From: a virus
Lineage: Duplodnaviria > Caudoviricetes
DNA length: 64,000 bases
Reading direction: 5' to 3' (one strand)
Virus record (IMG/VR): IMGVR_UViG_3300030330_005091
Coordinates: 1-64,000 of that record
Part shown: piece after piece, positions 1 through 64,000 of the stretch
Layout of the letters: each line of letters starts with the position of its first letter
Numbering within the stretch: position 1 is the first letter of the stretch
Made by a program: the position numbers and the translations under genes
The notes under the pieces: model-generated
Databases searched by the model: none
Seen by the model: the letters and a program-made list of their open reading frames with translations, nothing else
What the model was told of the DNA's origin: nothing

Positions 1-1
1 C

Positions 2-1600
2 ATTCATAAAATACATGTTCTGTATTGTTGTTAATCTTCGATCACTATCCAAAAAGGAACCACCAGTCTTTTTTAATCGATACGCTATTGTTTCGGCTGG
101 ACCTTTGTTATTTTCTAAAGTATCTAAAATCCTTCTAACATCATATTGTCCATCGGTAGCAGTAACAATATTGTTCATTTTGTTTATCGTGTCTTCGATT
201 GCTTGTGCAGTTTTCATTCGCTTGTAGAAACTAAATCTAGAATCAGCGTTTTCTGTTGTTATGGTGTTGAGTGAGCGAGGGCCCATAAATATTCCATCTG
301 ATTCCTTGGAAAATCCTGTCGAATCATATATCCCACCGAGCGCAGCCAAAAAATCTATGGAAGCTCTTTTATCGTTAGACAGCTTAGTTTCATAAACAAG
401 CACGGTGTCGTCATCTTCGTTTTTATAGCCGCCTTGTAGCATATGAGTTTCTTGAACAAAATTAAGATTTTCGTTAGCTGCTCCAAAATTATTTTTTAAG
501 AAATACAATAAATCTTCTTGAATATTGTTATCTTTAATGATATCAGAATAGTATAAACTGCTAGTTGACGAAAACGCTCCTTCAGTTGGAAATTTTACAT
601 ATGCCGACATTGGCATTCGATGCACTTCATCGTTAACATGTTTAAACCAAGTGCCAGTAAAGTCAGAATCATAATATAGTGTGCTGGATGCTTGTTTAAT
701 AATGTTTTCTGTTTCGGCTGAAAACGAGGCGCTTGTATAGTCTTTTCCAAGATAATCTCTGAATCTCTTCGTCTGATCAAAATATCTAAGCTCACCGGGT
801 GCGCTATATATATCTCTTTCTGCCTTATAGTGTGGTGGAGGCTCTTCCGTGCTTGCGTCATTAAATAACGATTTTAAACCTGGAATTGGACCATCGCCAG
901 TCGGCGCGTATTTATCAAGAGTTACAAAGTCTCTTATGTATTTTGGATATTCTTTTATCAAATCTGTTGAGTTTGCAGTCATTTGCAACATATAAACGTT
1001 AGGTAAAATTAGATTATTGGTCTCTTTGATTGCATTTTCATATTCTGGCAAATGATAATTATAGTTATATGCTATTTCGTAGTGCAAGAAGTTTTGATAT
1101 GAGGTGATGGTATCAACATCCCTTGCTAACTCTTTAGCTCTTGTGATATTTAACGGCCTAACATAATCATATGAATGATCGTTAAATGTTGCACTTTCAA
1201 AAATATTTTTATAATTTTCATTATTTAAAGTTCCGCCCAGTAATAATGTTTTCCAATGTAGATCAGAATCAACATTTTCTTCATCGCCAATTAATCTGCA
1301 ATTGAATTTTCTAGTTTCTACTGCTACATCTGCAGAAGATGACATACGTGGGCCAAAATCGCGTGTTTGCATTCCCGCTATGTATGTGGAAGGAGGCACT
1401 ATATATATGGGTGGTTCATCGCCGGGTCCTGAACCAACTAACCAATCATCGGCCTCAACAGCGTTTTTAACAATTTTGGTGTGGCCTTCATCGTCAGTTA
1501 CCACGTAGTGATATAAACCAAACTCTGTTCTCAGTGCATCTCTTGAGCCTGATAGCATGTTGTTGTCAATATTGGTAATGCTTATTCTGTCGATGGACAT
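2..1600 (-). CDS. Large hypothetical (probably virion) protein, C-terminus truncated by the window edge
   Basis: ATG at 1600 (MSIDRISITNIDNNMLSGSRDALRTEFG...) just after the stop of the upstream gene. My manual translation stays open to the window start, which is why it is missing from the ORF track. Confidence 0.8.
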   Translation of the reverse strand, partial: MSIDRISITNIDNNMLSGSRDALRTEFGLYHYVVTDDEGHTKIVKNAVEADDWLVGSGPGDEPPIYIVPPSTYIAGMQTRDFGPRMSSSADVAVETRKFNCRLIGDEENVDSDLHWKTLLLGGTLNNENYKNIFESATFNDHSYDYVRPLNITRAKELARDVDTITSYQNFLHYEIAYNYNYHLPEYENAIKETNNLILPNVYMLQMTANSTDLIKEYPKYIRDFVTLDKYAPTGDGPIPGLKSLFNDASTEEPPPHYKAERDIYSAPGELRYFDQTKRFRDYLGKDYTSASFSAETENIIKQASSTLYYDSDFTGTWFKHVNDEVHRMPMSAYVKFPTEGAFSSTSSLYYSDIIKDNNIQEDLLYFLKNNFGAANENLNFVQETHMLQGGYKNEDDDTVLVYETKLSNDKRASIDFLAALGGIYDSTGFSKESDGIFMGPRSLNTITTENADSRFSFYKRMKTAQAIEDTINKMNNIVTATDGQYDVRRILDTLENNKGPAETIAYRLKKTGGSFLDSDRRLTTIQNMYFMN

Positions 1601-1607
1601 AATTTAA

Positions 1608-2492
1608 TTAGCTCTCTTCGTCGTATGTAGTAGTAGTATTAAAACTTGTGGCAGACATTGGATCTGCTTCTGCCCCAATAGATGTTTTTAGTAATTTAGA
1701 TATGACGTTTCTTTCTTGTTTTATTATTTTGGGAACAAACTCTCTTGTTATAACAGTATTGTAAACATCAAGTGCAGCGGTATCAAAAATGTTATTTAAA
1801 TAATTTTGTGTTGCCAAATCTGGGCTAGCCTGATCAACTCCGGAAATTGCTCCATATTTTGTTCTAAAGCCAAGTTTTTCATTTGAACTATAACCAACAC
1901 CTGTTCGAACTTCAAAACCCCAAGTTTCTGAATCAGAAAAATCTATAGCTCCACCATAAAAAGGGTTTGGTGTGACCCCATCGTCCATTCTTGAACGCCC
2001 AGTATCATATACCAAACTAATTGCCGGTTGGGGGTTTCCGTGTTTACCACATGGAGAAAATATTTTAAACTCTCCAGTGCCTATTTCTCCACCAGCAGTT
2101 ACAGAATCTTCTATAGTATCCATATAGATTGCTATATTTCCGTTAATATAGGTGTCCGGATCAAAGGCTGCTCTACCATTAACCACTTCACTTATTGATT
2201 TAGTTGATATTTTAAACTGATCTAACAAATAACCTTCAGTATCATGATTACCTTCGATGTCAAATGAAATATCATAAAATATTTTATCACTTTTAAATTG
2301 TCTAGAATATTCTATCATTTCATCTACATGATTCATGACACTATCCCTAACTTCAGGATCTGACAGCACAGCTTCAGATGGATACATATTTGGGCTTGTA
2401 GTCTGATCTTCAGTTGGGTCATACTCAAAAGGCTTTATATTAAGAAAGATAAACTCGTCGTCGTCGCCATCATCTTCAAATTCATTAAACAT
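1608..2492 (-). CDS. Hypothetical acidic protein (structural module)
   Basis: 294-aa ORF, TAATG-coupled to the upstream gene; no recognisable motif. Confidence 0.75.
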   Translation of the reverse strand: MFNEFEDDGDDDEFIFLNIKPFEYDPTEDQTTSPNMYPSEAVLSDPEVRDSVMNHVDEMIEYSRQFKSDKIFYDISFDIEGNHDTEGYLLDQFKISTKSISEVVNGRAAFDPDTYINGNIAIYMDTIEDSVTAGGEIGTGEFKIFSPCGKHGNPQPAISLVYDTGRSRMDDGVTPNPFYGGAIDFSDSETWGFEVRTGVGYSSNEKLGFRTKYGAISGVDQASPDLATQNYLNNIFDTAALDVYNTVITREFVPKIIKQERNVISKLLKTSIGAEADPMSATSFNTTTTYDEES

Positions 2493-3058
2493 TATCTATT
2501 GTTCCTTAGTGATCTTAATGCTGGAGTGTATGGATTTAAAAAGTTTATGTCATACAATTTTGAGACAACTATATCGTATTCATATGGATTTTCTTCTTTT
2601 ATTTTTTCTTGCTCACGGGCATAGTTTTTTGGAATATCTTGGTCTAAACGATAAAAGTAATTTGCTTCGTCTTTCATAACATTTTTAATATAAATTTTTC
2701 CTTTACCAATGTTTTTAAAAATACCCATATCTATTTTATTAGGATTTAAAACTATTTCTGAATCAGTTTGTTGAGTTAATAATGAAAAGTCAGGGATGTT
2801 TATTTTGGGATCTAAAACCTGTGAGCATCCCAAGGTTGTTAGTATGTCTTGTGCGACTTTGTTGTTATCACTGTGTGCTTCTATTTTAAGGTTACCGTTC
2901 TTGGCTAAATTAATTCCTAATTTATTAATTTTCATGGAGTGAAAAGACATTGGACTTAATGGCGATGTCAGACGTCCGTTAAATACTCTTGTTGTCGAAG
3001 AGCGCACTCTAGTTTTTGCTATTTTATCGCTTATCAAAGCTTGCATATTAATTTGCAT
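2492..3058 (-). CDS. Hypothetical protein
   Basis: 188-aa ORF with GAGG RBS and an upstream CTATTTAT motif. Confidence 0.75.
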   Translation of the reverse strand: MQINMQALISDKIAKTRVRSSTTRVFNGRLTSPLSPMSFHSMKINKLGINLAKNGNLKIEAHSDNNKVAQDILTTLGCSQVLDPKINIPDFSLLTQQTDSEIVLNPNKIDMGIFKNIGKGKIYIKNVMKDEANYFYRLDQDIPKNYAREQEKIKEENPYEYDIVVSKLYDINFLNPYTPALRSLRNNR

Positions 3059-3076
3059 AATCTTGTCCTCTTTTTA

Positions 3077-3084
3077 ATAAATAG
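3077..3084 (-). promoter_or_regulatory. Putative phage late-promoter motif CTATTTAT
   Basis: Intergenic; the same core recurs upstream of several genes (23273, 32875, 54884). Confidence 0.5.
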
Positions 3085-3099
3085 AAAATAAAAAAATTA

Positions 3100-6000
3100 T
3101 TATACATCCATGTCATCAGTATCAACAGCAACAACATCACCTGTCAAATAACTGTATCCTAGATAATCTAAGTTAATTGACTTTGGTAATAAATCTGATG
3201 GTATAATTGCGACATATCCATTAGTTGAATGGTCACTACCGCCAAATTTATGTATTTTTTTATAAAGATCTACAGGCATCCTATCTGTGACCGCACCGGT
3301 GCCGGAACCTGTTCCACCTCTGTAAAATCTTTCGAAAAAATCTCTTAATAAATCTCTAAAACTTTCTGCTTCATTTAATGTTATATTTGCTGGGTGTAGT
3401 CTTTGTGATAAATCTATTGCGGCTGCTTTTATCAACTCCATAGAACTACCAAATCGATTTAAAACTAAATCTTGGTGGGTAAAGTAAACCAATGGAACTC
3501 TATACCAAGGCGCTAAATGAGGTGCACCAGAATAACTATCTAAAACTCCGTCAATAAAAAACTTATTCATTCTGCCATCTGAAAAATTATGACTACATTC
3601 TTCGATTAATGCATCATAATAAACATCATATTCGTTTATTGCTTGCGTAAACGTTTTTACTATATTGGCATACATATCTGCTGTTCTATCTTCCACATTA
3701 ACTGCCATTATATATGAATTTCCAAATTGATTTTGATCAAATAAATAGTCTGCCCCATAATCGCTACCACCGCCACCGCCAACATCACTTTTTGGCTGAC
3801 CGTGGCCATCTGCGCCTGCACCTACCTCAAATGATCCAGCTACATCTTGAAACTCATAGCACAACAATCTATAGTTATGATCTGCAGTTGGGGATGCAAA
3901 TTGAAAACTTCTAGGTATTAGATATGTAAATTTTCTTTCGTCTTGGCCCAAAAATCCAGGATTACCCCACGATGGCTGTGAAACATATGTGCCAAGTTCA
4001 GCACCCTGTGCATCACCAGCATAGCGTTGTTTAGTAGGAAAACTCATATGCTGAACGTCTGGTAGTGCAATTGCTGTGAGGTGATAGCTTGAATTATGAT
4101 TATCTCCACCATAATCTGGGATCCCGTCACCTTCTGTCGGGTCTTGGTTATAAGGATACGATATAATACGACCTAATGGCTCCGGCTCGGACGGATAAAC
4201 GCTATCATATGTTACTCGATCATTGTGGTTCGGAACGTTAGCCCCAATAGAATTTAAACCAGACAAATGACTATAATTAAAGTCTGTAGTAACTCCCTCC
4301 ATGATTAACTCACTCGCGGGGATAACTTGTTGTGCATAATCTACAGGCTGTGTTGGGTCTAGATCTGCGTACCTTAAATCATAAAACTTTTCCATTTCAG
4401 CACTCATTACTTTAAAGTATGTGTGTGTGAGCTGTCTTCCAAACAATGTTTCAATTTTTTCTACATTTAGCGCTTTTGAAATGTCAGACATTTTATTTAG
4501 CGCTTTTTCATAATCAAAAAAGACAAACCCTCTTAGGTAGTTATTATATTTTGTATAAATTAAGTCCACGCCAGCTTCACCACCAAGCGCAACCACCTGT
4601 TCATATAATTTTATGCTTTCGTTAATGTGAGATGCTTCTATAAGGGCATCAAGATAAGCTTCATAATTTTGTGTAAATTTTTCTATAGCCCCTTTAATTT
4701 TCATACCAGAATCAAAAGTTACTGATTTTACTTCTTTGTCGTCATCAGAACCTGTCCAGTCGATGCCTGCCCATTCGCCTTCAGAGTCATCCGTGCGAAT
4801 AATATTAGTTTTATCACCAGATTGCCAATCAGCATACATTAGGGCTGTGGCAAGTTCAATAAACGTGTTTGGCTCTTCAAGGTCTGCGTCTTTAACTAGC
4901 AGGAAATAATTCATATAATCAACCTTGCCACCGCTGGCGTCTATATTTCCACTTGTTGCGGCCTCGGTCGCCTCATCAACGGCTGCGATGGCGGCGCCGA
5001 CGGGCGAGACGGCGCCTGCGATGAGTACCCTGCCCCAATCAAAACCTGAATCATCCGCAGCGTCCTGTTCAGCGCTGGAGGTCCATGACATACCTGTGAC
5101 ATCAAGAGTTTTATATATCTTTCTTCTTCTGGTAGCATTGGAGTCAAGAAATGCATATGTTTGTTTGCGTGTATTTTCTTCAAGTGCTTCAGCAGTAACT
5201 GATGTTCTGCTTGCGCCTTTTGGGCCTATTTTTATATTTTTATCATTAAGCAGTCTAGCATAGTATCTATGATCAAACGGCCATAACTTAACCGTAAGAG
5301 AAGTTGCTGATGGGCTCCCATTGAAAAAACCATCACCATCAACATCACCACCTTCACTAAGATACATTTCATTTAAATCAACAGTAAGGCCGAGACTAGG
5401 GACAGAGTTTGATGATATTGTAGTTGGGTCATTCGGGCCGTGAAGACCATCAATGCTCATAAATAAGTAATCGCCTCTGTGTAATCTGCATGGAGATGGA
5501 ACAAATTCTGGTATACCTTCGTTTAACTGAGAACCTTTTGTGCTATCTTCTAATTCTTGGAAGGCCTCGTTAATTTTAACCCAGATTTGGTCATATGCTT
5601 CTTGACACTGAGCTTCGATAGCTTCCAGGCCATCGGTCAATCTTGCTAATTGTTCTGACATACCGTCAACTTGCGCTTGTGCTGCATCGGTAGAAAAACT
5701 ATAGCCACATGGGAGTGAGTATGCTCCGAGTTTAGCCCTTTTTGTGTATATGTAGTTTGTTGCTTTTTGCCAGCTGTAGTATTCATTAAACTCTGGGTGC
5801 TCATAAATTTCTAGTGATGTTTCTCTGCCATCAACAACTGTTGGACTTAAATTAAACATTTTTTGTAACGGAATACCTCTCTTAACAGCATTATTGGTGT
5901 TATACAGTCTGATTTCTAGTTTTTCATGAAATCTTCCCACAGGGGTTGCCGTAGACGTTTCAACAAATGTTTTTCTAAATTCGTTTAATTTTACCAATAT

Positions 6001-7050
6001 ATCTGACCCACCTCCGTGAACAATTAAGGTATAAGCCAAATCGTCAAATTTTGCCTGCAACTCTGAATCACTAGTAGTGCCTATTAGATCACTGAACGAA
6101 CTTACAATATTATCGTTTGTTAGTTGTGAATTTCCATAATACATGCTATCAATCGCTTGCAACACAAAGCCGTCAAAATGTTCGCCGTTAGCTGTTTTAA
6201 AAACAGTAGTCTCGCTTCCTTTAATAGCTCTATCTGCTGATATTTGCTCATAAGACAAGTCCGAAACTTGTGAAAACATTATGTTTGCACGAGCGCTATT
6301 ATTGATTATGCGAGTCCTCTGTTCTTCAGTAAATTCGTTAGGATATTCTTGTAGACTGGTAGTGAAAGCTACAAAATTGGTTTTTAACCCAGATAACATC
6401 TTATTTACAAACGCAGATATAGTATCTCCGCCTACCCTAAGTTCGGGGTTATGTGTTATTTCTATGTTTGTTGTATATTTGTGTATCAATTCTCCTTGAG
6501 AATTATACAAATCTTCTTTGGTGTATTCACTTAAAGATAATGGATCGTGATATAAAACAGTAGAACAATTTGGAGGAGCCCAAGAAAGATCATCATATGT
6601 TCTTACTTGATCAGCAAAAAACCTTTCATCATCTCCAACAGTTGTATCAATATTGTAAACTATATTGGTGGGAGTAGCTATTTGTAAAACATTTATTGTG
6701 TTATCTAATAATTTGTCAAATAAAGCTGTTCCTGTGGTTGTATGTGATATGGGACCGTATTTTTTTGTATATTCTTCGTAGTTGTCGTCTACAGTTAGCG
6801 ATGTAACGCTATCGTAACGTTCAGTTTTCACCCCATCAGCAACAGTTACAATTGATACCTTAAGGTTTTCAAGAGAGTTAATATAATCAGTATAAAAATT
6901 AGATTCTAACTCATCATTTTTTGGTGGTTTTATATAAAAAGATAATTGTATTTCAAAGGATTGATTTTTTATTACAATTTTTTCCATATATGGCACTGGT
7001 AACCTAGCACCAAATCGTGTTACAAAATCTCCATCTATGTTCATGGGCAT
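3100..7050 (-). CDS. Large hypothetical virion-associated protein (~1315 aa)
   Basis: Long ORF, probable start 7044 (ATGA overlap). Central coiled-coil-like segment, DxDGDG loop and Ala/Gly hydrophobic helix; lies in the structural module. Confidence 0.75.
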   Translation of the reverse strand: MPMNIDGDFVTRFGARLPVPYMEKIVIKNQSFEIQLSFYIKPPKNDELESNFYTDYINSLENLKVSIVTVADGVKTERYDSVTSLTVDDNYEEYTKKYGPISHTTTGTALFDKLLDNTINVLQIATPTNIVYNIDTTVGDDERFFADQVRTYDDLSWAPPNCSTVLYHDPLSLSEYTKEDLYNSQGELIHKYTTNIEITHNPELRVGGDTISAFVNKMLSGLKTNFVAFTTSLQEYPNEFTEEQRTRIINNSARANIMFSQVSDLSYEQISADRAIKGSETTVFKTANGEHFDGFVLQAIDSMYYGNSQLTNDNIVSSFSDLIGTTSDSELQAKFDDLAYTLIVHGGGSDILVKLNEFRKTFVETSTATPVGRFHEKLEIRLYNTNNAVKRGIPLQKMFNLSPTVVDGRETSLEIYEHPEFNEYYSWQKATNYIYTKRAKLGAYSLPCGYSFSTDAAQAQVDGMSEQLARLTDGLEAIEAQCQEAYDQIWVKINEAFQELEDSTKGSQLNEGIPEFVPSPCRLHRGDYLFMSIDGLHGPNDPTTISSNSVPSLGLTVDLNEMYLSEGGDVDGDGFFNGSPSATSLTVKLWPFDHRYYARLLNDKNIKIGPKGASRTSVTAEALEENTRKQTYAFLDSNATRRRKIYKTLDVTGMSWTSSAEQDAADDSGFDWGRVLIAGAVSPVGAAIAAVDEATEAATSGNIDASGGKVDYMNYFLLVKDADLEEPNTFIELATALMYADWQSGDKTNIIRTDDSEGEWAGIDWTGSDDDKEVKSVTFDSGMKIKGAIEKFTQNYEAYLDALIEASHINESIKLYEQVVALGGEAGVDLIYTKYNNYLRGFVFFDYEKALNKMSDISKALNVEKIETLFGRQLTHTYFKVMSAEMEKFYDLRYADLDPTQPVDYAQQVIPASELIMEGVTTDFNYSHLSGLNSIGANVPNHNDRVTYDSVYPSEPEPLGRIISYPYNQDPTEGDGIPDYGGDNHNSSYHLTAIALPDVQHMSFPTKQRYAGDAQGAELGTYVSQPSWGNPGFLGQDERKFTYLIPRSFQFASPTADHNYRLLCYEFQDVAGSFEVGAGADGHGQPKSDVGGGGGSDYGADYLFDQNQFGNSYIMAVNVEDRTADMYANIVKTFTQAINEYDVYYDALIEECSHNFSDGRMNKFFIDGVLDSYSGAPHLAPWYRVPLVYFTHQDLVLNRFGSSMELIKAAAIDLSQRLHPANITLNEAESFRDLLRDFFERFYRGGTGSGTGAVTDRMPVDLYKKIHKFGGSDHSTNGYVAIIPSDLLPKSINLDYLGYSYLTGDVVAVDTDDMDV

Positions 7051-8105
7051 ATTTCTGGCTCCGTTACTGGTCCATATATATCATAGTATACACTTTCAGC
7101 TTCTGTTTGTTCACAATCAAAGTCCAAATCAATATAATATGATTCTTTTGAAAATAATTCTAAACCTTTGCAAGCATCTTTGTGACTAACTTGTTCGTCT
7201 GTTCTTAAGTTAAAGAAATATTCAACTTGAGTATTGTTTGTTTCCATAGGAATATTGTCATATCCCGTAAAATATTCTTCCGTTATTAAGCCATCTTTTA
7301 TTGATAAAAAGTCTTTCACAAAAGTTTTTCTTATAAGTTCATCTGTTTTGTTTCCACCAGTATACGTGGGGTCGAATGCATCAATATTAATTTCAAACAC
7401 CTCTACATCATAATTTTCGTTTAATAAAATTGTATTTAGCTCTTCTAAATATAAAATTGTATCATCTTGTTCTAATTTTATAAATTTATTATCAGAAAAT
7501 GATCTTGTCTGCATTTCTGCTTGGTTAATTGATGTGTTTTCTACCATATTTTTTGAAGCTCTGTCATGTATTTTTAGTTCATAGTTTACATCTATATTTA
7601 TCTGTGGAATTAAAACATCATTCTTAGTGTCACGCTTAGTTGAAGAAGATATCTGCCCCTTTAAAGTTACAAGCTTCCAAGCTGGGGCAACCTGCTTTTC
7701 ACCTTCAAGGAGCGCATCGCCAATCATATGCTCAAATCTAAATATATCTTTTCTTGGCTTTAAGTTTGTAGGTATATAATCTACTTCAAAGTATCTTTGT
7801 CCAGGATCTCTTAATGTTGTTGAGTCGCCTCCGAAGGGATCCGATTTCTCTACAAGAGTGTTTGGCGACTTTTCTACTTCTTCAAACAAAACAAGGCTTT
7901 CAATATACGCAGTATTGTCTTTGATTCTTTCATGTGCATCGTTTTGATTTTCTGTTATGCTAGCATACTTGCCATCATAAATTATATTATCATCAAAAAA
8001 ACCATAATATTTAGGATCGAATGTCCCATTAGACAACAAATAGTGACCATACGAAGTTAATTTGAAATCGTATACCTGTTCTTTTTTATTTAAAAACTTT
8101 GCCAT
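7041..8105 (-). CDS. Hypothetical virion/baseplate-region protein
   Basis: 354-aa ORF with GAGG RBS, directly downstream of the giant LamG protein. Confidence 0.75.
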   Translation of the reverse strand: MAKFLNKKEQVYDFKLTSYGHYLLSNGTFDPKYYGFFDDNIIYDGKYASITENQNDAHERIKDNTAYIESLVLFEEVEKSPNTLVEKSDPFGGDSTTLRDPGQRYFEVDYIPTNLKPRKDIFRFEHMIGDALLEGEKQVAPAWKLVTLKGQISSSTKRDTKNDVLIPQINIDVNYELKIHDRASKNMVENTSINQAEMQTRSFSDNKFIKLEQDDTILYLEELNTILLNENYDVEVFEINIDAFDPTYTGGNKTDELIRKTFVKDFLSIKDGLITEEYFTGYDNIPMETNNTQVEYFFNLRTDEQVSHKDACKGLELFSKESYYIDLDFDCEQTEAESVYYDIYGPVTEPEICP

Positions 8106-8116
8106 TTTTCAAACCT

Positions 8117-11100
8117 CTAGTAACTAGAACCTCCACCAGAATTACCACCACTGCCACCACCACCTTGGTTGCCACCGCGGTTGTTACCAAACATTATATC
8201 AGTTCCGGTTCCACCACCAGAACTGCCTCTTGATTTTCCTTTTTTGCCACCTTTTCTCGATGTTGGGATCATTTCTGCTGTTCCAGCTTTCTTTGTTCTC
8301 TTGCTCATTTTACGTGCTTTCTTACTAGCAAACTCTTTCTTGGCTCTGCTTAATTTTGCACCCTTAAGAGAACCAATAGGATTAAATTTTAATACACTTG
8401 ATGCAAACGGCGCGACAACTGGGTTAACCATTTTTTGTAACTTGAGTGTTCCTACTTTTGATTTACTCAAATCAGCCATTTGCATTTCGCCTCTAAGTTG
8501 TGTAAGCTGTGGCATATCGCTGAATAGTATTTCAGAATTAACTTTGATCATCTCAACAAACGAGACATAGTCATATGGCCAGTTGTGAGAGTATCTATAG
8601 GTGTTCAACATCTTAAGATTATCATTAATTGATTTTTGACTGATGTTGAGGGACGCTATTTGTTTAGAGCCTGAATCATCACGTCTTTTTGCAATTTGTG
8701 TGTCTGTTTTATCCCAATAACTATCTTGCCCTTTTTGCTTAACCTTAAAGACCATCCAACGCAATTGTTGGTTTTCTTCTAATGTTTCTTCATTAAGAAG
8801 TTCGGCGTCAATTAATTCATGTGCAATTGATTCATATTGAAATTCTATTTTTTGATATTCTCTTGGTGCTAAGTTCTGCCAGATATATGACAAATCATCT
8901 TTATCAAGCTCATATTTAAATTCAAATATATACATAACAAAAGGATCTACAGCGCCTTCTGGGTTACTAACAAAGTCAAGTTGTGGTGGGAATATATATC
9001 GCTCCATTTTTTGTATTTGCTTACTAATGGAGGCACCGGCAGCTTGCAGTGAGTCGCCAACAGCGCTTCCTATTGCTTTGTTCTTGGCAGCTTCGTATCT
9101 TTGTTTAGGAATTTCAATAAATGATTTTCTATACTTACTTGCATCATTTTGTTGATCAAACCGTTTTGGCTTTTCAATTATGTATGGTATTGCCACAACA
9201 GCCTCACGAAGAGTGGTTTTTTGCTTTATTTTACCAATTTTTTGTTTTAATTTGGTGTCGAATCCTACCAAGTCGGCCAAAGAAAGAACTTCATAATCTA
9301 CAACGCCATCGTTTGTAAAATTATTATATATACTCTTCATATCTTTGACTAAATAATGATTTCGCAGCCAATTATCAGGAATATCTTGAATACCAATAAA
9401 TACTCCCTCTTTGCTACTAGGTATTTTACCAAACTGATGCCACATTCCTTTTGGAGTTGATTCTTGGCTATAATGATGCGGATATGTCACACTAGCTGAA
9501 TTAAAGTTTAGCATTGGAGTTTCAAACTTAGTTCTGATGACCCATCTTTCTCCTACAGTGGTCCCGGGACGGGTTGAGGATACATTTCCAAATTTATCAA
9601 CTTCAACAAACTGCTCTCTTTCAAGACCAAATAAGTTAAAGCTTGATGTTAATTGCATTGAATTTAAGTTAATCTGAGAACCACCATAAGGCAGATAGGA
9701 TATCGGATTTCCATCAGCATCATTGGCATAATCTGGTATAAGTGCGTTTGAGAAACCCGAGGTTGGCCCCCCCAAGTCAACAAAACAACGCCTCGGACCT
9801 GGATCAAATCTCCAACAAACGGGACTAGTTTCAGCCATAATATCTTTTAAGGTATATGTAGAACCAGAATTTGGTCTGAATATTAAATCGACCCAAGCTT
9901 CACCATCATAATAAGGCGGAGTATATGCTGGGTTAATTCCCACATGAGAGTCTAATGCTCCTGATGTTAATCCGCTCAGAACATTTTGCGCAGCGGCGAC
10001 CGGGGGGGTTGTTGGCACTAATAAATGAGCACCTCCACCCGGTCTTCCTTGTAAGTCTGGCCCAAATGCTGACGGCCTACTATACATTGTAAATGTTTCT
10101 GCGAAGCTTGGGTTGTATATTGGATCTTGAGGTATCTCATAATAGGCAGCAGGTGTGTTCGATGCGGCGCCAAGGCCGATATTGTAGGCGCCAGAGAGCA
10201 TAATAGGATAACCGGCGGCTCCTGTGGGTATTGTTCCGCCACCGGAGGTCGCTCCTGCAAAAAGAATCGGCCTTCCGCCATATAAACCAAATGAACTTGT
10301 AAATACACCAGCAGAGTTTGAATAAATTCTACCAAAACCATCAATTTCGTGTTCATATGTTCGAGGTCCAGTTGTGCTTCGGTTTAAAACAACCCTCATC
10401 ATGTAAGTTTCGGTTCCTTTAAATTTAAAAGTATCAGTATTAAGAGCCGATTTTATACTTGTAAATTCTTCGTTTTCAAGGAAAAATGTTGGAACACTTC
10501 CAAAAAAGTTGTTAGCCATTTTTTTATAATCATTTTTGAAATCATTTTTAATAAAGGAAGCGGTGACTGCGTGAGCTTGCATATATGGATTAGCTTCCAT
10601 GTCATAAAAAGATCTATTTGTTAGATATTTTTCAGGCTCCAACATTGTTTCAAAAGGAAGGCGCGTATCAAAAAAGCTGTATTTCGGTTGATAGTCAAGG
10701 GCGCCTTGGGCGGTTACTTGATAAGCAGGATTAAACGTAGTGGTCCACGATGCGGAAGTATTGTAAGTGGTGCCGGTTCTTTGCGCCCTACCATCGTCCT
10801 GATAATCTAACTTAGTTGGATTGGTAACGATTGGATAATCGACAGCCATACCTGATTTTATTGTATTATACAATATGCCTGGAGAGAATAACGTATCAGT
10901 CAACGGCTTAAGAAATCTTGATTTTGATGTGGCATTACCAATTGGTACTCCAAAGACAGTAAATTGTTTTAATCCGGGAGCCAAAACAGACCAAAAAGAA
11001 GAGGTTCCAGGAAACCAAGTGTATGCTGGCAAACCTGAGAATTTTGGACTGGTTGCCATCATATTGTTGACATAAGAATCTTTAAATTCTTCGACCATTT

Positions 11101-14100
11101 GCACTGTTCTTTGTGCAGGATAAAAACCCTTGTAGGGATTAAATCTAATTGCACCGGTGCACGATATTCTTATTTCTTTAGCATTCAATAACGATGTGTT
11201 TTTAATTCTTAAGAAATCTTTCAAGAATTCTGAGTTTGTATATGTTGTAAAAAATGTTGGATCTTCTTCACTGTTGGCTCCTGCAACGTGTGGAATTTCT
11301 AAATTAAGGCCAACATATCTATTTGGACTACCATCGTCAAGAAGAAAATCGTCTATGTGCTCACTGATTCTAAACTCTGGTACCACAGAGTATCCTTGTG
11401 CTTTTAGTTTTAGATCATATCTATAAGTTTCATAATCGGTAAACCATGGTTGCGATGGTGCTGATATAATGCCATAGTCTGCTTTTCTTTGCTCATATAT
11501 TGCTTCTATCTCTTTGTCTGTCAAGATAGAATTCCATATGGCAAAATCAGCCATATATCCGTCCCAGTTACGGCCAGTGGATGCTCTATCTCCAATAATA
11601 CAATCGTTAGTGCCGATACCAGAAAAACCACCGGAAGGTGTGGAACCACCAGAGCGTTCGCTATACACTTGCACTCCGTTAATATAAAATTTTGGCTCAT
11701 TGGAAGCGCTGTTTGCATCATAACTCACAGCTAAGTGAAACCAAGTGTTTTTTGTAATTGCCCTTGCTTTAGTGGTATAGATAGAAAATCCAGATCCGCC
11801 AGACCATTTTAATTGCATAAGTATTGTGTCTGTGGTATTTGAATAAACTACAATATCACCATTACTAAAACTAACGATACGCCCAAAACCACCGCCGCCG
11901 TCGCCTGTCTTAAAAAACCAGCCTCCAATAGTCATTTGTTGGGTTGAACCACCACCAGTGTTGTTTCCTATAATAGCGTCCCATGTATTACCAGTGCCAA
12001 TATCAACTGAGGCAGTGGTGAAAAACGACGCACAATTATCTTGTATGTATGGTGAGGGATTCGTTCCTGATAAAAACGTAGTGACCTCTGTAGCCGCTGG
12101 GAACGTTCCGTGTCTTCCTCTGCCACTAGAATCACGTGGGCCTGTAGCCAACGATGAGCTTTCATTAAATCTCCACCAAGCCTGTAATGAGGCCGCTGAT
12201 CGATAACCATATTCTCCATAAAGATCACGGCCATATGACCAATCTCTATCTAACGTGTAGGGATCTGTATTGCCTCTAAATTTACCTATGTAGCCAGCTT
12301 GTTGACCAGCTTCCCATTGAGCTTCGCCGCCACCAACATCAACATAACTATTAAGCGGGTCATCTCTGAATGCAAATGACGCTGATACATCTCCCGGCGT
12401 GTATGCGCCGGTAAGTTGGAAAAATGGCAACTCTGGACCGTTAGGGTTTCTAACTGAAAATCGGCTTTGCAGCACATGCTTTCTAGCATACAGAGGCCCA
12501 ATACCGCCTGCATAAGTCATAACTTGATAACCACCACGGAAACTGCCTGCAGAATCTATGGACTCTCTAGAAAAAGATCCAGTCATTAAGCCCATATAAG
12601 CATTTTGTAATTGTCCAGCTGATGCTGTTGCAAGAGTAGCAATGGGCCCTATGGACGTCCAGGTTGTATCGGTGCCAGATCCTGAATTATGAAAACATGT
12701 TTTTCTTGTTAAGAAGTCTGATGGAGCATCTAGTGGCCAACAACTTTGTGAAACATAAATACCAAATGCGTTTTCTGCTGTGTAAGATCCAGACGGCATT
12801 GTTGGTCTTTCATAAACCGTATTTACAGTGTTGCGATCAGTTCTATTTCGCCTCCAAAACAAATTGTCATAATTTACTTTATTGTTTGAGCTACTAACAA
12901 ATTCATTCTTAATCGATGGGAACAGCTGTTGATGATAAACAACCCAATTAATTTTATTTTGGCCACTTCTGGCAACCGCCATTAATTGCTCACCGGGCGT
13001 AACAAATGTATTGAAAGGCGGGGCAAATTGATTATCCATTTGAACAGAGTTATAGTATATTCTCTCATTTTCATCTGTAACTTTAAACGTGTGGGCTTGT
13101 GAGTTATTTCCAATATTAAAACTAACCATATTTGGTTTACCACGATTTGATACAGGTGCGAATTTGTGTGTTACAAGATCGTCATCGTTGCCTTGTGGGC
13201 CTACAACAGTAATTGTGTTGGTCGCTCTTTCGTTTCTAATAATTGGATGATTTGCTTGTCGAAGTGGTTTCCAGGATGGCCAGCCATAAGGTCCATTTCT
13301 ATTGAGAAGAATACTGTTTAAAATTACAGGTGTTCCTAGACGTGCAGGCCAACCGGTCTCGGTGCCAGTTTCGCCGTCAATATAAAAAGCATTTAAATAC
13401 GGCTTTTCTGTAGTTGTATATGGTTCAATGTGGCTATCGGCTGTTCTTACTTTTGTAGGGTATCCAAGTGTGTTAGAAGATGCTGTAATTGGTTCATAAA
13501 TAATCGTGTTTAAACCAACAAAGTCAACCGGCAGATGTTGAACTCTATCTGCATCACCATCAAGCCGTTCTTGATTAGAGCCAAAGAAGACCTTGTCGGT
13601 GGATATTTTATAGTAAGTTCCGTAGTCACTAGCACTAGCAAAGTTATAAACTGGAACATATTTATCACCTTGAGAACTGGAAAAAAGCTTTGATTGTTTA
13701 ACTAAAAAGTCTTTAGGTGTAAAGCCAACCCAGCCATTATCTGATTCTAAAGATGATTTAATCCATGAATATTGTTTTGATGAGCGAGGAATTTGATGTT
13801 GAACATAGAAGTTGTCGAATGTTCCCTTGTCACAAACACCCTGTATCACAGTTGTGGATGAGCCACAGCCAGCCTTAACATCAGTTATAAAGAAGCTGTC
13901 ATTGTTTATTCCATTGGTAGTTAACGGAACGCCCTTGAAAGCGTTCTTGAACCCTTGAATTCTATTACTGGCGTCAAATATTCCAGGGTTTGCATTATTA
14001 ATATTTGCTTGACTATCACCACCACGAGCTTCAAACCTAATCCAATCCCATAAATCTACGGTAGCAGACGTATATGTAGTTGATGCAGTTACATCGCACG

Positions 14101-17100
14101 GTGTTCCGCTGTTGTAAAGTTCTTGTGCTTCAGTTGAATCTAATGGTTTAGTCCAAAAAGTATACTCATCAATGGATGCCGACAAAATTTCGCCACCATT
14201 TGCCAAACCACCCAGCAACATCATACTTGTGCCTGCTACATCAATAGACGCATGTGATCTTAAGTTATGTATAAAGTTTGCATCACCATCATAAAATGCA
14301 TAATCACTACCAGCATCAAGCGCTACAGATTGTGAAACACCATTAACATATATTGTAAGATTTCTCTTTGCAGCAGTTGTATTTAAGCTACCGTCTGCTA
14401 TCTGTGTCCAGGAAACAACATAATGATTCCAATCAGCGCGCAGATCAGCACCGGAAGTCCAGGTCCACTCAAGTCTAGACCCATCTGACGCACTATTACC
14501 AGTTTGTTGCGTAGCTAATTTAACTTTTATCTTGTATGCTCCGGATTCATAAATTTTTGAAATTTGGAAAAAAGAACCTGATATTCCTGGATTTGCTTTC
14601 GCGCCTCCATAAGTTCCAATTTGAACAATAGCTTCACTCTGATTAGTTTTTTGTGCACCAAACTTAATCCAGCCAGACCAGGAGAAGCCCTCCGAGGAAT
14701 TATCTTGAATAGCTGTTCTAAGATCTGAAGTGGCAGTTGTATCACTGTTCCATATTGTTGCTAGCCTGTTAACGTCTGGGTCGTAAGAGAAGCCCTGAGT
14801 GTTAGTGAGCCTGTTACCTGCTGCCCACGTTGTATAGTCACAAAGCTCCTTACGGGTGAGGTTGTTACGATGAACTTTGTGGAAACCTGGTAATTCTTCG
14901 TAGGAAACTCCCGGATTAGTTTCAAAGAGCGAATCTCTACCAAACCTAGCGGTATGTCTAGATAAGTGAGATGTAAGTCCGTAATCTTTTCCGTGTATAT
15001 CATATACTTGAATATTTGTTGTATCCCCAAGTGTTGCTGGTGTTGATATGGTTCCAGATGATGCTTGCCATGGTTTTCTGACTGATAAATTTCTGTTATT
15101 AAGACCGTTGTATACTGAAAACTCTGAGGATCTGAAGTCTTGATAACCCTTAGTAAGTGTTTCAATTCCGCCTGGGGCTGAGAATCTGTTAATGATGACA
15201 GATTTATTCATATTACCAGTTAAGTATGCTGTGCTATATTCGTCAACATTGGTATTGTGGCCATTAGTTTGTCTGTGCATGTCTAAAAATGTTCTAACAA
15301 ACATGGAAGATGTAGCATTGTTTACAAATACTCTTTGTGGTAAATTGGGTTGTTGATCTACAAAATGTCTTGGGTTATTAAACGCGCCAACTGTTTGAAC
15401 ATACTGATAAGTTTCGGAGTAGTTACCAAGAATAGTAGAACCAGTTGTTAAGCGAATATTTTTTATATTTACCGGCCGCTTGGCAGTCATATCTCTGTAG
15501 TAAACTGCTTTTTGGTGTGGTCTATACGGATAAGCTGCTGACCCTGAAAGGCCTGTGCTTGGATCTGGATAGTCGGGCCCGACAAGTCCTATTGCTCCTG
15601 ATGGTATTCCTGGGCAAGTTCCCAATAATATTCTCCACGCCTCTGGACGAGTCGTAGAAGAATCTGAGCCCTTGTTAAGTTTTATGTGTCTGGATTGGTG
15701 GCCACCGACTGCATAATTTGTAAACGGACCCTGCATCGGGACTTCCATGTCTGGGCCATATACATCGTTATGTAAGTTTGTCAACATAATTGACGCGCTA
15801 ATTCTATCTGCAACTTGTCTTTGGTAACCAGTCGATATGGATGAACTAATTATGTTAAAGGGAAACGAGATTGTGGACTTGGCATTACTATAGCCTTGTC
15901 CCTCTTCGTAATCTCGACCACTCAAAACTTTTAGATATCTTTTTGTTTTTTCAGTAACAAGTTTTGGATCATTATTAACTTCTTCTTTTACCAAATCTTC
16001 CATAAATGATAATAAAACATTTAATGGAACATAAAGGCTACCAGATGTATTGATTGGCCCAACAGGGTGCACTGAATTATAAATGAAGTGAATATTTTTG
16101 CTGTCTTCAAAGTTAACTCCGCCTTTTATTGGCTTTATAACATTAACTGTTTCTGAGAAGTTTTTAATAAAGTTTCTTCTAGCATATGAAGTTTGTAAAT
16201 ATCCAGTGGACGTAGCGGAATCAAACAGTGTTGAGGCACTTCTACTAAGGTGTGGATTTGAATTAATAATTTTACGATATATTTCTCTTTGGCTGTCAAT
16301 AGTGGCATCGCCTGACGTAATTTCTGATGCGTTTCTTTCAGCGCGGCGCTTCCAATATTCTATATTTTTAGTGGTGTCGCGAGGTGAACTAGGAACTGTT
16401 GATCGACCTAAACGATATAAATATGATTTTTCAGTGTAACCGTGAGTTGCACTTTCGACTACCGGATCTCTTGCTTCTAGTGTAGGGAATTTGGTTTCAT
16501 ATTTGTTTCGCTCTAATGTATGACTTTCAACAACATTAAGGACATCCTCAACAAAATCGGCTGAAGCAGGAACTAATTGAGAAAGTATTGTGCTTATAGC
16601 ATCATCAAACCATTTATAATATTCTACATATTTTTCAACTTCAGATGTAGTTGTTACTCTCTCAAAAAATGATTGACGTAATTTTTCAAGAGCTTTGTAT
16701 CTGCTTCTATATCGGTTAACTGGTTCTCCAATAACGTTATTAAAGTCGACGGCGCCGGCGAAGAAGTTAACCATTTCTTCTGATATTGCAGCATACATGC
16801 TTTTTTCTACGGTAAACACGTAGTTAGGTAATGTTTCGTAAAATTCTAAAACCTCATCATCTTCAGATAAGATATTAATCATATTGGTTGCCGCGGCTTG
16901 TTCTGGATCAACAAACGAGAATGAACTAATTCGTTCTTTATTGGCAACCGTATTTGAAGACTGAGCGAACCCAAAACCCTTTGCGTTGTGTTGATAACCA
17001 ACAATTTTACCAAGCCAGCCATAATTTTGTCTTAATGAGTAAGAGCCTGAACTGTAATCATTGACAGTGAAAGTTCCCGTAGCAGTTGATGCTGTTACAT

Positions 17101-19927
17101 TATCAAAGTTCCAACTGAGCGCTAGCGTATTTTTATTAGTTAATTCTGTGTTAGCAGAAGTCCCTATGAATGGATCTATCGGGCGCATCATTCTATAAGA
17201 GTCTGTCACGCCTACATTTTCTTCTCCGTGAGCGTGTAACTCAAGAGATGTATTATCAAGATATTTTGTCCAGTAACGACAAGCTAATGCAAGAACATCA
17301 GTTTTTTGTTGTATGGCTCCGGTTATATTTTCTCTTCTCGCACCGACATACATTCTCTTAGGTGCTCTCAAGAAGGCAGCACCAACAGTATTTGTTAATG
17401 TGCCTGTCAGTTCAAATGAATTTTTTACAACGCCTAGGTCAGCATTCACGCCTTTAAAAATAACATCATAGCTATTACTTAGCGAGCCACTAACCATACC
17501 AGCGTTTGGATAGTCTTTTGGTTTAATTCTGACTGATATATTCCATCTTGACTCATCATAAACATCAAAGTATACACTACTTGTCAATTCAGGAAGCGGG
17601 TATGGGCTGTTAGAAGAAGTTAATTTAAAATATACATTATCTGAAAATGCTTCATCTCTGACTGCAAACACCTGGAAGTTTGCGTAATCAACCCCACCAG
17701 CTAATAATTTTGTATCAACACCTGTGAGTGAGTCAGCTGAGCCAGTGTCTACTGTGTGTATACCAAAGAGCGAAACATCTTGGAAGTTTCTAGCAAACTT
17801 ATCTTTGCTTAGAAAAAACCTTGGAAACATTATATCCGCTTCTATTGTAGCACCATTGTATTCTTCTGGCCCAGTTGCTGAACCATCGCCAGTTGAACCA
17901 GATATATACCCACGAGATTCTGGGTTAGTAGAGTCAGCAGCTTGATATACTACAGCCTCTGTATTATACGCATTATTGAAATTAATCATTGATTTTTCAA
18001 TTACTGCTTGTTTCAGATTTGTTTTTACTTCATATGTGGCATTCTTATTATAGACGTTCATTTTGATCAAAGAGTCGTCTATGTTAAAGCATCTAAAAAC
18101 ATTTCTAATTGATTTTTCTGTTCCCTTTGATTTATATATGTTTGTAATATTGTTGTATAAATTTAGATAAATTAGGTTTTTAATTTCATTAAGTTTGCTT
18201 TCGAATAGTTCCGTATCTGTTCTATCATAAAGATTTTCTAATATTGATGCATCAACAAACAATTCAGGCACATATAGACCCATTGATGTTGGCATGTGCG
18301 ATGCAAATGGAACGGGCGAGTTTGATGCAGTTGTGTAATTTAAGTGCCTGATTTTTGGTAATTCTTTTCCTAAAAGATATATTTTATCAAAATAGGTTCC
18401 AACAATATGAGATAAGTTTTTAAGATTTTTATTTTCAGTATTATCATGTGCATCGAGAACCCAAGATGGGGCATAATTTAAAAATGCTGCATTGTTGCTC
18501 ATATCATAAGATGAGCCGGTTTCATATAAATCAGACCGAAGTTGTATAAAATTAGGGTGGTTTCGTCTAACAACAGGATCTTTATATTCTCTTTCAGCAG
18601 CAGATGCTAAAATTATGGCAGATCCTGTATTTCTTGAACTTGTATCATATCCAGTCCAAACGGCATTAGTAACTCGACCTGCATAATCTAAAACAATACT
18701 GTCAACACTGCTGTTGTTAGTAATGCCTTCATTGAATTTATAGTAAACACCCAAGTCAGCATTTGATATGTCGGTATTTGCTCCACCACCAACCGCGGTA
18801 AAATAGTTTATTCCAATTTGTCTTGCGTTTCTGTTGGTTTTCCAAAATCTAAAATCATCTATAGACGCACTAAGTGTTCCATCCCCCGCTATAGCGCTTG
18901 AGCCTGACGGGCTTGTCATCAATGCACCAATACGACCAAGCATGGTGGAGTTAGATATTTCTCCTAATCTTCTAGAACTATATGTTTTTGTATCGTTAAT
19001 CTTACCATCTACATATAATTTAGCCATAAAGCTGCTACCAGAATTATAAAATCTAAAGGCGTAGTGGTGCCAAGCTTCAAGCGAGCCTGTGGTTATAGAT
19101 GAACCAATCGATTGTGCAAATATAGAGCTTGATACTGTTCCTGACTGTGCTGTGATTGTAAATGGGCTACCAGTGGCGGCTCCAGTAAGCTCGATAGTGA
19201 GCCTTCCGTAAGAGGTCGACGAAGATAAGTTACTGTTCCAAAGATCAAATATAACTTCTTTTGAAGTCGAAGCAGTTAAGAAAGATTGCTTCTTAAGCCA
19301 AAACTCAACAGTAACACCAGTATCAAAATTAGACTTTAAATTCGATTCTCTAGTGCCAGTCCCATAATCACTTGGCAGGCCGGCCGTTTTGTAAATTGTT
19401 TTGTCATATATGTTAGAAACTTGTTTTTTATTATTAAACGGGTTTGGGCTTATGGCCGACAAGGTTCCACCAGAACCGGTTCCTGGGCCACCCTTAAAGG
19501 ATATATATTCTGTTGAGGCTGCGGCAGGGCGACCATAACCATCTGCTGTTTTTAGTGAATAAGTTACACCATTAGCGCCTAAAATAGCAAACCCGTTGTA
19601 TCTTGGATACAAATTATCAAAAATGTATTTTTCGCCATCAAATAATTTATTATAAAACTCGTTTCTCTCAGCCTCAGAACCATCATAAGGATAGTAATCA
19701 ATTATCCTATTTAATGCACCACTATAAAAAAGTTCTGCGGAACCAAATTTAATAAAATTCTTTGGCTCTGAATAATCAACTTGTGGAACATATGTTCTTT
19801 TTTCTTGCTGTATCGATTCTGCGTTTCTTGAAGATTCTACTTCATCAAAAGTTTCCTTATCAGTAGAATAGTCCGAAAAATTTCTAGAATCCTTACGGCT
19901 TTTATCGAATAGCTTTTTTATACTCAT
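8117..19927 (-). CDS. Giant virion protein (3936 aa) with several LamG/concanavalin-A-like domains
   Basis: Repeated LamG signatures (TVEFWLK...WHHYAF...LYVDG...IDDFRFW; SWSGWIK...WNHYVVSW...IYVNG...IDEYTFW; WFHLAVSYD...FYING...MADFAIWNSIL); basic then Gly-rich C-terminus. Confidence 0.85.
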   Translation of the reverse strand: MSIKKLFDKSRKDSRNFSDYSTDKETFDEVESSRNAESIQQEKRTYVPQVDYSEPKNFIKFGSAELFYSGALNRIIDYYPYDGSEAERNEFYNKLFDGEKYIFDNLYPRYNGFAILGANGVTYSLKTADGYGRPAAASTEYISFKGGPGTGSGGTLSAISPNPFNNKKQVSNIYDKTIYKTAGLPSDYGTGTRESNLKSNFDTGVTVEFWLKKQSFLTASTSKEVIFDLWNSNLSSSTSYGRLTIELTGAATGSPFTITAQSGTVSSSIFAQSIGSSITTGSLEAWHHYAFRFYNSGSSFMAKLYVDGKINDTKTYSSRRLGEISNSTMLGRIGALMTSPSGSSAIAGDGTLSASIDDFRFWKTNRNARQIGINYFTAVGGGANTDISNADLGVYYKFNEGITNNSSVDSIVLDYAGRVTNAVWTGYDTSSRNTGSAIILASAAEREYKDPVVRRNHPNFIQLRSDLYETGSSYDMSNNAAFLNYAPSWVLDAHDNTENKNLKNLSHIVGTYFDKIYLLGKELPKIRHLNYTTASNSPVPFASHMPTSMGLYVPELFVDASILENLYDRTDTELFESKLNEIKNLIYLNLYNNITNIYKSKGTEKSIRNVFRCFNIDDSLIKMNVYNKNATYEVKTNLKQAVIEKSMINFNNAYNTEAVVYQAADSTNPESRGYISGSTGDGSATGPEEYNGATIEADIMFPRFFLSKDKFARNFQDVSLFGIHTVDTGSADSLTGVDTKLLAGGVDYANFQVFAVRDEAFSDNVYFKLTSSNSPYPLPELTSSVYFDVYDESRWNISVRIKPKDYPNAGMVSGSLSNSYDVIFKGVNADLGVVKNSFELTGTLTNTVGAAFLRAPKRMYVGARRENITGAIQQKTDVLALACRYWTKYLDNTSLELHAHGEENVGVTDSYRMMRPIDPFIGTSANTELTNKNTLALSWNFDNVTASTATGTFTVNDYSSGSYSLRQNYGWLGKIVGYQHNAKGFGFAQSSNTVANKERISSFSFVDPEQAAATNMINILSEDDEVLEFYETLPNYVFTVEKSMYAAISEEMVNFFAGAVDFNNVIGEPVNRYRSRYKALEKLRQSFFERVTTTSEVEKYVEYYKWFDDAISTILSQLVPASADFVEDVLNVVESHTLERNKYETKFPTLEARDPVVESATHGYTEKSYLYRLGRSTVPSSPRDTTKNIEYWKRRAERNASEITSGDATIDSQREIYRKIINSNPHLSRSASTLFDSATSTGYLQTSYARRNFIKNFSETVNVIKPIKGGVNFEDSKNIHFIYNSVHPVGPINTSGSLYVPLNVLLSFMEDLVKEEVNNDPKLVTEKTKRYLKVLSGRDYEEGQGYSNAKSTISFPFNIISSSISTGYQRQVADRISASIMLTNLHNDVYGPDMEVPMQGPFTNYAVGGHQSRHIKLNKGSDSSTTRPEAWRILLGTCPGIPSGAIGLVGPDYPDPSTGLSGSAAYPYRPHQKAVYYRDMTAKRPVNIKNIRLTTGSTILGNYSETYQYVQTVGAFNNPRHFVDQQPNLPQRVFVNNATSSMFVRTFLDMHRQTNGHNTNVDEYSTAYLTGNMNKSVIINRFSAPGGIETLTKGYQDFRSSEFSVYNGLNNRNLSVRKPWQASSGTISTPATLGDTTNIQVYDIHGKDYGLTSHLSRHTARFGRDSLFETNPGVSYEELPGFHKVHRNNLTRKELCDYTTWAAGNRLTNTQGFSYDPDVNRLATIWNSDTTATSDLRTAIQDNSSEGFSWSGWIKFGAQKTNQSEAIVQIGTYGGAKANPGISGSFFQISKIYESGAYKIKVKLATQQTGNSASDGSRLEWTWTSGADLRADWNHYVVSWTQIADGSLNTTAAKRNLTIYVNGVSQSVALDAGSDYAFYDGDANFIHNLRSHASIDVAGTSMMLLGGLANGGEILSASIDEYTFWTKPLDSTEAQELYNSGTPCDVTASTTYTSATVDLWDWIRFEARGGDSQANINNANPGIFDASNRIQGFKNAFKGVPLTTNGINNDSFFITDVKAGCGSSTTVIQGVCDKGTFDNFYVQHQIPRSSKQYSWIKSSLESDNGWVGFTPKDFLVKQSKLFSSSQGDKYVPVYNFASASDYGTYYKISTDKVFFGSNQERLDGDADRVQHLPVDFVGLNTIIYEPITASSNTLGYPTKVRTADSHIEPYTTTEKPYLNAFYIDGETGTETGWPARLGTPVILNSILLNRNGPYGWPSWKPLRQANHPIIRNERATNTITVVGPQGNDDDLVTHKFAPVSNRGKPNMVSFNIGNNSQAHTFKVTDENERIYYNSVQMDNQFAPPFNTFVTPGEQLMAVARSGQNKINWVVYHQQLFPSIKNEFVSSSNNKVNYDNLFWRRNRTDRNTVNTVYERPTMPSGSYTAENAFGIYVSQSCWPLDAPSDFLTRKTCFHNSGSGTDTTWTSIGPIATLATASAGQLQNAYMGLMTGSFSRESIDSAGSFRGGYQVMTYAGGIGPLYARKHVLQSRFSVRNPNGPELPFFQLTGAYTPGDVSASFAFRDDPLNSYVDVGGGEAQWEAGQQAGYIGKFRGNTDPYTLDRDWSYGRDLYGEYGYRSAASLQAWWRFNESSSLATGPRDSSGRGRHGTFPAATEVTTFLSGTNPSPYIQDNCASFFTTASVDIGTGNTWDAIIGNNTGGGSTQQMTIGGWFFKTGDGGGGFGRIVSFSNGDIVVYSNTTDTILMQLKWSGGSGFSIYTTKARAITKNTWFHLAVSYDANSASNEPKFYINGVQVYSERSGGSTPSGGFSGIGTNDCIIGDRASTGRNWDGYMADFAIWNSILTDKEIEAIYEQRKADYGIISAPSQPWFTDYETYRYDLKLKAQGYSVVPEFRISEHIDDFLLDDGSPNRYVGLNLEIPHVAGANSEEDPTFFTTYTNSEFLKDFLRIKNTSLLNAKEIRISCTGAIRFNPYKGFYPAQRTVQMVEEFKDSYVNNMMATSPKFSGLPAYTWFPGTSSFWSVLAPGLKQFTVFGVPIGNATSKSRFLKPLTDTLFSPGILYNTIKSGMAVDYPIVTNPTKLDYQDDGRAQRTGTTYNTSASWTTTFNPAYQVTAQGALDYQPKYSFFDTRLPFETMLEPEKYLTNRSFYDMEANPYMQAHAVTASFIKNDFKNDYKKMANNFFGSVPTFFLENEEFTSIKSALNTDTFKFKGTETYMMRVVLNRSTTGPRTYEHEIDGFGRIYSNSAGVFTSSFGLYGGRPILFAGATSGGGTIPTGAAGYPIMLSGAYNIGLGAASNTPAAYYEIPQDPIYNPSFAETFTMYSRPSAFGPDLQGRPGGGAHLLVPTTPPVAAAQNVLSGLTSGALDSHVGINPAYTPPYYDGEAWVDLIFRPNSGSTYTLKDIMAETSPVCWRFDPGPRRCFVDLGGPTSGFSNALIPDYANDADGNPISYLPYGGSQINLNSMQLTSSFNLFGLEREQFVEVDKFGNVSSTRPGTTVGERWVIRTKFETPMLNFNSASVTYPHHYSQESTPKGMWHQFGKIPSSKEGVFIGIQDIPDNWLRNHYLVKDMKSIYNNFTNDGVVDYEVLSLADLVGFDTKLKQKIGKIKQKTTLREAVVAIPYIIEKPKRFDQQNDASKYRKSFIEIPKQRYEAAKNKAIGSAVGDSLQAAGASISKQIQKMERYIFPPQLDFVSNPEGAVDPFVMYIFEFKYELDKDDLSYIWQNLAPREYQKIEFQYESIAHELIDAELLNEETLEENQQLRWMVFKVKQKGQDSYWDKTDTQIAKRRDDSGSKQIASLNISQKSINDNLKMLNTYRYSHNWPYDYVSFVEMIKVNSEILFSDMPQLTQLRGEMQMADLSKSKVGTLKLQKMVNPVVAPFASSVLKFNPIGSLKGAKLSRAKKEFASKKARKMSKRTKKAGTAEMIPTSRKGGKKGKSRGSSGGGTGTDIMFGNNRGGNQGGGGSGGNSGGGSSY

Positions 19928-19938
19928 TTAATTTATCT

Positions 19939-21462
19939 CTATTTATCAACTCTAAATCTAAATTCTTGTCTTTGTTCTTTCCAAGTATTCATTCTACTAT
20001 CATAAAAGGAAAATTTAAAGATATATTCGTATCCAGGCTCTAATAAACTCATATCAAAGTCAAAATAATTTCCTGATACGTCAAATGATAGACCAGTGTG
20101 AAAATCTGAGCCGGTTCCATAAGGTATAGCTTCTAAGTTATCAAGGGCTCTTATCACTCGGTATGAAGCACTTTGGATACTGGTTGTGGCCGGATCTGTC
20201 GTTGCTTTGGTATATATTGTTGGATTCCAGTATTTATGCCTTACATACAAATTCATTCTTGCTGTTTCGTCAGATCTATATGTGTTAGCCAAATTGGTAA
20301 TATTAATATAATATATCGGCTCTTTTGTTGTGGGTCTCGTATTGAATACCAAAGGTGCAATAGAGCCTGTGCTAAACTCCAAACTACCGCTATGCCAAAC
20401 ATCATACAAAGTTGTAATTGATGAAGAATTTATGCCTATGGAACACGAATAGATTCCAGTTGAAACATAACTAGCTGTAACATTATTGTTACCATCATGC
20501 AATGACAATTTAGAGCCCGATGGTTTACTATTGTCACTAGAGCCAGAATATAAGCTAACCAATAACTTTCCGGTGCCCACAGAGGGTATATTTGTTAGTC
20601 TGCCTCTTATAAAGTTGTAAAGATATAAAGTGTTTAAGTTATCTGCTGCGGGAGCCAAGGAACTACTGAAATAAAATTCACCTCGCTCATCTCTTCGTGC
20701 ATCATCCCAGCGCGCTTCTAATGCTGGTCTTTTGAAAAAATACTGTGTTCCCCGAGCGAAAAATCTTTTAGTATAATATGATTCTTTTGCACCTGCAAGG
20801 TTATTTAATACACTTCCGCTATCTGCCCCAGCAGAGCCAGAGAAATAAGCCTCGTAGCTTGAAGATAAAAATACTCCAACACCATAATTGCTAGTCGAGC
20901 CGGCCACCCACCGCTCAACCAACTCGGTTATGTCAACTTCTAAATCCCCCAATCCTGATTCAAAAGTTTGTTCATACATTATAGAAGAAGAGTTTGTTAA
21001 ATAATCACCACCAACTTTTGTCCAGGCTGAAGAATTTGATGCTGATATCCAGTTGGCGCCGGGGCGACCTTTAGTCAAATCTTTGTATCCCTCCAAATCA
21101 AGGCCCTCACCTTCTTGCCAAGATTGCGAAACTGGTAATACTACTAATTTATAATCACGAGGAACTGTTTTTGAATGCTCAGCATTGTGCATTTTAAGAT
21201 AAAAATTAACACTACCACTCGCTGGTATTACGCCAGCGGCCCTATCTGAAACTATTTTAGAAGTAGGAAATTTTATTAAAATTCTAGACAGCTCTTGGGA
21301 TGCTGGAGATGCTGAAGAAGACTGACTTTGACGACCATATATAGAGAAGGTTTCCAATACATCAGCTTGACCAGCATTAGAGCCGGTGCCTCGAATTCTT
21401 AGATTTGGCTGATACGCGTTAACTATTGTTGTATCTATAGAAGCCGTATATCTTTTAAGCAT
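19939..21462 (-). CDS. Virion structural protein, N-terminal DNRLRE/beta-sandwich-like domain
   Basis: 507 aa; SRILIKF...YLKMHNA...PVSQSWQEG pattern seen in phage baseplate-adjacent proteins; Ser-rich. Confidence 0.65.
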   Translation of the reverse strand: MLKRYTASIDTTIVNAYQPNLRIRGTGSNAGQADVLETFSIYGRQSQSSSASPASQELSRILIKFPTSKIVSDRAAGVIPASGSVNFYLKMHNAEHSKTVPRDYKLVVLPVSQSWQEGEGLDLEGYKDLTKGRPGANWISASNSSAWTKVGGDYLTNSSSIMYEQTFESGLGDLEVDITELVERWVAGSTSNYGVGVFLSSSYEAYFSGSAGADSGSVLNNLAGAKESYYTKRFFARGTQYFFKRPALEARWDDARRDERGEFYFSSSLAPAADNLNTLYLYNFIRGRLTNIPSVGTGKLLVSLYSGSSDNSKPSGSKLSLHDGNNNVTASYVSTGIYSCSIGINSSSITTLYDVWHSGSLEFSTGSIAPLVFNTRPTTKEPIYYINITNLANTYRSDETARMNLYVRHKYWNPTIYTKATTDPATTSIQSASYRVIRALDNLEAIPYGTGSDFHTGLSFDVSGNYFDFDMSLLEPGYEYIFKFSFYDSRMNTWKEQRQEFRFRVDK

Positions 21463-23258
21463 TATCTAACCTTTCCTTTGACGTCAGTTTGTGGAAATTT
21501 AAGTTCAAAAATAGCATTTTTTGGACACATTAAATAGCTTCCATCAGGAGATAAGTTTTTATTAACTTGCAAATCTACATATGAATATGAGCCCCCTGTT
21601 TTTGGAACTATTTTTACCTTTAAAACATCGAGAACGTCTGGCTCTTTTTTCAATTCTGAATAAATATCGCTGATGTAAATTGGTTCACCTATAAAGAATC
21701 CTTCTGAGAATCTGTCGGCTATTCTTCTTATGGCTGATGCTAACGCGGTTGACTTGTTCGCTCCATCAACAGTTTTAATTACAAATTCAACTCCAATGTT
21801 GATTATGTATGCATCTAAAATATCAACTGTATCGTTAATCATTCTATGTTGGTTTAGCCATGTTTTTAGGTTTTGTTTTATGGTCCCATTAGATTCTATT
21901 AATTTTCCAAAAGAGTCTTCAGATATAATATATAAATTAATATTTCGCTTTTGTGAATCATTATCTTTTTGTGCGCTAACTCTTTTTATAGAACCAAATT
22001 TACCTGGCATACGTGTGGCTAAACTTTCATAATCTGTTTGTGTTACTGCTCTGTTTTGAGTTGGGAATGTATCGTAAATTCTTCTTTTAATCTCACTAGT
22101 TGATGGATTAGTAATATCTCCAACAATAGGTGTTTCATTTGAAACCTCGATGGTTGTGTTAATTTGATTTACCAAGTCCACACTTAATGAGGTTTTGTTT
22201 TGATAAATTAATCTAGCATTTGCAACAGTTTTTAAGGATCCAACACCAACATTTGAATTTGTGGGGTTGTTGGTTCGGTAAACAACTGTAAGTGTAGTGT
22301 TTGAAGGAACAATACCAAAACTTTGATTTTTAGTTAATCTTGTGGGATCAAACGTTGTGTCTGTCACATATGATTTGCCAAAAACATCTAGTGCAATGCT
22401 TTGAGGTTGTGCAACTACACCGGAACCACCATCTTCTCCGCTGCCGAATTGTAACGCATATCCTGTTGCGGTTCTCTCAACAACGTATTTTCTAGAAACC
22501 AACATTGGTTTTAATATCGAAGGAACGTTATCGTTTTTGTAATTTTTGTTTTTAAGTTCTTTGTATACCATATCTTGCGCGAGGTAATCAACTTCAAAGT
22601 ATTCATTACCTTCAGCATCAAATACAGATATAATTTCAGATAAGTTGTCAATGTTAAGGCTAACTTTTCTAAATCTTTCATAAGCACCGACCTTAACATC
22701 TTTTTGCGCAAAATCACCAGACACAACATTACCATATGCTTTTATAGCATATCTTGTTGGGGCACCTGTCGTATTATCTACCTGTGCAACCACCACACTA
22801 TTTTTTTCGTCGGCAAAGTTTACATTTTCGGTAAGAACAAATTTTAAACCAGTGTCGGACAAGAATGATGTTCCACGAGAAAGAATAGGTATATATGCCG
22901 TATCAGGACCCATTCCCGTAGAACTAGCTGGAACCATTATATAAAGTGCTACCTCCCCAAATGTAGAAGGGCGCCCGGGATCTTTGTATCCTAATACTCG
23001 GCCATGTCTTAAAACGTTACCTAATTGATACGCAGTATCAAGAAACGATTCATTAATGTTATAATCAAGATGCAAAGACATCTGATCACCCACATATGCA
23101 ACAGCGTCAATCATCATTGCGCCGAAGGATGCCTCGCTGAAATCCTGGAATGTGTCAGGATAAAATCTCTCTGCTAATTCCATAAGGTCATCTCGAATTC
23201 CGGAAAATTCTCTATTTGTATAATTGATTGGTAAATTCTTTTTTTGATCTTTTGACAT
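21462..23258 (-). CDS. Baseplate wedge protein (gpJ / T4 gp6-like)
   Basis: INYTNREFSGIRDDL...DFSEASFG...AYVGD...ESFLDTA N-terminus, QFGSG, and the QNRAVTQTDY motif typical of gp6/baseplate J. Confidence 0.9.
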   Translation of the reverse strand: MSKDQKKNLPINYTNREFSGIRDDLMELAERFYPDTFQDFSEASFGAMMIDAVAYVGDQMSLHLDYNINESFLDTAYQLGNVLRHGRVLGYKDPGRPSTFGEVALYIMVPASSTGMGPDTAYIPILSRGTSFLSDTGLKFVLTENVNFADEKNSVVVAQVDNTTGAPTRYAIKAYGNVVSGDFAQKDVKVGAYERFRKVSLNIDNLSEIISVFDAEGNEYFEVDYLAQDMVYKELKNKNYKNDNVPSILKPMLVSRKYVVERTATGYALQFGSGEDGGSGVVAQPQSIALDVFGKSYVTDTTFDPTRLTKNQSFGIVPSNTTLTVVYRTNNPTNSNVGVGSLKTVANARLIYQNKTSLSVDLVNQINTTIEVSNETPIVGDITNPSTSEIKRRIYDTFPTQNRAVTQTDYESLATRMPGKFGSIKRVSAQKDNDSQKRNINLYIISEDSFGKLIESNGTIKQNLKTWLNQHRMINDTVDILDAYIINIGVEFVIKTVDGANKSTALASAIRRIADRFSEGFFIGEPIYISDIYSELKKEPDVLDVLKVKIVPKTGGSYSYVDLQVNKNLSPDGSYLMCPKNAIFELKFPQTDVKGKVR

Positions 23259-23272
23259 ATTTTGTCCTCAAT

Positions 23273-23281
23273 CTAAATAGT
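23273..23281 (-). promoter_or_regulatory. Putative late-promoter motif ACTATTTAG
   Basis: Overlaps the gp25 stop, upstream of the GAGG RBS of the baseplate gene. Confidence 0.4.
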
Positions 23282-23641
23282 AAATTCTAATAAATCACTC
23301 AACCCAATATCAGGCACATAATATTCTATTGCAAAAGATAGTGAGTTTGTATCTGGATCATTTCCGTAAAATCTTATATTATTTATTATGACAGATGGCA
23401 TATAGCGAGCAACTTGAGTTTTAATTCTTTCCGATATTTGAGTCTCAATATTTTCAGAAAAATTATAAAATAAATATTGCTGCATTCCAACTCCAAAATC
23501 TGGTTCCATCACCCTCTCGCCAGGATTTGTGAGTATAAGCATTTTTAAATTTTGTCTTACAGTTTCATCTAATGTTTTCAACATTGTGAATCCATCACCA
23601 GAATCGTATGTAATAGGTAATTTAACACCAATTGACGCCAT
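23273..23641 (-). CDS. Baseplate wedge subunit gp25/GPW family
   Basis: QNLKMLILTNPGERVMEPDFGVG signature; 122 aa; adjacent to the gp6-like gene. Confidence 0.92.
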   Translation of the reverse strand: MASIGVKLPITYDSGDGFTMLKTLDETVRQNLKMLILTNPGERVMEPDFGVGMQQYLFYNFSENIETQISERIKTQVARYMPSVIINNIRFYGNDPDTNSLSFAIEYYVPDIGLSDLLEFTI

Positions 23642-23674
23642 TTATATTTCCTCTTTATTAATTATGCTTTACTA

Positions 23675-26600
23675 TTATTTTTTGCACACCTGACCAAGCG
23701 CATTGAATGGATTACTTACAATTCTTCGTTTCATCGACCATGGCATTTGACCAGCCAAAGGAGGTAATGCAAACGCAGCTTTTAAGTTTTTCAGTAAAAT
23801 TTTACCGGGACTAAACCCGCCATCGTCTGGGACATGTCCAAAATCTCTACTGTGATAGTAACGTTTAAATAGATTTCTAATTCTGCTTCTTGAGTTTCTT
23901 AATAATTCCTTATCCCAATCATCCCAAGGATTATCGTTCACAAACCAACTCATAGGCCAGCCGGCTGGATTGGCTCGATCTGATTTATGCTCCCAGCCTG
24001 GTGTGAACTCATAACCTAAAAGCTCGTCATCATCTCCTATCTTTACAAATACGCCAGGTTTTTCATCTGGTATACCGGACCTGTTTTCGCCTCGATCTAC
24101 TGTCTTTTGACCAATTGACGGCAAAAATCCAAAATCATTATAAATAGCCCACGTGGCTATCATTTTATTTAATGGAAACACATATCTGACAATTAATTGG
24201 AAATCTTTGTGCTCTTTTAGTTTGTTTATTAGACATAACAATAATTTTGAATTACCCTCTAAGTTAGGAACTTGATTTAATTTTAAATCTAATACATCTA
24301 TTTCGACGTTACATGCTTCCAAAGATTGTCCTCCCATTGTTACAGAAAATTTCAATCCGTATCGAACACCAAGCTCTCCTTTCAGTCCGACTACACGAGT
24401 GTCAGTTCCCATGGCTGTATCATCTGAATCAGGGGACGCTGGTTCATCATATAAATTAGCATCTCTCGGCTCAAAGTGAACATGTTCTAGTGTTCCGGGA
24501 AACACATCTGAAACGTTTTTCGAGGGATCACCGGCTCTCAAAATAGCAATTGCATCGTCGGGAGCGTATCTTTCACCGTTAATACTAATATATTTTTCTA
24601 ATCTAAAAAATTTACCGCCAGGAGTTGTTGTTCCGTTGCTTATCGGAGTTATATCGCCAATTGGAACAATTATTTTGTTTGCAAAAACAGTAAGTTCTGA
24701 GTGCGTTTCATCTGAGTGTGCCTCTCCGACCATATAAATTGAATTACCGTCCTCGTCTTCGTGAATATGATAAAAGCCACTGTATGGTGTGCCATCTGGT
24801 AACGCTAGCTCGGTTCCGTTAGTGTAGTGCCCAGAGCCGGACGTTTCTAAGCCGACAACTTCTTCCTTTATTACTTTGTCTAATGATAAACCTATGGCTC
24901 CTTCAGATAAATTACTCATTGCGTAGTAATCCATGTCAGAATATGTGGGAGACATATTTATTGATTTCATGTTTTGAGTGAAAATTTCACCAATTGTATT
25001 CATTTCCATAGAAATCATTTCTTTTAGAACAAGTTTAGCATGTTCTTCTGTTGCTCTGACGGCATTTAATTTTTCTTCATAGCGGAAACTATCCAAAGTA
25101 TCAAATGGCCATGGCTCGGCGCGACCAGAAGAACGCGCAGCTTTTAGTTGCTCATCATATTGAAAACTATATCTTTCTTGCATGTCATTTATTTTATAAA
25201 GTGCATTTAAGACAGATTCCGGAGGGTCTGTGATTTCACCGTCATCAACTAGTCGAGCGTATGTTTGGACAGATTGCTCTAAAAAGGCATACCAAAATTC
25301 TTCATCTTTAAATGATAAAAACCATTCCCACCAAGCGCCGCCAGGATCTTTAAAAGATAACTCCATTTGTTCAGCGACATATGCTGAAAAAAGAGAACTG
25401 CAAGTTTCTGGAAATTTAGGAGCAAAAGTGCTAAATGTAGCCATGGCTTTAATCATGTGAGTTGTTCCCCAAATTCTACAAGCTGCCTTGACTAATCCTT
25501 GGATTCCTGACTTACTACTTCTTTCTAATATTCTATTGTATGGAACTTCTACTGCGCAATATTCTTTTTCTCTAAGTCGTTGATCGTCCGGCATAAATGT
25601 ATATGCTCTAGAAATTTCATCTTGAATATCGTTAAATTCTACCATATTCTTTTTTGATGGCTTACATGGACTTAATTCAGGAAAAATTACATCTACAAAG
25701 CCACGCCAGCCTTTGTTTTGAACAGGGGTTATGTAAATTTTTGGCTTGGTATATGTTCCACCGTAAGTATCAGGGTGTAAATAGAACACTCGGTTGGGGC
25801 GCCCACTATCCTCGTATTTCTCTTCATATTCCATTTTGCTGATTCCTAGAATCATGTCGTCGTTTTCAATTTCTCTGTTACCATCTCGCTCGCCTTCGTC
25901 GTAATTTGCTACTTCCGCGTCACCATAAAAAGTTCCACCAGGAGATAATGTTTGCTTTTTATCAACAACATACAGTGTATCGTCCATTGTGAGATCATCA
26001 TACAAAGCACCATATAACCACGCGGGCTTTGACGGGCCAGGTTTTGTCTGAAGAGGATCTGCCTCGCCATGTATCTCACGCTTTATTTCATTAAACATCT
26101 GACTCATAGCAGCGTTATAGTTTTGGGTAGACACAATTATTTGCGTATCGTTAAATTTTGATAATATTTCTTGCAATAATATTATTTGAGGTGGCTTTTC
26201 AGTTCCGTATTCAAAAGAAGAATTAAATTTTGGATATTCTTCTGTATTCAAATCGTCTAGTGTTGGATCAACCGAATAAAACTCAAATTCCCTAGATTTT
26301 TGGGTCGAATCATCTCCAAATCTTTGGTATTCATTTATTGTAATTCTTGCATTATCCCCTTTTCTAAATCTATGGGTTGCTAACATCATTCTTAGCGCCT
26401 CTATTCTCTGTAATAGCTCATCGACTCTTTGTTGTGCCAATTCGGCGCCTTCCATCTCAAGCGGTGATGGTGCGGAACCTGTTGTTATTCTGCCAGTTTC
26501 TGGGTCTATAACGTCATATGTTTGAAAACTAAGACTTGGTTGTTTTGGGCTTGGATTTATAGCCACCAACTCGGGAGTATAAAGTTCTATATCATAGCCC

Positions 26601-29600
26601 CATGACGGATCCTCGCCATCGTGTTCACGATAACCATTAGCATTATTCTCGTATGAGATTACTAAATCTGGAGTTGCTTTTCTACTTCTCTTGGTAATTT
26701 TCAATTGCTTTGGGCCCATTTGTGCTTGCAATTTAACATTCCATCCGTAGTCTGGTAAAGCTATAAGGTTTATGTTTGTCCAAAACCACCCTTCCCATCC
26801 TAAGTCGTCAAAGCTTTTAAAATAATTCTTTGGTTTTTGTAAATCAGTGTTGGTTTTAAATTCTACATTAGTTAACATCATCTGTTCCCACATCCACTCA
26901 GCAACATATGCAGGGTATTGATGTTGTTGTTCTACTACTGAAGGAACAAAAAACGGAGCCAGCACTTCACCAACCTCTTCAGCTACCTCTTCAACCAAAT
27001 CAGATGAATCTTGAATAAAGTCAACTGAGCTAATGTTTCTGGCAACTTTTCTCTGGTGTTCAGTAAATGGATGACCATTAGTGTCCGAAAGGATCATGTT
27101 TAACATGCCCCAGCCTTTTTCGCCAGAACCAAAATCACCTTTACCCAACATATCTTGAGCAAATTCCATTTGAAGCTGTTTAAGGCCGCTACCTAAAACA
27201 ATCCCAACTGCTGCTTGTGATTCTTCTGATTCAAAAGGTATCAAGCCATCATCACAGCCTGGCTGTGATACGATTGGAGGCATCGCATCTTCTATTGCTT
27301 GTGCAACACCTCCTTGTAAAATTGTGGTAATTTCTTCTAAATCTTCTAAATTTTCGTTTTGTAAGTTATTAAACATAGCCGCACACTGCTCTGGTGTCGC
27401 ACGACCTTCTAAAAGTAAGCACCTTCTATCTTGAAACGCCTCAATATCTTCGGGACTAGCACATAGTGAGGGGTTAGCTGGTAATTCATCGTCATCTGGT
27501 AGTGCATCCAGAATCTCGTTCATGGCTGCTCTTACGTCTACTGGGAACAAATTTCCTACATCGGAAAAGAAGTCCTGCAGGTGTCCCTTGGTTGGCATGC
27601 CTTCAAGGAACTCAGGATATTGATTTTCCATAATAGTATAGACTATATCAATAAAATCGTTGCTAGCGTTACCCATGAATGCTTCCATAAGTTCTGTTCT
27701 AGTGGTTGCATTACTTATATCGCCTGTAAAATTAGCTACTGCTTGTGTGTCAGCTAAGGCTGCTCCACCTACACCAAGTTTTTCAAACATTTCAATAATA
27801 GTCGCATTTACTTGATTATCATCTGCTTCTGGGCCACATATACTTTCCCTTATAACATCAGCAAACGTTGTTTTTCCAGCTATGACAGAAGGGATAGCTA
27901 GCGCAAGATCACCAGTAATCTCTAGTGCTTTGCAAATTGCATCGCCAATAATCTGACATATCTTAACTAAAATTTTCATAATGATATGAATTACCAACGT
28001 AGTAATTGCCAACACCATCGCTTCAAATAATAGCTTGGGCCAATCCATAATGTATGGAATAATTGTTCCTGGGTTTTCCAGTCTAAACATCTTTATTTCA
28101 TTAATGTTTCGACAGAAAGGCAACTCCAGTGTCTTTAAAAAGTCAAAAAATGTAGGATCAAACATTGGTGGGCGCGGACAATCAACCAAAGCAATAATTG
28201 ATGCGATAATTTGGGCGCCAGGATACTTGTTAAGCAAGTCAGTAAGCCCCAGAAGGTTATCGCCATAAACCTCTATGAGCGCCATAACATATGCTTGCAT
28301 AATATTGTTAGGATCAAGCTCCTCTTGAGCGCGTGCAGAAACATCAAATTGTTGTGCTAAAGTTCTTTTAACCGGTTGTTCAGTCGCACCTTTTAAATTC
28401 TTAGGTCGAGGAAAAGTTCCATAGTTTCCTTCTTTTAGTTGAGAACGTTCACGATTTATAATATCTTCGTTTTCCCATGGGCGATATTTTTTAACACTAA
28501 TTTTACCATAAAACGGCTTGTCTTGCAAGGTGCCAGCGCCAGAATCCATACCTTGGCCGGCGTCGGACATTCTCTGTAAATTAGAACCTTCACCAAATAT
28601 ATCACTATTTTCTAATTTTTTATTAACCAAATCTTCTAATTCATTTTGTTTATCAGGCGGCAAACCAATAAACAAATCACCAAAATTTTCAATTGACATG
28701 GCGTTTAATGCAGCTTTTATAGCACTAGCTAATGCTTCTTCAAGTGATAGACCTTTGAATAAGCATTGTAAAGCATCTATCATCAAATCCAAAAGGCCAC
28801 ACAATTTCATACGACCAAAGCCAAATCGCCACATATCGTGAATCATCTGTTGACCACCACCAGGAAACGGTAAAGCAGCAGAAATCATTCGAGCACACAA
28901 CTGAACAAACATTCTATCATCTTCGTATAACGTTTGGAACGCTTGCTCTGTTGCCATACCTAATGCGTTTTTAGTTTCTCCAGTAGCCTTATCGACGACT
29001 TTAAAGGGATCTATTACTTGCTTGTCTGGATCTTTTTTCGATGGTTTATAAGCTAACCCAAGTGCATTTTTTTCATCATCTACATCTTGCAGTGTTTTTT
29101 GGCAAACATTTCTATGAAATTGATAAGCAATTGCATCACCTATACTAAACACGTCATCCAATATGTCCATTCCAAGCTGCTTTCCTTCTTTCGCTAATGC
29201 ATCCCCGATACAACTCATAGCTGTTTGTGGTTTCGCTTCTGCTGGTGGCGGGATAGTAAATGATGATTGCACCTCTGGGAAGGTAAATTTTTCTACAAAC
29301 TCAATCCACGGGCGTTCAACTCTCGCGGACAAAAAGTTATCAATTTGATTTAGTTGTGTAAAATAGCCAACCGCGGTTGGATCTTTCCAAGCAGCTTTGC
29401 TGTTTAAAGATTTTAATCGTTTTTTCCCATAAACACGTGGTCGCTTAGTGCATCTAGATGTATACACTTTCATCTTTCTAAGCTTCATTTCTGGAGTGAA
29501 GTAAAAGGTAATTCTAGTTACTCTTTCTCTAAACCATCCCCAACCAGTGCCAACGCCAAATATATTCATACCTCGATCATTTAACCAATTATCTAAATCA

Positions 29601-30325
29601 GTTAACAAATCGCTCATTCTTGAACTTCCAAAAAAGAATCCTAGATCCCCATATCGATCAAACTGAGATTTTGTAAAGGTTTTACCAGATTTGACAAATT
29701 GAAAACTACCACCCTCTAGTGCCTGAAAGACCCTATAATAGCGCGAATACATATACATTGCCTTTCTCAATTTTAAAAGCTTGGGATTTATAGCACTAGC
29801 ACTATAAGTTATTTCAACCCCTTGACCGGCCGCTTCGTCGTCAATATCATTATCTTCTTCTCTTTCTTCAATTGGCGCAAAAACATCATATGGTAATGTA
29901 TACAAAAGTTTTACAACAGAACCATATCGAGTGTCAAGATCATATTTTGTATAATCTATCGTATTAATTAAGCTATTAACAGTGTCAGAGCTTTCTTCTT
30001 TGTTAAAACCATCTAACAGACCTTGGACTGCTGCCGCAGCATTATCTTTAAACAATTTTTCGACAAATTCTTCGTCAGTTAAGTCTGGCGTTGGTGATCT
30101 CAATGTTTTCGACATTGTTACAACAGTTATTTGAAATGTGCAATACTTGTCATTAAACCATGGCTCATCGACAGTTCTTTTTTTCCATTTTGGAACGACG
30201 GCGCTTGGATTTGGCTTGCAAGATGGACAATTGCTGACCTTTATGATCTTGTCGTCATCACAAACATCGGGCATGCCGTCATTGTTTTTATCTTGGTATT
30301 TTAAAAATTTAGATTCGTCTGCCAT
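23675..30325 (-). CDS. Giant hypothetical virion/baseplate-associated protein (2216 aa)
   Basis: Long, largely helical, Cys-dotted ORF between gp25 and the gp5-like genes; N-terminal DKNNDG Ca-loop-like motif. Confidence 0.75.
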   Translation of the reverse strand: MADESKFLKYQDKNNDGMPDVCDDDKIIKVSNCPSCKPNPSAVVPKWKKRTVDEPWFNDKYCTFQITVVTMSKTLRSPTPDLTDEEFVEKLFKDNAAAAVQGLLDGFNKEESSDTVNSLINTIDYTKYDLDTRYGSVVKLLYTLPYDVFAPIEEREEDNDIDDEAAGQGVEITYSASAINPKLLKLRKAMYMYSRYYRVFQALEGGSFQFVKSGKTFTKSQFDRYGDLGFFFGSSRMSDLLTDLDNWLNDRGMNIFGVGTGWGWFRERVTRITFYFTPEMKLRKMKVYTSRCTKRPRVYGKKRLKSLNSKAAWKDPTAVGYFTQLNQIDNFLSARVERPWIEFVEKFTFPEVQSSFTIPPPAEAKPQTAMSCIGDALAKEGKQLGMDILDDVFSIGDAIAYQFHRNVCQKTLQDVDDEKNALGLAYKPSKKDPDKQVIDPFKVVDKATGETKNALGMATEQAFQTLYEDDRMFVQLCARMISAALPFPGGGQQMIHDMWRFGFGRMKLCGLLDLMIDALQCLFKGLSLEEALASAIKAALNAMSIENFGDLFIGLPPDKQNELEDLVNKKLENSDIFGEGSNLQRMSDAGQGMDSGAGTLQDKPFYGKISVKKYRPWENEDIINRERSQLKEGNYGTFPRPKNLKGATEQPVKRTLAQQFDVSARAQEELDPNNIMQAYVMALIEVYGDNLLGLTDLLNKYPGAQIIASIIALVDCPRPPMFDPTFFDFLKTLELPFCRNINEIKMFRLENPGTIIPYIMDWPKLLFEAMVLAITTLVIHIIMKILVKICQIIGDAICKALEITGDLALAIPSVIAGKTTFADVIRESICGPEADDNQVNATIIEMFEKLGVGGAALADTQAVANFTGDISNATTRTELMEAFMGNASNDFIDIVYTIMENQYPEFLEGMPTKGHLQDFFSDVGNLFPVDVRAAMNEILDALPDDDELPANPSLCASPEDIEAFQDRRCLLLEGRATPEQCAAMFNNLQNENLEDLEEITTILQGGVAQAIEDAMPPIVSQPGCDDGLIPFESEESQAAVGIVLGSGLKQLQMEFAQDMLGKGDFGSGEKGWGMLNMILSDTNGHPFTEHQRKVARNISSVDFIQDSSDLVEEVAEEVGEVLAPFFVPSVVEQQHQYPAYVAEWMWEQMMLTNVEFKTNTDLQKPKNYFKSFDDLGWEGWFWTNINLIALPDYGWNVKLQAQMGPKQLKITKRSRKATPDLVISYENNANGYREHDGEDPSWGYDIELYTPELVAINPSPKQPSLSFQTYDVIDPETGRITTGSAPSPLEMEGAELAQQRVDELLQRIEALRMMLATHRFRKGDNARITINEYQRFGDDSTQKSREFEFYSVDPTLDDLNTEEYPKFNSSFEYGTEKPPQIILLQEILSKFNDTQIIVSTQNYNAAMSQMFNEIKREIHGEADPLQTKPGPSKPAWLYGALYDDLTMDDTLYVVDKKQTLSPGGTFYGDAEVANYDEGERDGNREIENDDMILGISKMEYEEKYEDSGRPNRVFYLHPDTYGGTYTKPKIYITPVQNKGWRGFVDVIFPELSPCKPSKKNMVEFNDIQDEISRAYTFMPDDQRLREKEYCAVEVPYNRILERSSKSGIQGLVKAACRIWGTTHMIKAMATFSTFAPKFPETCSSLFSAYVAEQMELSFKDPGGAWWEWFLSFKDEEFWYAFLEQSVQTYARLVDDGEITDPPESVLNALYKINDMQERYSFQYDEQLKAARSSGRAEPWPFDTLDSFRYEEKLNAVRATEEHAKLVLKEMISMEMNTIGEIFTQNMKSINMSPTYSDMDYYAMSNLSEGAIGLSLDKVIKEEVVGLETSGSGHYTNGTELALPDGTPYSGFYHIHEDEDGNSIYMVGEAHSDETHSELTVFANKIIVPIGDITPISNGTTTPGGKFFRLEKYISINGERYAPDDAIAILRAGDPSKNVSDVFPGTLEHVHFEPRDANLYDEPASPDSDDTAMGTDTRVVGLKGELGVRYGLKFSVTMGGQSLEACNVEIDVLDLKLNQVPNLEGNSKLLLCLINKLKEHKDFQLIVRYVFPLNKMIATWAIYNDFGFLPSIGQKTVDRGENRSGIPDEKPGVFVKIGDDDELLGYEFTPGWEHKSDRANPAGWPMSWFVNDNPWDDWDKELLRNSRSRIRNLFKRYYHSRDFGHVPDDGGFSPGKILLKNLKAAFALPPLAGQMPWSMKRRIVSNPFNALGQVCKK

Positions 30326-30335
30326 TTATACACCC

Positions 30336-31415
30336 TTATGTCGAAAACACATTTTGACTTGTAACATACTTGTATCCGAAGTCATATATATAGTTAAATT
30401 CCCACAATACTTTATCAATTCTAATATTCCAAATTGCAAGATTCAGTGAGGTAAGCTCCGTAATACCTAATGCTGCCGACCCAGGTGGACGCCATGGTTC
30501 CCAGACGCTTGGTCCCATAAGTGCTGTGTCAACTTCTGTCATAATTGCAATACGATCTACAACACCTATTAACATTTCAATCATATATCCTAATTCTTGA
30601 AGCGCATCTCTTGTGAAATCTCCACGAGCAACACCTTGCAAATCATATACCAGTTCAATTGGGTTACGTAGTCCACCAAAAACATATGATGAATCTGTAA
30701 CGTTTCCTGCAATTAATTCAATTGGTGGGGCGGGTTCTTGAATGGCGCCACCGCGTGAATTAGTTTCTCCCTTAAGACCTGCGCCTCTAAACGCATACGA
30801 ACGACCCGATACAATTTTAACTCCATTTCGACCAATAATTCTGGCGTTGTCGGCTTTAATTGCTACCGCTGAGCGTGGTTGTTCAGAGACCCCTATTTCA
30901 TGCTTTGAACCAATAATTCCTGATGCTAATCCAAAATGTAAATCAACTTTTGTTAACTGACTAACGTATATTCTAGCAGCATCACATGCAAAATTAGGGT
31001 TTACAGCTTCAATCTTTCCCCTTGCTATTTCTTTATCTTTACACGACATTCTTCCGGCCACTATATCAATAGTATATGCACCGGTAGAGCCGGCGCCACC
31101 TTCGCCTGAAGCTTGAACGTGTGGGCGGTCAGTGCCTAAAACAATTGCAGCGCGATTGTTATAATTTTTAATAGATTTACCGCCCTCTTGTTCTACAAAA
31201 TTGATTGTGGGCTCGGGCACCTGAGTTCCCATTAACCCTGTATTTGGTGGCAAAACCTTTGAAGAATTTAAAAAAGATTGCATCGCCTGTGAGCGAGCAT
31301 TTGCACCCACAGCATTTGCCACCGCCTTACGACCCGCCATCGTATTGGGAGGACTTTTTTCCATTCTTTCCCAAAAGTCTTTTACAAATTTATCTTGTTT
31401 TTTTGAACCTGGCAT
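30336..31415 (-). CDS. Putative baseplate hub/spike protein (gp5 C-terminal-like)
   Basis: Beta-rich repeats (IVLGTDRP, IDIVAGR, DAARIYVSQ, AIKADNARIIGRNGVKIV); position between the lysozyme and baseplate genes. Confidence 0.55.
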   Translation of the reverse strand: MPGSKKQDKFVKDFWERMEKSPPNTMAGRKAVANAVGANARSQAMQSFLNSSKVLPPNTGLMGTQVPEPTINFVEQEGGKSIKNYNNRAAIVLGTDRPHVQASGEGGAGSTGAYTIDIVAGRMSCKDKEIARGKIEAVNPNFACDAARIYVSQLTKVDLHFGLASGIIGSKHEIGVSEQPRSAVAIKADNARIIGRNGVKIVSGRSYAFRGAGLKGETNSRGGAIQEPAPPIELIAGNVTDSSYVFGGLRNPIELVYDLQGVARGDFTRDALQELGYMIEMLIGVVDRIAIMTEVDTALMGPSVWEPWRPPGSAALGITELTSLNLAIWNIRIDKVLWEFNYIYDFGYKYVTSQNVFST

Positions 31416-31428
31416 TTTTTTATCCTAA

Positions 31429-32844
31429 TTAAGTGGGCATCCCTAGAGCCGCGGCCATGGCATCTAAATCTTCTTCTTCTGTTTCAGTTACATCACCGCC
31501 TGCAGAAGCACTAGAAGCATTAGCTACGACTTCAATTTCATTTTTTAATAAAACACTTGTTATTGCACCAGAGCCTAAAAAGCTTTGTTGTGATTCTTTT
31601 AGTAGTGCAACTAAATCATCTGGACCGTGTCCAGAACGTGAAGATGATCTATTACCAGCACAACCTTCATATGCACTTTGGCCCTTTCGAACAATCTTAT
31701 TACAACTAGGCAAAGGTGATCTGACAGCGTATTGAAGTGGGATTGACGCCCATTCATAGGCCATGGCTTGGCCGGCCTCCGAGTAATTATCGTGAGCACC
31801 TAATAAATAATTTCCGACAATTGGTCTTTTAACAAATACAAGATATACAGCCAAGGCTTCTTGCGTTTGGCCACTAAAAATTACAGAGTCAAAATCTATA
31901 CCTGGCGATGTCTTTTTAAAATAATCGACAGTTTCTTTAAATGTGGGTCCAATCCATTGATAAGCTCCTACAGCGTCAGATGTGACACCAGGAATTGTGT
32001 CAATTGTTCCTCCTGGATTTTGTGAGGTTCTAATTTCAGATAGTGTCATTTGATCAACTCTTTTGCCTGTTGCTGGATCCGTCCAGCCTGTTAGATGCCC
32101 AATAACACTCTCATAGACACCTTCTGATGCCTTAATCCATTTTCCTAATTTTTTGAATGCCGGCACTTGACTAATTTCAATTGCTTCGTTCCATGAGATT
32201 CTAATTGAGTTAGAAACCACGGGCGCGTTTGATCTTTCTTCTGGTCCTATATTCATATCTTCTAGAGTTGTTTCAATCCCTTCAAACAAAAACTCATATT
32301 TTCTTGCAATTGTATTTTTTTGCATTCCATCATCAGACATTAAAGCAGAATGCTCTAATTCTACCATGGAACAAAACTGTAACGATGGGACGTCAGGATC
32401 AATATTGCTTTTTTGTGTTTGAACTTTAATTCTATCACCAACTTTTAATCCAGTTGATAAATCACCTAGCGCAACGCATATAGGTAAATTTACTGTTTTG
32501 TTTCTAGCGATAAGAACGTCGTTAGTTAAAGAAAGTGCTTCAAAATCTGGTATGGCGCCACTAGCTGATTTTCTTTTGTTGTCGCCTTTTAAAAACTTAA
32601 CTCTAAAAACTTTTGCATCTCTTATACGACCTGATGAATACGAAGTATCTGCTTCTGGGCCAGCCGGCATAAATCCAGACAAGTTTTCAGTAGATTCATC
32701 TCTAGGTTCACTCATTATAATAGCTGATTGAACAGGACCATAAGGGCTCCGCGAAGTAACCTGTTTAATTAAGTATTCTCTAAGCTTTCGAGCTTGTCTT
32801 GGATTAGATATATCATCCCAATGTATGCTATCTGTAAATGACAT
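31429..32844 (-). CDS. Baseplate-associated muramidase (lambda R / GH24-GH104-like C-terminal domain)
   Basis: SEG-x-Y, AVGAYQW, FSGQTQ and EWASIP motifs of lambda-lysozyme-like enzymes; N-terminal half unassigned. Confidence 0.8.
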   Translation of the reverse strand: MSFTDSIHWDDISNPRQARKLREYLIKQVTSRSPYGPVQSAIIMSEPRDESTENLSGFMPAGPEADTSYSSGRIRDAKVFRVKFLKGDNKRKSASGAIPDFEALSLTNDVLIARNKTVNLPICVALGDLSTGLKVGDRIKVQTQKSNIDPDVPSLQFCSMVELEHSALMSDDGMQKNTIARKYEFLFEGIETTLEDMNIGPEERSNAPVVSNSIRISWNEAIEISQVPAFKKLGKWIKASEGVYESVIGHLTGWTDPATGKRVDQMTLSEIRTSQNPGGTIDTIPGVTSDAVGAYQWIGPTFKETVDYFKKTSPGIDFDSVIFSGQTQEALAVYLVFVKRPIVGNYLLGAHDNYSEAGQAMAYEWASIPLQYAVRSPLPSCNKIVRKGQSAYEGCAGNRSSSRSGHGPDDLVALLKESQQSFLGSGAITSVLLKNEIEVVANASSASAGGDVTETEEEDLDAMAAALGMPT

Positions 32845-32874
32845 GTTAAAAAATTACCTCGAAAGTGTTGCTTA

Positions 32875-32883
32875 ATAAATAGT
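32875..32883 (-). promoter_or_regulatory. Putative late-promoter motif ACTATTTAT
   Basis: Intergenic, at the head of the baseplate/structural operon. Confidence 0.55.
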
Positions 32884-32897
32884 TTTTCAAAAAAATA

Positions 32898-33194
32898 TTA
32901 GTCGGCCTCTTTTTGCTGTATCATATCAAACAATGAATCTTTATCTGAATCTGACAGTATTGAACTTTGAACTTGATTTTTTTGAGTTAGGGCAATAATT
33001 TTTACTAATTGCTCGTTTGATCTTTGTAATGTCTCAACATGTTTTGCGGCGACAGGACTCAAGTATTTATTTTGATCTGGGTCATTAGCTATTTGTGTTG
33101 CCACTTCATTTAAAAACTCTCTAGCTACTTTTCTATCGTTTCTTATGTTGCCAAGAGCCTCTTCAATAAGGCTATCTAAGTCTTTTTTGCTCAT
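32898..33194 (-). CDS. Hypothetical helical protein
   Basis: 98 aa, ATGA-coupled to the sigma-like gene. Confidence 0.75.
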   Translation of the reverse strand: MSKKDLDSLIEEALGNIRNDRKVAREFLNEVATQIANDPDQNKYLSPVAAKHVETLQRSNEQLVKIIALTQKNQVQSSILSDSDKDSLFDMIQQKEAD

Positions 33195-33898
33195 AATTCA
33201 CCGCTGGTCCAATCATCTTTAAAGGTATAATATTTTTTTCTAAATTTTTTAAGTGAGTTAACAATTTGTTTAGTGTTTAGACCTGTTATCTCTCTTAGGT
33301 ATAGGTAAATAGCTTTTTTGTTAAAAATTTCTATGTCCTCTTTTGATTCAAAAAGTATATTGATTGCTTGATAAACTTTAAAATCATTTTCTTTCATTTG
33401 AGAAGAATCCCACGATTTTAATTCATTATAAAAAAGTTTCCAAAATTCTTCTTCTACTCGGGTTGAGACATAAGATTCAGTTGTTGATAAAAATTCTTCT
33501 TCATAGTTTTTAGGTATATTGCCAATATCAACTTCTCTTTTGTTTCGTTTTTGTTGGCGCTTAACTTTGTGTATAAACCAGTTTTTAGTGATTACTGAAA
33601 AGTATGAGAACGCCTTTGAGCCTTTTGCTGGATCATATTTATCCAGTATGGTCATTAGCCACACTTTACATTCATCACGTAGATAATCAATATTAGGTAA
33701 ATTTGTAAACTTATATGTAAAAACAATTTTGTCCACCATTTCATTAAATGCTGGCTCTATCCAGTTAACATACAGTTGTGTTCTTTCGCGGGAACAATTT
33801 GTTAAACAATATTTTATAATTGCATCTTCGTGATCTTGTGTAAAATAGTGATTTTTGTTTCTACTACGTCTTCTTCTAGTTCTTTTTTTAGTTGTCAT
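33191..33898 (-). CDS. Phage RNA polymerase sigma-like factor (T4 gp55-like, late transcription)
   Basis: YFTQDHEDAI...KYDPAKGSKAFSYFSVITKN (sigma region-2-like) and C-terminal HTH (YLREITGLNTKQI). Confidence 0.75.
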   Translation of the reverse strand: MTTKKRTRRRRSRNKNHYFTQDHEDAIIKYCLTNCSRERTQLYVNWIEPAFNEMVDKIVFTYKFTNLPNIDYLRDECKVWLMTILDKYDPAKGSKAFSYFSVITKNWFIHKVKRQQKRNKREVDIGNIPKNYEEEFLSTTESYVSTRVEEEFWKLFYNELKSWDSSQMKENDFKVYQAINILFESKEDIEIFNKKAIYLYLREITGLNTKQIVNSLKKFRKKYYTFKDDWTSGEL

Positions 33899-34223
33899 TT
33901 TCTATAAATTCTTCTTCTGTTATCGCCGGCGCTTCTTCCTCATCTGTTAATGAATATATAAACTCAAATGATTCCATCTGACTACTAAAGTCTCTTGCGT
34001 GCTGCAATAAGCTTTGTAATGTCTGGTCTCCATAAAACATTTCCATTTCATATACATTTTTTGTGTGGTCCAAAAAAGAATTAATCATATCCTGCAAATC
34101 TCCTAATTCTTCTGATACCAATAAAAGTCTAGCTATAGCTGCTCTAACATAAACTACAAGACCAACATTAATTATAACTGACAAAATTAAAAATGCAGAC
34201 AGTATTATCTCAAGTCGGCTCAT
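33888..34223 (-). CDS. Hypothetical membrane protein
   Basis: N-terminal hydrophobic helix followed by an amphipathic helix. Confidence 0.7.
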   Translation of the reverse strand: MSRLEIILSAFLILSVIINVGLVVYVRAAIARLLLVSEELGDLQDMINSFLDHTKNVYEMEMFYGDQTLQSLLQHARDFSSQMESFEFIYSLTDEEEAPAITEEEFIENDN

Positions 34224-34482
34224 AATCTTTGCTTTTAGCTTCCTTTTTTTGTTGATTTAAGATTTCTCTATTTTTTTCAATATATTCTTTTGTTATAGTT
34301 CCTACAGATTGTTCACCAGCATTTTTACTTTTATTGGGAACTATAAAAGAATTTTTACCGAATACTTTATTAAGCGATCCAGTAGCCTCACACAGAATAC
34401 AGGTGTGCGGAGTATCACCAATAGTTAACATGTAACTATGAGACTCACCACACGCTTGACATTCGTAAGTGTAACGCGGCAT
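34210..34482 (-). CDS. FmdB-family zinc-ribbon protein
   Basis: MPRYTYECQACG...CILC. Confidence 0.8.
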   Translation of the reverse strand: MPRYTYECQACGESHSYMLTIGDTPHTCILCEATGSLNKVFGKNSFIVPNKSKNAGEQSVGTITKEYIEKNREILNQQKKEAKSKDYEPT

Positions 34483-34706
34483 TACTTAATCATATTTTCT
34501 AAGTCTTCGTTAGTAATCGAACTATCATTAGAAAATCTTACAGTTGGCGGATTCTGGACAACTAGTCCATTATCTCCCTCTATTAATTCAAATCCCTTAA
34601 GAATGGGAACTATATCAATTTGATTTAATAGTGATTCCTGTAAAGCCATCATAATCGCACCAAGTGCTTGATCAGATAATTTTAATTGATTTTGTGTGTT
34701 ACTCAT
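34482..34706 (-). CDS. Small hypothetical protein
   Basis: 74 aa, GGAG RBS, TAATG coupling. Confidence 0.7.
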   Translation of the reverse strand: MSNTQNQLKLSDQALGAIMMALQESLLNQIDIVPILKGFELIEGDNGLVVQNPPTVRFSNDSSITNEDLENMIK

Positions 34707-34712
34707 TTGTTT

Positions 34713-35558
34713 TTATTCTCCAAAACATTGTTTTAGGCCACTTTCAATATTTATTTGGGGCGACCATCCCAGTTTACTTATATATTTTACATCAGCTTTA
34801 GAATTTTGTATATCACCAATTCTACTTGGCTGTTCATCCCAATCAACACTTAAGGTATTATTAATTATATTACGAATATCAGAAAGCGATGTTGATACCC
34901 CTGTTCCGATATCGCAGGCTGCACCATTAAAATTGTTTTTATAATTCATACAAAATATATTTGCATTTACAATATCATTAACATGAATGAAATCCCTTGT
35001 CTGGGAACCATCACCATCAATACGTAAGGGTTTATTTTGCCTTATCATCTCCATCCAAGCTGATATTACGGTAGAGTATGGGCCGCCATATTTTTGGTCT
35101 TTTGAATAAACATTAAAATACCTCAAACATACTGTATCTATATCGTATAAGTCAGCGTATAACTTACACTCTTTCTCGGTCATTAACTTATGAATGCCAT
35201 ATGGACTAGATGCGCCGTAAATTGCCGCAGAGCTTGCAAAAATTACACGCTTAGCATTGACTGCTTTTGCAAATTCTAATACACGAGAGGACCCAAGAAC
35301 ATTATGTGACAATGACTCAGAAGGGTTCTCTACACTCCATGATACACTTGGCTTAGCTGCAAGGTGGAAAATATAATCAGGTTTACATTTAAGCCAGGGT
35401 TTATTGTTATGAAATAGATGATGACGTATATCTAATTTTTCATCGATGTTATCAGATGCTATATCCACTCCATAAACATTGTGACCAAGCTCAACAAGTT
35501 TGGCAAAAAGCTTAGAACCTATATAGCCCTTGTGACCAGTGACTAAGCAATTAGCCAT
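34713..35558 (-). CDS. NAD-dependent sugar epimerase/dehydratase (extended SDR)
   Basis: TGHKGYIG, HLAA, ASSAAIYG, YGIHK (YxxxK), LRYFNVY, GDGSQTRDFIHV. Confidence 0.92.
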   Translation of the reverse strand: MANCLVTGHKGYIGSKLFAKLVELGHNVYGVDIASDNIDEKLDIRHHLFHNNKPWLKCKPDYIFHLAAKPSVSWSVENPSESLSHNVLGSSRVLEFAKAVNAKRVIFASSAAIYGASSPYGIHKLMTEKECKLYADLYDIDTVCLRYFNVYSKDQKYGGPYSTVISAWMEMIRQNKPLRIDGDGSQTRDFIHVNDIVNANIFCMNYKNNFNGAACDIGTGVSTSLSDIRNIINNTLSVDWDEQPSRIGDIQNSKADVKYISKLGWSPQINIESGLKQCFGE

Positions 35559-36525
35559 CTATTTCCTCAATCATTTTAAATGCAGAATCCCAGTCAGTGA
35601 ATCTGATAGCCTTATCATCAATATAAAATCTTGCACGAGGCTTCTCGGCAGTAACTTTGCTAACAAATTGAGCCATGTTGTGTTCTCTTAGCCATTCCCA
35701 CACCAACTCAGTTCCCGTTTTACCATTAACCAATCCGCGGTCAGGTTTCGCCTTGCAAGTATAAACAATAACAGTGTAATCTTTTGAAAGCCTTTCTAAT
35801 GCTTCGTATGATCCCTCAATTGGAACGTCATAAATTGTCCCATCGTAATATCCTTTAGAACATTTATGAATAACTTTATCAAAATCAACCCCAACGTTAA
35901 TTTGTTCATCAGGATAACTATGTTCCCTAATCTTGCCACCCTTCCAGTTTAACTTCTTGAGTTCATTAGGGTTGTTTTGCCCAATAGGAGGGCATACGTT
36001 ACCTGAACCATGTGTCAACTGATAGGTCAAAAGTAGTGTTAACACTTCTGCTGTATGATAGTAGTTTGCGCCGAGAACAACCTTGGTGAGATCGTCGATT
36101 TCAACTGTGATGTCTCTTGATGTAATCATGGCAACTTGCATTCCATTTGCCTGGGCCCATTGCAAAGCCTTAAGGATATCAATAGAATTACCAGAAGACG
36201 AAATACCTAAAACTAGTGACTTTTTCATTTGCGACACAGTTCTAGTTGAAGTTCTAGCAATCAACCAATTAACCATCCATTGCTCAAAACTGGTGTCATT
36301 GATATATGATGTAGCTACACAACCAGAGCTTGGACAAATTGCATTTTTAGTTCCGTTTGATAATCTTGTCATGTCTACAGCAGCATGGTCAGCGACCGCC
36401 ATATTTCCGCCATGACCTAAAACATAAATGTCGCTACATTGATTATATTTTTCTTGCAATTGTTCCCACTCTTCTGTATGAACAACTTGTGTAAATTTGT
36501 CTCCAATGTTTTCAAAATTAAGCAT
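35551..36525 (-). CDS. SIS-domain (GmhA-like) sugar-phosphate isomerase fused to a HAD phosphatase
   Basis: N-terminal GHGGNMAVADH and GISSSGNS; C-terminal DFDKVIH...KP...YIDDKA HAD motifs. Confidence 0.82.
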   Translation of the reverse strand: MLNFENIGDKFTQVVHTEEWEQLQEKYNQCSDIYVLGHGGNMAVADHAAVDMTRLSNGTKNAICPSSGCVATSYINDTSFEQWMVNWLIARTSTRTVSQMKKSLVLGISSSGNSIDILKALQWAQANGMQVAMITSRDITVEIDDLTKVVLGANYYHTAEVLTLLLTYQLTHGSGNVCPPIGQNNPNELKKLNWKGGKIREHSYPDEQINVGVDFDKVIHKCSKGYYDGTIYDVPIEGSYEALERLSKDYTVIVYTCKAKPDRGLVNGKTGTELVWEWLREHNMAQFVSKVTAEKPRARFYIDDKAIRFTDWDSAFKMIEEIDG

Positions 36526-37204
36526 TTGTTATTTCCTTGTAACCCTCTATTAATATTGTGGTATCCATACCAACAGCTATTATACCATAATCACAATATT
36601 TGTCAATATGTTTGTCTACATCCGTAGGAATATGAACAGCCATTTGGCTATTGTCTGTGATTGTTTCTTTTACTTTAGCAATCGCTTCTAAAAACTTTGG
36701 ATTATCAAACTCTGCTGGTATACCCAAACTAGCTGATAAATCATAAGGTCCTATCATATAATGATCAAAACCAAAAGATGCTATTTTATCTAAATTGTTT
36801 ATGCCGTTAATTGTTTCAATTTGTGCTACCATAAAAGGTCTATCTGAAATTAGTTTATCCATACCCCACTTGTTTTGCCTAACAAGACCAAGGCCTCTTT
36901 TACCGCCTTGCGAAGGAAATTTACAAATCTCGTGAATCTTTTGACACTGTTCTTCAGTTTCCACAGTAGAAAATATAATCCCGTCGGCGCCGGCGTCAAG
37001 ACACGCTCTTGTTAAAGTCTTGCTTGGTTCTGTTAGTCTGACAAAGCAGACTTTATTCATCGACGTAATCAATTGGATACAATTATATAACGTTTCATTG
37101 TTAAAAAAGCTATGTTCTGTGTCAATAACGACCCCGTCGAGCCCGATATGACATAGCAGTTCTGATATAACTGTAGAGGGTATTTGTTGCCAAGCTAATC
37201 TCAT
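36518..37204 (-). CDS. HpcH/HpaI family pyruvate aldolase
   Basis: VIDTEHS, CLDAGADGII, GKRGLG, AQIET, IGPYDLSASLG; probable start MRLAWQQ (ATGA overlap). Confidence 0.9.
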   Translation of the reverse strand: MRLAWQQIPSTVISELLCHIGLDGVVIDTEHSFFNNETLYNCIQLITSMNKVCFVRLTEPSKTLTRACLDAGADGIIFSTVETEEQCQKIHEICKFPSQGGKRGLGLVRQNKWGMDKLISDRPFMVAQIETINGINNLDKIASFGFDHYMIGPYDLSASLGIPAEFDNPKFLEAIAKVKETITDNSQMAVHIPTDVDKHIDKYCDYGIIAVGMDTTILIEGYKEITNA

Positions 37205-37926
37205 CTTATGATACAAACCTTTTTGTCTAGATAATTTACTTTTATTTTTTGTTTTTTTAATAAATCTTTTAGAATATACTCAGGAAAAACATTTGGATAA
37301 AGTTTTGAAATATTTGCCAATTTATCATTCAATATATCACAGTACATTCCATCCATTATTGCCTTCATGTTCTTTTGGTTGCTAGCAAAAAAAACATCTG
37401 ATAATTTATATTGAGGGTATTGATGGGGTGGACCGGCACAATTAAAAAGATTCTCTCTAAAATCATTAAAGTATATTTTTTCTGTTGTGATGTCAAATCT
37501 TGTTTTTACTATAATATCGTAATCCTCTTTTATAAGAGAATAGCACTTGTACCATGAATAGTATTGTGCTACGACGGCATTTTGAATCAATTTGTTGCCA
37601 TCGGGGTGTTTCGGGGTGCCTATCGACTTGACTAGTTTTTCAGTTATTTCAAAAAATTCTTGATTATTTTTATGAAAATAATCATCCATAATCAGATAAT
37701 CTTTAGGAGAATACAAGCTCAAAATACTTTGTCGCTCTTCCTCTTCTAGTTGTTTGATATTGTCTTTTTTTCCGGCTTCGCCTCTTTCATGTGTGTGGTC
37801 CCAAAAAGCTAAAAATAAATCAATTTCATGTTCATCCTTGTTGGGCTCAATTACATTTAATAAAAAATTATCATATGTTTGCTTGTAGGTCCTAACCAAC
37901 CCAGGTATAAGAATAGCCACCTTCAT
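37201..37926 (-). CDS. Putative glycosyltransferase-like protein
   Basis: MKVAILIPGLVRTY...YDIIVKTRFD...SDVFF...PEYIL pattern common in glycan clusters. Confidence 0.6.
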   Translation of the reverse strand: MKVAILIPGLVRTYKQTYDNFLLNVIEPNKDEHEIDLFLAFWDHTHERGEAGKKDNIKQLEEEERQSILSLYSPKDYLIMDDYFHKNNQEFFEITEKLVKSIGTPKHPDGNKLIQNAVVAQYYSWYKCYSLIKEDYDIIVKTRFDITTEKIYFNDFRENLFNCAGPPHQYPQYKLSDVFFASNQKNMKAIMDGMYCDILNDKLANISKLYPNVFPEYILKDLLKKQKIKVNYLDKKVCIIR

Positions 37927-38378
37927 CTGTAACTCTCAACGAAATCAGTGCAGATACCAAAACAATCCGTTAGATCATCTGTGCTATAAAAATTTGGTAC
38001 TTTTTCTGGCATAACGCAGATACTTTGGGGTGTTAGGGTTTTACCGGGATAAGTCCAAATATATCCCGTATTTGTAAGTGTATAAGAATCATTTTGGTGC
38101 CAAAAACAATGCACACCTGTTAATTGTGAGGTAAAAGTAAAAAGAGTGTCCAAAGATTTAGCGTGAAGCCACAGAAAACGACTTCTTTCAAAAATCCACT
38201 CAGTAGAAACCTCATATTGTGGCTCATCATGCCCAAGCCAAAAACCATCAATAAGGTTACCGCGAATGTCTACTTCTACATCAAAGCCCTGATTTATCGC
38301 TTGTTCTAAATACTCTGGGTGGTTCTCCCTATCAGGATTAGGTCCGCTGATGTTTCCTCTGTGTGATATCAATAGCAT
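37923..38378 (-). CDS. Small GDPD/PLC-like phosphodiesterase-fold protein
   Basis: ISHRGN...EN...GFDVEVD...LGHD...GICTD. Confidence 0.78.
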   Translation of the reverse strand: MLLISHRGNISGPNPDRENHPEYLEQAINQGFDVEVDIRGNLIDGFWLGHDEPQYEVSTEWIFERSRFLWLHAKSLDTLFTFTSQLTGVHCFWHQNDSYTLTNTGYIWTYPGKTLTPQSICVMPEKVPNFYSTDDLTDCFGICTDFVESYR

Positions 38379-38387
38379 ATAACTGTC

Positions 38388-39053
38388 TTATTGAAAAATA
38401 AATTCTCTGGTTTTGATTTTACTAAAAACCTGTTTATCGAGTTGATTCAAATCAAGATTTGATAGATAATTGCTCAAAGTATCGTCACCAGAAACAAACA
38501 CCTTGTTGTTCTCTCTTTTGATGTTAATGCAAGACATAATAGACCAAGGATCGAACTTTATTGACATGTTTGGGTAAGCTCTCTTTATAGAAAAAACATC
38601 AATAATCTTAAACTTACTAAAATCAGAATTCACCATTATATTGTTACCAGACATATCGCTAAAGTAACAACCAGTATTGATAGAAAAGTCTATATAAGAA
38701 TCAACAATTTTATTGTATAAATCGCAAACCTTGTCATAATCTCTAATGAATTTGGTATAATTCTTAGATTTTTCTAAGAAAACTTCAGAACTATAAAAAC
38801 TATTTTTTTCAATTATAACCATTGGAGTTAGTTCAGAATAAAACTTACTAACACACCTATTAGATGTCAATTGATATATCTCAACAATATTACTATTTTC
38901 TTGTTGAGAATAATCAATTACTTCTTTTATCTTTTGTGGCGTAAGGGTTATAAAATCAGTTTTAGATTTAGAATCAATAATAAAAAATCTGGAATCATCC
39001 GATATCGTATAAGAAGACTTTATAGTTTCCTTAAGATTTAAAAAGTTTGTCAT
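38388..39053 (-). CDS. Protein-kinase-like (small-molecule kinase?) protein
   Basis: VSKFY, DMSGNNIMV (DxxxxN catalytic loop), KIIDVFS. Confidence 0.55.
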   Translation of the reverse strand: MTNFLNLKETIKSSYTISDDSRFFIIDSKSKTDFITLTPQKIKEVIDYSQQENSNIVEIYQLTSNRCVSKFYSELTPMVIIEKNSFYSSEVFLEKSKNYTKFIRDYDKVCDLYNKIVDSYIDFSINTGCYFSDMSGNNIMVNSDFSKFKIIDVFSIKRAYPNMSIKFDPWSIMSCINIKRENNKVFVSGDDTLSNYLSNLDLNQLDKQVFSKIKTREFIFQ

Positions 39054-39231
39054 GAGAAGCCTTTATGATATCATGAAATTGGTTGTACTCTGGAACAGTC
39101 AAATCCATTCTGATGTTATTAAGGTGAATGTGAATTTTACCATCAGAATTTAGTTCAATTGTCCACTTTTGATATTTTGGTGTTGCCTCTTCTTGTCCTT
39201 CACCCATAATGTGCTTAACAATGTGTCCCAT
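39031..39231 (-). CDS. Small hypothetical protein (IHxH...R.xT..E...F motif)
   Basis: 66 aa, GGAGG RBS; shares the motif with its neighbour. Confidence 0.7.
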   Translation of the reverse strand: MGHIVKHIMGEGQEEATPKYQKWTIELNSDGKIHIHLNNIRMDLTVPEYNQFHDIIKASHDKLFKS

Positions 39232-39443
39232 TATAATCTTCCTCCATCGATGATTTTTTTGCTGAATTCCTTAAATTCATCTAAAGTAAAATGCAACCTA
39301 TAGGTCCACCCACGATCCCAATCACTAAGAATGTGCATGTGGATTGCCTCCAGGTCACCAATATTGTTTTCTACTAAAATTCTAGATCCTTTCATTGGCC
39401 AATCGATAGTAGTATCGACGAGCACTTTAGTTATGATACTCAT
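39231..39443 (-). CDS. Small hypothetical protein (IHxH...R.xT..E...F motif)
   Basis: 70 aa, GGAG RBS; paralog-like to 39031..39231. Confidence 0.7.
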   Translation of the reverse strand: MSIITKVLVDTTIDWPMKGSRILVENNIGDLEAIHMHILSDWDRGWTYRLHFTLDEFKEFSKKIIDGGRL

Positions 39444-39447
39444 AGTT

Positions 39448-40095
39448 CTAATTCTCCATCACTAGGTTAAAAATTTTATTATACTGATCGCTACACACAT
39501 ATTCAACAACTTTGTCGCTATGTGGTAACACCATACTTGTACAGTTTAGTAACTCTTCTTGATCAAAGTTGCCCTTCAAGTCTCTAATTCTGTTGATGTG
39601 CTTTGCTTTCCAAGATCCTTGAAAATCTAAAATATTCCTCAATACCAATAACAAAATCTCACACTCAACAGATGGTATATAATACGGTGTTTCATAGGGA
39701 ACTTTAATTCTTTTCTCAAACACGTATTCGCCAAACTTGTATGGCAAAGTCCAATAAGTTCTAAAATTATTCATTGGGCTGCTCATATGTAGACAGTTAT
39801 AGGAATCAATTCTAAATCTACCATTTGGTATGGAATGATCCGTAGGTCCGGGAGTAAAGAATGGATGATATCTCATATCACAATATTCAGCAAAACCAAA
39901 GTTTTGAAAACCCTCTCCGGATAAATGATTTTCTGCAATCTTGTTGAAGAAATCCCAATCGGACATGTGACACACTAAATCAATATCTGTATCTGGCTTG
40001 TGTGGTAATTTTGTAAACCCTCTCAAAAAATAATATTTTATATTATTCTTGTTTAAATCATCAATGAAGTCAAAAAATTTATCTTGATGTGACAC
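39448..40095 (-). CDS. Pol-beta/LicD-like nucleotidyltransferase-fold protein
   Basis: Y.FLRG...DTDIDL (hG-x-DxD) motif; GTG start with GGAG RBS. Confidence 0.65.
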   Translation of the reverse strand: MSHQDKFFDFIDDLNKNNIKYYFLRGFTKLPHKPDTDIDLVCHMSDWDFFNKIAENHLSGEGFQNFGFAEYCDMRYHPFFTPGPTDHSIPNGRFRIDSYNCLHMSSPMNNFRTYWTLPYKFGEYVFEKRIKVPYETPYYIPSVECEILLLVLRNILDFQGSWKAKHINRIRDLKGNFDQEELLNCTSMVLPHSDKVVEYVCSDQYNKIFNLVMEN

Positions 40096-40098
40096 TTC

Positions 40099-40824
40099 TT
40101 ATCTCCTTGGAAAATAGTTTTTTAAAAAATGGTTTAAGTCTTCTGGGGTACCAATACCCCACATTTTGTGAACATAGAAAGGAACCAACGTTTTCCCATC
40201 TTGAATAAGTTCATTGTATACGGGAGCGATGTAAAATTCATTGTTTACGCGGATATCTTTTCTAATCATAGATTCTGCATATTTAACAAAGTCGGAGCCT
40301 TTGCGATACCAATAGATGCCACAAGTTGCTATATTTGATATAGGCTTCTTTTCAGCAACTTCAACGACAAAACCTCTGGAGTTAGTTTTTACAAAAGACC
40401 ACTTCGGATGCACGGCATTAAAGGTGAAGACAGCGGCATCACAATTAGTTATATTTTTAATCAGCATAAAGTTTTCTGGCTCATATTCAATAATTTGATC
40501 AGAATTAGCAATTAATAGATCTTCATCGTTATCTATAAACTCCTTTGCCAGCAACGCTGTGCAAGCTGCCCCTTCGGTTAGTCCATCGACTGTAACAAGT
40601 TTATATCTGCCATTAGTAATTCTACACAAAGTTGATTCTAATCCAGTGTACTCTTCCAAATGCTTCTTTCTAACTAAGAAAATATATTCCGCATCAAAAT
40701 CTAAATTCTCAACAACAGATTGGATCATCGGTTTTCCATCAACATCAATCAGCGGCTTTGGGAAAGTGTAGCCCTCTTTTACAAACCTGCTTCCTTCTCC
40801 TGCCATTGGTATCAAAATCTTCAT
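40099..40824 (-). CDS. Sugar-phosphate nucleotidyltransferase (NTP_transferase family)
   Basis: IPMAGEGSRF...PKPLI, TEGAACT, ANSDQ, EKKPIS, GTPEDL. Confidence 0.9.
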   Translation of the reverse strand: MKILIPMAGEGSRFVKEGYTFPKPLIDVDGKPMIQSVVENLDFDAEYIFLVRKKHLEEYTGLESTLCRITNGRYKLVTVDGLTEGAACTALLAKEFIDNDEDLLIANSDQIIEYEPENFMLIKNITNCDAAVFTFNAVHPKWSFVKTNSRGFVVEVAEKKPISNIATCGIYWYRKGSDFVKYAESMIRKDIRVNNEFYIAPVYNELIQDGKTLVPFYVHKMWGIGTPEDLNHFLKNYFPRR

Positions 40825-41432
40825 TGGGCGCTCCTAAAAAGTAAAACGTCAACATCATCAGGGTTATTAACCTTTACAACTCTAGCGCCAGAATCAAGAG
40901 CAGCACTTAGTCCCTTTGGTGAATCTTCGATTATCAAAGTATTTTGCTTGCTTATGCCAAAATATTCCATCACTTGAGTATAGCCTATTGGGTTTGGTTT
41001 TGGTTCTGGTACATCTTGATTAGATAGAAACAAATCGAAAAGATCATAAATACCTGTTTTCTTTAACATCAGCGAGCCCGTCTGTCTAATACTATTGGTG
41101 TAGCATGCTATTTTAACGTTATTTGCTTTGAGATACTTCAACATATCTATTTTTTCTTGCCTGATTTTGCAATGAGTTCTTATGATTTCTAACGTTTTTG
41201 CTTGTTTTTTGTCATAAATACATTGAATATCTTTTTGTTTTATTATATCAGTTTTAGTTAAAATATTAAGCTTTTTTTTTGTTGGAATCCCATTGAACGT
41301 TGAATAATGTTCATCTAATGAAATCTCATAATTACACACTTCTTTTAGCGCCTCATTTAATGCCAACCTGTGCCACTCACAAGCATCAACCAAGACCCCA
41401 TCTAAGTCAAAAATCACTAAATCAATATTCAT
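40821..41432 (-). CDS. HAD-family phosphatase (beta-PGM-like)
   Basis: FDLDGVL, TNS, KPNP, IIEDSPKG. Confidence 0.9.
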   Translation of the reverse strand: MNIDLVIFDLDGVLVDACEWHRLALNEALKEVCNYEISLDEHYSTFNGIPTKKKLNILTKTDIIKQKDIQCIYDKKQAKTLEIIRTHCKIRQEKIDMLKYLKANNVKIACYTNSIRQTGSLMLKKTGIYDLFDLFLSNQDVPEPKPNPIGYTQVMEYFGISKQNTLIIEDSPKGLSAALDSGARVVKVNNPDDVDVLLFRSAQ

Positions 41433-42072
41433 TTAAAAGTGCCCTTGTCGCAAGATCCCAATCATCTTCTGTATCAATATCAATACTTTCCTGAGTGTCA
41501 ATCGGATAAAAATACGGCTGTTGTCCAATGCGACTATTTTGTGATAGAATTACTTCCGGCTTGAAAATATAAAAGGCCGAGTTTTCCTCATAAAATGCTG
41601 GTAGATCTTGTGTTTGTTCCATTTTAGTCGGATTATGGTTTACTGGACAAAAGCCATAACTTTCTTTTCTCCAGAATCTAGATCTGTATATATTACATGA
41701 TACAACAGAGTCGTAATTACGCAGATACGTAAATGCATCGGCTATTGTTTTTTCTTTTAAAAATGGACTTGTAACGTGAATTTGAGCAATTGGTTCTTGT
41801 ATTTTTAATCTAATAATAAAATCTTTTATTAAATCACATACTGATACCTTATCGCCTATTAGGGATTCACTGCGAGAAAAAACATTGACATGCCTAAGTC
41901 TTTTATCTTGCCCAATTAGATCTATGACCTCTTGACTGTCGGTATCAACGAAAACGTTATGATTTTTATATTTAAGCAATGTGTGCTTAAACAAAGGCTC
42001 TTTTCCGAATCTTCTAAAATTTTTTCGATGCACTCTTTGTGAGTTGTGCTTTATTGGAATAAATATATTCAT
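41422..42072 (-). CDS. Acylneuraminate/ulosonate cytidylyltransferase (NeuA/KdsB family)
   Basis: IPIKHNSQRVHRKN, VDTDS, HVTSPF, TQDLP..Y.ENSAFYIF, DIDTEDDW. Confidence 0.9.
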   Translation of the reverse strand: MNIFIPIKHNSQRVHRKNFRRFGKEPLFKHTLLKYKNHNVFVDTDSQEVIDLIGQDKRLRHVNVFSRSESLIGDKVSVCDLIKDFIIRLKIQEPIAQIHVTSPFLKEKTIADAFTYLRNYDSVVSCNIYRSRFWRKESYGFCPVNHNPTKMEQTQDLPAFYEENSAFYIFKPEVILSQNSRIGQQPYFYPIDTQESIDIDTEDDWDLATRALLNEY

Positions 42073-42074
42073 TA

Positions 42075-42938
42075 TTATTTATTAAGTTTTTGAACAAACC
42101 ACTCGTGAGTGGGATTAAAAAATGTTGAAATTTTGTTTATATCGTAATAATTTACTGTTTTTTCTGATTCAACTGGTTGTATGTTTTGTTGTATTACAAT
42201 GTCAATAAATGCTCGTTTTATTAACATTGGGTCTGCTTTTTCTTTTTCTGTTTTTGCATAGTAATCAATTATTTTTGTTCTTTTAATTGAAGGTCGCAGC
42301 CAGTTCCACATCATATGCATGTTATATTGATTTTTGTAAGAGTCACGATTATGTGGAGATTCCATATTTGTGTGTCCATTATCATATACCATTTTATGGC
42401 TACATACAGTGTTTTTTAAAAATGGTATTTCCAATATGTTGAATAAATGACAGGCTTCAACACCGCCGCCATATTGAGTAATCATAGGAAAAAACCAATC
42501 TAATAAGCTGTGATGTATCATTTTGAACCCAGCATGAGCAAACGGTAAAACCGAATATTCTTTACTGTTTCGATAATCAATGTTATCTGCAAATGGCGTT
42601 ATCATACCACGTCCAGGATAATAAGTCAACACAGCAGGATTAAACTTGTCTAAATCATATAACACTTGCTCCAGAGCACCTAAAGTGCCTAATGGACGAA
42701 ATCCATAATCATAATCAGCAAAGCCATAATAATCATACTTTTTAGGAACTTTTTCTATTAGAACATTTCTAGTGTCAGTCCAAGTTGTGTTTGGGCAATA
42801 TTCTAGTGCTTCTTTGTGTGGTTTATCATGGGTGACAAAATAAAAATCACATTGCTCTTTGTTGCCAAATAGTTCTACATGACTTTGTGTTGGTGTAGAC
42901 GGTGTTACCTGTAGAATACATAATCTTTTATTCATCAA
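42075..42938 (-). CDS. Hypothetical protein, possible GT-A glycosyltransferase
   Basis: TW...RN...YDYYGFADYD (DxD-like) pattern; cluster context. Confidence 0.5.
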   Translation of the reverse strand: MMNKRLCILQVTPSTPTQSHVELFGNKEQCDFYFVTHDKPHKEALEYCPNTTWTDTRNVLIEKVPKKYDYYGFADYDYGFRPLGTLGALEQVLYDLDKFNPAVLTYYPGRGMITPFADNIDYRNSKEYSVLPFAHAGFKMIHHSLLDWFFPMITQYGGGVEACHLFNILEIPFLKNTVCSHKMVYDNGHTNMESPHNRDSYKNQYNMHMMWNWLRPSIKRTKIIDYYAKTEKEKADPMLIKRAFIDIVIQQNIQPVESEKTVNYYDINKISTFFNPTHEWFVQKLNK

Positions 42939-43173
42939 TTAGTAACTCCAGTTCTTCAATGCCAAAGCGCATTGTGTCTGAGTGCTTGTTTCTGTAGACA
43001 GTGTAATTTGTGTAAGGTCCCTCGGAAAACCCAAGTTCATATGTGTTAATACCAACTACAACACCATAACCCGCATCTTTTGTTATATAACCGTCAGCAT
43101 ATGACTCATACCATTTTACTAGTTCGCCAATCTCTAAATTTTTGTTTTTAGTATTTACAGTTCTTGCTGCCAT
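42928..43173 (-). CDS. Small SH3/KOW-like hypothetical protein
   Basis: LEIGELVKW...GYGVVVGI...YTVY...ELELL. Confidence 0.6.
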   Translation of the reverse strand: MAARTVNTKNKNLEIGELVKWYESYADGYITKDAGYGVVVGINTYELGFSEGPYTNYTVYRNKHSDTMRFGIEELELLIDE

Positions 43174-44126
43174 CTTTCTATCATTTCGTCCAACATTGAG
43201 CTAAATGTGTATTCTGGTTTCCAATTTAGTATTTCTCTTGCCTTTGATGAATCACCTTTTAGATATTTTAATTCTTCTGGGCGCATATATTTAGGATTTT
43301 GCACAACATAATCTCGATAGTCCATATCCAGTTTGCTAAACACAGCTTCGCACAAATCACGAACTGAGTGGGTTTCTCCAGTTGCAACAATGAATTCATC
43401 TGGCTCATGGTGGTTTGCTATCATATGCATAGCACGGACATAATCTTTAGAGTGACCCCAATCTCGATATGAATCCATATTTCCTAATTCTAACTTGTCT
43501 TGCAAACCTTTCTTAATTGATACTGCTCCTTTTACAACTTTATTTGTAACAAAGTTTGAGCCGCGGCGTGGTGACTCATGGTTAAATAAGATTCCATTAC
43601 AAGCATGAAGACCGTAAGCATGCCGATAGTGTCGAACAAGATTATATCCCATAACTTTAGCGCACCCATAAGGACTAACAGGGTTCATAGGCGTTGTTAG
43701 CCTTTGAACTCCGTCAGCGTCTACAGAATTACCAAACATTTCAGAAGATGAAGCCTGGTAGAATGCTGCATGTGGAACTATTGTTCGATATACTTCAAGC
43801 ATGTGCAAAACACCAAGTGCGTTAGTTTGAATGGTAAATGATGGCATATCAAAGCTAACTCTTACATGACTCATTGCTCCAAGGTTGTATATCTCATCTG
43901 GCATAACCTTGCTAACTACTCTAACAAGAGAAGGGTAATCAAGCAGATCACCATAATATGTTTGAACATTTTTGTTTAGTCCAATTTTATTCAATCTATG
44001 ATTTTGGTTTTCAGCAACAGAATGCCTTCTAACAATACCATGAACTTCATAGCCTTTGGACAATAAGTATTCTGTTAAATAGCTACCATCTTGGCCAGCA
44101 ATACCTGTAATTAAGGCTTTTTTCAT
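43155..44126 (-). CDS. gmd: GDP-mannose 4,6-dehydratase
   Basis: KALITGIAGQDGSYL, PDEIYNLGAMSHV, YQASSSEMFG, SPYGCAK, GILFNHESPRRG, RDWGH. Confidence 0.96.
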   Translation of the reverse strand: MKKALITGIAGQDGSYLTEYLLSKGYEVHGIVRRHSVAENQNHRLNKIGLNKNVQTYYGDLLDYPSLVRVVSKVMPDEIYNLGAMSHVRVSFDMPSFTIQTNALGVLHMLEVYRTIVPHAAFYQASSSEMFGNSVDADGVQRLTTPMNPVSPYGCAKVMGYNLVRHYRHAYGLHACNGILFNHESPRRGSNFVTNKVVKGAVSIKKGLQDKLELGNMDSYRDWGHSKDYVRAMHMIANHHEPDEFIVATGETHSVRDLCEAVFSKLDMDYRDYVVQNPKYMRPEELKYLKGDSSKAREILNWKPEYTFSSMLDEMIERWQQEL

Positions 44127-44128
44127 TA

Positions 44129-44752
44129 TTAAAAATCTCCATTTCTGTGTTTAAAAACATCCAATTGTGTTAGGTCAGGCCAGTCGGTAGTAATCCATTT
44201 TTTTGGCTCAGTGTTTATAGCTTCTGGTAATTTATCCAAACCTAGTTGCGCTGTTTCGGGTGTCATATAGTAATGATAGCCAATGGATGAAATATTTTGT
44301 TCTCTCCAAGGCACCATTGGTATTCTACCATCATATGACATTTTTTTCAAGTCTTTTGCTGCTTTTTTATTATCAGTCAATATCATACCCCCACGACCTA
44401 AACTAAGATGCTTACGATATTGAAAACTTAAACACATAAAAGTGTTTTCAATAAATGAATCTTTTCTCCATAGGACTGCCGCATCTGCAATATTTGTGTC
44501 TCCAAGAAAATAAAACTCTGACCATTCTTCGTCCCTCCAAAAGTGTTCAATATTTAATTTATTAGCTAGAAAAGGAACCGAAATATATGTTCTTTTTGGG
44601 GTCGAAAATTGTTTAATATTTTGATACCTTAAACATAATTCTAAAGCGTGCGTGCAGCAATCTACAGCAACCGCATAAGGTGAACCAAAAAAAGAAGCAA
44701 CCTGTTCTTCAAAAATTCTAATAACATCAAAATCTATATTACTCATAATCAA
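44129..44752 (-). CDS. Short DegT/DnrJ/EryC1/StrS PLP-dependent sugar aminotransferase-like protein
   Basis: FEEQVA..FG..YAVAVDCCTHAL, DAA, LSFQYRKHL (PLP lysine), GGMILTD; only ~205 aa. Confidence 0.8.
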   Translation of the reverse strand: MIMSNIDFDVIRIFEEQVASFFGSPYAVAVDCCTHALELCLRYQNIKQFSTPKRTYISVPFLANKLNIEHFWRDEEWSEFYFLGDTNIADAAVLWRKDSFIENTFMCLSFQYRKHLSLGRGGMILTDNKKAAKDLKKMSYDGRIPMVPWREQNISSIGYHYYMTPETAQLGLDKLPEAINTEPKKWITTDWPDLTQLDVFKHRNGDF

Positions 44753-45177
44753 TCGCTTTCAGTAATGTATTCTTTATCTTGTTCTCTGCCAAAGTATGGG
44801 CCTGTTTTAAATTCATACATAATTGTTCCTTCATCTAAATTTTTTAGCGAGTGGCCACCTTTATATAATACTATACAATCTCCATCTCCCAAGACGATAG
44901 TGTCTAATAATTTATGATCTAAGTCGTAAAACTTTCCTTCTACCCTGCCATTTAGGATTACCCATGCCTCTTCTGTTATAGTGGCCAATTTTTCACACGG
45001 AAGATGATAGTGTGGCGGGAAATATTCATCTATTTTTAGTTTTTTAGCTCCCGCTTGAAGATATTGTTCGTCGGGCGTAATATTGTGCCGAGAGTGTGTT
45101 ATATCTTCTTTTCTTATAAGAGTCAATATCAATTTTGATGGCTCAACACGAGAGTATAAATTTAACACTTTACACAC
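44749..45177 (-). CDS. Cupin-fold protein (WbuC-like)
   Basis: PHYH...TEEAW...GGHS...EFKTGPY. Confidence 0.75.
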   Translation of the reverse strand: MCKVLNLYSRVEPSKLILTLIRKEDITHSRHNITPDEQYLQAGAKKLKIDEYFPPHYHLPCEKLATITEEAWVILNGRVEGKFYDLDHKLLDTIVLGDGDCIVLYKGGHSLKNLDEGTIMYEFKTGPYFGREQDKEYITESD

Positions 45178-45740
45178 TCTACATTAAGCATAATATGAAC
45201 TCCACTTTCATCCATGTGCGGAACATACGCTGCTGAATAATCATCATATCCAGGTGGATTAAATTCTTTCCAATCATACCTCTTGTAATCTTCAAAACCA
45301 AAACTTAAAAGAACATCTTTTAAAGTATCATAATCGTATGCAGTTTTTTTAAATGCTTTTCTTTCTATTCCTTGTTTATCTGTAAATGGCCATATTCCAA
45401 ACATTGGTCCAATTACGCCCGGGCTTCTTAAATTTTTGTTTGTTTTAAGATATACCTCAATTTGTTTCTCAAAATCTACTACTGATATTCTCAGTTTGCC
45501 GCCTTTTTTTAGAACTCGATTCCACTCTTCAAATAAAACTGTGCGTTCTTCGGAGTCATAATACCCAATAGCGCCGCATGTATAAATCTCATCAACTGAT
45601 CCATCATCAAACATACTCAAGTCGTTAATGTCTGAGCAATAATCAAGATGAGGAACTGAATTATCAATATCTATATGCAAAAAACCCGGTAAATATCGAT
45701 GTCCACATCCCAAGTGTAGTCTAATTTTTTCTTCAGTCAT
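45162..45740 (-). CDS. Class I SAM-dependent methyltransferase
   Basis: LHLGCG...HIDI...DGSVDEIY...RVLKKGG. Confidence 0.85.
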   Translation of the reverse strand: MTEEKIRLHLGCGHRYLPGFLHIDIDNSVPHLDYCSDINDLSMFDDGSVDEIYTCGAIGYYDSEERTVLFEEWNRVLKKGGKLRISVVDFEKQIEVYLKTNKNLRSPGVIGPMFGIWPFTDKQGIERKAFKKTAYDYDTLKDVLLSFGFEDYKRYDWKEFNPPGYDDYSAAYVPHMDESGVHIMLNVECVKC

Positions 45741-45743
45741 TTT

Positions 45744-46151
45744 TTACCCTTTTATGATGTTCTCGCCAATTCTAAAAGTATCAGACTCGTAATCTTGACC
45801 ACCACGAACACCGGTAGTGAAAACTACAAATTCGTTATCTTCTACAATATTCAATGCATGTATTTCGTTAGGTGGAGTTTCAACAAAATCACCCTCACAC
45901 AATAAAACACACTCAGCTTCTTTATTTGAATCAAGCGGTTTATGCCAGTATTCTAAAGATCCTTTAGTGATCAACATGTATTGAGTTGTTTGTTTGTGGT
46001 AATGATTACCTCTAACAGCGCCCTTGTTTGATCGAACAACAGCAACATGATTTACATCAGACTTGTAAAATATATCTGTTATATCTCCGCGATCATCAGA
46101 ATGCAATTCCAACGGAGGCTCTGTGGTAGTCCAAATGTTCTTGTGTTTCAT
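45744..46151 (-). CDS. Cupin sugar isomerase/epimerase (RmlC/FdtA-like)
   Basis: DDRG...GAVRGNHYHK...PPNEIHA. Confidence 0.8.
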   Translation of the reverse strand: MKHKNIWTTTEPPLELHSDDRGDITDIFYKSDVNHVAVVRSNKGAVRGNHYHKQTTQYMLITKGSLEYWHKPLDSNKEAECVLLCEGDFVETPPNEIHALNIVEDNEFVVFTTGVRGGQDYESDTFRIGENIIKG

Positions 46152-47368
46152 TGATAGTCCTTATAGAAGTTTATAAATTTTATGTTTTTATTAATGTGGT
46201 ATAATTTTTGTTTTATTTTATCTGATAAATTCCATGATAATATTATAGCATAAACATCATCATATTTTGACAATATTTCATCTGATGTTATTGGAATATT
46301 AGTTAGCGGAGTCGACTTTCCTTGTTTTAAGGGAGAACTATCAGTCACATAATCTACAAGTGTAGAGTTTAAGTTCATATAGTTTAAAAAAGTGTTGCCT
46401 TTGGCGGCGGCACCAATGGCTACAATAGGTATATTTTTTAAAACTTTAGCCTCAAATAAGTCTTTCAAAAATAAATGTTTTTTTCTTTGTAAATCAGTTA
46501 TTAAATTATCATATGTAATTTCATCAAACAGATAAGACTCATTCTTCATTAGGTCATATAATTTTTCACAGTGTTCAATATTGTCTGATTTTTGTGCATA
46601 TACCCTAAGCGATCCACCATGATAATCCACCACTTCTATATCAACAACACTAAAGTCAATCTTTTCCATCATTTTTTTAACAGATGTTGCTGTAAAATAG
46701 CTAACATGTTCATGATAAACTTGGTCTATTTTTTGGGAATCAATAGTGCTTTTCCAATATGGAACTTCAAAAACAAAATGACCATTACTTTTCAATAGAT
46801 TTTTTACTCCCTTTGAAAAAGATATTGGTTCATCTGCATGGTTAAATACGTTATTAGCGACCACAACATCAAATTTAGGATGACTTTTTAATATCTCATC
46901 AGAAATATTTAAGCTAAATATTTTTTGGATTGCTGGGATTCCATTTGAGTTACTTATTTCAACTAGCTTTTTTGACGCATCAATTCCTAAAACAATCGCG
47001 CCGTGTTGTTTAAAAAAATCAAGTAGAAATCCATCATTTGAACCAATTTCACAAATTCTATCTTTTTCTTTTACAGACAGTTTGCTAATAACATCTTGTG
47101 AATAATTTTGCCAATGACTTCTTGACACAGATGAATTAGATGATGTGTATGAATAGTCATATAGATTATATCTATCTTCTGGATTGGTAACAGATTCTGT
47201 CTGCACCTGACCACAATCTTGACACAGCACGCAAGATAATTTATAAACTGGGAGTAAGTTACAGTTATCTTTCTCAGCTATAAATGTGTCAGCATATGGG
47301 TGATTGCCCAGATCTAGAATTTTTGTTAGATGCTGCCCACCGCAAATTAAACAATGATTTCTTTTCAC
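46148..47368 (-). CDS. NDP-hexose C-methyltransferase (Zn-binding N-terminus)
   Basis: CLICG...LDLGNHP...CQDCG, EIGSNDG, YHEHVSYF, HGGSLR, GAAAKGNTFLN. Confidence 0.9.
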   Translation of the reverse strand: MKRNHCLICGGQHLTKILDLGNHPYADTFIAEKDNCNLLPVYKLSCVLCQDCGQVQTESVTNPEDRYNLYDYSYTSSNSSVSRSHWQNYSQDVISKLSVKEKDRICEIGSNDGFLLDFFKQHGAIVLGIDASKKLVEISNSNGIPAIQKIFSLNISDEILKSHPKFDVVVANNVFNHADEPISFSKGVKNLLKSNGHFVFEVPYWKSTIDSQKIDQVYHEHVSYFTATSVKKMMEKIDFSVVDIEVVDYHGGSLRVYAQKSDNIEHCEKLYDLMKNESYLFDEITYDNLITDLQRKKHLFLKDLFEAKVLKNIPIVAIGAAAKGNTFLNYMNLNSTLVDYVTDSSPLKQGKSTPLTNIPITSDEILSKYDDVYAIILSWNLSDKIKQKLYHINKNIKFINFYKDYQ

Positions 47369-48051
47369 TTTAATGCTTCCTCTAGTGACATTCTTTTAAA
47401 ACAACGTAAAGTTGTTATTGGACTACAATTTATTATTTCAATGCCAGCATGTGCGGCTCTGTAAGCAAACGTGTTCCATGTTGGTAGGTGAAATTTGATA
47501 CCGTCAGGAACATTATATTTGTCTCCTTGTTGTTGATAATCATCAAACCAATAATTTGGATTTGTGTCAGGTGTCTTTTCCATTTTTAAAGCAGAGCCAT
47601 CGCGTGCGCAACCATCTACGAATTCAACATAGTTGCAGTCAACACCCAGAAGAATAATTTTTTTATAACCTAAACAAGATGCTACAGAACAAGAGTTGGC
47701 TCCTGAATTTCCGTTATCGTGAAAGTTATTAAAATCAGCTTCAGAACCGTTCCACCTATTAGTGGTTCCGTATGTTTGCAAATTTACAAATTGGAATCCT
47801 GGATCATCAGCAATATCCAGAATGTAGAAGCATTTTTCTATCGGTGAATTTTTTATTAAGTTTATATAATTTTCTTTGTGCGATTCAGTTACAATATAGT
47901 CGAAGCAGCCATGATACTTTGGCCACCAATCTAAACGTTCATATGCTCGATACGCTGCATTTAATCCAAAAGTATCAACACCATCTAACATTGCAAAATC
48001 AACATCTTTAAGAGATGGCCCATTTCCCATTATAACTATAGTATCATTCAT
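47365..48051 (-). CDS. GT42 (CstII sialyltransferase)/Maf (DUF115)-like transferase
   Basis: IVIMGNGPSLKDVD...FGLN...NSG...LGYKKIILLGVD; probable start MNDTIV at 48051 with GGAG RBS. Confidence 0.7.
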   Translation of the reverse strand: MNDTIVIMGNGPSLKDVDFAMLDGVDTFGLNAAYRAYERLDWWPKYHGCFDYIVTESHKENYINLIKNSPIEKCFYILDIADDPGFQFVNLQTYGTTNRWNGSEADFNNFHDNGNSGANSCSVASCLGYKKIILLGVDCNYVEFVDGCARDGSALKMEKTPDTNPNYWFDDYQQQGDKYNVPDGIKFHLPTWNTFAYRAAHAGIEIINCSPITTLRCFKRMSLEEALK

Positions 48052-48913
48052 AATAACTCCAGAATGCTTCGAGTCTAGAATCCATGTATTCGTAGCAAGA
48101 CTCTTGTGTTTTAAACCATGGTTCATCTTTATGTTGAACATATTCATTTAGTATAAGATCACATCCAAGTAGTTTTGCTTCTATAACAATTCTAGGACAC
48201 GTATCATAATCCAGAGGTCTGAATATAAGACCTTTAGAAGTGGACATTTTTATTAACAATTCATGATATGGTAAATTTTCTACAATTTCATATTTTAAAT
48301 TATTGTTTTTAGCATATTGTATGCACTCGCTAGTTCCTTTAATCCAAGATTTGGAACCTAAAATTAGATACGTATCTGATTTCTCATTATCTTTGATGGA
48401 TTGTATAAAATTTAAATCCCCTTTCGAAAACGCAGAGCTTAAAACAAATGTTTTTTCTTTTTTTAATGTTTTTAGTTTTTGTAAAAATATATTTCTTTGA
48501 CCTTCACTCATGAATAATACGTGCTTTGCGTATCCATAAAAAGCCTGATTTATTTTACCAGCGTAAGTTTCTAGACAGTCACAAGGCTTATTTTCAATAA
48601 TTTGGTGTTTATTCAAAGATCTATATTTACATATTTTATAATCATATTCTACTATCGAATAGTCAGAATTTTTGCACATGTAAACTTTTACATTGTCATC
48701 AAGAGCAGAAAAATTACATATTACATAATGCGCGTCATTGTGTTCATCAATTATTTCTTTTGTTAATTTTGAACAATTAATTTTTGCTGCTTGGTGGGTA
48801 ATCGGCATAGATCTAATAAATGCCTCTGTAGTAAGTTCCGCACCACCGCGATAGTCTTCAATAAATAAATCAGACACAAATATAATTTTTTTACTAGACT
48901 GGTCTGGTTTCAT
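48044..48913 (-). CDS. GT-B fold glycosyltransferase-like protein
   Basis: GGAELT N-terminus; DTCPRIVIEAKLLGC. Confidence 0.75.
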   Translation of the reverse strand: MKPDQSSKKIIFVSDLFIEDYRGGAELTTEAFIRSMPITHQAAKINCSKLTKEIIDEHNDAHYVICNFSALDDNVKVYMCKNSDYSIVEYDYKICKYRSLNKHQIIENKPCDCLETYAGKINQAFYGYAKHVLFMSEGQRNIFLQKLKTLKKEKTFVLSSAFSKGDLNFIQSIKDNEKSDTYLILGSKSWIKGTSECIQYAKNNNLKYEIVENLPYHELLIKMSTSKGLIFRPLDYDTCPRIVIEAKLLGCDLILNEYVQHKDEPWFKTQESCYEYMDSRLEAFWSYYE

Positions 48914-50172
48914 AATAAGTCAGCCAACAAGTTTTCTATATCTTCTTGCATTTGATTAAGTTCTTTTTCTGATACAATGCAATCAACAAATTTGGCATGC
49001 ATATTTTCGGTTGAAAACTTTTTCTTTAGTATTTCAGCATATTCAGGGGCTGCAGCTGAGATACTATCCGATGTATTATTGGTTATATCATTGTAACATA
49101 GTCTCATTTTTTCTTTTGCAGACTGTTCCCTAGCGTGTGCCCAAAGGGCTCCTTTTTCAATAACGCCTTCCCAGATACTTTCATCGCCAACATTATGTAA
49201 ATCAAATGCTACTTCGTAACACATTGTTTTATTTTCATGAACTAGAAAATCAGCTTGACCTGACCAAACCACTGAGACTACAGGCAAAGAACTGTAGGCA
49301 GCTTCAAATATTGGTAAGCCAAATCCTTCGCCATGAGCCAAACTTAAAAATGCTGAAACATTTTTGTTGACATACAAAGAGTGCATCTCTTCGTCAGTCA
49401 TATCGCCATGAAGAAGGTATACCTTGCATTTATGTTCAGGCAAATGATTTAAAAATTCTTTCAAATCATGAAACATTTTTTCTCTGTCCATTAGACAATT
49501 TTTTGATAAATTGCTTTTTAATATAAGACCCACATTTTCATCGTCAGCAAACTCTTCTACAAACCATTTTATTGTATTTGGTATATTTTTTCTTGGTCCG
49601 TTTTGTGCAACAACTAAAAAGTTGAAGTCAGTGGTAGTGTTAATTTCTAATTCTGGTAAATTATTATAACTCTTTACTGGATATCCTACTGCTTCGATAG
49701 GGTTGTTAAGTTTATAATCATCAACTATTTCGCCAGTGACTCCATTTTGAGCAGTCACTTGAGTGTTTTCAAAAACTTGCTTTGAGTGTTCAGACACAAC
49801 AATAAGTTTATCAACTGCCTCATTGCCTTTTTGTATCCATACTGGTGCTACTCTATCTGTTTCTATACCTGCTGTATAACCTATATTAGTAGTGGCTATG
49901 CGCTCAAATTCATTTGGTATTGTTACTTGAAGACTAATATCATACTTGCCGCCGCCTTGAACATATGCAATAGTTTTTTCAATTGTGTCATCAATCCACT
50001 TTCTTTCTTCATCTATTAGTGAAATCCAAGATGTTCGACCCCAGTCTAGCGGCATGATATGTATATCAAATAAATCTTCTCTACTTCGAAGCGAACGTAA
50101 AGCAAAACGAGCTTGCTCGCCGTAACCAGAGCGAGTTAAAATAGGACCTTTTAACAATATTTTCTTTTTCAT
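48910..50172 (-). CDS. Glycosyltransferase family 4
   Basis: SGYG, RKN, GEGFGLPIFEAAYSSLPV; probable start 50172 (TAATG coupling). Confidence 0.9.
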   Translation of the reverse strand: MKKKILLKGPILTRSGYGEQARFALRSLRSREDLFDIHIMPLDWGRTSWISLIDEERKWIDDTIEKTIAYVQGGGKYDISLQVTIPNEFERIATTNIGYTAGIETDRVAPVWIQKGNEAVDKLIVVSEHSKQVFENTQVTAQNGVTGEIVDDYKLNNPIEAVGYPVKSYNNLPELEINTTTDFNFLVVAQNGPRKNIPNTIKWFVEEFADDENVGLILKSNLSKNCLMDREKMFHDLKEFLNHLPEHKCKVYLLHGDMTDEEMHSLYVNKNVSAFLSLAHGEGFGLPIFEAAYSSLPVVSVVWSGQADFLVHENKTMCYEVAFDLHNVGDESIWEGVIEKGALWAHAREQSAKEKMRLCYNDITNNTSDSISAAAPEYAEILKKKFSTENMHAKFVDCIVSEKELNQMQEDIENLLADLL

Positions 50173-51458
50173 TATGCTACCTCCATAAGATGCCATCGTT
50201 TATAGCCTTTTCTGTTATCCCAGGAGCCGTGTTCTTCCACAACACGATCCATGGTTTCAACCCAGCTGCTTTCATATGCTTCAAAATTATAATTTTCTTT
50301 GACATGAGCGATTCCTTGAGTAGACATTTTTTTGTAATGTTTTGCAGATACATTAACAGCCTTTTTCAAAGTCTTGATAAATTCTTCTTTATTAATTCTA
50401 TCTTCATAGATATATGGAACTTGTAAAGAACCTATCACCGCCCGTGAAGATGGTTGAATTCCCCAGCCAAACCAATCTTTACCGTTTGTAACTTGCTCTT
50501 GCAACCCACCAGTCATATTTACAATAATTGGTGTGCCGCAAGATAAAGATTCGAGAGTGGCTAATCCAAATCCTTCTGCGTCTGAGATATTTATGGTAAA
50601 ATCGGCAGCATTATACAAGTTAGCCAACTCTCTTGGGTCCACTTTATCAGTCGATAATAAAATTTGCCCGTCAGTGATGCCTAATTCATTTATAATATGT
50701 GGTAAATCTTGACCATGCGGATCTCTAGCATCAGTGTGCATTAGCAACATAGCTTTGTCGTGGCCGACTTGGTCTAGAAATTCCTTAAACCACCAAATAA
50801 CAGTTCCGCTTTGTTTTCGTCTAGCATTTCTATTGTTCCAAAAGAAAATCTTTTTATTTGGGTTTTTAAGATTCTCCGTAGAGTCTATACAAATTTTGCG
50901 TCTTGCATCTTCTATTATCTGTTTTTGTTCTTTTGTTTTATATTTAAAAAACACATCAGAGTTTACAGCATGTGGCAAGTAACTTGAATTTACTTCTGGT
51001 GACACCTCTTGTAAAATTTGATGTGTTACCTTTGAAATACAAATTACCTCGTCTGTGGAACGATAAAACCTACCGTTAAATTTTGGTGCTGGAAAATTAT
51101 CCCAGACATGATAGTAAACCATTGGCATATTTTGTCTAATTTCATTTTCAATTTCCCATAACCACTCGTAAAAACGAGGGTCTGTCATAAACCATAACAC
51201 ATCTGGTTTTTCTTTCTGCATAACAGATCGTATAATTTCATGATTTCCATATCCATCAACAGGATATATCATCCAGTCTTCGCCATATGGTTGAACTGCT
51301 GTTGGATTATAATTCTGATGCTGAACGGCTCCACCCAAACATACAAATCGATAACGACCAGTTTTTAACAGAGCTTCAATCATATACTTTGTTTGTGTGC
51401 CAACACCTGATGGTGAAAGCGGATGGTCTGATAAGACCAAAATTTTCTTTTTACTCAT
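50172..51458 (-). CDS. Glycosyltransferase family 4
   Basis: SDHP..PSGVG, NRNARRKQ, EGFGLATLESLSCGTPII. Confidence 0.9.
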   Translation of the reverse strand: MSKKKILVLSDHPLSPSGVGTQTKYMIEALLKTGRYRFVCLGGAVQHQNYNPTAVQPYGEDWMIYPVDGYGNHEIIRSVMQKEKPDVLWFMTDPRFYEWLWEIENEIRQNMPMVYYHVWDNFPAPKFNGRFYRSTDEVICISKVTHQILQEVSPEVNSSYLPHAVNSDVFFKYKTKEQKQIIEDARRKICIDSTENLKNPNKKIFFWNNRNARRKQSGTVIWWFKEFLDQVGHDKAMLLMHTDARDPHGQDLPHIINELGITDGQILLSTDKVDPRELANLYNAADFTINISDAEGFGLATLESLSCGTPIIVNMTGGLQEQVTNGKDWFGWGIQPSSRAVIGSLQVPYIYEDRINKEEFIKTLKKAVNVSAKHYKKMSTQGIAHVKENYNFEAYESSWVETMDRVVEEHGSWDNRKGYKRWHLMEVA

Positions 51459-51465
51459 TTATTCC

Positions 51466-52236
51466 TCATGGACAGTGTTCTGTCTTATAAAATTTGCACC
51501 CATAGCCACCTGTGCAAGATAGCTTGTTTTTAATATACCTTTTATTTTTAATATTGTATAGTGCCGTATTTAGCAATTTTAAGGCATTTTCAGTTTTTCT
51601 TGGGCCACTGGTAACTCTAAAAAACTCTACATGATTTCTTTTTGCCGTTCTTTTAAGTAAGGCAAAATGTGTTTCTACATCTTTTGGATCAATATTCATT
51701 TTCTGACAAAAGAAATTTTTATAAAGTGTAAGTTGGTATGTAATCATCTTGTCGGAACGTTTTTTTGCATCCCAGCCCCATGAACATGTTTTCCAATCAA
51801 AAATATGAACCTTGCCATCGGGCGTAGCAACTACTGCATCAATATACCCCTTAAACTTATAATCATCATGACCGTCTATAGATTCCATCAAAGGCATTTC
51901 AACTGCCAAAACTTCAAATTTATCAAAATACTCGGACAATGCATTTTCAATCTCAGGAATTATTTTTTCACCTTGACCAATCATATCAGAAACTAGCTTC
52001 TGGTTAACCTCGTGGTCATCGTCTAAATTAGCAATATTCTTTTTTAGTTCTTCAACAAAAAAACTTTCAGTTATTTCCTCTTGTAGCAACTTTTTCTCAC
52101 AAACAGAGTGAATTGCTGATCCAAAAGCAGTATATTCATTACCTGTAAAGCCATCTATACCATCTACTCTCGTAAGTTTGTGATAGTGTGCACAAAACTT
52201 CCAGTCTTTAAGTTCAGAATATGAAATGTGCGGCAT
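51466..52236 (-). CDS. PD-(D/E)XK nuclease, RecB/AddB/Cas4-like, with a probable Fe-S staple
   Basis: ISYS...C, FGSAIH, E, GYIDAV, IFDWKT, QLTLY, C-terminal CTGGYGC...C. Confidence 0.85.
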   Translation of the reverse strand: MPHISYSELKDWKFCAHYHKLTRVDGIDGFTGNEYTAFGSAIHSVCEKKLLQEEITESFFVEELKKNIANLDDDHEVNQKLVSDMIGQGEKIIPEIENALSEYFDKFEVLAVEMPLMESIDGHDDYKFKGYIDAVVATPDGKVHIFDWKTCSWGWDAKKRSDKMITYQLTLYKNFFCQKMNIDPKDVETHFALLKRTAKRNHVEFFRVTSGPRKTENALKLLNTALYNIKNKRYIKNKLSCTGGYGCKFYKTEHCP

Positions 52237-52260
52237 GATAGCTCCTTGTTTTAATATACT

Positions 52261-52289
52261 ATTATAACCGCATTTTTAATAATTGTCAA
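52261..52289 (-). promoter_or_regulatory. Consensus sigma70-type promoter (TTGACA-17-TATAAT)
   Basis: Perfect -35 (52284-52289) and -10 (52261-52266) with a 17-nt spacer, upstream of the nuclease gene and glycan cluster. Confidence 0.85.
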
Positions 52290-52983
52290 TGTTTTCTTCG
52301 GAATAAAGTTCTAAAATTTTATTATAAAGTTGTGGACTTATTTTTTTCAAATATCCATGTTCATTAGGATTCATAAAAAAATCAGTGAATCCGGTTGCAA
52401 AATATTCCCTAAGTGAAGTTGGTGCATAAGCACTTATAAACACACCGGAGGATAAAGTATGTAATTTGTCATATCCTACTTTTTTGTAAAGAAAGTCATC
52501 AAACTCAGAATCATAATCCACATTTTTAAAAAATGATTTTGGTGTTTTGTATCCTAATTTCCATAAAATATCATGTAAAAAAACTCTTTTTTGTAAAAAT
52601 TCGTTTTTTACCTTTGAATCACCGTAAATAAGCATACCATACGGAGCTTCTAAAGAATGAGAAATTTCATGAACTATATCATCTACCATATCTTCTTCGT
52701 TGTCTTGTATATTTGAAACGTATACTGCTCCACCATCATAAAATGCATTTATATCTCTTTTTTCAAATTCATCAAAGTGGCCAATCACAATCATTTCCAC
52801 TTCAGCACATAAGTGGGCTGGTAGCATAGACTCTACTTTCGATAATACAGATTCCGCATCAACGTTTTTATTTTGTAAGTTATCTTTAAAATATACATGA
52901 AGACCGCGGGGTGTGTAAAAATCAGTCATTTGGTTCTGAATTTTGCTCTGCTTCTCTCTCAATTGTTTTATATGCATCGTCAA
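52276..52983 (-). CDS. Zincin-like metallopeptidase-domain protein
   Basis: VHEISH (HExxH) plus downstream REYFATGF. Confidence 0.7.
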   Translation of the reverse strand: MTMHIKQLREKQSKIQNQMTDFYTPRGLHVYFKDNLQNKNVDAESVLSKVESMLPAHLCAEVEMIVIGHFDEFEKRDINAFYDGGAVYVSNIQDNEEDMVDDIVHEISHSLEAPYGMLIYGDSKVKNEFLQKRVFLHDILWKLGYKTPKSFFKNVDYDSEFDDFLYKKVGYDKLHTLSSGVFISAYAPTSLREYFATGFTDFFMNPNEHGYLKKISPQLYNKILELYSEENIDNY

Positions 52984-53218
52984 TACCTAATTGATATCCT
53001 CTTAAAAAATTTTCTTCAGCAAAAGCAAATACAAATTCTGGAAACTCCACGGCCATAACTTCAGCTATCATATTTACAGTGACTTCTTCTTTATCCATTT
53101 TTGTTCCTACAAACTCTACAAGATAGTCCTTAAGTTCAGAATCACCTTTTTCGGCAGTCATAGCGAGCATTGGATTTTCATGTGCTTCAGTTTCACTGAT
53201 TATTTTTTGTTCACTCAT
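52922..53218 (-). CDS. Hypothetical acidic protein
   Basis: 98 aa with AAGGAG RBS. Confidence 0.7.
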   Translation of the reverse strand: MSEQKIISETEAHENPMLAMTAEKGDSELKDYLVEFVGTKMDKEEVTVNMIAEVMAVEFPEFVFAFAEENFLRGYQLGIDDAYKTIEREAEQNSEPND

Positions 53219-53269
53219 GTTGTTTTACTCCTTAAACATTAATATAAACTAAAAATTAATTTTTGTTTA

Positions 53270-54604
53270 CTATAAAACTTTTGATGCTAATGTAGCCAGT
53301 TCTGATCTTTCACCTTTTCTAAAGGTAACATGGCCGGCGATTGCATATTCTTTAAAATTTTCTATAGCATGGGCCAAACCATTTGACGTTTCATTAACAT
53401 ATACATTGTCTATTTGCTCAATATCGCCAGTCAAAACTATTTTTGTTCCTTCACCAATACGTGTAATTATAGTTTTAATTTCATGTTTTGTCAAGTTTTG
53501 CGCCTCATCAATTACAATAAAAGCATTGGCTATTGATCTACCTCTTATGTATGTTAAGGCTTCAATTTCAATTTTTCCTTTCTCCATATACATTTCAAGA
53601 GATGTGCGGTCTCCCATCAGAAATTTTAAATTATCTTGAATAGGCATTAACCAAGGTAGCATTTTTTCTTCCATTGTTCCTGGTAAAAAACCTATATCTT
53701 TACCAAGTGGTTGCACCGGCCTTGACACAATCAATCTAGAGTAATGATTATCGTCTGTTCGTAATCCTATCGTTTGTTGGAGGCCGGCAGCAATAGCTAA
53801 CAATGTTTTTCCAGAGCCGGCTCGACCAACCAAAGATACAATTTTAATGTTTGGATCCATTAACATATCAATTGCGAAGGCCTGTTCTTTATTTCTTGCT
53901 TCAATTTTCCAATCAGGCAAGTTCTTATGCACGATATTTTTTAAAGGCTCGTGGTGAGTTTTAAAGCGCGCTAAGGCTGATTTTTTGTCATTAGCATTGG
54001 ATACCATCATAATATATTGGTTTGGATACCATATTCGATCAATTTCGTCTTCGTCAATTGATATTTCTTCGCCCCCATAATATCTATCAATTAGTTGATC
54101 ATCGACTGATTGTATTACAAAACCATTATAAAGTTCTTCAGAAGTAGAAACAGCTCGTTCCGACACATAATCTTCAGCTTTCAAGCCTATAGAATCACAT
54201 ATAACACGCATATTGATATCACGAGATACCATAATTGTTTTTCTGTTTTCACAATTCATTTGAATTGTTTTAGCGGTGGCAATAATTGTGTGATCTGGTA
54301 ATCTAATATCTAAATCGGGCGGAAATATCACTTCTTTCATTGACGAGTAAGATACTACTTTTACAATCCCATATCCTTTATCGATTCTAATGCCTTTTTC
54401 TAAGTTTCCTTTTGTTCTTAACTCATCAAGGATTCTAATAAACTGCCTAGCATTAGACCCTACAGAGTCTTGTCTTTTTTTATGATTATCTACCTCTTCT
54501 AAAACTTTTAGAGGTATAAAAATATCATGATTTTCAAACTTATATAGAGCATTTGCATCAGTTAAATAAACGCTCGTATCTAAAACATAATTTTTTTTAG
54601 CCAT
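53270..54604 (-). CDS. phoH: PIN-PhoH (PhoH2-type) ATPase
   Basis: N-terminal PIN (VLDTSV...E..D..D); Walker A GRAGSGKT, GFLPG, IRGRS, DEAQN, GDIEQID; probable start MAKKNY at 54604. Confidence 0.92.
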   Translation of the reverse strand: MAKKNYVLDTSVYLTDANALYKFENHDIFIPLKVLEEVDNHKKRQDSVGSNARQFIRILDELRTKGNLEKGIRIDKGYGIVKVVSYSSMKEVIFPPDLDIRLPDHTIIATAKTIQMNCENRKTIMVSRDINMRVICDSIGLKAEDYVSERAVSTSEELYNGFVIQSVDDQLIDRYYGGEEISIDEDEIDRIWYPNQYIMMVSNANDKKSALARFKTHHEPLKNIVHKNLPDWKIEARNKEQAFAIDMLMDPNIKIVSLVGRAGSGKTLLAIAAGLQQTIGLRTDDNHYSRLIVSRPVQPLGKDIGFLPGTMEEKMLPWLMPIQDNLKFLMGDRTSLEMYMEKGKIEIEALTYIRGRSIANAFIVIDEAQNLTKHEIKTIITRIGEGTKIVLTGDIEQIDNVYVNETSNGLAHAIENFKEYAIAGHVTFRKGERSELATLASKVL

Positions 54605-54623
54605 GTGGCCTCTGCTTTCAAAA

Positions 54624-54632
54624 ATAAGTAGT
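54624..54632 (-). promoter_or_regulatory. Putative late-promoter variant ACTACTTAT
   Basis: 20 nt upstream of the phoH start; one mismatch from ACTATTTAT. Confidence 0.35.
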
Positions 54633-54648
54633 TGGTTAGTGCTATTCA

Positions 54649-54864
54649 CTAACTATTTTTTAAGGATTTATGACGTGTTGCTATAGCAATTTCTATTTCT
54701 TCAGTTGGTAGATCTAAAGAATCTTTAACCTCCCATAGGGCTTTTTCGATTTCATCTGTGTATTCTATTTCATCATCGACTTCCACTTCAAAAACATTGG
54801 ATTCTTGCTTGAAATAATTAACACGATTTTTAATTACATTATAAAAATTATTAAACATGTTCAC
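54649..54864 (-). CDS. Small hypothetical protein
   Basis: 71 aa, AAGG RBS, preceded by ACTATTTAA (54884-54892). Confidence 0.6.
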   Translation of the reverse strand: MNMFNNFYNVIKNRVNYFKQESNVFEVEVDDEIEYTDEIEKALWEVKDSLDLPTEEIEIAIATRHKSLKNS

Positions 54865-54901
54865 CTTACTTTTATCAAGTGTCTTAAATAGTTTAATAAT
54901 T

Positions 54902-55150
54902 TTATCTATGCTTTTTTTTAATTATTTGCCAATCAAATACAAACACAATTGGCTTTTCATTTTTTTTGTATGGCACACTTTTTTTTCGCAAAGCGTCAAC
55001 ATCTTTTTTGTATATTATAATAGCATCCCAGCCATCAGCATCCCAACCTTTTTTAGAAGTTATTCTTTTTTTTAATTTTACGTGAATATTTGGGCCAGCA
55101 AATGATTTAACTAATATTACATCACCAACTTTGTATTTTGATTTTTTCAT
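54902..55150 (-). CDS. Small basic SH3/KOW-like hypothetical protein
   Basis: YKVGDVILVK...; immediately after tRNA-Thr. Confidence 0.65.
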   Translation of the reverse strand: MKKSKYKVGDVILVKSFAGPNIHVKLKKRITSKKGWDADGWDAIIIYKKDVDALRKKSVPYKKNEKPIVFVFDWQIIKKKHR

Positions 55151-55157
55151 TTGTAAG

Positions 55158-55233
55158 TGGAGCCGCCTATCAGACTTGAACTGATGACCTACGGTTTACA
55201 AAACCGTTGCTCTACCAACTGAGCTAAGGCGGC
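55158..55233 (-). tRNA. tRNA-Thr(UGU)
   Basis: GCCGCCT/AGGCGGC acceptor, GCTC-GAGC D stem, ACGGT-TT TGT AA-ACCGT anticodon arm, TTCAAGT T loop, encoded CCA; 76 nt. Confidence 0.96.
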
Positions 55234-55382
55234 GTTATTTTTTCTGTTGTGTTTTCAAGCTTTTGTTGAATCTCAAAAATTGATTGTCCATGCGGTATAA
55301 GATGTGATAAAAACCAAAGATAAACCATCATACCTATCAATACTGACATAAAAGCTTGTAATACTAAATCGCCTACATCCAT
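55224..55382 (-). CDS. Small single-TM hypothetical protein (52 aa)
   Basis: MDVGDLVLQAFMSVLIGMMVYLWFL...; fills the gap between two tRNAs; stop lies inside tRNA-Thr; no clear RBS. Confidence 0.45.
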   Translation of the reverse strand: MDVGDLVLQAFMSVLIGMMVYLWFLSHLIPHGQSIFEIQQKLENTTEKITPP

Positions 55383-55394
55383 ATAGTAGGTAGG

Positions 55395-55487
55395 CTGGAG
55401 GGGAAGGATTCGAACCTTCAAGGTGAACTTTCGTAAATCACCGCCCGGGAAACAGCCGGGTGCGTTTGCCAATTCCGCCACCCCCCA
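55395..55487 (-). tRNA. Atypical class-II-like tRNA, anticodon GUU, 24-nt variable region
   Basis: TGGGGGG/CCCTCCA acceptor + G73; GCGGAATTGGCAAACGC D arm; CCCGG-CT GTT TC-CCGGG; GGTGA/TCACC variable stem; GAAGG-TTCGAAT-CCTTC; no encoded CCA. Confidence 0.85.
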
Positions 55488-55496
55488 AAAATAAAA

Positions 55497-55590
55497 CCGG
55501 TTTTCTGTCTAGAACTAGGATAACCGAAAACCTTTGCCTACGTGACGATCGGCAACCACGTTCCGCTTATAATGCGAGCAGAACAGCGCA
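55497..55590 (-). ncRNA. Candidate structured RNA (pseudoknot plus hairpins)
   Basis: TGCG/CGCA and GTTCTGCT/AGCGGAAC interleaved stems; TTGCC/GGCAA; GGTTTTC/GAAAACC; GC-richer than its surroundings. Confidence 0.4.
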
Positions 55591-55595
55591 GAAGA

Positions 55596-55658
55596 TTATT
55601 TGCAGCAGCAATCACACTCACAAGGTGCAATGCAACCGCAACAGTTACATTTTTTCAT
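55596..55658 (-). CDS. Cys-rich micropeptide MKKCNCCGCIAPCECDCCCK (metallothionein-like)
   Basis: 20 codons plus TAA, 9 Cys, GGAGG RBS 7 nt upstream; below the ORF-track size cutoff. Confidence 0.7.
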   Translation of the reverse strand: MKKCNCCGCIAPCECDCCCK

Positions 55659-55687
55659 GATTAACCCTCCCACAATAGATAGACCAG

Positions 55688-56164
55688 TTACGCATCAAAT
55701 GTAAGAGTTCCGTTATCAGTTTCTACAGAAACACTCCAACCTGAAATAAAAGGCATTACTTTCATAAAATTTTCATATGGAATTTGAACTTCAGCTGTAA
55801 GAGTAGTGAATCCACGTTTATGGTCATACTTTTCTGTTGAGTATTCAATTAATTCAACATCGTAAAAATTTTCAGTAATTGTATTTGCAAGATATTCTTC
55901 GAATTCATAACTTCCTCTTTCATAATCCTCAAGATAATCTTCAGAGCGAAGATGTTCAATTACATTTCCTTGCCATCGAGTTCTTACATCAAGCCCTGAT
56001 TGTGCTATAAGTGACGCAAATTCACTAACTACCGATGTTTCAGATAAAGCAGTTTCAATTTCTGTTTCGTTAAAATGAAACACATCTGCACCTTCTTCGT
56101 AGCGAAGATTAATCATAGCATTATTGGTCAAATTTAATGATTGTAGCCGCTCTATTGTGTTCAT
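55688..56164 (-). CDS. Hypothetical acidic protein
   Basis: Probable start MNTIERL at 56164 with GGAGG RBS. Confidence 0.75.
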   Translation of the reverse strand: MNTIERLQSLNLTNNAMINLRYEEGADVFHFNETEIETALSETSVVSEFASLIAQSGLDVRTRWQGNVIEHLRSEDYLEDYERGSYEFEEYLANTITENFYDVELIEYSTEKYDHKRGFTTLTAEVQIPYENFMKVMPFISGWSVSVETDNGTLTFDA

Positions 56165-56165
56165 G

Positions 56166-56342
56166 TTATCTTCCTCCAGAATTGCTGCCATCAACGCGCT
56201 CAGTTAGATATTTTACATCGCCAGCAACAGATGTTTTAAACTCTCTCAACTCATTTTGAAGAATATAAATCTGATCAACAAGTTGATTTACTCTTGCTTG
56301 CAATTGTTCTGTTTGTTTTGTTAGTTGTGTTGTTGTAGCCAT
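56166..56342 (-). CDS. Small coiled-coil protein (58 aa)
   Basis: MATTTQLTKQTEQLQARVNQLVDQIYILQNELREFK...; AAGGAG RBS; heptad pattern; not in the ORF track. Confidence 0.7.
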   Translation of the reverse strand: MATTTQLTKQTEQLQARVNQLVDQIYILQNELREFKTSVAGDVKYLTERVDGSNSGGR

Positions 56343-56382
56343 TGGCTTCTCCTTTTGTTTAATATTATAATTTTAATTAATG

Positions 56383-56459
56383 TGGCTGCCCCTCGCGGAC
56401 TCGAACCGCGGACCCGCTGATTAACAGTCAGCTGCTCTAACCAACTGAGCTAAGGGGCA
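56383..56459 (-). tRNA. tRNA-Asn(GUU)
   Basis: TGCCCCT/AGGGGCA, G73, CCA; GCTGA-CT GTT AA-TCAGC; CGCGG-TTCGAGT-CCGCG; 77 nt. Confidence 0.96.
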
Positions 56460-56960
56460 CTACCATAAATAATTTTTCCAAAGTTCACTAATTTGATTTT
56501 TGCTTACCGTTCTTAAGATATTTGCTTTTGGTCTAATTGGCATCTTTAATGGTATCATACCAGATTCTTTAGTAGTTCTGCAGCCTTTTTTTTGATTACA
56601 CTTCATACAAGACGCTACTAAATTTTCCCAAGTGTTTTTTCCGCCTTTTGATTTTGGTAAAACATGGTCCATTGTAAGTTTATCAGTCGGAAAATAATTT
56701 GCGCAATATTGACATTGATTGTTATCTCTCCACACAATGTTTGCCCTATTACATGCAACAGTAGTAAATCTAAATTTTACTATAGTCTTTAATACTATCA
56801 CGGCTGGTAAATTAAAAGCATTAGATGGTGATCTAATTTTTTTATCATATGTCTCTACTGGTGTGGCTTTTCCAACTATACACATCACTAATGCTTCCAG
56901 AGCATCAATAACTTCTATTGGTCTATACGACGCGTCTAACTTTAAAGCCATCATGTCCAT
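56460..56960 (-). CDS. HNH endonuclease (McrA-like)
   Basis: LDASYRPI...PAVIVL...RD..QCQYC...TMDHVLPKSKGG..TWENLVASCMKCNQKKG. Confidence 0.92.
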   Translation of the reverse strand: MDMMALKLDASYRPIEVIDALEALVMCIVGKATPVETYDKKIRSPSNAFNLPAVIVLKTIVKFRFTTVACNRANIVWRDNNQCQYCANYFPTDKLTMDHVLPKSKGGKNTWENLVASCMKCNQKKGCRTTKESGMIPLKMPIRPKANILRTVSKNQISELWKNYLW

Positions 56961-56962
56961 CT

Positions 56963-56991
56963 ATTTTAACTAGATTGGTTACGGTTGTCAA
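56963..56991 (-). promoter_or_regulatory. Sigma70-type promoter (TTGACA-17-TAAAAT)
   Basis: -35 at 56986-56991, -10 at 56963-56968; immediately upstream of HNH and the tRNA cluster. Confidence 0.75.
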
Positions 56992-56994
56992 GTA

Positions 56995-57483
56995 TTATCT
57001 TTCAGAATGTTGTCCTGTTGAACGAACTGGTGGCACATCAAAATCTCTAACTTTTTTGGCTAAGTCGGAAGAACTATCAACTTTTTCTTCTCCGCCAACA
57101 CCCCACAATAATTCAATTTTTAGTTCTTCGCATACTGATTGTTCTGGGGTATTTGAACGCCCTCTGTCACCACCGTTTGCAAAGTAGGTCGGCCTTAGTC
57201 TTCGTATAGCTTCGCATACTGTTCCATCAGAATCATCTACAGAATCAACAAGAACAACTCCCTTTATAGCATTTAAGATTTCTACTCTTCTTTCCCATTC
57301 CATAAAAACAAAACCTTTTTTACGAAAAAGCCAATCATCTGAATTAGCTATAACTATTACATCTCCATATTGTGCCGCATGTCTAATCATGCGAATATGT
57401 CCAGCATGCACAGGATCAAAACCTCCAGATACCATTACGGTAGGTCTTTCTTTAGTCATAATAATTTCCTTATTTTTTGCCAC
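56995..57483 (-). CDS. HxGH cytidylyl/adenylyltransferase (RfaE-II/TagD-like)
   Basis: VSGGFDPVHAGH, NSDDWL.RKKG, FANGGDR, SSS. Confidence 0.9.
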   Translation of the reverse strand: MAKNKEIIMTKERPTVMVSGGFDPVHAGHIRMIRHAAQYGDVIVIANSDDWLFRKKGFVFMEWERRVEILNAIKGVVLVDSVDDSDGTVCEAIRRLRPTYFANGGDRGRSNTPEQSVCEELKIELLWGVGGEEKVDSSSDLAKKVRDFDVPPVRSTGQHSER

Positions 57484-57486
57484 TTC

Positions 57487-57738
57487 TTAGTGGTAGGTTG
57501 TGTCATTTTTACTCCATTTTTTAATATATGCTTGAGTTCTTGGATCCCAAATTAAATTAGCTTGAGACATTTTATGAGTGTAAAAGTCTCTTGGGCTCAT
57601 GTTATCTAATATTGATTGTATCTCATTATTTTGATTTTGTATTACATTATTTAATTTTTTTTCACTGCTTCTATACAATAAAGCAAACAAAAAATAAAAC
57701 AACCCCAACAACCCAATAGTATAAAAGAATATCTCCAT
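57487..57738 (-). CDS. Small membrane protein
   Basis: N-terminal TM helix; GGAG RBS. Confidence 0.65.
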   Translation of the reverse strand: MEIFFYTIGLLGLFYFLFALLYRSSEKKLNNVIQNQNNEIQSILDNMSPRDFYTHKMSQANLIWDPRTQAYIKKWSKNDTTYH

Positions 57739-57743
57739 TATAT

Positions 57744-58760
57744 TTATTCTCCAGTATCTGGCGGCGATGGAGTGTAAAGGTATCCTATTTCTACCAAATC
57801 ACCAGCGGACGGAATAACTGTAAAGTGCACTGTATTATCTGTGCTGGCATAATACCAATCGTGATTAAGGGTGCCGTTAATAAACACCCTAATTGACGAT
57901 GCATCATTGGGAGTGTGTGAGAGATTTAATTTCTCATACGGATCTATGGAGTGTGTAGCATCTGTTACGCCGGGCGCCCAGTCTTCATCACATATATCAA
58001 CCACAACCCCGCCAAGCGCATTAGTTGCATCCATATATCTGTCGCCAACATCTATTGGGTTTGGTGGAATACTACATAAAGAAGTGGTTGCTGGTTGATT
58101 AACTACGCTAGCTATAAAAACCGAGCCCATTCTTTGAGTTTGATACCAGTTTAAAAAGTCCGTATGTGATGGGTATTTAACATCACTTTGCTCTTCTTCA
58201 TCGGATACAAAAACAATTAGTAAGCCTGCATCTGGTCTTAGCCATGTTGACGCATATGGGTTATTGACAATGTATTCGTATACCGAATTAAAACCTTCTT
58301 CATATGGAGCCGATGTAAGAGTTGCTAACATATTTTCTGCATCTGTTACTGTGTCTCCAGGAACCAATGGAAATTCTGTGCTTGTTACTGAGCGAGTTGG
58401 ATCAGCACTAATCATGACTAATCGCCAATCGGATGTAGGCAAAGCTCCTAACATTGCCGAAACGCCAGCAATAAGTTCTGTATTGTATCTATACATTGAA
58501 CCCGAGCGGTCGATTACCCAAAGAATATCAATTCCATCAACCGACATTGGTTGTGTAAATGAATCAATCCATATTTCACCTTCATTTACTGGAATCTCAA
58601 CTTCTACATATACAGGAACTTCAACCTCTACTTCAACATACTCAGTTTCACCGGGCACTTCAATATACACTGTTTCGCCTTTTTCGCCAGTGACAATAGC
58701 ATAATCAGGCTGACTACAGCCAACTAGTAGACCTACCGCTATAAGCAGTTTTTTGATCAT
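57744..58760 (-). CDS. vWA-domain lipoprotein
   Basis: Lipobox LLVG-C; MIDAS DILWVIDRSGSM ... IVFVSDEEEQS; Val/Glu/Pro repeat linker. Confidence 0.82.
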   Translation of the reverse strand: MIKKLLIAVGLLVGCSQPDYAIVTGEKGETVYIEVPGETEYVEVEVEVPVYVEVEIPVNEGEIWIDSFTQPMSVDGIDILWVIDRSGSMYRYNTELIAGVSAMLGALPTSDWRLVMISADPTRSVTSTEFPLVPGDTVTDAENMLATLTSAPYEEGFNSVYEYIVNNPYASTWLRPDAGLLIVFVSDEEEQSDVKYPSHTDFLNWYQTQRMGSVFIASVVNQPATTSLCSIPPNPIDVGDRYMDATNALGGVVVDICDEDWAPGVTDATHSIDPYEKLNLSHTPNDASSIRVFINGTLNHDWYYASTDNTVHFTVIPSAGDLVEIGYLYTPSPPDTGE

Positions 58761-58776
58761 ATTGGTGCCTTCCCTA

Positions 58777-58980
58777 TTAATAGATAGGGTCTGGCAAAGG
58801 AAAAAGTTGGTGTTCTCTAACTTTTTTTATTTTTTGAGTTTTTTCTATGTATATCTTGTAATCATAAAAATAATCATCTTCCAGAGTATCTAATATCAAG
58901 ACTCTGAGTCTTTCATCTTTAAATAATTCTATATCTGGCAATGGGCAATAACCTACCCAGTCGTCAACTCTGTATTTCAT
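58777..58980 (-). CDS. Small SH3/KOW-like hypothetical protein
   Basis: MKYRVDDWVGY...YKIY...VREHQL; probable start 58980. Confidence 0.6.
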   Translation of the reverse strand: MKYRVDDWVGYCPLPDIELFKDERLRVLILDTLEDDYFYDYKIYIEKTQKIKKVREHQLFPLPDPIY

Positions 58981-59446
58981 CAGTAATGTGCTCGCTAACA
59001 ATTTCATAAAGATCACTTGGTCTCATATTAATCTTGTCATAAATATGCACAGAACTCCAATTTATCACACCACACAAAACTAAAGCATTGGTAATCCATT
59101 CGCTGCAATACCATTTCTTTTTTGATTTTACTTTAAATGGAGTAAACTGCGATAACAGCATACCCCACCAGTCGTAAACATTATCTTTGGTATTTTCATA
59201 AAACTGTATAATTGACGTATGCTGTTCTTCGGTGATGTCGATTGTAATAAAATCCCATTTTTCTAAATCAAAATCTGTTTTTAGTCTTTTAGCAACTTTT
59301 GATTCTAAAAAAGGGCTTATAGATATCCAAGTAAAATTATCGGGCATTACTAATTCGGCGTGACTGTATATACTTTTAGTCCACCACCGAATAATTTTAT
59401 GCTGCCAGCCATCGCCGCCTTTATAAAACGCCACTTTTATTTTCAT
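58964..59446 (-). CDS. Permuted papain-like amidase (YaeF/YiiX, NlpC/P60 superfamily)
   Basis: YSHAELV (His) precedes YDW and WYCSE (Cys). Confidence 0.78.
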   Translation of the reverse strand: MKIKVAFYKGGDGWQHKIIRWWTKSIYSHAELVMPDNFTWISISPFLESKVAKRLKTDFDLEKWDFITIDITEEQHTSIIQFYENTKDNVYDWWGMLLSQFTPFKVKSKKKWYCSEWITNALVLCGVINWSSVHIYDKINMRPSDLYEIVSEHITDEIQS

Positions 59447-59487
59447 CTTACCATAATACTACAAAAATAGTCTCCTACTAATAGTAT

Positions 59488-59652
59488 CTATTTATTTTTT
59501 TGATTTGTGTCGTCAATTTTTACAAAAAGTTGTTTTCTTTTTAGTTTTCTCTTTTTTTCTATTAAATGCCAAGCATCTTCAAGCTGATCACTAAATGTTT
59601 TATCAATAATTTTTTGTTTATATTTTTTTGTTGGGGTTAGTATTTTTTTCAA
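59488..59652 (-). CDS. Small basic hypothetical protein (54 aa)
   Basis: TTG start with AGGAG RBS; fills the intergenic gap; not in the ORF track. Confidence 0.45.
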   Translation of the reverse strand: MKKILTPTKKYKQKIIDKTFSDQLEDAWHLIEKKRKLKRKQLFVKIDDTNQKNK

Positions 59653-59653
59653 T

Positions 59654-59911
59654 TTAAATCTCCTGTTCTACTTTAGATACTAATTCTACAAACGTTGCAG
59701 GTAATTGTTCAGTAGTTTTCCATTTGAACCAATACACTTCGAGACAATCATCATTATATGGAATCCATGGTCGCTGATCAAAAACAGATCTTTGTATGTT
59801 AGTGATAATACCATATAGGGGCTCATCTGATATATAAATCCACTCTCTTTCTCTAACAATGTCTCCAACGTTGTATTTTATATATTTTGTTTGCTGACCA
59901 CTTATAGTCAT
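59654..59911 (-). CDS. Small SH3/KOW-like hypothetical protein
   Basis: YNVGDIVRE...YGIITNI...VYWF; the ORF-track N-terminus overlaps tmRNA, so the start was moved to MTISG. Confidence 0.65.
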   Translation of the reverse strand: MTISGQQTKYIKYNVGDIVREREWIYISDEPLYGIITNIQRSVFDQRPWIPYNDDCLEVYWFKWKTTEQLPATFVELVSKVEQEI

Positions 59912-59923
59912 ACCATAAGTAGA

Positions 59924-60255
59924 TGGTGGAGATGGCGGGAGTCGAACCCGCGTCCAAAATAATTCCAATTGTAGTCATTCACAAGCTTATTCAGTTTCTA
60001 TCACAAACTGACAAAGGTAGATGGTTTTAAAATATCGCTTACCATCCTGTTGCGATAAGTTTTTTGATTTTTACAACTTGTCTGTTGTTTTGATTAGATT
60101 GGATAGAAGGCTCTAATCAGCCTCCCTATTAAGCGGCTAAGCGCTGTTCGAAGTGATTGTTGTTGTTTGCAACTATTGTGTTTGAACTGTTAAGGTCGTA
60201 TCTAACCTACTTGCACTATTCCTTTTTATTACCTTGTCGAATCCAAGTCATCCCC
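59924..60255 (-). ncRNA. ssrA: tmRNA (transfer-messenger RNA), one-piece
   Basis: 5' GGGGATGACTTGGATTCGAC; 3' GACGCGGGTTCGACTCCCGCCATCTCCACCA with G3-U70; tag ORF 60170-60129 ANNNNHFEQRLAA*. Confidence 0.96.
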
Positions 60256-60457
60256 GAGATTTTTTAACTATAACACCTAAAGGTTCTGAGTTCTCAGCAT
60301 CTAACCAAATAAATGTTTCTTTTCCTTTTTTTACTTTTTCAGTATTTTTAAATTTTATACTTTTCTTTGCAGCTTTCAGAGCAGCTGCCTCTGTAGAATG
60401 TTTTGAGACTAGTTCACCCATAATATAGTGTCCGTCCCATTTGTAAACTCTCCACAT
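60248..60457 (-). CDS. Small basic hypothetical protein (69 aa)
   Basis: Strong AGGAGG RBS; its TGA stop lies inside the tmRNA 5' end. Confidence 0.75.
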   Translation of the reverse strand: MWRVYKWDGHYIMGELVSKHSTEAAALKAAKKSIKFKNTEKVKKGKETFIWLDAENSEPLGVIVKKSRG

Positions 60458-60474
60458 ATTCCCTCCTAAATTAA

Positions 60475-60597
60475 AAAGCCAGTGCAGTTCTCTTGCTCCC
60501 TGCCTGCTATCCTATAGTTTTGTTTGTTTTAAACTCCACGCTTCGGAGGCACACTAATAGGCATGGTGCCCCACGTTACCATAAGTATACTGGCTTT
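60475..60597 (-). ncRNA. Candidate structured RNA / leader element
   Basis: 9-bp closing stem AAAGCCAGT/ACTGGCTTT enclosing GGCAC/GTGCC, CTCC/GGAG, an A-rich linker and possible loop pairing CCTATTAGT/ACTATAGG; strand uncertain. Confidence 0.4.
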
Positions 60598-60608
60598 ACT
60601 TTCGAATG

Positions 60609-60950
60609 TCAAATATCAATATCAAGTTTTTTGCATGCTATTTTAAACTCACCGTATGTTAAGCCAAGAAATCTAGCAGCATTTTTTTTAGAGTTAGTTG
60701 TTGAAATTGCAAATTTAAGTAGAGCGTCTTTTACAATATATACTGAATTACGCCATATATCTAAACCGTAAAGTCTATTATTTACGTGATTACATGCAAG
60801 TTCTAATTTTACAGCTATCAAGTTTTCTAAACTAATAGAATTGATAGCTACTATGGTTTGATCAGTTAGTAAGTTTTGATCTTTTAAGTTAGTTATTATG
60901 CTAGTGTTACTAGTAGTTGATCTTTTATCTTTAGCTTTCATAACTATCAC
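60609..60950 (-). CDS. Fis-type helix-turn-helix protein
   Basis: C-terminal ...AISTTNSKKNAARFLGLTYGEFKIACKKL. Confidence 0.7.
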   Translation of the reverse strand: MIVMKAKDKRSTTSNTSIITNLKDQNLLTDQTIVAINSISLENLIAVKLELACNHVNNRLYGLDIWRNSVYIVKDALLKFAISTTNSKKNAARFLGLTYGEFKIACKKLDIDI

Positions 60951-60960
60951 TAACTATCAC
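60941..60960. repeat. Perfect 10-bp tandem direct repeat (TAACTATCAC)x2
   Basis: Seen directly; overlaps the start region of the Fis-like gene, just downstream of its promoter. Confidence 0.7.
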
Positions 60961-60976
60961 ATGCCAGCACAACTTT

Positions 60977-61005
60977 AGTTTAATGTTGGTTTGGCATTTT
61001 GTCAA
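60977..61005 (-). promoter_or_regulatory. Sigma70-type promoter (TTGACA-17-TAAACT)
   Basis: -35 at 61000-61005, -10 at 60977-60982; upstream of the Fis-like gene and tmRNA. Confidence 0.75.
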
Positions 61006-61018
61006 GTACTTTTTTTAA

Positions 61019-61819
61019 TTAAATTTCTAAATCAAACTGATCACCAGCTTGTGAAGTTTCATCAGCGTCTTTTTTGGCCATGCTATATGCTTGATTAGTA
61101 GGTTCTTCAACATCTCCAGATAATTCACCCTCAAACTTATCAAAATAAAGCTTTAGATTAGCAATAATATAATCATAAAACAATTCTTGATCATTTGGAT
61201 CACCAAGCAACTCATATGAATCAATTATCGAAGTTTCAATTTTTTTGAACGATTGATAAGCCATATTTCTACCAGTTTCGTCACCATCTACATTTGCGCC
61301 AAACGTGTCACGTGGATCTGGTTCATTATCCTCTTCTTCAGCTTTTTTCTCAGCATCTGTTCGTATATCAATAAACTTGTCATTATCGGGATTATCATCA
61401 CCAATTTGCACGTCAATATCTTCTTCAATATCTAAATCAATTTCTTGCAAGTCAGTAGCATCTTCCGCGGCTGCATCATTATTAGCCTGAGCGGGAGTGA
61501 GAGTATTGACTACAGCGTTGATAATATGTGCTCGAAAAGATTGTCTTTGTTCAGAATTAGTTGTTAAAGACTTGTAATCAGTTTCTAAAACTGGTATAAT
61601 CTTTTTAAGAAGTTCTTCTAGCACGTTAATGCCAGTCGACTTATTGGGGGTTGGATCTACATCTGGCGTAGAAGCTTCCATAATCATTGCTTTTAATTCA
61701 TGTTGAACTAAAGTGCCAACAAGTTTCTCCATTTTTTTGTCTTCAGACAGTTTTTTAGCCTTGACATGTTGTATTAAACGTCTTATATTACTTCTTAGAA
61801 TTTTCTCTTCTTGATTCAT
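61019..61819 (-). CDS. Hypothetical acidic helical protein
   Basis: 266 aa, ATGA-type coupling to the upstream gene. Confidence 0.75.
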   Translation of the reverse strand: MNQEEKILRSNIRRLIQHVKAKKLSEDKKMEKLVGTLVQHELKAMIMEASTPDVDPTPNKSTGINVLEELLKKIIPVLETDYKSLTTNSEQRQSFRAHIINAVVNTLTPAQANNDAAAEDATDLQEIDLDIEEDIDVQIGDDNPDNDKFIDIRTDAEKKAEEEDNEPDPRDTFGANVDGDETGRNMAYQSFKKIETSIIDSYELLGDPNDQELFYDYIIANLKLYFDKFEGELSGDVEEPTNQAYSMAKKDADETSQAGDQFDLEI

Positions 61820-63816
61820 CTTAATATGCCTCTTTCTTTAATTAGTCTTAAGACTTCATTAGCGATAGCTAAATCCTCATCTTTCATAACAATTGGTTTT
61901 CTTTTTTTCTTTGCAGTTTTTTTCTTGGTCTCACCCGACCCAGATCCCAAAGGGACAGATATAGAGCCCCCTTGGACGCTGCCAACACTACCGCCAACGC
62001 CGCCGGCTGTAGCAATTTCATCAACTTTGCCTTCAAGTCCGAGAATTTTTAAAACATTATCGACGTTTTCCTCACCGACAAATTCAGCAATTTCATCACG
62101 ATTGTTTGGATTGCCCAATGCGTTTCTAAAATCCGTAGCACTAAATGGAATATCGTCTTTTCGTTGCATAGGTGTAACAGCAGTTCCTTTAGGTGTCAAT
62201 AATTCTACCCCATCTTTAATATATTTTTCTGCGCCTGTCCATCGCTTCCAATCGCAATCTTTTGCACTACAACCTAATATAACTTTGTCGCCTGTCTTTA
62301 GCGGACCTTCTTCACCAACATATTCATATGCAGCGTTTATAGGTGAGGCATGTGTAGATATTGATATATCAACGTTTGGCAAATCAATAGCTAATAATTT
62401 CCATATTTTAAGAGAATCTTCAGCTGTTATTTCTCTTCCGTTTGGAAGTTTACGTCCTGCTTTAGTTGGTCTAGATATCAAAACCATGACTTCATCAGCG
62501 ATTGCTGCATATTTTCGAACCATGTCTAGGTGTCCGTTGTGAGGTGGTTTAAATGCCCCTGGAACAACAGCGACTGTTTTTGAAAAATCTGAATCTACAA
62601 CTGGATCATCGTCTTCGTCTTCGATTTCAGTTTCATTAACTTGACCAGTAAATTTATCACCTTTATCTATAGCAAAATTTGCTCGACTAAATTCTAATCG
62701 ATCTACAAATTTGACCCCGTTACCAGCATGGTCTACAGCAACGTAGCCTTCTGGGTTTGTAACTACCAAATCTCCCGAGCCGTCATCAACAAAGTGCTTT
62801 GTATTGTAAACAGCGTTGTTATACTTCTGAATAAAAATGTTTTTTGCTTCAAACAAGAGCCGGCTGACTTTAAAGAGATTAACAATGTCTGATTTTTTGT
62901 TACTCATAAGCTGCATTACTTGTCTTGCATTTTCAGTAGCTCTAGTTTTACCTTTTTGACTTTTTAGGTTGTCAATTTTTTTCTGTATTCTGCTTGAATA
63001 CCAATCTAAAAATCCTTGAAAAGATTCTTCAGGATTATCTAAAAATTTGCCAGACTTTATTTCGCTATTGATATAGATGTTTAATAAGTCGGATGGCAAG
63101 TCATCATAATTAATATCGCTATTTATTGCATCAGATTGATTTACTAACTCTCGGACTCTTTCTTCTTCGTCATCTGTAAGCGTCACAGTGCCTGTATCAT
63201 CGGTAAAAAAAGCATCATCATACCAAACGCCTGGAACACTTTTTAGGCCGCTTATATCGGCACCAAAGCTTGCTCCCCCGTCTAAACTATCATACGTTGT
63301 ATGAAATACAATTCCAAATTTAGATTTACCAATTTCTTGACCAAGTTGTGAGTTTACTGGAACTGCATAAACTATTGTATTAGGTTTAAATCTATAGTGA
63401 GGCTCGCCATCAATTTCTACAGTTTCAAGCATTTCATCGTCAAACATAAAATCGCCCTGCAATATCTTATCGATACCAAGAGATGGTAAATATTTTAAAC
63501 CTTTAGTTAATTTGTCGACTAAGCCTGGAGCATGGCCGTGGTTCTTGATTATATCTTCTTCTGTATAATTTATCTTTGGAATTTTGTTAAATATTGATTT
63601 GGTGCCAACAAAAAACTTTCCGTTTTCTGGGTTAACACCAGCAAACATAGCGGGCGCTCCATCCCACTTTACTGAAGTTTGCACTCGGGAATTTGTATTG
63701 CCTTTTAAGGTTTCTAACAATTCTAATAAAAACGCCTTTGCCATATCATAACCAGCAGGCCCTTGAGTCAATACCAGTTCTTCAAGGTGTGTAAGGTGTG
63801 TATTAGCTTTGGCCAT
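61816..63816 (-). CDS. Fusion: ligase-like covalent nucleotidyltransferase domain (DUF6267-like) + HxGH nucleotidyltransferase
   Basis: N-terminal THLEE...VKWDGAP...LQGDFMF...PEGYV...VKFVDR; C-terminal PGAFKPPHNGH...SATDFR. Confidence 0.75.
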   Translation of the reverse strand: MAKANTHLTHLEELVLTQGPAGYDMAKAFLLELLETLKGNTNSRVQTSVKWDGAPAMFAGVNPENGKFFVGTKSIFNKIPKINYTEEDIIKNHGHAPGLVDKLTKGLKYLPSLGIDKILQGDFMFDDEMLETVEIDGEPHYRFKPNTIVYAVPVNSQLGQEIGKSKFGIVFHTTYDSLDGGASFGADISGLKSVPGVWYDDAFFTDDTGTVTLTDDEEERVRELVNQSDAINSDINYDDLPSDLLNIYINSEIKSGKFLDNPEESFQGFLDWYSSRIQKKIDNLKSQKGKTRATENARQVMQLMSNKKSDIVNLFKVSRLLFEAKNIFIQKYNNAVYNTKHFVDDGSGDLVVTNPEGYVAVDHAGNGVKFVDRLEFSRANFAIDKGDKFTGQVNETEIEDEDDDPVVDSDFSKTVAVVPGAFKPPHNGHLDMVRKYAAIADEVMVLISRPTKAGRKLPNGREITAEDSLKIWKLLAIDLPNVDISISTHASPINAAYEYVGEEGPLKTGDKVILGCSAKDCDWKRWTGAEKYIKDGVELLTPKGTAVTPMQRKDDIPFSATDFRNALGNPNNRDEIAEFVGEENVDNVLKILGLEGKVDEIATAGGVGGSVGSVQGGSISVPLGSGSGETKKKTAKKKRKPIVMKDEDLAIANEVLRLIKERGILR

Positions 63817-63998
63817 TATTCATCGCCCTTGTTTTCTTCTAACAATTGCAACTTTTCGTGAAGGTCCATGTTTTCATTCATAATTCTGCGCGCATACTTT
63901 CGCACTTCGCGAATGTGTTGCTTTGCAAGCTGGAGTCTTCTTTTTTCCGAGACTGTTCGAGGTTTGAGATTGGAAATTATTTCTTGGAGACCTTGGAT
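63816..63998 (-). CDS. Hypothetical protein, N-terminus outside the window
   Basis: Open frame ...IQGLQEIISNLKPRT...EENKGDE*, with TAATG coupling to the next gene. Confidence 0.65.
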   Translation of the reverse strand: MQGLQEIISNLKPRTVSEKRRLQLAKQHIREVRKYARRIMNENMDLHEKLQLLEENKGDE

Positions 63999-64000
63999 AT

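Follow-up and report, generated by a model that had tools for sequence, protein, structure and literature searches.

An ocean-phage tRNA gene with the asparagine anticodon GUU, conserved and covarying among its relatives, breaks the bacterial rules for long variable arms and for position 37 while retaining the marks of a tRNA-Asn. We give an even chance to the interpretation that the tRNA functions in Asn decoding after charging by host enzymes, and that its changed body and loop would make it a defence-resistant or pathway-specialised spare.

The window that we analysed is a stretch of 64,000 nucleotides from the start of a viral record of 195,690 bp, rated complete by CheckV. The whole genome carries eight tRNA genes and a one-piece tmRNA, and its major capsid protein is of the T4 type, the nearest cultured relatives being Rhodothermus phage RM378 (34% identity) and Flavobacterium phages (47% identity). 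Asparagine accounts for 5.8% of the codons, and AAT is the fourth commonest codon in the phage. The locus contains the following features:

55395 to 55487, minus strand: long-arm tRNA-Asn(GUU), 93 nt, with discriminator G at 55395 (ARAGORN, Rfam, fold, covariation)
56383 to 56459, minus strand: canonical class I tRNA-Asn(GUU), the "A type" (ARAGORN; Rfam tRNA, 68.7 bits)
55158 to 55233, minus strand: tRNA-Thr(UGU) (ARAGORN; Rfam tRNA, 73.5 bits)
55688 to 56194, minus strand: 168-aa ORF without a known family, which separates the two tRNA-Asn genes and served to anchor the synteny comparison

The strand of the long-arm gene, which an earlier note on this sequence had not given, is thus minus. 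The canonical tRNA-Asn lies ~900 nt upstream of it and has the loop CUGUUAA, U1:A72, G73 and an encoded CCA; the tRNA-Thr gene lies ~160 nt downstream, and the whole forms one co-oriented cluster with small ORFs in between. No Pfam match was found for the 168-aa ORF. A promoter scan returned only weak promoter-like sites, in numbers not above those of shuffled sequences, and a terminator scan called none. A palindrome, GAAAACC/GGUUUUC, with a U-rich run (55488-55515, minus) ends exactly at the first base of the tRNA and is kept in one relative (L003); it may be a terminator or processing signal of an upstream micro-ORF transcript. On the other side, a 52-codon ORF for a small hydrophobic protein (55224-55382, minus) begins 13 nt past the tRNA discriminator and runs ~10 nt into the 5' end of tRNA-Thr. 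Farther out on the same strand are a PIN-PhoH fusion (PhoH2-type predicted RNA helicase/RNase; 53270-54649, minus), ~500 nt downstream of the tRNA cluster, and the one-piece phage tmRNA (59924-60255, minus), which has the Asn-rich tag ANNNNHFEQRLAA. In most relatives the tmRNA keeps its synteny with the two tRNA-Asn genes, and the tags there read ANNN[LTSN]HF... In one contig group a cytidylyltransferase-like gene (PF01467; L056:207-752, minus) ends 5 nt before the long-arm tRNA; in the window, an ORF that is likewise cytidylyltransferase-like and shares the N-terminal GGFDPVH motif lies at 56995-57483 (minus), ~1.5 kb upstream.

ARAGORN called a tRNA-Asn(gtt) at 55393-55487, and the Rfam tRNA model (RF00005, gathering score 29) matched 55395-55487 on the minus strand, full-length from 1 to 71, with 47.9 bits (E 8.5e-8), a cloverleaf score above the gathering threshold. 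The minimum-free-energy (MFE) fold was the exact five-arm cloverleaf, at -34.5 kcal/mol; its shuffle z-score of -0.93 is modest because the sequence is GC-rich. The parts of the molecule are placed as follows:

55481 to 55487, minus strand: 5' strand of the acceptor stem, UGGGGGG, pairing with 55396-55402 (CCCUCCA)
55462 to 55478, minus strand: Leu-type D arm GCGG-AAUUGGCAA-ACGC, with a 3-bp stem, A14, A15, G18G19 and A20a
55444 to 55460, minus strand: anticodon arm CCCGG-CUGUUUC-CCGGG, with the anticodon GUU at 55451-55453, U37 at 55450 and C38 at 55449
55420 to 55443, minus strand: variable region, 24 nt (sequence and MFE fold)
55403 to 55419, minus strand: T arm GAAGG-UUCGAAU-CCUUC, with a 5-bp stem (Rfam and homologue alignment)

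Every anatomical feature that the earlier note had listed was found when the sequence, the ARAGORN and Rfam results and the fold were read together. The 7-bp acceptor stem contains U1:A72 and G4.U69; the discriminator is G73, positions 8 and 9 are U and G, and the 3' end reads G-C-C-U, so that no CCA is encoded. The D stem is formed by G10-C25, C11-G24 and G12-C23, followed by G13.A22. In order, the variable region reads C, GGUGA, UUU, AC, GAAA, GU, UCACC, UU, which gives a 5-bp basal stem (GGUGA/UCACC), a UUU bulge, the AC/GU pairs, a GAAA loop and two unpaired U residues before the T stem.

According to the textbooks, the only bacterial tRNAs with a long variable arm are those of Leu, Ser, Tyr and Sec, and a purine occupies position 37. 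The window tRNA has the G34 U35 U36 and G73 of bacterial tRNA-Asn, but its 24-nt variable region and U37 stand in place of the class I body and A37 (normally t6A) of that tRNA. Its tertiary signature is that of bacterial tRNA-Leu, with A15:U48, the placement of G18G19, A20a, a 3-bp D stem and a long arm, and its geometry agrees with that of phage tRNA-Leu genes; the A73 of bacterial tRNA-Leu is missing, G73 being found here and in all relatives. As for bacterial tRNA-Ser, G73, G2-C71 and C11-G24 are present, and C72, G15:C48 and a single post-arm base are absent. The phages' own tRNA-Ser genes have G15:C48 and one unpaired base after the arm, as against A15:U48 and two such bases in the long-arm tRNA. 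With its 7-bp acceptor stem and 5-bp T stem, the molecule lacks the geometries of allo-tRNAs and tRNA-Sec (8/4, 9/3, 8/5, 9/4). Among the GatCAB marks that can be read in it, U1-A72 is present and U20a is absent.

Relatives were gathered in four ways: from the neighbourhood of the 168-aa gene, with the tRNA unconstrained; with a T-arm plus acceptor word; with an acceptor plus D-arm word that left the anticodon loop unconstrained; and with a D-arm-plus-loop pattern in metagenomes. The alignment of the 36 distinct long-arm relatives, which come from marine viral and metagenomic contigs, has 98.1% of its cells paired. Compensatory double changes were observed in 13 of the 25 pairs, compared with 6.3 in shuffles and 1-4 in slid-partner controls, and they occur in four of the five helices. 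The acceptor helix is 100% paired, with double changes in 5 of its 7 pairs, and yet pair 1-72 is U-A in 36/36 relatives and G73 is equally invariant (36/36). The loop YUGUUUC is also invariant, including in the sets that were collected without any constraint on the loop. The T stem is 100% paired, with pair 50-64 covarying through G.U, U-A, G-C and A-U, and the basal stem of the variable arm covaries by double changes in 3 of 5 pairs; the variable region is about 17-28 nt long among the relatives, and most copies have a 5' bulge and a GAAA-type loop in the arm. In one branch G2-C71 has become C2-G71. Elsewhere the long-arm gene is found within ordinary tRNA arrays, for example in the order long-Asn, Met, canonical Asn, Lys. 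The earlier note had argued from intact stems against simple decay and had proposed a search of related phage contigs for homologues with covarying stems; that search, as described, found them. From the invariant marks and compensatory changes we judge, on comparative grounds, that the long-arm tRNA-Asn is a real, selected gene and that pseudogene decay is excluded.

The family is widespread in marine metagenomes and looks restricted to viruses, since a scan of 185,579 bacterial and archaeal species genomes with the D-arm-plus-loop pattern gave only three matches, none of which is a tRNA by ARAGORN; these matches (in a Thioclava, a Blastocatellia MAG and a Nitrospina MAG) were taken as chance. 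A search of cultured-phage DNA with the window tRNA and its flanks gave no match. A search of viral contigs with the exact anticodon-arm word returned, besides one true homologue, two contigs (L002 and L004) in which the word is a chance occurrence outside any tRNA.

The most divergent members of the set, with the acceptor sequence UCUGRGG, sit 8-9 nt downstream of a 265-aa ORF that encodes a class IIb catalytic core with no anticodon-binding domain (PF00152, E 8e-17). We observed homologues of this AsnRS-like core (mini-AsnRS) in at least 599 viral contigs, and a U37 long-arm tRNA-Asn follows the gene in 66 of 80 sampled loci, at a distance of 8-9 nt in the four loci measured; all of these tRNAs have U1:A72 and G73, with A or C at position 38, and none has an encoded CCA. 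Cultured carriers of the enzyme-tRNA pair are the Prochlorococcus phages P-SSM2, P-SSM5 and P-SSM7, whose records annotate a "tRNA ligase" and a "tRNA-Asn". A comparative paper lists the cyanophage AsnRS-like gene without analysing it (PMC3037559); in the literature we found only annotation, and no functional study, of the pair, and our searches turned up no account of a phage tRNA-Asn with a class II body.

We compared 33 stand-alone with 44 enzyme-linked tRNAs, segment by segment. The latter were found through the protein and not through the tRNA, and all have U1:A72, G73, GUU and U37. The P-SSM2/5/7-type tRNA shares these with the window tRNA, together with U8-G9, the Leu-type 3-bp D arm, the long arm followed by two unpaired bases, and a nearly identical T arm. 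The differences are in the acceptor (UGUGAGG or UCUGAGG in the enzyme-linked tRNA, UGGGGGG in the window), in position 38 (A or C, as against always C in the stand-alone branch), in the CCA (never encoded, as against 20/33 stand-alone long-arm tRNAs), in the variable region (17 nt, as against 24 nt in the window) and in the setting: the enzyme-linked tRNA lies directly downstream of the enzyme gene, whereas the genome of the window is without that gene. A PF00152 profile search and tblastn of this complete genome gave no AsnRS-like enzyme, and no Asn synthase or CCA-adding enzyme was found in it either. The gene upstream of the window tRNA is the unrelated 168-aa ORF, not a class IIb core, and five other contigs with a window-type tRNA, two of them at least 98% complete, also lack the mini-AsnRS. 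The window tRNA has all the sequence features of the mini-AsnRS-paired family, namely the Leu-type body, U37, U1:A72, G73 and GUU, and its genome, which is complete, has no AsnRS-like enzyme; on this reading of the sequences it is a branch that stands alone within a group of Leu-bodied tRNA-Asn genes with U37 in marine phages. The two branches thus offer a direct comparison, with and without enzyme, for an unexplained enzyme-tRNA pair of abundant cyanophages.

The 168-aa gene is found at 44 homologous, syntenic loci, in the order tmRNA ... canonical tRNA-Asn (A) - 168-aa gene - second tRNA-Asn (B) - (Gly) - Thr. The canonical copy is kept upstream of the 168-aa gene in the relatives and is conservative, with the acceptor UGCCCCU and the loop CUGUUAA. 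The B copy always has U1:A72, G73, GUU and the acceptor UGGGG(U/G)G, and occurs in three bodies:

B1: class I tRNA-Asn of normal build, 76 nt
B2: 77-nt tRNA in which position 8 is A, the D arm departs from the standard and the loop is YUGUUAC
B3: the long-arm form, as in the window

The B2 form, of which at least 10 distinct sequences are conserved (examples are L016:4588-4664 and L039:4540-4616), has A8 instead of U8, A or G at position 9, C38, and a D arm that is able to form five pairs and has no A14. In a tree built from the 168-aa protein, loci with B3 fall among those with B2 and B1, and well-supported branches force at least three switches; for instance, L016 (B2) is sister to L010 and L011 (B3) with support of 100/97. 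The three forms behave as interchangeable cassettes that have been swapped repeatedly, and, being interchangeable, they would have the same job, the decoding of asparagine codons; this is the strongest indirect argument for that function. The repeated swapping of three bodies at one locus suggests an arms race over tRNA-Asn in ocean phage-host systems. With the canonical tRNA-Asn adjoining, the arrangement also fits the earlier remark that the long-arm gene is not needed for ordinary supply. A 20-codon micro-ORF with nine cysteines lies between the 168-aa gene and the long-arm tRNA (55596-55658, minus) and is kept in many sister loci; a link between it and the long-arm tRNA was rejected, for it co-occurs with B3, B2, B1 or no second tRNA.

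The description of the tRNA as chimeric, which the earlier note had offered, is a fair one because its segments resemble different sources. The acceptor and anticodon stems, C38 and the frequent encoded CCA resemble B2, the two stems also resembling the class I second tRNA-Asn of sister phages, and U8-G9, the D arm, U37, the long arm with two trailing unpaired bases and the T arm resemble the enzyme-linked branch of cyanophages and tRNA-Leu in general. The D arm of the window tRNA is also a generic tRNA-Leu D arm; among viral contigs, 68 of the 78 tRNAs that carry its D-arm word are tRNA-Leu. Recombination as the origin of this mosaic is not proven by the sequences, and recent recombination with the phage's own tRNA-Leu(UAA), which differs in D arm and variable arm, is unsupported.

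Other long-arm tRNAs were seen along the way. Two viral contigs encode long-arm, Leu-bodied tRNAs with the Asp anticodon GUC (L156:1436-1531 and L178:3615-3707, both minus), which have U1:A72, G73, U37, C38 and a residue other than U at position 33 (loops C-A-GUC-U-C and C-G-GUC-U-C); no AsnRS-like gene was found in the flanking sequence examined, and the two appear to follow the plan of the long-arm tRNA-Asn with an Asp anticodon instead. At L144:1241-1335 (minus) there is another, separate tRNA-Asn(GUU) with a long arm, 95 nt in length, which has the usual CUGUUAA loop and an encoded CCA but differs in its D arm; it had no match among cultured phages. Since it is separate, long arms on phage tRNA-Asn seem to have arisen repeatedly. 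Further viral contigs, L184 (at 9328-9413 and 9548-9635), L203 and L219, have tRNAs of class II length whose anticodons are those of Gly (ACC, GCC), Pro, Arg and Phe (AAA). Possibly, long-arm bodies with class I anticodons are a wider phage phenomenon.

The identity elements of bacterial tRNAs (PMC9976931) can be compared with these observations. Asn identity depends on the anticodon and G73, with a contribution from modified A37, and U1-A72 is a determinant for GatCAB. A73 is required for Leu identity, and both LeuRS and TyrRS have G73 as an antideterminant; the elements of Ser identity are G73, C72, G2-C71, R4-Y69, C11-G24, G30-C40 and a large Ser-oriented arm; and the determinants for AspRS include C38, G10 and G73, with t6A37 as an AspRS antideterminant in yeast (PMC9976931). 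U37 is the one departure of the long-arm tRNA from bacterial Asn identity. Because of the LeuRS and TyrRS antideterminant, charging with Leu or Tyr would be unlikely in spite of the Leu-type core. We favour asparagine as the probable amino acid because the identity marks are conserved, normal tRNA-Asn genes are equivalent occupants of the slot, the sister branch has an AsnRS-like partner, and it would be costly to miscode 5.8% of codons. The loop, with C38, G10, U1-A72 and no t6A37, would also be compatible with a route through AspRS and GatCAB.

From these considerations we infer the following sequence of events. The long-arm tRNA, which keeps Asn identity (GUU, G73, U1:A72) on a class II, Leu-type scaffold with U37 and C38, would be transcribed together with the neighbouring genes and tRNAs, and host enzymes would trim it, add the CCA and make Asn-tRNA, by AsnRS directly or by a non-discriminating AspRS plus GatCAB; what allows for this second route is that position 38 is C, position 37 is not A or t6A, and U1:A72 never varies. 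The charged tRNA would then decode AAU and AAC, codons for which the codon usage of the phage shows a demand, and the benefit to the phage would be a spare Asn decoder that escapes recognition by host tRNA-directed nucleases, or by other factors, tuned to the normal shape and to the U36-A37-A38 loop. A conservative copy together with a re-bodied copy that keeps its identity marks is the pattern expected from an arms race over tRNA-Asn recognition. The strict invariance of U37 in both branches, however, looks like a positive requirement more than plain escape from a nuclease, and the scaffold may have evolved for a dedicated AsnRS-like enzyme, not for host AsnRS, the largest branch being the one that travels with such an enzyme.

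Two further points count against this reading: class IIb synthetases approach the tRNA from the variable-arm side, so that the long arm might hinder AsnRS, and the pyrimidine at 37 should weaken the A-U36 codon pair. A bolder proposal, which we consider unlikely, is that the loop (C38 and no t6A37) and U1:A72 divert the stand-alone tRNA from AsnRS into AspRS plus GatCAB, so that it is orthogonalised. If this were true, the phage would make Asn-tRNA from the aspartate pool, unseen by factors that recognise normal tRNA-Asn, and, taken with the enzyme-linked branch, there would be a modular, phage-borne, private system for Asn decoding.

Several other explanations must be weighed against a spare Asn decoder. 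As in the enzyme-linked branch, the tRNA may be a scaffold for a partner other than host AsnRS, either a host enzyme or one that we did not recognise, and thus the substrate of a tRNA-linked reaction, such as amino-acid or metabolite synthesis on tRNA or modification, with decoding secondary or absent. We hold this to be unlikely. The spread of the class IIb core through at least 599 viral contigs, with the tRNA behind it in 66/80 loci and the cultured P-SSM2, P-SSM5 and P-SSM7 among its carriers, speaks for such a partner, as does the fact that U37 never varies in either branch, which suggests that it is needed for some specific recognition; but this complete genome and other near-complete ones do without the enzyme, the stand-alone branch has regained ordinary traits (CCA in 20/33, an acceptor like that of the class I second tRNA-Asn), and the slot is interchangeable with ordinary-looking tRNA-Asn genes. 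A role as a non-ribosomal aminoacyl donor, which the earlier note had also raised, is conceivable. Mistranslation, in the form of Ser at Asn codons, had been suggested in the earlier note, and can be extended to charging by AspRS without amidation, which would place Asp at AAY. The Ser determinants G73, G2-C71, R4-Y69, C11-G24, G30-C40 and a large variable region are indeed present, C38, G10 and G73 are AspRS determinants, the antideterminant t6A37 (known from yeast) cannot form on U37, and there are precedents in the nematode nev-tRNAs (PMC3333845) and in allo-tRNAs (PMC7609411). Nevertheless, A72 and not the Ser determinant C72 is found in every relative (36/36), the tertiary marks (A15:U48, two post-arm bases) are of the Leu and not the Ser type, one branch has C2-G71, the sister branch is linked to an AsnRS-like enzyme, the slot is otherwise held by ordinary tRNA-Asn genes, and miscoding of codons that make up 5.8% of the proteome would be costly. 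We therefore do not favour the Ser proposal, and consider mistranslation of either kind decidedly unlikely.

That the RNA is a decoy, uncharged or poorly decoding, which titrates a host nuclease directed at tRNA-Asn or another tRNA-binding defence protein, appears to us very unlikely. The authors of the AriB study raise over-expressed viral tRNAs as possible competitive inhibitors (bioRxiv 10.1101/2025.02.04.636281), and the RNA may have kept its anticodon yet be unable to decode because of the odd loop; a decoy, however, should mimic the loop and shape of the target, and the long-arm tRNA departs from both, while U1:A72, G73 and the frequent encoded CCA (20/33) point to aminoacylation. We give almost no credence to a degenerating duplicate or recombination scar without function: the missing CCA of the window copy, the unusual position 37 and the modest z-score of the fold would suit it, but they are set against 36 homologues in which four of five helices show compensatory changes and the functional positions do not vary, in a family widespread in marine metagenomes. 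The structurally disguised spare of an essential tRNA, kept by phages, is thus the reading that we prefer. These genes would provide a natural test of how much of the tRNA body AsnRS, AspRS/GatCAB, EF-Tu and the ribosome tolerate, and of whether phages re-body essential tRNAs against tRNA-cutting defences; they are also scaffolds of possible interest for orthogonal translation systems.

A defence system that cuts tRNAs offers an analogy for such a spare. AriB of PARIS cuts E. coli tRNA-Lys, tRNA-Thr and tRNA-Asn(GUU) beside a shared U36-A-A-U39 sequence, and the T5 variants of these three tRNAs neutralise AriB (bioRxiv 10.1101/2025.02.04.636281). The canonical copy in the window reads U-A-A-U-C at this place and the long-arm copy U-U-C-C-C, and all B forms are without U-A-A-U-C. 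By this analogy it is plausible that the long-arm tRNA is a nuclease-resistant substrate, the motif being one from E. coli. Avoidance of the PARIS motif was not upheld as a general rule in these phages, many of whose tRNA-Thr genes retain U-A-A-U-C.

The long-arm tRNA can be compared with known tRNAs as follows. With canonical class I tRNA-Asn, as in the window neighbour and T5, it shares GUU, G73 and presumably the codons read, and with the neighbour also U1:A72; the canonical tRNAs differ in their class I body, 5-nt variable loop, 4-bp D stem, A37 and A38, and that of T5 in G1:C72. The T5 tRNA-Asn was accordingly rejected as a long-arm precedent, being a 78-nt class I tRNA. The T5 tRNAs that permit escape from PARIS, and other phage tRNAs with variant anticodon loops (eLife 2023, PMC10264068), are likewise extra phage copies of a targeted tRNA with an altered anticodon stem-loop. 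Those escape variants have a few base changes on a class I body, whereas the long-arm tRNA has its whole core replaced and a pyrimidine at 37, and the likeness is one of analogy. The nev-tRNAs of nematodes (PMC3333845) and the allo-tRNAs of bacteria (PMC7609411) also combine a long arm with the anticodon of a class I amino acid. However, nev-tRNAs are charged with Leu, whereas the long-arm tRNA keeps Asn-type marks, and allo-tRNAs have an 8/4 or 9/3 acceptor/T geometry with Ser or Ala identity, in contrast to the 7/5 geometry, G73 and U1:A72 of the phage molecule.

Follow-up and report, generated by a model that had tools for sequence, protein, structure and literature searches.

The copper metallothionein of Neurospora crassa has about 25 residues with 7 cysteines, and the beta-domain of vertebrate metallothioneins uses 9 cysteines to hold three divalent metals. 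Metallothioneins are small proteins, rich in cysteine, in which metals are bound in thiolate clusters and which as a rule contain neither aromatic residues nor histidine; their low-molecular-weight criterion is under 7-10 kDa and their usual length is 24-75 residues (PMC1808422). The superfamily is delimited by such properties and not by homology (PMC1808422). Clusters of three consecutive cysteines (CCC) are rare among them and occur in the Cd/Zn thioneins of Tetrahymena subfamily 7a, with a module ending in C-x-C-C-K (PMC1808422). The micro-peptide of the phage locus analysed here resembles the smallest metallothioneins and the beta-domain in being tiny, in its CxC and CC motifs, in the lack of aromatic residues and histidine and in its fixed number of thiolates, nine being the three-metal count. 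However, it is shorter and denser (20 residues, 45% cysteine), is encoded by a phage and has no sequence relationship to these proteins. With the Tetrahymena thioneins it has the CCC cluster in common, its own C terminus reading C-x-C-x-C-C-C-K, whereas those proteins have 99-162 residues in repeated modules, are eukaryotic and are metal-inducible (PMC1808422). The latter likeness is one of pattern and may be convergent.

Runs of cysteine codons are also found in the mycobacterial 'Cys ribulon' (Canestrari et al., 10.1101/834739), in which leaderless polycysteine short ORFs lie before genes of cysteine and sulfur metabolism. There, a paused ribosome opens the RNA duplex that hides the next gene's ribosome binding site (10.1101/834739). 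The phage ORF is similar in that it is a very short, presumably unannotated ORF with runs of cysteine codons at the head of a transcript. It does not look leaderless, however: it has a strong Shine-Dalgarno sequence, GGAGG 6-10 nt upstream of the ATG, and a promoter-like box further upstream, and it is followed by a structured RNA and tRNA, a tmRNA, a membrane protein, a thioredoxin or unassigned genes instead of cysteine and sulfur genes. In place of a duplex that hides a ribosome binding site, the phage locus has an untranslated RNA next, with no conserved pairing to the ORF and a folding score no better than shuffled sequence (z = -0.69). The sequence and cysteine count of the phage peptide are conserved, and the RNA that follows it also exists alone. 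Attenuators of the trp and his type combine a leader ORF with alternative terminator and antiterminator hairpins and an intrinsic terminator, whereas the phage locus has no terminator-like site in window positions 55100-56500 and its RNA is conserved without the ORF. T4-type phages carry small mobile cassettes consisting of a promoter plus an ORF. The phage locus resembles these, and phage 'morons' in general, in its very small ORF with its own promoter-like box and in the clean gain and loss between conserved neighbours; its box is different, and no flanking stem-loop was identified at the phage cassette.

The window (the whole stretch of DNA that was analysed, 64,000 nucleotides) comes from an IMG/VR virus record of 195,690 bp, rated complete, of which it covers the first 64 kb. 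The following features were located in it:

55688..56167, minus strand: upstream gene of 159 amino acids (context), used as synteny anchor, with 45 IMG/VR relatives

55675..55682, minus strand: promoter-like box CTATCTAT of the CTAnnTAY type, which accompanies the micro-ORF

55666..55670, minus strand: Shine-Dalgarno sequence GGAGG, read directly, 7 nt 5' of the ATG

55596..55658, minus strand: micro-ORF including its TAA stop, from direct reading and its conserved frame, length and cysteine skeleton

55488..55595, minus strand: GC-rich structured RNA of about 108 nt (context), starting 6 nt past the micro-ORF stop

55393..55487, minus strand: tRNA of 95 nt with a long variable arm and anticodon GTT (context), found with ARAGORN and Rfam

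Direct reading of the minus strand gave a micro-ORF of 20 sense codons at window positions 55658..55596, with the start ATG at 55658-55656 and the stop TAA at 55598-55596. Cysteine is encoded at codons 4, 6, 7, 9, 13, 15, 17, 18 and 19, that is 9 of the 20 residues (45%), and the peptide contains no aromatic residue, no histidine and no signal peptide. Along the minus strand, the 159-aa gene stops at 55690-55688, the box CTATCTAT comes just past this stop codon, and GGAGG, 7 nt and the ATG follow. The initial annotation, which had described a 20-codon ORF with nine cysteines and GGAGG 7 nt upstream of its ATG, was correct in both coordinates and letters. ORFs as small as 20 codons are generally overlooked by gene callers.

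When the 64-kb window was simulated 100 times with a first-order Markov model, the methionine-started ORFs of up to 40 codons reached a maximum of 7 cysteines, and none of them had 8 or more. The nine-cysteine ORF pattern occurred a single time in the whole 195,690-bp record, in which the long ORFs contain 0.9% cysteine compared to 45% in the micro-ORF and no second short coding-strand ORF approached nine cysteines. The micro-ORF is neither a chance ORF nor a simple repeat of TGC or another triplet.

The 159-aa protein had zero PHROG matches and zero Pfam matches above cut-off, and its 45 IMG/VR relatives share 40-86% identity with it. A micro-ORF was found at the same place in 17 of these 45 loci. 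Sixteen were intact, with the 20-codon nine-cysteine ORF, GGAGG and a CTAnnTAY-type box on the same strand downstream of the anchor; in one of the loci (L003) the anchor gene is separated from the cassette by an additional, inserted gene. The remaining copy (L012:3511-3549, plus strand) was shortened or decayed: it has 12 codons and 6 cysteines, part of its interior is lost in frame, and the stop comes early. It was the sole damaged copy seen. In the other anchor loci the stop of the 159-aa gene is followed at once by the GC-rich RNA, and box, Shine-Dalgarno sequence and ORF are all absent. A further sample was picked by a 16-nt word of the downstream RNA and was hence blind to cysteine. Its 22 true loci comprised 14 intact ORFs, 1 shortened ORF and 7 loci without the cassette, and no further frame-broken copies were present among them.

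For wider scans a DNA pattern was used that required ATG and eight cysteine codons at shared positions and left the ninth cysteine free. In IMG/VR it gave 77 matches, about 40 of which were genuine members and the rest TGC-type repeats. Across 185,579 bacterial and archaeal species, represented by one genome each, 1 genuine member was found among 86 pattern matches; it lies on a 1,755-bp contig binned as Rickettsiales (L163), directly before a phage-type tmRNA arrangement. A metagenome scan with a slightly tighter pattern yielded at least 119 contigs, including Tara Oceans scaffolds; the peptide is thus abundant in metagenomes of the ocean. Most of the matches in giant viruses and bacteria were TGC-type repeats giving poly-cysteine and were discarded. 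One apparent member with 10 cysteines (L098) was also rejected, as it lies antisense within a 467-aa ORF and has no Shine-Dalgarno sequence. The genuine members were nearly restricted to viral sequence, and the nine-cysteine peptides form a large family that is seen almost exclusively in uncultured phages of the ocean.

Taken together, the viral, genome and metagenome scans gave 115 distinct DNA versions with a Shine-Dalgarno sequence. Exactly nine cysteines were encoded in 115 of the 115. The invariance of eight of them is partly circular, as these were imposed by the search in the large pattern-derived sets; the synteny-anchored set (n=17) and the RNA-anchored set (n=15) are free of this bias. 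The ninth cysteine was found at position 6 (61 versions), 2 (33), 11 (19) or 3 (2). Peptide length was 20 residues in 97 versions, 22 in 11, 21 in 6 and 19 in 1. The CxC, CC and CCC motifs were kept across the 115 versions, and aromatic residues and histidine were missing from 113 of them.

Both TGT and TGC were found at each of the eight fixed cysteine columns, Gly8 was encoded by GGC, GGT or GGA and Pro12 by CCT, CCA or CCG. The stop at codon 21 in the 20-codon subfamily of the window was TAA, TAG or TGA, and all three stop codons are in use across the family. Third positions were variable in 19 of the 20 codons, compared to 8 of the 20 for second positions, and at the 11 codons left free by the pattern pN/pS was 0.53 with a pS of 0.58. 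Among the residues other than cysteine, Gly8 was kept in 61, Pro12 in 66 and Lys20 in 57 of 70 versions. Acidic residues were strongly preferred at positions 5 and 16, which were partly constrained in the metagenome pattern and free in the viral pattern. A GGAG core was located 6-10 nt upstream of the ATG in 111 of 133 unique cassettes. Because frame, start, stop position, Shine-Dalgarno sequence and cysteines are kept while TGT and TGC are exchanged, the micro-ORF is a real micro-gene under coding-type selection. The initial annotation had set conservation of the ribosome binding site, frame and cysteines with synonymous change as the test of its proposal, and this is what was observed across the 115 distinct versions, with TGT and TGC exchanged freely.

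Box, Shine-Dalgarno sequence and ORF were either wholly present or wholly absent at conserved loci, and the ORF therefore belongs to a unit of about 95 nt made up of these three elements. From this presence and absence, and from the several contexts in which the cassette was found, we infer that it is portable. Of the 60 cassettes that precede the structured RNA, 59 have a CTAnnTAn box at most 40 nt upstream; the figure is 12 of 14 for those that precede a tmRNA and just 15 of 59 for those in other contexts. The genes of the complete 195.7-kb genome are mostly on one strand (217 of 231 in a crude call), and the strict box CTA-[T/C]-TTA-[C/T] has 33 coding-strand copies in it. Fifteen of the 33 lie 8-50 nt before a gene start, compared to 1.6 expected (p ~7e-12), and the upstream box is a plausible phage promoter or regulatory site. 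It had been proposed that the box resembles the core of a putative late promoter. The motif does recur before genes; as to late timing, the genes preceded by the box gave nothing informative in sequence searches of PHROGs, Pfam and the PDB. Most of these genes are without matches in PHROG and Pfam, so that the phage lineage is very poorly characterised. A sigma-70 promoter scan was at chance level.

The 133 unique cassettes comprised 60 before the structured RNA, 14 before a tmRNA and 59 elsewhere. The gap between the ORF stop and the structured RNA was 1-8 nt in the 57 cassettes in which the 5' end of the RNA could be placed, and in the tmRNA cassettes (n=14) the stop lies 0-6 nt before the 5' G run of the tmRNA. 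The latter form a sister group (L059, L062, L163 and 11 more unique loci) with the phage tmRNA in place of the structured RNA; in the window itself, the place before the tmRNA is occupied by another small ORF. The structured RNA is present in at least 60 distinct versions, with or without the micro-ORF, and compensatory changes were seen in two of its stems, one of which has 9 and 3 double changes; no Rfam match to it was found at E<=1. The GTT tRNA holds the same position 3' of the structured RNA in two forms, and the form is independent of the presence of the micro-ORF.

Among the cassettes found elsewhere, a subfamily of peptides starting with M-C-x-C lies between a 1050-aa gene and the gene of a 64-aa hydrophobic, membrane-like protein. 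That the 1050-aa neighbour resembles SbcCD-type nucleases is our reading of the sequence and does not come from a database match. One member is located between an 83-aa ORF and a thioredoxin gene. At L080 and L099 (minus strand) a 22-residue member ending in tryptophan and acidic residues was seen directly upstream of a WCGPC thioredoxin. Clustering of the flanking ORFs gave at least 8 unrelated neighbour families and no constant partner. Annotated representatives of the neighbours were a cupin, HNH endonucleases and proteins without assigned function, and there was no maturase, protease, exporter or transporter among the annotated immediate neighbours. No metal-handling gene was linked to the micro-ORF. 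The complete 195.7-kb genome has two thioredoxin-fold genes, both far from the locus, and contains neither radical-SAM (PF04055) nor IscU-type scaffold genes.

Searches of Pfam, NCBIfam and PHROG with five family members gave zero matches even at E<=10. In DNA and protein searches no cultured-phage relative was found of the locus, of the 159-aa neighbour or of four other family loci; the matches of these loci to cultured phages were tRNA genes and one sugar epimerase only. A tblastn search of the peptide against cultured phages gave nothing, the query probably being masked by the low-complexity filter. Nothing relevant on phage metallothioneins or on cysteine-rich small ORFs of phages was found in the literature. 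The family therefore appears not to have been described previously, and would be metallothionein-like by its properties and without homology, phage-borne and of minimal size.

As there are no sequence family matches, the label metallothionein-like is one of composition and pattern. The size of 20 residues (19-22 in the family) is below the usual 24-75, 9 of the 20 residues are cysteine with CxC, CC and CCC in 115 versions, and aromatic residues and histidine are lacking from the window peptide and from 113 of the 115 versions; membership by sequence in a curated metallothionein family was not found in Pfam, NCBIfam or PHROG at E<=10. The minimal phage metallothionein of the initial annotation thus agrees with the family in its size, cysteine density, CxC, CC and CCC motifs, lack of aromatic residues and histidine and fixed nine thiols, as a resemblance in properties; the charged residues that neighbour the cysteines likewise suit how metallothioneins are defined in practice (PMC1808422). 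We give about even chances to the reading that the micro-peptide is a metal-thiolate peptide, metallothionein-like in function. The product of the cassette would be a free, trans-acting peptide of 20 residues, translated from the phage micro-gene. Its nine thiolates, with Gly8 and Pro12 as turn-formers and charged residues between the cysteines, could wrap around a small metal-thiolate cluster with a capacity of three divalent ions or several Cu(I) ions. In the infected cell such a peptide might buffer or scavenge Zn, Cu or Cd in the manner of a minimal metallothionein, or it might be a thiol sink. At the present locus one precursor transcript probably contains the ORF, as its 5' leader, together with the structured RNA and the tRNA. 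The small gap to the 5' ends of the RNAs is notable; in our reading the ORF would ride in the leader of a stable-RNA precursor, and a cut at the 5' end of the mature RNA would leave a short mRNA.

The same conservation data apply to a real trans-acting peptide that is not a metal store, which could be a knot stabilised by Zn or Fe-S that inhibits a host protein, a redox thiol peptide or a precursor modified by the host. Inhibitors of host proteins are frequent among small phage proteins. The kept Gly8, Pro12 and Lys20 suggest a defined peptide shape, and the conserved Gly8, Pro12 and charged residues are likewise compatible with binding to a host protein; one subfamily member, moreover, lies directly before a thioredoxin gene. 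We nevertheless consider a peptide of this kind rather unlikely. Nine cysteines are an odd number, which argues against an all-disulfide fold, and the peptide has no signal peptide. That the ninth cysteine can occupy any of four positions agrees better with a required thiolate count than with a surface that fits a partner protein precisely. In the case of a modified precursor, the complete 195.7-kb genome lacks radical-SAM and IscU-type scaffold genes and the annotated neighbours lack a maturase, protease or exporter. Cysteine-rich RiPP precursors (SCIFF/ranthipeptide) are characterised by an adjacent radical-SAM maturase, whereas the phage genome is without PF04055 and the annotated neighbours are without such an enzyme; a host enzyme is possible.

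As an alternative, the ORF could act in cis as a cysteine sensor: if Cys-tRNA is scarce, ribosomes pausing at the nine cysteine codons would change how the following RNA folds, is processed or is read through. Such a leader has a precedent in the polycysteine short ORFs of mycobacteria, which attenuate operons of cysteine metabolism (10.1101/834739), and the stop is so close to the structured RNA (1-8 nt in 57 cassettes) or to the tmRNA (0-6 nt in 14) that a terminating ribosome would cover the start of the RNA. However, sequence and covarying stems of the structured RNA are retained where the ORF is missing (7 of the 22 RNA-anchored loci), and the same peptide skeleton occurs inside protein-coding operons with no adjoining RNA gene. 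RNA without the ORF, and the ORF before a tmRNA or between protein genes, argue against a dedicated cysteine-sensing leader and for a trans-acting peptide. The genes downstream of the ORF are unrelated to cysteine, no terminator-like site follows the ORF in window positions 55100-56500, the ORF and RNA together fold no better than shuffles (z = -0.69), and the codon choice at Cys17-19 is free, with no kept pairing with the RNA. Conserved residues other than cysteine, a fixed length and exactly nine cysteines are also unexpected of a mere codon counter. The leader peptide that had been suggested to sense cysteine for the structured RNA and the atypical tRNA is, on the evidence of RNA without ORF, ORF without RNA, no tracking of the tRNA form and no terminator, very improbable. 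Still less credible is an ORF without a function of its own, either as a by-product of a mobile promoter cassette or as a spacer whose translation protects the transcript from Rho until the stable RNA emerges. The cassette with its promoter-like box does often precede untranslated RNA genes, and one decayed copy (L012) exists. A spacer would not, however, keep nine cysteines, Gly8, Pro12, the exact length and the Shine-Dalgarno sequence across 115 versions and several subfamilies with near-saturated third positions, and chance ORFs of the nine-cysteine kind were unseen in simulations. The metal-thiolate reading, on the other hand, is favoured by the fixed thiolate count together with a ninth cysteine that is movable over four positions, which fits a cluster of defined stoichiometry better than a binding surface or a codon counter.

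A bolder form of the metal-thiolate reading is that ocean phages encode the smallest and most cysteine-dense family of gene-encoded metallothioneins known and express it from the 5' leaders of stable-RNA precursors. We put this forward tentatively and would expect it to be wrong somewhat more often than right. If true, a single primary transcript would give both a metal-binding micro-peptide and a functional RNA (a tmRNA, or a pseudoknotted RNA with a tRNA), and phages would exert control over Zn, Cu or thiol chemistry in hosts living in trace-metal-poor seawater. If the peptide binds metal, it would represent a new minimal class of metallothioneins and the first that is typical of bacteriophages, and it would single out metal or thiol handling as a host function under phage control in waters where the availability of Zn, Fe and Cu limits microbes. 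The micro-ORF is a conserved gene in many viral genomes that is invisible to annotation pipelines. A count held at nine while the ninth position varies offers a natural experiment in the stoichiometry of a cluster, and a peptide of 20 residues is readily made by chemical synthesis.

Additional observations were made on the RNA genes and flanks of the locus. The two forms of the GTT tRNA, as seen in L001-L033, are a normal tRNA-Asn of 76-77 nt and a form of 92-97 nt whose D arm is Leu-like and whose variable arm is long. A tRNA-Thr lies after the GTT tRNA, and upstream of the locus the window has a normal tRNA-Asn as well as a complete tmRNA. At the flank of the locus, an ORF of 58 residues at 56166-56342 (minus strand) is coiled-coil-like in appearance, and an HNH endonuclease at 56460-56960 (minus strand) has a stop that abuts the tRNA-Asn. 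The region of the RNA genes has the appearance of an insertion hotspot for small genes. By eye, the structured RNA has a 5' GCG/CGC stem, switching to GTG/CAC, that is pseudoknotted with the first stem, and a 3' stem that alternates between CCGGTT/AACCGG and GCGACTT/AAGTCGC. In the loop of the 3' stem (about 55500-55512, minus strand) a hexamer varies between relatives yet stays palindromic (TCTAGA, CATATG, CCATGG, TCATGA, CCTAGG), which suggests either dimerisation through kissing loops or a symmetrical site for a protein.
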